Shown here: piece by piece, positions 1 through 14,075 of the stretch
How positions within the stretch are numbered: the first letter of the stretch is position 1
How the letters are laid out: each line of letters begins with the position of its first letter
Origin: a bacterium
Lineage (GTDB): Bacteria; Thermosulfidibacterota; Thermosulfidibacteria; Thermosulfidibacterales; Thermosulfidibacteraceae
Length of the DNA: 14,075 bases
NCBI GenBank assembly: GCA_027022065.1
Contig: JALVZS010000027.1
Coordinates: forward strand, 1-14,075
Direction: 5' to 3'
Program-made: the position numbers and the translations under genes
The notes under the pieces: generated by a model
Seen by the model: the letters and a program-made list of their open reading frames with translations, nothing else
The model's database searches: none
What the model was told of the DNA's origin: nothing

Positions 1-763
1 CGTGGTGCAGGGCCATGTGCCTGTATATCCAGGAGTTTTCAGGGGTTGGTGAATCAAGTAGGGCCTTTACTTTAAGGTGTTCCAGTGCTTTTTCTCTTAC
101 AAACCTTCCAATTACTGGAAGATCGGAAAGCTCTAAGAGATACATCCCTAACTCATAATTTGCATCTGAGGATATAGGAAGTTCCCACAGGTATCTCTGT
201 AAGAAATAGATCTTTTTACTTCTCTTTTCTTCAAGGTTTGAGGCAAGAAGATATATGGGAGGAAAAGTGTTTCCCATTTTGATGCACTTTCTAATTTCGG
301 CAAGCGCTAGTGTCTTTTCTCCCTTTTGATCCAGGATAAGGGCTATTCCCCAAGATGCTAGCTTTTCCCCATTTCTCTTTGCGTCTTTGAATCTCCTTAA
401 GGCGGTTTCTGTCTTTCCTAAGAGCATGTGAATTATGCCTGATAGAAACATGTATGTCCCAGTGCCTCCGGTTTTCTTAAGGAGTTTGTTCAAAGACTTG
501 TGCTCCTCCCAGAGCCTCTCTGGGGAGATCTTTGATAGGATAAGAAGGTGTAGATATTGAGAAAAGGCGCTGTTATCTGTGAGATAGAGCTTTTCTGAAG
601 ACTCAAGTGCTTCGTTTAGTTTTCCCGTTTCTAGATAGAGACATGCAAGGTGCCTGTAAAACCAGGGGTCTTTTTCGCATAGCCTCTTTAAGTAGCTTTC
701 AAGATCTGAAAGCCTTCCGCTCCTAAGCAGCTTGGAGACCTTTGATACCTTTAACCACCTCAT
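1..763 (-). CDS. Hypothetical helical-repeat (TPR-like) protein, N-terminal 254 codons; the C-terminus runs off the window start
   Basis: Reverse-complement ATG at 763..761 opens a frame with no stop to position 1 (MRWLKVSKVSKLLRSGRLSDLESYLKRLCEKDPWFYRHLACLYLETGKLNEALE...). It has repeated amphipathic helix-pair periodicity. It is missing from the ORF track because it is truncated at the window edge. Function unknown. Confidence 0.45.
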   Translation of the reverse strand, partial: MRWLKVSKVSKLLRSGRLSDLESYLKRLCEKDPWFYRHLACLYLETGKLNEALESSEKLYLTDNSAFSQYLHLLILSKISPERLWEEHKSLNKLLKKTGGTGTYMFLSGIIHMLLGKTETALRRFKDAKRNGEKLASWGIALILDQKGEKTLALAEIRKCIKMGNTFPPIYLLASNLEEKRSKKIYFLQRYLWELPISSDANYELGMYLLELSDLPVIGRFVREKALEHLKVKALLDSPTPENSWIYRHMALHH

Positions 764-806
764 TTTGTATTAACTTTAAAACAATTTTAGCCAAAAGTCC
801 ACATCA

Positions 807-835
807 TTGACCTGAAACCCCTATGCCTGTAAAAT
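807..835 (+). promoter_or_regulatory. Candidate sigma70-type promoter for the M23 peptidase gene (TTGACC-17 nt-TAAAAT)
   Basis: TTGACC at 807-812, a 17-nt spacer, then TAAAAT at 830-835. This puts the start about 35 nt upstream of the ATG at 870, with an AGGGAGGAAG RBS at 858-867. Confidence 0.4.
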
Positions 836-869
836 AAAAGTTTAGACATACCGTATCAAGGGAGGAAGT

Positions 870-2072
870 ATGAAAAGGCCTCTTGGGGTGCTGTTGTTTT
901 TATTTTTGCTGGTTCAGGGTGTTTGGGCTCGCCAGATTAAGGTTTTTATAAACAGAGGGGAAACCTTTATAGATTCCTTGGTAGCCCATGATATCAGCAG
1001 GAAAGAGGCGGCGATGGTAGCTTACGCCTTGAAGAGGTATGTGAACCTTAACAGGCTACCTGAGGGCTTTAGCTACTACATAGACTACCAGGGAAACATT
1101 CCTGTTCAGCTGGTTATCCCTTACGATGTGGGTAAGGTCTACGATGTTGACTTAAGGAGAATAGATGTAAATCCCAAAAAACTAAAGGTAAGGATTCAGG
1201 AGAAGAGCTTTTACGGCGTTTTGGGACAGGGGGATTCCGTTTTTTACTCTATATACGACCAAACAGGGGATCCCAATTTGGCCTACCAGTTCGTCAGCAT
1301 ATTTAAGTACCGTATAGACTTTCACACATGGACAAGGCCTGGGGATTACTATGCCTTTATTTGTCAGTACCTTACAGATGATTTTGGAAATGCAAAATAC
1401 GGAAGGATCCTTGTTGCCAAGTATGTGGGGAAAAAGGTGAAGGCGGATGCAGTTTACTACAAAGGGGCATACTACGACAGCAAAGGCTACCCTCTTAAGG
1501 GCGTGTTTCTGGCATCTCCTGTAGATTCTGGTTGGTTAAGGGCACCTTTGAGGTACAAGAGAATATCCAGTAGATTTACCTACCACAGGCTCCATCCCAT
1601 ACTGGGCATAGTGAGGCCTCATCTGGGTGTGGACTATGCCGCTCCCATGGGAACCCCCATAAAGGCCGTGGCGGATGGCGTGGTTATATGGAAGGGATGG
1701 CTTGGAGGATACGGAAGAACTGTGAAGATAAGACATAGAGGAGGGATAATAACCCAGTACGCTCACATGAGTAGGTATGCAAAAGGGCTGCATGTAGGAC
1801 AGAGGGTTAAAGAGGGACAGGTTATAGGGTATGTGGGCATGTCTGGCCTTGCCACAGGGCCCCATCTTGATTTCAGGATAAAAGTGCACGGCCGCTTTGT
1901 TAATCCTTTGAAGTTCTTGGCTAGGCACGCACATTACAGACTCATAAGGGTGGCTAGAAAGAGGCTAAGGGGAAGGGCATTGGCCTATGTAAGATCTCAG
2001 CTTAGTAAGCTTGATGTTATGCTGGCAAGTGCCAAGACCCTTTCCAGCGGGACTCTAAAGGCTTCTGACTAA
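870..2072 (+). CDS. Secreted M23 family (LytM-type) metallopeptidase with an N-terminal uncharacterised domain
   Basis: N-terminal signal peptide [21 protein letters not shown]-terminal M23 motifs are present: [13 protein letters not shown] (HxxxD), YAHMS, and [15 protein letters not shown]. The last is the usual GPHLHF motif, but the second His is Asp. A GGAGG RBS lies upstream. Confidence 0.85.
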
Positions 2073-2153
2073 TTGCCTATTTTTATAACATTTATTGCTT
2101 ATATAAATGTGCCTTATTTGCACTAATCTTTTTCTTGTTCTATGTAATTTCCT

Positions 2154-2393
2154 ATGAAGTTTTATTTCATCTTCCGTCGCACTGTTGATGTTATGATGGC
2201 CGATGAATTGCTTTCAAAAAATAATGTTTCCTATAAAATAGTGCCTGTTCCTAAGGAGATATCTAGTGAATGTGGGCTTTGTGTGCTTACAGAGGAGCCT
2301 TGGGAAAAGGTGCTTTTCTTGTTAAAAGAAGTAAAACCCATCGCCGTTTATAATGGGGGAAAGGGGCTTGTCTGGAAAGGTGATATATCTTGA
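2154..2393 (+). CDS. DUF3343-like small Cys-containing protein (putative Se/S carrier-like), first gene of the selenium module
   Basis: 79 aa. The N-terminus [45 protein letters not shown] matches my recollection of the DUF3343 pattern (beta-strand, helix, then iPvPxeISsxCGlal). Its 3' end overlaps the start of the downstream desulfurase-family gene. Confidence 0.6.
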
Positions 2394-3531
2394 TAACGCC
2401 GCCACATCATTTCCAAAGCCCAAAGAGGTTTGGGATGCGGTTTTGAACTATGCCTGTAGCATAGGTGCCAATCCTGGAAGATCAGGTCACAGGTTGTCCG
2501 TTGAGGCTGCGCGCTTGGTATTCAACTGCAGGAGGGCACTTGCGGAGCTTTTGGGTGTTTCGGCCTGCGACAGGATCATATTCACCAAAAACGCTACTGA
2601 GGCGGCCAATGTGGTTATAAGGGGGCTTTTGGAAGGCGTTGGTGGCGGTAATGTGGTGGCCACATGCCTTGAGCACAATGCCGTTGCAAGGCCACTTAAG
2701 TACTGGTGCAGAAGGGAAGATATTGAGCTGAGGGTTGTTTCCTGCTCACCAAGTGGGGAGGTGAATCCGAAAAAGGTGCTGGAGGCTGTTGATGAAAGCA
2801 CCATCGCTGTTTTTGTGAATCATGCAAGCAACGTTTTCGGCACCGTTACACCCTTTGAGGATATAGCGGCCTTTGTGAGCGTTCCCGTGGTTGTGGATGC
2901 CACCCAGACATTGGGCAGCTATCCTTTCAGCGTGGGGGATTTTAGCAATGTGATTGTTGTTTTCACAGGGCACAAGGGGCTTTTGGGGCCTCAGGGTACA
3001 GGGGGCTTTTACATACCTGAGGGGATAGAGCTTGATCCGCTCATTCGTGGAGGAACAGGAAGCAACTCCGAGAGTGATGAGCAGCCTTCCTTTTTACCCG
3101 ATAGGTTTGAAAGTGGAACATTAAACGTTCATGGAATTGCAGGGCTTCTTGCCGGGATAAGGTGGATTAAAAGCAGGGGTATTGAGAATATAAGAAAGCA
3201 CGAGCTAGAGCTTGCCTGCCTCTTTGTTGAGGCTGTTTCTTCTGTGAAGGGCGTTGATGTATACGCTTCTGGTGACTGGAGCAGGCGCATAGGTGTGGTT
3301 TCTTTAAATGTGAGGGGCAGGGATCCCGGTGTTGTTTCCCACATACTTGACAGCGAGTACGGGATAGCCACAAGGGCGGGTCTTCACTGTGCTCCCTGGG
3401 CACACAGGGCTTTGGGAACATATCCTGTGGGGACAGTTAGATTCTCTTTCGGTCCCTTTAACACGGAAAGCGATGTTGAGGAGGCAGTAAGGGCAGTTAA
3501 AAATATAGGGGAGGGGGCAAATGGTTGTTGA
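2353..3531 (+). CDS. Cysteine desulfurase family protein (class V aminotransferase fold, SufS/CsdA-like; selenocysteine-lyase candidate)
   Basis: The PLP-lysine motif [15 protein letters not shown] and the active-site Cys motif [13 protein letters not shown] are both present. The N-terminus has [14 protein letters not shown]. The true start may be GTG 2380, preceded by GGAAAGG, rather than ATG 2353; both overlap the DUF3343 gene end. Confidence 0.85.
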
Positions 3532-4105
3532 TGCAAGAGGGCTTCCATGTCCAAAGCCTGTTCTCATGACCAAGGATGCGCTGGAGAAGGTAAGCGAGGG
3601 AGTGGTGGAAGTTTTGGTGGATAATGAGGCCTCAAAGGAAAATGTGAAAAGGTTTGCGGAAAAGCAGGGTTGCTGCGTTGAAATAGTGGAGGAGGATGGA
3701 TACTACAAGTTGAGGATTGCAAAGGGCTATGTTTGCTCCCGTGAGGCTCCGGAGGAGAAGCAGGTTGAGGGAAAGAATAAGGTTGTGCTTATCCTATCAG
3801 ACTCCATGGGCGAGGAGAGGAAGCTTGGTGAGCTTCTCATGAGGGCATTTTTGAGCACTCTCAAAGAGGCCACCAACAGGCCTAAAAGACTCATATTTGT
3901 TAACAGGGGCGTCTTTCTCACCACCGAGGGCTCAAAGGTTATAGATGTGCTTAAAGAGCTGGAGGATATGGGCGTAGAGATATACTCCTGTGGCACCTGC
4001 CTTGATTACTTCGGACTGAAGGATAAGCTTCTGGTGGGGAAGATCACCAATATGTACGATACCGTGGAGGAGCTTTTAAACGCCGATTCGGTGGTGAGAG
4101 TATGA
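3521..4105 (+). CDS. yedF: YedF-type selenium-metabolism protein: N-terminal TusA/SirA-like domain (CPxP) fused to a C-terminal DsrE/DsrF-like domain
   Basis: The N-terminus [18 protein letters not shown] is the TusA CPxP motif. The C-terminal half ([12 protein letters not shown]...[13 protein letters not shown]...) has DsrE-like fold signatures. It overlaps the upstream gene by 11 nt, and its stop TGA 4103-4105 overlaps the selD ATG 4102 (ATGA). Confidence 0.75.
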
Positions 4106-5103
4106 AGGAGCCTAGGCTTACTGAGATGGTTAGGGCCTCCGGCTGAGGGGCCAAGGTGGGGCCGGCGGAGCTGGCCCGAATACTTGAAGGACTTGAAGTT
4201 GAAGCAGGCGAGGAGGTTATAGCAGGTTTTGGAGGATTTGAGGATGCTGCTGTTGTTAAGGTGGACGATTCCCTTGCCCTTATAGCCACGGTGGACTTCA
4301 TAACTCCTGTGGTGGACGATCCTTTCATCTTTGGGCAGATAGCTGCGGCAAATGCCTTAAGCGATGTTTATGCCATGGGAGGACAGCCTTGGTTTGCCCT
4401 GAATGTTCTCTGCTTTCCCTCGTGCATACCGGAGGGTTGGGTGAGGGATATTGTAAAGGGAGGGCTCTCAAAGATAAGAGAGGCAGGAGCATTCCTGCTT
4501 GGAGGGCACACAGTTGATGATACAGAGCCCAAGTACGGGCTTTGTGTTGTAGGAAGGGTTCATCCGGAAAGGGTAATAACAAATTCATCAGCAGTTCCCA
4601 GGTGTAAAGTATTCCTCACTAAGCCCATTGGTTTGGGGGTTGTTGTAACGGCCATCAAGGCACAGATGGCATCCTCCGATGTCGTTAAAAGGACGGTTGA
4701 TGTGATGACCACCTTAAACAAAGATGCGTCTATGAAGATGGTTGAAGCTGGTGCAGTTGCAGCCACCGACATCACAGGGTTTGGTCTTCTAGGCCACGCC
4801 CTTGAGATGGCAAGATCCTCTGGAGTGGATATTGTTATAGAGGCTAAAAAGGTTCCCGTTATAGAGGAGGCCTTTGAGTATGCCTCTATGGGCCTTATAC
4901 CTGCGGGAGCTTATAGTAACAGGGATTTCTGTTCAGGGGATGTGGTGTTTGAAAGGGATGTGGGGGATCTTGAAATTCTCATGTTTGATCCTCAAACCTC
5001 TGGTGGCCTGCTTGTGGCCGTTCCCTATGAGAAGGCCCATCTTTATCCCTACTGGGAGATAGGCTATACTGTTGAGGGAAAGGGAAAGGTGAGGGTGGTG
5101 TGA
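4102..5103 (+). CDS. selD: Selenophosphate synthetase SelD (selenide, water dikinase), selenocysteine-containing form with an in-frame UGA at 4144-4146
   Basis: The ORF track starts at GTG 4156. The same frame is open upstream from ATG 4102 through a single TGA at 4144-4146, giving [31 protein letters not shown]. This is the conserved SelD N-terminal SG(C/U)GxK motif with the Lys intact. The rest ([12 protein letters not shown]...[11 protein letters not shown]...[16 protein letters not shown]) is typical AIR-synthase-fold SelD. The ATG sits in an ATGA overlap with the yedF stop. Confidence 0.85.
4157..4179 (+). promoter_or_regulatory. Candidate bacterial SECIS hairpin immediately downstream of the selD UGA
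   Basis: A GC-rich stem-loop begins about 13 nt after the UGA. GGGCC at 4159-4163 pairs with GGCCC at 4173-4177, with the 9-nt loop GGCGGAGCU between them and a possible U-A extension. The spacing from the UGA fits bacterial SECIS geometry. Only the exact stem was checked by eye, not the full fold. Confidence 0.4.
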
Positions 5104-5633
5104 TGAGGGCGCTTTACATGGGGAGGTTTCAGCCCTTTCATCTCGGGCATCTTGAGGTGGTGAGAAGCATCCTTGAGGACAACGACGAGCTTATCATTGC
5201 CATAGGCTCTGCCAACTTTAACTACAATGTGAAGAGTCCCTTCACCGCAGGAGAAAGAATGTGGATGATCCATGAGGCCTTGGTTGAGGCGGGCCTTGAC
5301 ATGAGGAGGATTTACATAGCCACATATCCCAACATAGAGAACAACGCTGCCTGGTATGCGCATATAAGCTCCCTGCTTCCTCCGTTTGAGAGGGCCTATA
5401 CGGGCAATCCTCTCACGCAGATACTTCTTAAAGAAGCCGGAATAGAGGTGGTTCCTCTAAGGATGATAAAGAGGGAGCTTTACTGTGCCACCACCGTAAG
5501 GGAGAGGATGCTCAGGGGAGAGCCCTGGCAGGAGCTTGTCCCTCCTGCGGTGGCTAGAATCATAGAAAAAATCAAAGGGGTGGAGAGGCTGAGGTATCTG
5601 GCAAGAAGCGAATCGGATCCCCTTTCCTACTAG
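5100..5633 (+). CDS. nadM: Nicotinamide-nucleotide adenylyltransferase, archaeal NadM type
   Basis: [14 protein letters not shown] is the (H/T)xGH nucleotidyltransferase motif. The protein is co-linear with Methanocaldococcus-type NMNAT over its full length (IIAIGSA...SPFTAGER...GVERLR). The likely start is ATG 5103, overlapping the selD stop TGA 5101-5103; the GTG at 5100 is the alternative. Confidence 0.85.
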
Positions 5634-5643
5634 GAGGCTTGCC

Positions 5644-6852
5644 TTGAAGGTATCCCTTCTCTTTGTTGGTGATGAGGTTGTGGATGGTATTATACCGAAC
5701 ACCAATGCAGAGTATATCAAAAGAGAGCTTCAGAACTGGGGTATTGCTGTTGCGGAAACTGCTGAGGTCAGAGATGATCTTGAAATGATAGCACACACCT
5801 TGGACTTTCTCTTTCTGTTCTCTAATTGCGTGATTGTCTGTGGAGGGTTGGGTCCTACGGAGGATGATGTTACAAGGGAAGCGGTGGCAAAGGCCCTTGG
5901 AGTACGCCTCGTTTTTAATGAGGATCTTTGGAGTCTGATAAAATCAAGGATAGAGTCTAGGGGAAGAGGTATTAGAAAGGAGCATGAGAAGATGGCCTTT
6001 GTCTATGAAGAGGGAGGCTACATAGAGAATCCTGTGGGTTTGGCTCCTGCCCTTTGGGTAAGAAAGGGCGAAAGGCTTGTGCTTCTTCTTCCTGGAGTTC
6101 CTGAGGAGCTTAGGCAGCTTCTTCCTCTGGCTGTTAAGAGCCTGTTTAAGGCGCGGGGAGATGGCATGGAGTTTAGGATATTTAAAACCGTGGGACTTAG
6201 GGAATCCGATGTGAACTCCGCCGCAAGAGAGGTCCTTTCTGGTCTTGATGTGAGATGGGGTACTGTCATAAGGGATGGAGAGGTTTGGCTCAATGTAGAG
6301 GCGGGAAGTGGTATTATGGAGATGGTTGAGAAAAGGCTTAGGGAGGCTTTGGGGGAAAATCTTTATGGGTGCGATGAGGAAACTTTGGAAGCGTTAGTGG
6401 GAAAGATGCTAAGAGAAAAAGGACTTACTCTATCCACGGCAGAGTCCTGCACCGGCGGGCTTCTGGCCAATCTTATAACCAACATTTCTGGTTCCTCTGA
6501 CTACTTCAAAGGAGGGGTTGTTTCTTACCTTGAGGAGGTTAAGGTAAAGCTTCTAGGCGTTTCCTGGGAGAGCGTAAAAGAACACACCGTTTATAGCCAC
6601 GAGGTTGCAAAAGAAATGGCATTGGGGGTTAAACGCTTAACAGGCTCGGATGTCTCCCTTTCCACCACGGGAATAGCAGGTCCCACGGGGGAACTGCCTG
6701 GGAAGCCCGTGGGTATAGTTTATGTGGGTTTGGCGCACGATTCTGAGGTTGAGAGTTTTGAGTTTCGGTTCAATTATGATAGAAAAGGAAACAAAATGGC
6801 CTTTGCCAAGGCTGCCTTAGATGTGCTTAGGAGGTATCTGCTAAGGCTATGA
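5644..6852 (+). CDS. cinA: CinA family protein: N-terminal MoCF-biosynthesis-like (ADP-ribose pyrophosphatase) domain plus C-terminal PncC-type NMN deamidase domain
   Basis: TTG start at 5644, with an AGGAGG RBS 7 nt upstream at 5631-5636. The N-terminus is [15 protein letters not shown]. The C-terminal domain has [17 protein letters not shown]...LSTTGIAGP. Its stop overlaps the thpR ATG (ATGA at 6849-6852). Confidence 0.85.
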
Positions 6853-7412
6853 GGCTGTTTGTGGCTGTTGATGTGCCAGATGAGATAAAGGAAAAGCTTT
6901 ACAGGGATGCTATGCTCTTAAAGGGAAGCGGCATAAGGGCTTCTTATCCTGCGCGTTCCTCGTATCATATCACCCTTAAGTTTCTTGGTGAAGTTGCCGA
7001 AGAAAGGGTAAAAGAAATTATAGATGCGCTTACAGGGGCCTTTGATCACATAGCTCCCTTTGAGGCAAGTGTTGAGGGAAGAGGGGTTTTCCCAGGCTTT
7101 AGGAATCCCAGGGTGGTGTGGGGAGGGGTTAGAGATAACGGGGGTTTTTCGGCTCTAAAAGAGGCCGTAGATAGAGCGCTTGAAGTTTTAGGCTTTGAGA
7201 GGGACGATAAGCCCTTTGTTCCCCACATTACCTTGGGTAGAGTAAAAAAGGCCAGTATGGAAGATAAAAGAATAATTAGGCAGTTTTGTGAGGGAAAGGT
7301 TAGTTATGGGAGCCTCACCGTTGGCGAGGTGATCCTTTATAGGAGTATATTAAAACCCGAGGGGGCTGAGTATAAGAAGATACATATTTTTAAGATCGGG
7401 GGAGTTGCATGA
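6849..7412 (+). CDS. thpR: RNA 2',3'-cyclic phosphodiesterase / 2'-5' RNA ligase (ThpR/LigT, 2H phosphoesterase)
   Basis: Two HxT/S motifs, HITLKFLG and HITLGRV, with the expected spacing. Length 187 aa. ATGA overlaps at both ends. Confidence 0.8.
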
Positions 7413-7591
7413 GGGAAGATTTGGAGAAGGAACTTTCCATGGTGGATGAGGAGCTTGAGTATCTGTTTAAGAGGTTTGAAGAGCTTATAGAGAGAAGGAG
7501 AAGCTTGGTGGAGAAAATGAGATCCGGCAAAGAGAAGCATAGAGAGAGGGAGACCTATATAAGGCATGTAAAGCATAGAAAAGTTGAGTGA
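7409..7591 (+). CDS. Small highly charged predicted coiled-coil protein (60 aa), function unknown
   Basis: The ATG at 7409 overlaps the thpR stop (ATGA), and its stop TGA 7589-7591 overlaps the dgt start. Sequence: [60 protein letters not shown]. The exact 4-nt coupling on both sides argues it is translated. No family recognised. Confidence 0.4.
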
Positions 7592-8625
7592 TGACCATAA
7601 GGGGGCAATGGGAGAGGTGGGAGAAGGAACATTTACATCCCCTTGCGGCGAAAAGTGCAGAATCCAGAGGAAGGCAAAGGCCTGAGGATGAGTGCGATAT
7701 AAGAATCGCCTACCAGAGGGACAGGGACAAAATAATCCACTCTAAGTCTTTTAGGAGGCTAAAGCACAAAACGCAGGTCTTTCTAGCTCCTGTTGGAGAT
7801 CATTACAGGACAAGGCTTACCCATACCCTTGAGGTTGCCCAGATTGCCCGAACCATATCAAGGGCCTTAAGGCTTAATGAGGATCTAACAGAGGCCATTG
7901 CCATGGGGCACGATTTGGGTCACACTCCCTTTGGCCATGCGGGGGAGGAGGTGCTGAATAGGCTCTGCCCTGAGGGGTTTCATCACGCAAGACAGAGCCT
8001 CAGGGTGGTGGATGTGCTGGAAAGGGAAGGGATGGGGCTTAATCTCACCTATGAGGTGAGGGATGGAATACTTAAGCACTCTAAAGGCTTAGGGGAGATA
8101 CTTGCGGAGGGCGAAGAGAGGCCTGTGACCCTTGAGGGGGAGGTGGTGAGGATAGCGGATGTGATTGCCTATGTTAATCACGATATAGACGATGCTCTAA
8201 GGGCTGGTCTTATAAAGGAGAGTGATCTTCCCAAGGAGTGTGTAAGGTTTTTTGGGGAAACCCATGGAAAGCGCATAGATACCATGGTTAGAGATGTCAT
8301 CAGTGAAACAAGAAGGATTGACTATGAAAGGGTTACGATGTCAGAAGAGGGATTAGAGTTTCTCTACGAGCTGAGAGATTTTCTATACAAGAGGGTTTAC
8401 AGTTCCTCTGTGGTTAGGAAGGAGTTTGAGAAGGCCTTAAAGATACTGGAAGAGCTGTATCACTACTTCTACGAGCATCCTGAGAAGATAAGTTCTGGGT
8501 GGGGAAGACCGAATGATCCTGTGGAGGTTAGAGTGGCCGATTACCTTTCTGGCATGACCGACAGATTTGCCATAGAGCTTTACAAATCTCTGTTTTTACC
8601 AAAACCTTGGAGGGATGCGGGATGA
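7588..8625 (+). CDS. dGTP triphosphohydrolase-like HD-domain phosphohydrolase
   Basis: dGTPase-family signatures are present: [23 protein letters not shown], the HD motif [12 protein letters not shown]...[14 protein letters not shown], and a C-terminal DYLSGMTD. The start is either GTG 7588 or ATG 7591. The stop TGA 8623-8625 overlaps the hemL ATG. Confidence 0.8.
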
Positions 8626-9899
8626 TGAAAAGCAAAGAGCTTTTTGCAAAGGCAAAAAGGCTTCTCCCTGGTGGTGTTAATAGCCCTGTGAGGGCCTTTG
8701 GCTCCGTTGGGGGCGAGCCTTTCTTCGTTAGGGAGGGCAGGGGTTCCAAGATATACGATGTGGATGGAAACGAGTACATAGACTATGTGTGTTCTTGGGG
8801 GCCCCTTATTCTGGGGCATGCACACCCTGAGGTTGTGGATTTTGTTAGGGATGTGGTGGCAAAGGGCACATCTTTCGGAATACCAATAGAGCTTGAGGTG
8901 TCCATGGCAGAGGCTGTGGTGGAAGCTGTTCCCTCCATTGAGAAGGTGCGTTTCGTGAACTCAGGAACGGAAGCCACCATGAGCGCCATAAGACTTGCCA
9001 GGGGATATACCAAGAGGAATAAGGTGGTTAAGTTTGAGGGGTGCTACCACGGACATGTGGATTATCTCTTGGTTAAAGCGGGCTCTGGTGTGCTCACCTT
9101 TGGCATCCCTGGAACCCCTGGTGTGCCAGAGGACTTTGCAAAGCACACACTCATTGCCAGGTTTAACGATCTGGAAAGCGTTGAATCTCTGTTTGAAAAG
9201 TACGGGGAAGATATAGCCTGTGTGATTGTTGAGCCTGTTATGGGAAACGCTGGGGTTATACTGCCGGAAAAAGGATTTCTGGAGGGGCTGAGAAGGATCA
9301 CAGAAAAATATGGAGCCCTTCTGATATTTGATGAGGTCATAACGGGGTTTAGAGTTTCCCTTGGAGGGGCGCAGGAGCGCTTTGGTATAAAGCCTGATTT
9401 GACCTGCCTTGGAAAGATAATAGGTGGAGGCTTTCCCGTTGGTGCATACGGCGGAAGGACGGACATAATGGCACATGTGGCTCCAGAGGGACCTGTGTAT
9501 CAGGCGGGAACCCTATCGGGCAACCCTGTAGCCATGGCAGCTGGCCTGAAGACCTTGGAGATACTGAAGAGGGAGAATGTGTATCCCGTGCTTGAGAAGA
9601 GGATGGAGAGATTTGGTAGGGAGGCAAAGGCCATATTTGATGAAGCGGGGATTCCCGTTACCGTAAACAGTATAGCGTCAATGGGTTGTATCTTCTTCAC
9701 AGAGGGTCCTGTTAAGAGCTTTGATGATGCTGCAAAGAGCGATACAAAGATGTACGCCAGATTCTTCTGGGCTATGCTGAAGAGGGGCATTTATTTTGCT
9801 CCCAGCCAGTTTGAGGCGGCCTTTATCTCATGGGCCCATACGGATGATGACATAGATAGGACGCTGGAGGCCATGAGAGAGGCTGTAAAGGAGATTTGA
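8622..9899 (+). CDS. hemL: Glutamate-1-semialdehyde 2,1-aminomutase
   Basis: N-terminus [26 protein letters not shown]. Class-III aminotransferase body. The PLP-Lys region is [16 protein letters not shown] 8622/8625 is preferred over the upstream TTG 8607 given in the track. Confidence 0.9.
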
Positions 9900-9911
9900 A
9901 AGGGGGATACT

Positions 9912-10688
9912 ATGAGTGCAGCAACATACCTCACAAGCCAGATAGGCTTTGTATTAATTTTCTTTGCCGTTTTGTTTTTGGCTTCTGCTGTCAGGATACT
10001 GAGGGAGTATGAAAGGGGCGTTGTCTTCAGATTGGGAAGGTATAGTGCGACAAAGGGACCAGGGCTCGTTATCATAATTCCTATAATAGACAAGCTGGTT
10101 AAGGTGAGTTTGAGGACTGTCGTTATGGATGTGCCTCCTCAGGATGTTATAACCAAGGACAATGTTTCTATAAAGGTCAATGCGGTTGTTTACTTCAGGG
10201 TGGTTTCTCCTGAGAAGGCGGTTATTGAGGTGGAGGATTATCTATATGCCACAAGCCAGCTTGCCCAAACCACGCTAAGAAGCGTTTTGGGAGAGGTGGA
10301 GCTTGATGAGATACTCTCTCACAGGGAGAAGATAAACTCAAGGCTTCAGACGATACTGGATGAACACACCGATCCCTGGGGCATAAAGGTTACCACGGTG
10401 GAGATAAAGCATGTGGATCTTCCTGCTGACATGCAGAGGGCCATGGCCAAGCAAGCAGAGGCGGAAAGGGAGAGAAGGGCCAAGATCATAGCTGCGGAGG
10501 GAGAATACCAGGCAGCCCAGAAGCTCAGAGAGGCTGCCGATATAATCTCGCAGAGTCCTGTTGCCATACAGCTCAGGTATCTTCAAACCCTTGTGGAGAT
10601 AAGCGCTGAAAACACCTCAACTGTAATATTTCCCATACCTATAGAGATCTTCAAAGCCATCCAGGGTAGGCAGGACATTAAAACCTAG
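9912..10688 (+). CDS. SPFH/band-7 (stomatin-like) membrane protein
   Basis: An N-terminal TM helix, then the SPFH core [18 protein letters not shown]...[19 protein letters not shown], and a C-terminal coiled-coil with an Ala/Glu-rich region ([20 protein letters not shown]). An AAAGGGGGA RBS lies upstream. Confidence 0.85.
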
Positions 10689-10690
10689 TT

Positions 10691-10699
10691 TGTTATAAT
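10691..10699 (+). promoter_or_regulatory. Extended -10 element (TGnTATAAT), candidate promoter for the atpZ-atpI-atpB-atpE unit
   Basis: TGTTATAAT at 10691-10699 is a perfect extended -10. It lies in the 65-nt gap after the SPFH stop and about 55 nt upstream of the atpZ-like ATG at 10754. The 18-mer it sits in (10690-10707, TTGTTATAATTGTATCAA) is 14/18 palindromic and resembles a Rex box. Confidence 0.35.
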
Positions 10700-10753
10700 T
10701 GTATCAAGCCTCAGTTGACTGGTAGCTTCTTGCCTGTTAAGTAAAGGGCGGGG

Positions 10754-11022
10754 ATGGAAATGAGATTGGATAAAGAAACAAGCAGGATTTTAAAAGATTT
10801 AGTGAGACTGAGCGCTGTGGGAATGGAGCTTGCCGTATCCATTGTTATAGGTTTAGGCATAGGCCTGTTCATTGATAAGAAGCTTCATTCCTCGCCCTGG
10901 GGGATGCTGGCTTTTTTATCCTCGGAATTGTAGCAGGGTTTAGGGTGGTATTTAAAGAGGTGAAAAGAGGAATAAAGAGAGAGGATGGTGGCGGAAGAGC
11001 TGATAAAACGGATGATCAATAA
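10754..11022 (+). pseudogene. atpZ: AtpZ/Atp1-like small membrane protein (ATPase_gene1 family), disrupted by a -1 frameshift in a T6 homopolymer at 10912-10917
   Basis: From ATG 10754, [54 protein letters not shown] runs into TAG at 10931. Adding one T to the run restores ...[32 protein letters not shown]...Q*, ending at 11022. That is the canonical atpZ pattern (charged N-terminus, TM1, DKxLxTSPW, TM2, basic tail). Confidence 0.55.
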
Positions 11023-11338
11023 AGGCGCTTTTCTGGTTTTTGCCTTCGCCTTTGTGGGGGCTTCCTTTGGGAGGTCTGATGTTTTTTTGGGGCTTACAGT
11101 GGGAAGCCTCATGGCTTATCTGGACTTTTTAGTTATATGCTTTCTCAGCAAAGACATACTTGAGCTTCGCTCAAGAGGGGTATTCTTTGGAATTCAGATG
11201 TTTAAGTATCTGGTGATGGCGATTGTGCTTGGGGTCCTTTTCTTTTACAAGGTTATAAATCCACTTGCCACCGTTATAGGGTTGAGCTTGATTACCATAA
11301 TCCCGTTTGTGGAGTTTTCAAACCTGAAGAACATATAG
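10985..11338 (+). CDS. atpI: ATP synthase protein I-like (AtpI) polytopic membrane protein
   Basis: 117 aa with four hydrophobic segments, in the canonical position between atpZ and atpB. The alternative start ATG 11012 (MINKGAF...) would give only an 11-nt overlap with the restored atpZ frame. Confidence 0.55.
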
Positions 11339-11348
11339 GGAGGGCGGT

Positions 11349-12011
11349 ATGTACGAGCCTTTTGTGTTAAATCCTCTTCCCCATAAGTTTTTCCATGTGG
11401 TGCTTTCTATATATGTTTCCTTAATTCTAATCATTCTGGCGTATCTTGGGACCAGGAAGCTTTCTTTGGTGCCTTCAGGGCTTCAGAACTTCTGGGAAAT
11501 ATATGTTGAGGGCATGTATAAGTTCATGGACGATATTATCCCTGGGGATGTGAGGCCCCATGTACCGCTTATAGCAACCCTATTTATCTACATCCTCTTC
11601 TGCAACTGGATGGGAAATGTTCCGGGCTTCATCTCTCCCACGAGCAACTGGAACACCACCATAGCTCCGGCCATTGTGGTTTTCTTCTACTACCACTACT
11701 GGGGAATAAAGAAGCACGGACTTATCAAGTATCTTAGGCACCTTGGAGGGCCTGTGTGGTGGATGGCTCCCATGATGTTTGTTCTGGAAACTATAGGTCA
11801 CTTTGCCAGGGTACTTTCACTTTCCGTTCGTCTTTTTGGGAATATTATGGGAGAGGAAACTCTTGCTATTATTATGTTTTCTTTGGTACCTTTGCTAATT
11901 CCTGTTCCTCTTATGTTTTTATCTATATTTTTTGGTTTTATTCAGGCTCTTGTATTTACACTGCTTTCGGTTGTTTATATAGCTTTAGCTGTTGAAGAGG
12001 TGGAGCACTAA
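11349..12011 (+). CDS. atpB: F0F1 ATP synthase subunit a
   Basis: A GGGAGGG RBS lies upstream. The conserved stator Arg is in [15 protein letters not shown]. The protein is polytopic and 220 aa. Confidence 0.85.
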
Positions 12012-12034
12012 TAACTTTAAAGGAGGGTGAAGGA

Positions 12035-12400
12035 ATGCTGAAGAGAGTGGTTAGGACAGGACTTATGACACTGGGAGTCGCTTTATTTGCCGTGCCCGCT
12101 TTTGCTGCTGGTGATGCAGAGTTGAAGATAGCGGCTCTCAACATGCTTAAGTATGCTGCCATTGCAGTGGGATGGGGTCTTGGAATCGCTGCTGGTCTAT
12201 GTGGCCTTGGTCAGGGATTAAGTGTTAAGGGTGCTATGGAAGGAATTGCCAGGAACCCTGAGGCTTCTGGTAAAATCCAGGTGTCCATGATTATTGGTCT
12301 TGCCATGATTGAGGCATTGACCATTTACATGTTAGTTGTTGCTTTGATCGTGCTGTTTGCCGATCCTTTCAAAGCGGTTGCTTTGGTTGCTGGGCACTAA
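12035..12400 (+). CDS. atpE: F0F1 ATP synthase subunit c with an N-terminal signal-peptide-like extension
   Basis: AAAGGAGGG RBS. The C-terminal about 80 aa is a canonical c-subunit hairpin with the proton-binding Glu in [11 protein letters not shown]. The N-terminal about 25 aa extension ([26 protein letters not shown]) resembles a cleavable signal peptide. Confidence 0.85.
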
Positions 12401-12418
12401 GTCTTTTTGCTAAAATAG

Positions 12419-12450
12419 CGGGAAGGGAAGTGTTCCCTTCCCGTTTTTTT
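12419..12450 (+). terminator. Rho-independent terminator after atpE
   Basis: A perfect 11-bp stem: CGGGAAGGGAA at 12419-12429, loop GTG, TTCCCTTCCCG at 12433-12443, followed by T7 at 12444-12450. Confidence 0.8.
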
Positions 12451-12460
12451 CTCCCTTTTA

Positions 12461-12478
12461 TTGTGAATGTACACACAA
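12461..12478 (+). promoter_or_regulatory. Rex operator-like palindrome upstream of rex (putative autoregulation site)
   Basis: TTGTGAATGTACACACAA. Read on the minus strand it is TTGTGTGTACATTCACAA, about 16/18 to the Rex consensus TTGTGAAnnnnTTCACAA. It lies between the atpE terminator and the rex RBS, 24 nt before the ATG at 12502. Confidence 0.45.
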
Positions 12479-12501
12479 TAAGTAAAGAGGGGTGTTGAGA
12501 G

Positions 12502-13143
12502 ATGAGAAAGTTTAAGGTGCCGGAGGTTACCATTTTCAGACTCTCCCTTTATCTTAGGTGTCTTTCTGAGCTTGAAGAAGAGGGGGTTGAGGTTATATCT
12601 TCTGCGGAGCTTGGACAGCGGTGTGGGATAAACCCTGCTCAGATAAGGAAAGATCTTGCCTATTTTGGAGAGTTTGGCACAAGGGGTGTGGGTTACTATG
12701 TAAAGGATCTTAAGGAGGACATAAAGCGCATAATGGGCCTTGACAAGGAGTGGGAAGTGGCCCTTGTAGGTGTGGGGAACCTTGGAAGGGCCCTTCTTTC
12801 CTATCAAGGGTTCAAAAGGCACGGGTTCAAGATAAGCGTTGCCTTTGACAAGGTGGTGGACGAGGAAAGGCTCTCTGCTATGCCGGAGGGGTGCACCCTC
12901 TATCATGCGGATAAAATGGTGGAGGTTATAAGGGAGAGGAAGATAAAGCTTGCCATAATAGCGGTGCACTTTTCCGAAGCCCAGAAGGTTGCCGATGTGC
13001 TTGTGGAGGCGGGGATAAAGGGAATCCTCAACTTTGCTCCGGTCAGGCTCAACGTTCCCAAGGATGTGGTGGTTAGGCACATAGACCTGGGAGTGGAGCT
13101 AGAGATGCTTACCTTCTTCCTCTCTGCCCGTATTGGTAAGTGA
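12502..13143 (+). CDS. rex: Redox-sensing transcriptional repressor Rex
   Basis: The N-terminal winged helix ([16 protein letters not shown]...[28 protein letters not shown]) and the Rossmann NADH-binding motif [14 protein letters not shown] are both present. Length 213 aa. Confidence 0.85.
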
Positions 13144-13182
13144 TTTTGCAAATCTTTCCCTTTTCTGCTAAGTCATGATTCC

Positions 13183-13491
13183 ATGAAAAAGGTGGTGATT
13201 GTAACCAGTCCCTTTAAGCTTGATGATTTGAAGGATGTATTAGGAGAAGTGGGAGTAAGAGGTATAACTATCACGGAGGTAAAGGTGCCCTCCGAAGAGG
13301 CTAGAGTCATAGGGCTTGACTTTGCCTCAAAGATAGCGCTTGAAACGGTGATCATGGACGATATGGAGGAGGATGTGGTAGAGGCTGTCCTCTCCATATC
13401 TCAGGATGCTGACGGGATGATCTACATTATTCCCGTTGAGGATGCGGTGCGTATAAGAACGGGAGACACTGGCAAGGAGGCCCTGGTTTGA
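13183..13491 (+). CDS. P-II (GlnB/GlnK) family-like protein with a truncated T-loop
   Basis: [35 protein letters not shown] aligns with the canonical P-II N-terminus. The C-terminal [12 protein letters not shown] is conserved. The roughly 19-residue T-loop (GFGRQKGHTELYRGAEY) is replaced by a short PSEEARVIG, and the B-loop GDGKIF is replaced by ADGMIY. Its stop overlaps the rpiB TTG start (TTGA). Confidence 0.7.
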
Positions 13492-13970
13492 GGATAGCTC
13501 TGGCCTGCGATCATGGGGGTTTCAGGCTTAAAGAATCCGTAAAAGAATTTCTTATGTCCCAAGGGTTGGAGGTTCTGGATTTTGGTACATTCTCCGAGGA
13601 TTCCGTGGACTATCCCGATTTCGCAATAAAGGCCATTAAGGCCCTGTTGAGGGGGGAGGTGGATAGGGCCATACTTATGTGTGGGACAGGCATAGGTATG
13701 AGCATTGTGGCAAACAGGTTTCCGGGGATCAGGGCGGCTTTGTGCCATGATGTTTACACTGCGAGAATGAGCAGGCTGCACAACGATGCCAATGTGCTTG
13801 TTATGGGAGGTAGGGTGCTTTCTCCTGAGGTGGCGCAGGAGATGGTGAAGGTTTGGCTTACCGAGCCCTTTGAGGGGGGAAGGCACGAGAGGAGATTGAG
13901 GAAGATAGAGGACATAGAGAGAATGATAAAGGAGGAGGTTTATGAGGCCTCAAAAGGTGTGGGAGATTGA
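13488..13970 (+). CDS. rpiB: Ribose-5-phosphate isomerase B (RpiB/LacAB family)
   Basis: [16 protein letters not shown]...[28 protein letters not shown] start with an AAGGAGG RBS at 13474-13480. The 3' end overlaps the glyA start by 29 nt. Confidence 0.85.
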
Positions 13971-14075
13971 TCCTGATATAGCTAAGGCTATACTGGGGGA
14001 GCTGGAGAGACAAGAGTACACCCTTGAGATGATAGCCAGTGAGAACTTTGCGAGCCCTGCTGTTATGCAGGTGCA
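13942..14075 (+). CDS. glyA: Serine hydroxymethyltransferase, N-terminal 44 codons (3' end beyond the window)
   Basis: AAAGGAGGAGG RBS, then [55 protein letters not shown] is the SHMT N-terminal signature. Confidence 0.8.

Follow-up and report, generated by a model that had tools for sequence, protein, structure and literature searches.

Living cells must supply selenophosphate synthetase (SelD) with selenium while avoiding both free toxic selenide and confusion with sulfur, and how they do so is the question touched by a cluster of four genes on contig JALVZS010000027.1 (hereafter the window, meaning the whole stretch of 14,075 nt that was analysed), from a MAG of a Thermosulfidibacter-like thermophile. 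According to a 2026 review, it was still unsettled what donates selenium to SelD in vivo. Four open reading frames are present on the forward strand within 2154-5103, encoding in order a DUF3343 protein, a PLP enzyme, YedF and SelD. Judging from sequence and comparative evidence, the four genes probably (roughly 60%) form a module dedicated to selenium trafficking and supplying selenophosphate synthetase, in which selenium would pass from the lyase through carrier proteins to SelD; this relay is our best hypothesis. The four-gene neighbourhood itself is already published, and the window is a fresh instance of it without a new component or arrangement: the linkage was described by Haft & Self 2008 (PMC2276186) and Lin et al. 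2015 (PMC5322559), and Kayrouz et al. 2022 counted both yedF and duf3343 as top genes for overlap with selD (bioRxiv 10.1101/2022.04.13.486033). Roles for DUF3343 as a Se/S chaperone and for YedF as a Se redox/carrier protein were also proposed earlier (Lin et al. 2015, PMC5322559).

The first gene (2154..2393, forward strand) encodes a 79-aa protein that matches the Pfam family Se_S_carrier (PF11823, DUF3343) at 50.3 bits against a gathering cut-off of 25 (E=1.6e-13). A homologue search returned 2 proteins when started from the single sequence, the index being word-based, and 381 when started from an alignment built on neighbouring loci. P31, P33, C40 and G41 (P31-x-P33...C40-G41) are invariant in 152/152 family members and all are present in the window protein. 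The initial annotation had emphasized a Cys pair; the two Cys are indeed there, giving the window protein an extra CxxC (CGLC), but only C40 is a property of the family, C43 being peculiar to the window's lineage. At position 11, the start of helix 1, the window protein carries Val where 144 of the 152 members carry His; His11 is not absolute in the family, and membership in PF11823 therefore stands. A PDB sequence search with the DUF3343 protein gave zero matches, even at E<=1.

The second product (2353..3531, forward strand) is a group II (SufS/CsdA-like) PLP enzyme matched by PF00266 and TIGR01977; its start codon is uncertain, with ATG 2353, TTG 2368 or GTG 2380 as the choices. It scores 429 bits on TIGR01977 (curated cut-off 377), while the housekeeping models SufS (241 bits, cut-off 475), NifS (128, cut-off 531) and IscS (101, cut-off 643) all fall below their thresholds and the CsdA model, at 126 bits, falls below the TIGR01977 score, which places the enzyme outside the IscS/NifS/SufS housekeeping families. 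The active site is intact, as had been claimed from the HK and HCAP motifs: H108 in EHN (acid-base), H207-K208 in GHK (PLP-Lys) and R341-H345-C346 in RAGLHCAP (catalytic Cys) can all be read in the sequence, and the motifs EHN[AS]V, GHK and RxGLHC[AS]P are kept across 24-26 YedF-linked homologues. TIGR01977 is the family of the Enterococcus faecalis selenocysteine lyase SclA/EF2568 (bioRxiv 10.1101/2020.02.07.939272), the only homologue for which selenocysteine lyase activity has been reported; SclA prefers selenocysteine and is reported to have low cysteine activity (bioRxiv 10.1101/2020.02.07.939272; PMC13188914), and binds cysteine more tightly than selenocysteine (bioRxiv 10.1101/2020.02.07.939272). 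The window enzyme reaches 311 of the 525 bits required by the SclA-specific model NF040779, and it is therefore not to be named SclA, but only a relative within the broader family; the two proteins share TIGR01977 and the group II RxGxHCA active site, and differ in that H99-H100 of SclA corresponds to EHN in the window enzyme.

YedF (3521..4105, forward strand) scores 238 bits on TIGR03527 against a cut-off of 110, over residues 3-193 of 194, and contains the Pfam domains TusA (82 bits) and DsrE (33 bits). The chain starts with a TusA-like domain bearing C10PKP13 and, after a disordered linker (residues 72-82), continues as a DsrE-like domain with C157GTC160; C10, P11, P13, C157, G158 and C160 are invariant in the alignment (n=16 sequences). 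The AF2 model has two domains (pLDDT 90.5), and its Foldseek matches are 3hz7, TusA of the IscS-TusA complex (3lvj_C), YeeD in 8k1r, DsrEFH (2hy5), YchN (1jx7) and TusBCD (2d1p), the N-domain superposing on IscS-bound TusA and the C-domain on DsrE/TusD/YchN. Both expected domains are therefore matched, in Pfam and in fold. The likeness to TusA/DsrE relay proteins is at the level of domain and fold only, as the score on the TusA equivalog NF001423 is 21 bits (cut-off 78) and no DsrE/TusD equivalog reaches its cut-off.

The last gene of the cluster (4102..5103, forward strand) encodes SelD of 333 aa with selenocysteine at residue 15. With the in-frame TGA entered as Cys it scores 358 bits on TIGR00476 (cut-off 125), with AIRS domains PF00586 at 97 bits and PF02769 at 54 bits, and among solved structures it is nearest to SelD of Aquifex aeolicus (2yye/2zod, E=1e-66, 308 residues aligned). 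The N-terminal glycine-rich loop reads ASG-U15-GAK18, matching the Sec/Cys plus Lys feature of the family (C17/K20 in E. coli). Across 22 neighbouring selD genes the column of the UGA (4144-4146, forward strand) holds TGA in 20 and TGT (Cys) in the other two; a selenocysteine-containing SelD is the norm in these lineages. Public gene calls shorten the window SelD to 315 aa with a start at GTG 4156. A pseudogene marked by the UGA and a SelD start at GTG 4156 are both rejected on orthologue conservation, since 20 orthologues keep the TGA column as well as the 17 residues upstream. A permissive Rfam scan across the window gave a single match, a chance-level sRNA at 622-795, and neither a SECIS nor any further RNA family; the SECIS was accordingly tested by covariation instead. 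Folding places a SECIS-type hairpin at 4159..4177 on the forward strand, beginning 12 nt after the UGA, with an 8-bp stem (4159-4166 with 4170-4177) and a GGA loop. Among 21 SelD genes, 83% of cells are paired, with 16 double-sided changes distributed over 4 pairs; 0/500 shuffles reach this score and slid controls are lower. The region of the hairpin is also coding, and part of this conservation is at the protein level. Scans for tRNA and tandem repeats gave no matches.

All four families thus score above their curated cut-offs, confirming the four-gene selenium cluster proposed from sequence inspection, and all catalytic and carrier residues are intact. The genes are tightly packed: DUF3343 and the lyase overlap by 41 nt with ATG 2353 (26 nt with TTG 2368, 14 nt with GTG 2380), the lyase and YedF by 11 nt, and YedF and SelD by 4 nt (ATGA). 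The initial annotation took these overlaps as translational coupling of the whole set, hard-wiring it to a Sec-containing SelD. The overlaps are real and would provide co-expression of the four genes, but similar overlaps occur at the downstream junctions (SelD/NMNAT, CinA/ThpR, ThpR/60-aa ORF and 60-aa ORF/HD-hydrolase), reaching into unrelated NAD-salvage and RNA-repair genes, which indicates a compact genome style and not selenium-specific wiring. Because of these unrelated junctions we reject selenium-specific coupling through gene overlap, and the hard-wiring claim is not supported, Sec-SelD being the default in any case (20/22). Upstream of the cluster is an 81-nt AT-rich intergenic spacer (2073..2153), the largest intergenic gap on the forward strand between 870 and 9899 (the other two are 10 and 12 nt), which likely holds the promoter of the cluster, to judge from layout. 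A consensus sigma-70 scan over 1900-9000 found zero forward-strand promoter sites within this spacer, and a terminator scan over the same region found none after selD; the counts of both equal shuffle expectation, and we therefore only infer the operon boundaries.

This packing could be taken to mean that an ordinary sulfur relay, for thio-cofactor synthesis or tRNA thiolation, sits beside selD merely because the genome is compact, and DUF3343 and TusA/DsrE proteins are indeed general sulfur carriers that occur without selD (PMC5322559). Genomes without selD carry DUF3343 and some YedF genes (PMC5322559), so the carriers may not be selenium-specific. The comparison across genomes makes such an accident very improbable. 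All four genes occur together in 9 of 80 YedF loci among the matches listed, in three gene orders, spread over MAGs of Aquificota, Desulfobacterota and Dehalococcoidales; this survey is a sample and not a census, and Thermosulfidibacter takaii and the source genome are outside it. Among the matches listed, 46 YedF loci have at least 3 kb on both sides, and within 5 kb of YedF these contain DUF3343 in 22/46, SelD in 13/46 and the lyase in 11/46, against a chance expectation of ~0.3% for a single-copy gene in a ~3 Mb genome. Linkage to selD in three orders and in distant lineages is, among these matches, far above chance; the YedF family is a specific one (TIGR03527) that is statistically tied to SelD (genome-wide co-occurrence P=2.2e-16, PMC5322559); and the housekeeping desulfurase models fail on the PLP enzyme. 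The linkage also recurs in other genomes, including the closest cultured relative, T. takaii ABI70S6, in which the order Se_S_carrier, Aminotran_5, TusA/DsrE, AIRS (SelD) is identical. Its YedF, annotated 'selenium metabolism protein YedF', is 77% identical to that of the window, the sequence having diverged, and the gene call for its SelD begins beyond a gap compatible with a Sec-containing N-terminus. With the family assignments holding, the PLP enzyme outside the housekeeping clades, both domains present in YedF and the linkage found in relatives, comparative evidence gives good support to reading the cluster as a single pathway of selenium trafficking.

The same counts bear on the place of the lyase in that pathway. 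YedF-DUF3343 is the most frequent pairing among the matches listed, and the majority of YedF loci there have no adjacent lyase or selD. One may then suppose that delivery is coupled to uptake, a YedE-type membrane importer encoded elsewhere feeding YedF/DUF3343 and then SelD, with the PLP enzyme a mere side branch recycling selenocysteine, by analogy with thiosulfate uptake through YeeE-YeeD. The commonness of the pair, with the lyase in only 11 of the 46 loci among the matches listed, is in keeping with this, as are the match of the YedF N-domain to YeeD in the YeeE-YeeD complex (8k1r/8j4c) and, as far as they are cited in PMC5322559, the association of YedE/YedF with SelD and the C. jejuni FdhT/FdhU data. 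We nonetheless consider it unlikely, given that the window contains no YedE gene, that in the closest relatives among the matches listed the lyase always lies between DUF3343 and YedF, and that deletion of yedE in M. maripaludis had no clear selenium phenotype (PMC11097638).

In the relay that we favor, the PLP enzyme would take selenium from L-selenocysteine, derived from selenoprotein turnover or adventitious synthesis, and release alanine, holding the selenium as a selenosulfide/perselenide on Cys346. The TusA-like domain of YedF would dock on the enzyme, as TusA does on IscS, and accept the selenium on Cys10, from where it may go on to, or be stored at, the CGTC pair in the tethered DsrE-like domain, Cys40 of DUF3343, or both; DUF3343 would act as a small diffusible or buffering carrier. 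The final handover would be to the flexible Sec15/Lys18 N-terminal loop of SelD, which would make selenophosphate from ATP. Such an arrangement may serve to keep reactive selenide protein-bound and apart from sulfur, which is far more plentiful.

Several points count against the relay: SclA binds cysteine more tightly than selenocysteine, the window enzyme falls short on the SclA-specific model, the carriers also occur in genomes without selD, most YedF loci among the matches listed have neither lyase nor selD next to them, and the overlaps are not peculiar to these genes. Nor is it obvious where a vent chemolithoautotroph would obtain free selenocysteine. By inference, this last point also favors a variant in which sulfur assists: the PLP enzyme, acting as a cysteine desulfurase, would load persulfide on YedF or DUF3343, the persulfides would react with selenite or selenide to form S-Se species, and the CGTC of YedF or the CGLC of DUF3343 would resolve this to perselenide, the true substrate of SelD. 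All components have sulfur-relay folds, SclA binds cysteine tightly (bioRxiv 10.1101/2020.02.07.939272), the CxxC of YedF is invariant and the window DUF3343 has an additional one. On the other hand, the characterized family member is reported to be strongly biased to selenocysteine with low cysteine activity (bioRxiv 10.1101/2020.02.07.939272; PMC13188914), and the second Cys of DUF3343 is rare (6/152); we judge this variant distinctly unlikely. It is similarly a long shot that the conserved core is the YedF-DUF3343 pair and not the lyase, the module being a general device for persulfide-driven selenium capture and resolution, in which sulfur from the PLP enzyme would trap inorganic selenium as S-Se adducts and a CxxC (CGTC of YedF, or CGLC of the His-less DUF3343) would resolve it to perselenide for SelD.

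Several known systems resemble the relay in part. In E. faecalis, EF_2566-EF_2567-EF_2568 (YedF/TIGR03527 - SelD - SclA/TIGR01977) are the same three families in adjacent genes, but SelD is in the middle, unlike the order in the window, DUF3343 is absent from the table of Haft & Self, and the cluster serves a selenium-dependent molybdenum hydroxylase trait in an 'orphan SelD' genome (PMC2276186). Shel_25430-25450 of Slackia heliotrinireducens have the same order as the window, DUF3343 - Sec lyase family - YedF, although SelD is several genes away without an overlap with YedF and the host is a gut actinobacterium and not a thermophile (PMC5322559). The IscS-TusA-TusBCD/DsrEFH relay, used in E. 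coli tRNA 2-thiolation and in Dsr of Allochromatium, similarly combines a PLP desulfurase, a TusA-fold protein with CPxP and DsrE-fold acceptors; the window differs in that TusA and DsrE are fused, a CGxC is present in the DsrE-like domain, and the desulfurase is of group II and not IscS. Because the end user in the window is SelD, the relayed element is presumed to be selenium and not sulfur. Delivery of the NifS/CsdB type is comparable in that a PLP lyase gives protein-bound selenium to SelD, with the N-terminal Sec/Cys-Lys loop as proposed acceptor. Lacourciere and Stadtman reportedly found that NifS-like (NifS/CsdB-type) proteins can take the place of free selenide in supplying SelD in vitro, in experiments said to have used housekeeping desulfurases without carrier proteins.

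The locus offers four co-expressed proteins in a compact set; coming from the relative of a thermophile, they are probably stable, and confident models are available for the two carriers, which would make the set convenient for reconstitution and structural work. Mutant design can take into account that Cys40 alone is a feature of the DUF3343 family and that YedF-DUF3343 is the commonest pairing. Were the persulfide-driven capture device to prove true, it would be a new chemical route by which inorganic selenium is turned into selenophosphate with no need for free selenide, glutathione or selenocysteine.

Downstream of an M23 peptidase gene and an AT-rich spacer of 81 nt (2073-2153), four gapless open reading frames line the + strand of the window; divergent from the peptidase, a partial open reading frame (1-763, - strand) with a helical-repeat-like look is cut by the left window edge. 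When scored against curated profile libraries (Pfam, NCBIfam) with curated cut-offs, the first product (2154-2393, 79 aa) belongs to Pfam PF11823, formerly DUF3343 and now 'Se_S_carrier' (50 bits, cut-off 25), and the second (2353-3531, 392 aa) is a PLP enzyme of NCBIfam TIGR01977 (429 bits, cut-off 377) that scores far lower with the housekeeping models (SufS 241, cut-off 475; NifS 128; CsdA 126; IscS 101) and also lies below the narrow SclA model NF040779 (311 against a cut-off of 525). The third (3521-4105, 194 aa) fits the model TIGR03527, 'selenium metabolism protein YedF', along its full length (238 bits, cut-off 110), and the fourth, mechanically listed as 315 aa from a GTG at 4156 (4156-5103), is a TIGR00476 SelD (358 bits, cut-off 125, with the UGA entered as Cys). 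The closest named YedF, at 77% identity, is that of Thermosulfidibacter takaii ABI70S6, on a contig with the identical order (Se_S_carrier, Aminotran_5, TusA/DsrE, AIRS/AIRS_C), and two metagenome or MAG contigs carry identical YedF proteins and matching downstream genes.

The initial annotation described an intact HK and HCAP active site in the PLP enzyme and a CPxP motif in a TusA/DsrE fusion, and was right on both. The enzyme has GH207K208 and RAGLH345C346AP, and EHN[AS]V, GHK and RxGLHC[AS]P are kept across 24-26 YedF-linked homologues. YedF matches the Pfam TusA and DsrE domains and carries C10PKP13 together with C157GTC160 in its DsrE-like half; C10, P11, P13, C157, G158 and C160 are invariant in 16 YedF sequences. 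The annotation's DUF3343 'Cys pair' fared less well, in that both cysteines are present in the window protein and the pair is not a family feature: P31, P33, C40 and G41 are invariant in 152 sequences, and C43 occurs in only 6 of them. Position 11 is Val here and His in 144 of the 152, and the DUF3343 of the window's lineage is atypical (no His11, extra Cys43). Cys43 (CGLC) is found in 3/8 non-His members versus 3/144 His members, few of which are independent events, as the window protein and one other family sequence (P0122) are 81% identical.

The listed SelD start omits part of the protein. An ATG at 4102, 13 further codons and an in-frame TGA (4144-4146) precede the listed ORF in its own frame, so that the true product is 333 aa, with an ASG-U15-GAK18 loop near its N terminus. 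The initial annotation had restored this N terminus, correctly in light of 22 selD genes adjoining YedF in other genomes: 20 have TGA at this column and the other two TGT, with conserved residues preceding it. These alignments show that the selenocysteine codon is real, and Sec-SelD is the norm in these lineages; the nearest solved structure is that of the Sec-type Aquifex aeolicus enzyme (2yye/2zod, E=1e-66). An 8-bp hairpin, GGGCCGGC-GGA-GCUGGCCC, lies at 4159-4177, 12 nt 3' of the UGA. In an ungapped alignment of 21 SelD regions 83% of its cells are paired, and four pairs show double-sided changes (e.g. GGG...CCC to CCU...AGG); none of 500 shuffles reached the observed covariation score, and all measures were lower with a slid 3' arm. 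These compensatory changes argue for RNA structure, in a region that is also coding and whose conservation is partly at the protein level. No Rfam model matched the hairpin. On the sister contigs, public gene calls place the SelD start downstream of the UGA, for a product of 315 aa; such calls (312-315 aa; L081 1267-2214, L082 1606-2553 and the T. takaii YedF contig) lose the Sec-containing loop and are a systematic mis-annotation of Sec-SelD.

Linkage was surveyed at 80 YedF loci (L-numbers) among the matches listed from a species-representative genome collection, a sample rather than a census, with homologues located by tblastn and DUF3343 by an HMM built from neighbours. All four genes occur together in at least nine of these loci, in three orders: DUF3343-lyase-YedF-SelD, as in the window, in Aquificota MAGs (L002-L004); YedF-lyase-DUF3343-SelD in Desulfobacterota MAGs (L010, L017, L021, L026, L036); and TusA-lyase-DUF3343-SelD-YedF in a Dehalococcoidales MAG (L020). 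For the 46 loci among the matches listed that are flanked on either side by 3 kb or more, DUF3343 lies within 5 kb of YedF in 22, SelD in 13, the lyase in 11 and none of the three in 12, against a chance expectation of ~0.3% by our own arithmetic (single-copy gene, ~3 Mb genome). YedF-DUF3343 is the most frequent core pair among these loci; in Clostridioides-type loci the arrangement is lyase...YedF-DUF3343, and selD lies elsewhere. That a plain sulfur relay sits beside selD by accident is disfavoured by this linkage across phyla, and we consider it very improbable. In L002, ~700 nt (6582-7289) separate YedF and SelD, versus a 4-nt overlap in the window. Dehalococcoidales loci also carry, in addition to full-length YedF, an extra stand-alone TusA-only gene upstream of lyase/DUF3343 (L008 4239-4451, L020 3512-3685) or of DUF3343 alone (L022 1809-2018, L033 2530-2736), so that splitting or duplication of the TusA and DsrE functions is possible.

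The initial annotation's observation is confirmed and its interpretation finds partial support: the components and their linkage are established. Beyond these observed memberships, intact residues and recurrent linkage, we give a probability of roughly 0.6 to a dedicated selenium-trafficking module serving SelD; the particular order of transfer is considerably less probable. In such a module the PLP enzyme would move selenium from L-selenocysteine to its Cys346, the TusA-like domain of YedF would accept it on Cys10, like TusA from IscS, the tethered DsrE-like CGTC and/or DUF3343 Cys40 would hold or shuttle it, and the Sec15/Lys18 loop of SelD would receive it for selenophosphate synthesis. The predicted YedF model (pLDDT 90.5) has two domains with a disordered linker between them (residues 72-82); its C-domain superposes on DsrE/DsrEFH (2hy5), YchN (1jx7) and TusBCD (2d1p), and its N-domain on SirA-like 3hz7, TusA of the IscS-TusA complex (3lvj_C) and YeeD of the YeeE-YeeD thiosulfate importer (8k1r). 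An uptake-coupled route, with YedF loaded by a YedE-type transporter, seems unlikely to us, and sulfur-assisted capture of inorganic selenium via persulfides more doubtful still.

The PLP-enzyme frame overlaps DUF3343 by 41 nt (26 or 14 nt from TTG 2368 or GTG 2380, a well-spaced Shine-Dalgarno being absent from all three candidate starts) and YedF by 11 nt; YedF and SelD share 4 nt (ATGA). An archaeal-type NMN adenylyltransferase (NF002243, TIGR01527) starts at 5100 or 5103, upon the selD stop codon, and with the CinA/PncC gene directly after it (NMN deamidase-related) forms an NAD-salvage pair (5100-6852) arranged identically in sister contigs L081 and L082. Four-nt overlaps recur at CinA/ThpR (6849-6852) and on both sides of a highly charged 60-aa ORF (7409-7591) that has no Pfam match, with ThpR (7409-7412) and an HD-hydrolase (7588-7591). 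From 2154 to 9899, about ten same-strand genes, unrelated functions included, overlap at most junctions (two have 10 to 12-nt gaps), with no terminator-like sites above chance; tight packing to ~9899 is the expected style of a small thermophile genome. The overlaps back co-expression but, because unrelated downstream junctions overlap too, no selenium-specific 'hard-wiring'; Sec-SelD is also the lineage norm. Further along, after AtpZ-like, AtpI-like and subunit a genes (10754-12011) and before a Rex-type repressor (12502-13143), a 121-aa ATP synthase c subunit (12035-12400) matches PF00137 at residues 43-105 only, behind a ~40-aa hydrophobic, signal-like extension.

The TIGR03527 family goes back to Haft and Self (2008, PMC2276186), who drew attention to EF_2566 (YedF), EF_2567 (SelD) and EF_2568 (TIGR01977, 'probably a selenocysteine lyase'); selenocysteine preference has been demonstrated for EF_2568 (SclA). 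Lin et al. (2015, PMC5322559) described gene clusters that bring YedF (CPxP, CGxC motifs) and DUF3343 together with SelD and the Sec lyase family, proposing DUF3343, which has one highly conserved Cys and also occurs without SelD, as a Se/S chaperone. In a count of genes overlapping selD ORFs, Kayrouz et al. (bioRxiv 10.1101/2022.04.13.486033) list yedF and duf3343 near the top. The window is therefore a further instance of a published neighbourhood, and the initial annotation's hypothesis is the published one. Reviews of 2022 and 2026 still call the roles predicted and the in vivo SelD donor unresolved. The biochemical question is real, and this locus makes it no more testable than known examples do; in its favour are its compactness and proteins that are likely to be thermostable. 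Worth carrying forward are the YedF-DUF3343 core pair and the atypical DUF3343, with its missing His11 and extra Cys43.

Follow-up and report, generated by a model that had tools for sequence, protein, structure and literature searches.

A predicted selenocysteine codon and SECIS-type hairpin in the selD gene of a Thermosulfidibacter relative

The selD gene of this Thermosulfidibacter relative, a metagenome bin, almost certainly encodes a selenoprotein, as judged from sequence comparison. We analyzed a stretch of DNA of 14,075 nt (the window), in which the selD frame contains an in-frame UGA at 4144-4146. According to our analysis, this UGA would encode selenocysteine (Sec) through a predicted hairpin at 4159-4177, and we gave this reading a probability of about 0.9. 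The Sec-decoding trait would then be a logical consequence for the organism. The 315-aa ORF that begins at GTG 4156 is a gene-caller artefact, in which the first 18 codons of selD are lost.

Reading Frame and Start Codon of selD

The features at the 5' end of selD and the full coding sequence are listed below.

3521-4105, + strand: yedF, predicted to encode a selenium-metabolism sulfurtransferase-like protein with TusA and DsrE-like domains (TIGR03527 selenium_YedF, 238 bits against a cut-off of 110; Pfam TusA, DsrE)
4090-4100, + strand: purine-rich Shine-Dalgarno-like stretch GGTGGTGAGAG located 5' of ATG 4102, which doubles as coding sequence for the YedF C-terminus
4102-4105, + strand: ATGA junction, in which the selD ATG (4102-4104) overlaps the yedF stop TGA (4103-4105)
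4102-5103, + strand: full selD coding sequence by translation, 333 codons and a stop, with TGA 4144-4146 as the predicted Sec15, and Lys18
4144-4146, + strand: in-frame UGA, the predicted Sec codon (Sec15), aligned to the Cys of SelD; TGA in all five syntenic relatives
4156-4158, + strand: GTG chosen by the ORF callers, rejected as the real start; the codon is not conserved in relatives

In the automatic ORF list, selD begins at GTG 4156 and encodes 315 aa, as does the database protein P0001. An earlier note on this DNA had proposed that the selD frame reaches back to ATG 4102 with only a TGA in between, and that the ORF caller had truncated the gene. Both proposals agreed with the sequence and its coordinates. 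The frame from ATG 4102 was interrupted only by TGA 4144-4146, which is codon 15 of the 333-residue read-through product, and was then open until TGA 5101-5103. Short calls were found in the window and in every close relative. The first 18 selD codons were cut by the gene callers because of the in-frame UGA, and the protein begun at GTG 4156 is without the catalytic loop. The ATGA overlap suggested that selD is probably translationally coupled to yedF, and the stretch GGTGGTGAGAG may act as a putative Shine-Dalgarno sequence for ATG 4102.

Family Assignment and the Sec/Cys Column

The profile search was performed with the selD translation in which Cys was set at position 15. The NCBIfam model TIGR00476 (selD) matched with 358.1 bits against a cut-off of 125, and residues 5-311 fell on model positions 1-310 of 311. 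Since residue 5 was mapped to model position 1, the family model covers the stretch 5' of the UGA. The AIR-synthase-related N- and C-terminal domains (PF00586 and PF02769) were present in the precomputed annotation of P0001, and the solved SelD structures aligned over the full length. The best matches among solved structures were Aquifex aeolicus SelD (2yye/2zod; E = 1e-66, residues 6-313) and Escherichia coli SelD (3u0o). These entries have been described as SelD, with the catalytic Cys and Lys carried by a glycine-rich N-terminal loop (PMC7595633). The motif of this loop, G-U/C-x-x-K, was present in the window SelD as ASG-U-GAK. The UGA column corresponded to the Cys of SGCAAK in 2yye/2zod and to that of AGCGCK in 3u0o, and the Lys three residues on was kept. 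Judged by homology, the SelD of the window is a selenophosphate synthetase that would make selenophosphate from selenide and ATP.

We further inspected the Sec/Cys column in 80 related loci from a scan of genome contigs, which covered sequences of 39-49% identity and included neither the source genome nor Thermosulfidibacter; the frame 5' of each match was translated. The column held TGA in 22 of the 80 loci and a Cys codon in the other 58, with no other codon. Thus, the alignment of the translation from ATG 4102 to SelD orthologs gave Sec or Cys at this column in 80/80 loci. Together with the structure alignments, these results bore out the suggestion that the TGA lies at the catalytic Cys/Sec position of SelD with the motif Lys retained.

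Conservation around the UGA in Close Relatives

The nearest named relative is Thermosulfidibacter takaii (Thermosulfidibacterota), whose SelD showed 66% identity. The nearest SelD proteins in the database were all 273-315 aa long, and are therefore called short. We compared the DNA of five syntenic relatives (L085-L089), whose SelD proteins showed 65-69% identity to that of the window. All five kept ASG-TGA-GAK, and 11-14 in-frame codons preceded this motif, starting at or beside the yedF stop. The junction was ATGA in L085, L086 and L087, and GTGATG at the same place in L088 and L089. The Shine-Dalgarno-like stretch was conserved as GGTGGTGAGG in L085-L087.

The ten codons 5' of the TGA were compared pairwise among six sequences, the window and its five relatives. 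We found 58 synonymous and 27 non-synonymous codon differences, and the nucleotide differences numbered 68 at the third codon position, 28 at the first and 20 at the second. In addition, one serine among these codons switched between TCN and AGT. Because the codon differences were chiefly synonymous and at third positions, with a TCN/AGT serine switch, these results indicated that the pre-TGA codons are translated. The selD codons 5' of the UGA also matched the RLTxxVRxSG of full-length SelD, and on the 3' side the whole SelD body was conserved at the protein level. The residues encoded by 4102-4155 therefore did not vary freely among orthologs, as the earlier note had considered they might if its reading were wrong; the pre-UGA stretch was conserved at the protein level in the five relatives.

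A Hairpin Downstream of the UGA

Folding of the RNA past the UGA revealed the following element.

4159-4177, + strand: predicted bacterial SECIS-type hairpin, in which stem 4159-4166 (GGGCCGGC) pairs with 4170-4177 (GCUGGCCC) around the apical loop GGA at 4167-4169

The hairpin consists of an 8-bp stem and a 3-nt loop, and its folding energy was -16.5 kcal/mol in the segment 4156-4180. Its first base is the 13th nucleotide past the UGA, and 20 nt (4147-4166) separate A4146 from the loop base G4167. The earlier note had announced a SECIS-like GC-rich hairpin about 13 nt past the UGA, with a GGGCC/GGCCC stem and a 9-nt loop. The hairpin itself was confirmed, and was found to be conserved with compensatory changes; a stable structure thus lies within 10-40 nt of the UGA. 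The proposed stem was real as well, but it extends to 8 bp and closes a 3-nt GGA loop instead of a 9-nt one.

The geometry was compared with the published bSECISearch model, in which the apical loop is 3-9 nt, the upper stem 4-16 bp, the UGA-to-loop distance 16-37 nt and the minimum free energy (MFE) at most -7.5 kcal/mol, and in which at least one of loop positions 1 and 2 is a G, the usual dinucleotides being GG and GU (PMC13188914). The window hairpin lies within all of these limits, with a 3-nt loop, an 8-bp stem, a spacing of 20 nt, an MFE of -16.5 kcal/mol and the loop GGA. In the relatives, the hairpin loops were GGA, GGC, GGG, GGU or GUU. The comparison with SECIS models that the earlier note had suggested was therefore positive for the fold and for the published bacterial model, but no match to any Rfam SECIS family was obtained, either over the whole window at the gathering score or over 4050-4300 (251 nt) at E up to 10. 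The only Rfam hits were chance ones to snoRNA and lncRNA models. Given how short, diverse and family-specific the SECIS elements of bacteria are, this null result is weak evidence against the hairpin.

To judge the fold against composition, we calculated dinucleotide-shuffle z-scores, which were -2.96 for the 25-nt hairpin core and only -0.8 to -1.5 for longer stretches; the modest values of the longer stretches were attributed to the GC-rich region. Dinucleotide shuffling was then replaced by synonymous-codon resampling with the window's own codon usage, a null suited to structure in a coding region. Of 3000 synonymous recodings that kept the peptide, none folded at -16.5 kcal/mol or below over 4156-4182; their energies averaged -5.2 kcal/mol with a standard deviation of 2.2. 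Over the 48 nt past the UGA, 1.1% of the synonymous recodings folded as well as the native sequence.

The same 48-nt region was compared between Sec-type and Cys-type SelD genes, two groups that are phylogenetically non-independent and differ in GC content (0.66 and 0.55, respectively). The mean folding energy past the codon was -21.1 kcal/mol in 24 Sec-type genes and -10.5 kcal/mol in 61 Cys-type genes (Mann-Whitney p = 2e-11), and the shuffle z-scores were -1.65 and +0.09, respectively (Mann-Whitney p = 3e-9). The hairpin is specific to Sec-type SelD genes, whereas Cys-type genes carry no excess structure there.

When 22 Sec-type genes were aligned without gaps, the helix of the window paired in 75.6% of the cells, compared with 26-49% when the 3' arm was slid by 1-3 nt. 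Double changes occurred at three helix pairs (GC/CG/AU, UA/GC and GC/CG). RNAalifold recovered the same helix, with 7 bp and 3 covarying pairs, from 12 Sec-type sequences in the same register; with all 22 Sec-type sequences it returned no consensus structure. The hairpin was found in another register in the Dehalococcoidia/Chloroflexota genes and in L078, L075 and L087. In the close relative L085, the innermost C-G pair was swapped to G-C at the cost of two altered residues (A to G, E to D). Collectively, the hairpin is maintained by selection and is no by-product of coding or composition. We predict that it acts as a bacterial SECIS element that would recruit SelB.

Alternative Readings of the UGA

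If translation began at GTG 4156 or nearby, a truncated SelD would be made, and the stretch at 4102-4146 (14 codons) would be a leader peptide or fortuitous. The ORF callers picked this GTG, and in the window it has an SD-like GAGGGG 5 nt upstream. However, the product would be without the Sec/Cys and Lys loop, which both the family model and the solved structures place at residues 5-18 and which has been described as catalytic. The codon in this column was GTG, GTG, GTA, ATA, GTG and CTT in the six sequences; since only two of the five relatives share GTG and the others have GTA, ATA or CTT, GTG 4156 is not a conserved start. The called starts also vary, giving SelD lengths of 315, 312, 303, 315 and 273 aa. 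With the ten upstream codons under purifying selection at the protein level and matching the N-terminus of full-length SelD, a start at GTG 4156 was considered very improbable. A different objection concerns the codon itself. The source is a metagenome bin and a Cys codon becomes TGA by a single substitution; the TGA might accordingly be an error of sequencing or assembly, or stem from a recent change of TGC or TGT to TGA that inactivated the gene and left a pseudogene. Against this, the 84 nt around the UGA were identical in four independent assemblies (an NCBI bin, a Logan run and two metagenome assemblies from ENA), and the TGA was kept in the five relatives at 65-69% protein identity and in 22 of the 80 distant loci. 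Purifying selection on both sides of the codon and the compensatory changes in the hairpin likewise do not fit a dead or misread gene. The probability of this reading is negligible, and it was effectively refuted by the assemblies, the relatives and the signs of selection.

The UGA might also be read, but as another residue than Sec, through a reassigned code (Trp or Gly), near-cognate read-through or Cys insertion, the hairpin merely stimulating the read-through. The database entry P0016 shows W at the Sec/Cys column, evidently as the result of a code-4 translation, and in certain SPS genes of insects, stem-loops adjacent to UGA can raise read-through that does not insert Sec (PMC4561486). 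Nevertheless, 11 of the 18 window genes terminate normally at TGA, among them yedF with its stop 40 nt 5' of the UGA, and a global reassignment of UGA is therefore excluded. The column is strictly Sec or Cys in homologs, and Trp or Gly there would be incompatible with a selenophosphate synthetase. Moreover, the geometry and loop of the hairpin match a SelB-type SECIS, and a related phylum has been recorded as Sec-utilizing (PMC12013277). We left this reading a slight chance, and insertion of Sec at the UGA was retained as the preferred reading.

Gene Neighbourhood

Two genes of predicted selenium or sulfur metabolism are located upstream of yedF.

2154-2393, + strand: gene for a small protein, putatively an Se/S carrier (Pfam PF11823 Se_S_carrier, 50 bits; cut-off 25)
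2353-3531, + strand: predicted class-V aminotransferase of the cysteine desulfurase/selenocysteine lyase (SclA-like) family (TIGR01977, 429 bits against a cut-off of 377; Pfam Aminotran_5)

The product of 2353-3531 scored 311 bits with the SclA model NF040779, which is under its cut-off of 525. All syntenic relatives had the Se/S carrier gene in the corresponding position. The order common to L085-L089 was M23 peptidase, Se/S carrier, class-V aminotransferase, YedF, SelD, NMN adenylyltransferase, CinA, LigT, a small ORF and dGTPase. Within the 14,075 nt of the window, none of selA, selB and selC (tRNA-Sec) was found. The earlier note had described the ATGA overlap at yedF/selD as resembling every other junction of the operon. 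The overlap at yedF/selD was correct, but the generalization was too wide: among the ten junctions between 2072 and 9912, five were 4-nt ATGA/GTGA overlaps, the most frequent type, and a sixth (dgt/hemL, ATG 8622) probably is one. At the remaining junctions the genes overlapped further or were separated by 10-81 nt.

Gene order and family assignments allow a more speculative proposal, which we regard as rather unlikely. The Se/S carrier, the SclA-like lyase, YedF and Sec-SelD might form one dedicated, translationally linked selenium relay, its order kept in all six relatives. Selenium would be stripped from selenocysteine and passed via the carrier and YedF to the Sec15 loop. The ATGA coupling and the Sec codon might then tie SelD output to YedF synthesis and selenium supply, as a self-reinforcing switch.

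Proposed Mechanism

In the mechanism that we propose, ribosomes would initiate selD at AUG 4102, and this initiation is probably coupled to the end of yedF translation at UGA 4103-4105, which overlaps the start codon. UGA 4144-4146 would enter the A site fourteen codons on. The hairpin at 4159-4177 would recruit the SelB-GTP-Sec-tRNA(Sec) complex, and Sec would be inserted in competition with release factor 2 (RF2). The bacterial Sec-insertion pathway behind these proposed steps has been summarized previously (PMC13188914, PMC12013277). The expected product is a 333-residue selenophosphate synthetase, in which Sec15 and Lys18 would lie in a flexible glycine-rich N-terminal loop that closes over the ATP site and would be the catalytic residues handling selenium and ATP.

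Charging of tRNA-Sec requires selenophosphate, and the synthesis of SelD would therefore depend positively on selenium and on existing SelD. Such a dependence would be feed-forward and not a homeostatic autoregulation. Autoregulation of Sec-containing SelD by selenium supply is an old hypothesis, dating from the 1990s.

Implications for Annotation

The selD genes of this bin and of its relatives are annotated at least 18 codons short, and the catalytic residue is missing from the predicted proteins. The deposited SelD of Thermosulfidibacter takaii (312 aa) has the same truncation fault. In a corrected annotation of the window, the selD coding sequence should span 4102-5103, and TGA 4144-4146 should be entered as a translation exception. 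The presence of a Sec-type SelD reliably marks an organism as decoding UGA as selenocysteine. Since it marks Sec decoding, other selenoprotein genes in the genome, such as those for formate dehydrogenase and hydrogenase subunits, are probably mis-called. The finding is nothing new in kind, and its value lies in the correction of the annotation and in a lineage marker of Sec decoding.

Comparison with Known Systems

The SelD of A. aeolicus, a thermophilic, deep-branching bacterium, is homologous but not near-identical to that of the window. In its structures (2yye and 2zod; 2zau is N-truncated), VRSSG-C-AAKVGP aligned with VRASG-U-GAKVGP of the window. The native A. aeolicus protein presumably has Sec at this position and was crystallized as a Sec-to-Cys mutant. 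E. coli SelD (3u0o) belongs to the same family and has the same fold, and its GAG-C-GCK aligned to ASG-U-GAK with the Lys retained. Unlike the window selD, the E. coli gene is of the Cys type, and it is without UGA and SECIS because E. coli uses Cys.

The Sec-SelD genes of Desulfovibrio and other bacteria (L012, L040, L060-L067, L072 and L074) have the UGA in the same column as the window. The proteins that they encode showed only 42-48% identity to that of the window over the best segment, with LAPGALE in place of VGPAELA. These genes carry a hairpin in exactly the codon register of the window, in which 7-8 bp close a G-rich loop of 3 nt, as in GCUCCAGG-GGC-CCUGGAGC. The stems differ in sequence from that of the window and covary with it. 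Because a hairpin in the same register is present in these genes, the element is widely shared.

The SECIS of E. coli fdhF and the bSECISearch consensus resemble the window element in being a stem-loop within the coding sequence just past the UGA, with G-G opening a small apical loop. The E. coli fdhF SECIS has a bulged U. In contrast, the upper stem of the window helix is free of bulges and its loop is only 3 nt long, and the hairpin shows no sequence similarity to the fdhF element. Among bacterial selenoproteins, FdhA and SelD are the two most widespread (Zhang et al., PMC1794560), SelD ranking second as a family, and Thermosulfidibacterota is listed among the Sec-utilizing clades (PMC12013277). 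Sec is present in 19% of prokaryotic SelD genes, always at this position, and the Sec-containing genes are usually misannotated (PMC4561486). A Sec-type SelD with a UGA at this position and a miscalled start is thus already known, and the selD described here is an unremarkable example of a well-described class.

Gene context of selD

The window segment 2154-5103 contains four adjacent, overlapping selenium-related genes, which are listed below in order.

Selenium-related genes of window 2154-5103
first gene: Se/S carrier (PF11823)
second gene: cysteine desulfurase (TIGR01977), under the cut-off of the SclA selenocysteine lyase model
third gene: YedF (TIGR03527)
fourth gene: SelD

This order was kept in all five syntenic relatives, and the flanks of the cluster were conserved in the same five: an M23 peptidase gene, and a string of genes encoding NMNAT, CinA, LigT, a small ORF and dGTPase. 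Two genes of this string, located within 5100-6852, form an NAD-salvage pair that is also a conserved neighbour of selD in the relatives.

NAD-salvage pair within 5100-6852
directly 3' of selD, GTGA overlap: archaeal-type NMN adenylyltransferase (TIGR01527, 193 bits)
next gene: CinA/PncC NMN deamidase-family gene

Other genes of the window

The listed start of hemL, TTG 8607, is probably wrong. Counted from this TTG, alignments to the family models begin at residues 6-8, and the codon for residue 6 is ATG 8622. With ATG 8622 as its start, hemL overlaps the stop codon of the dGTPase gene in a further ATGA junction (window 8607-8625). Further downstream, an F0 ATP synthase cluster begins in 10700-12400, comprising the membrane-like ORF, the AtpI match, atpB and atpE listed below, and its genes are followed by those for Rex, a P-II-like protein and RpiB. 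At the opposite end of the window, a long open frame that is absent from the ORF list was observed.

Further features of the window
1-870, minus strand: open frame spanning 256 codons or more and continuing beyond the window's 5' boundary
in the 10688-10985 gap: membrane-like ORF of 62 codons
10985-11338: weak AtpI match, slightly under the Pfam cut-off
11349-12011: atpB
12035-12400: atpE

The Sec/Cys site and N-terminus in SelD relatives

The database protein P0016 is a SelD of 344 aa that derives from a Logan assembly; its Sec/Cys column holds Trp, in the segment LTKSSG-W-AAKIGP. This Trp is evidently a UGA translated by a gene caller under genetic code 4, a second kind of misannotation at this site. 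Among the 58 Cys-type relatives (motif LTHYTHGLGCACK), loci L001-L011 and most of the others had an open frame that extended 25 codons or more ahead of the SelD N-terminus, with neither a start nor a stop. The open frame suggests that these genomes encode SelD as the C-terminal portion of a larger fusion protein.

Hairpin position in other Sec-type selD genes

In the Sec-type selD genes of Dehalococcoidia/Chloroflexota (loci L017, L021, L033, L049 and L034), the strong hairpin was located at roughly +25 to +45 nt, counted downstream from the UGA, and two hairpins were present in L034 as well as in locus L078. The Sec-type loci L087 (2965-2977) and L075 (1145-1157) carried a shorter GGUCC-NNN-GGACC hairpin in place of the 8-bp helix, with its loop 3 nt nearer the UGA. 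In L087, the outer stem of the window's helix was lost (CUUGCA versus CUGGCCC). Of these two loci, L087 is a close relative of the window. Compared with the window's hairpin, the Dehalococcoidia/Chloroflexota one (e.g., CUCGCCCAGGUCUUGGGCGGG) is shifted downstream by about 12 nt; therefore, the SECIS register varies among lineages of one selenoprotein family.
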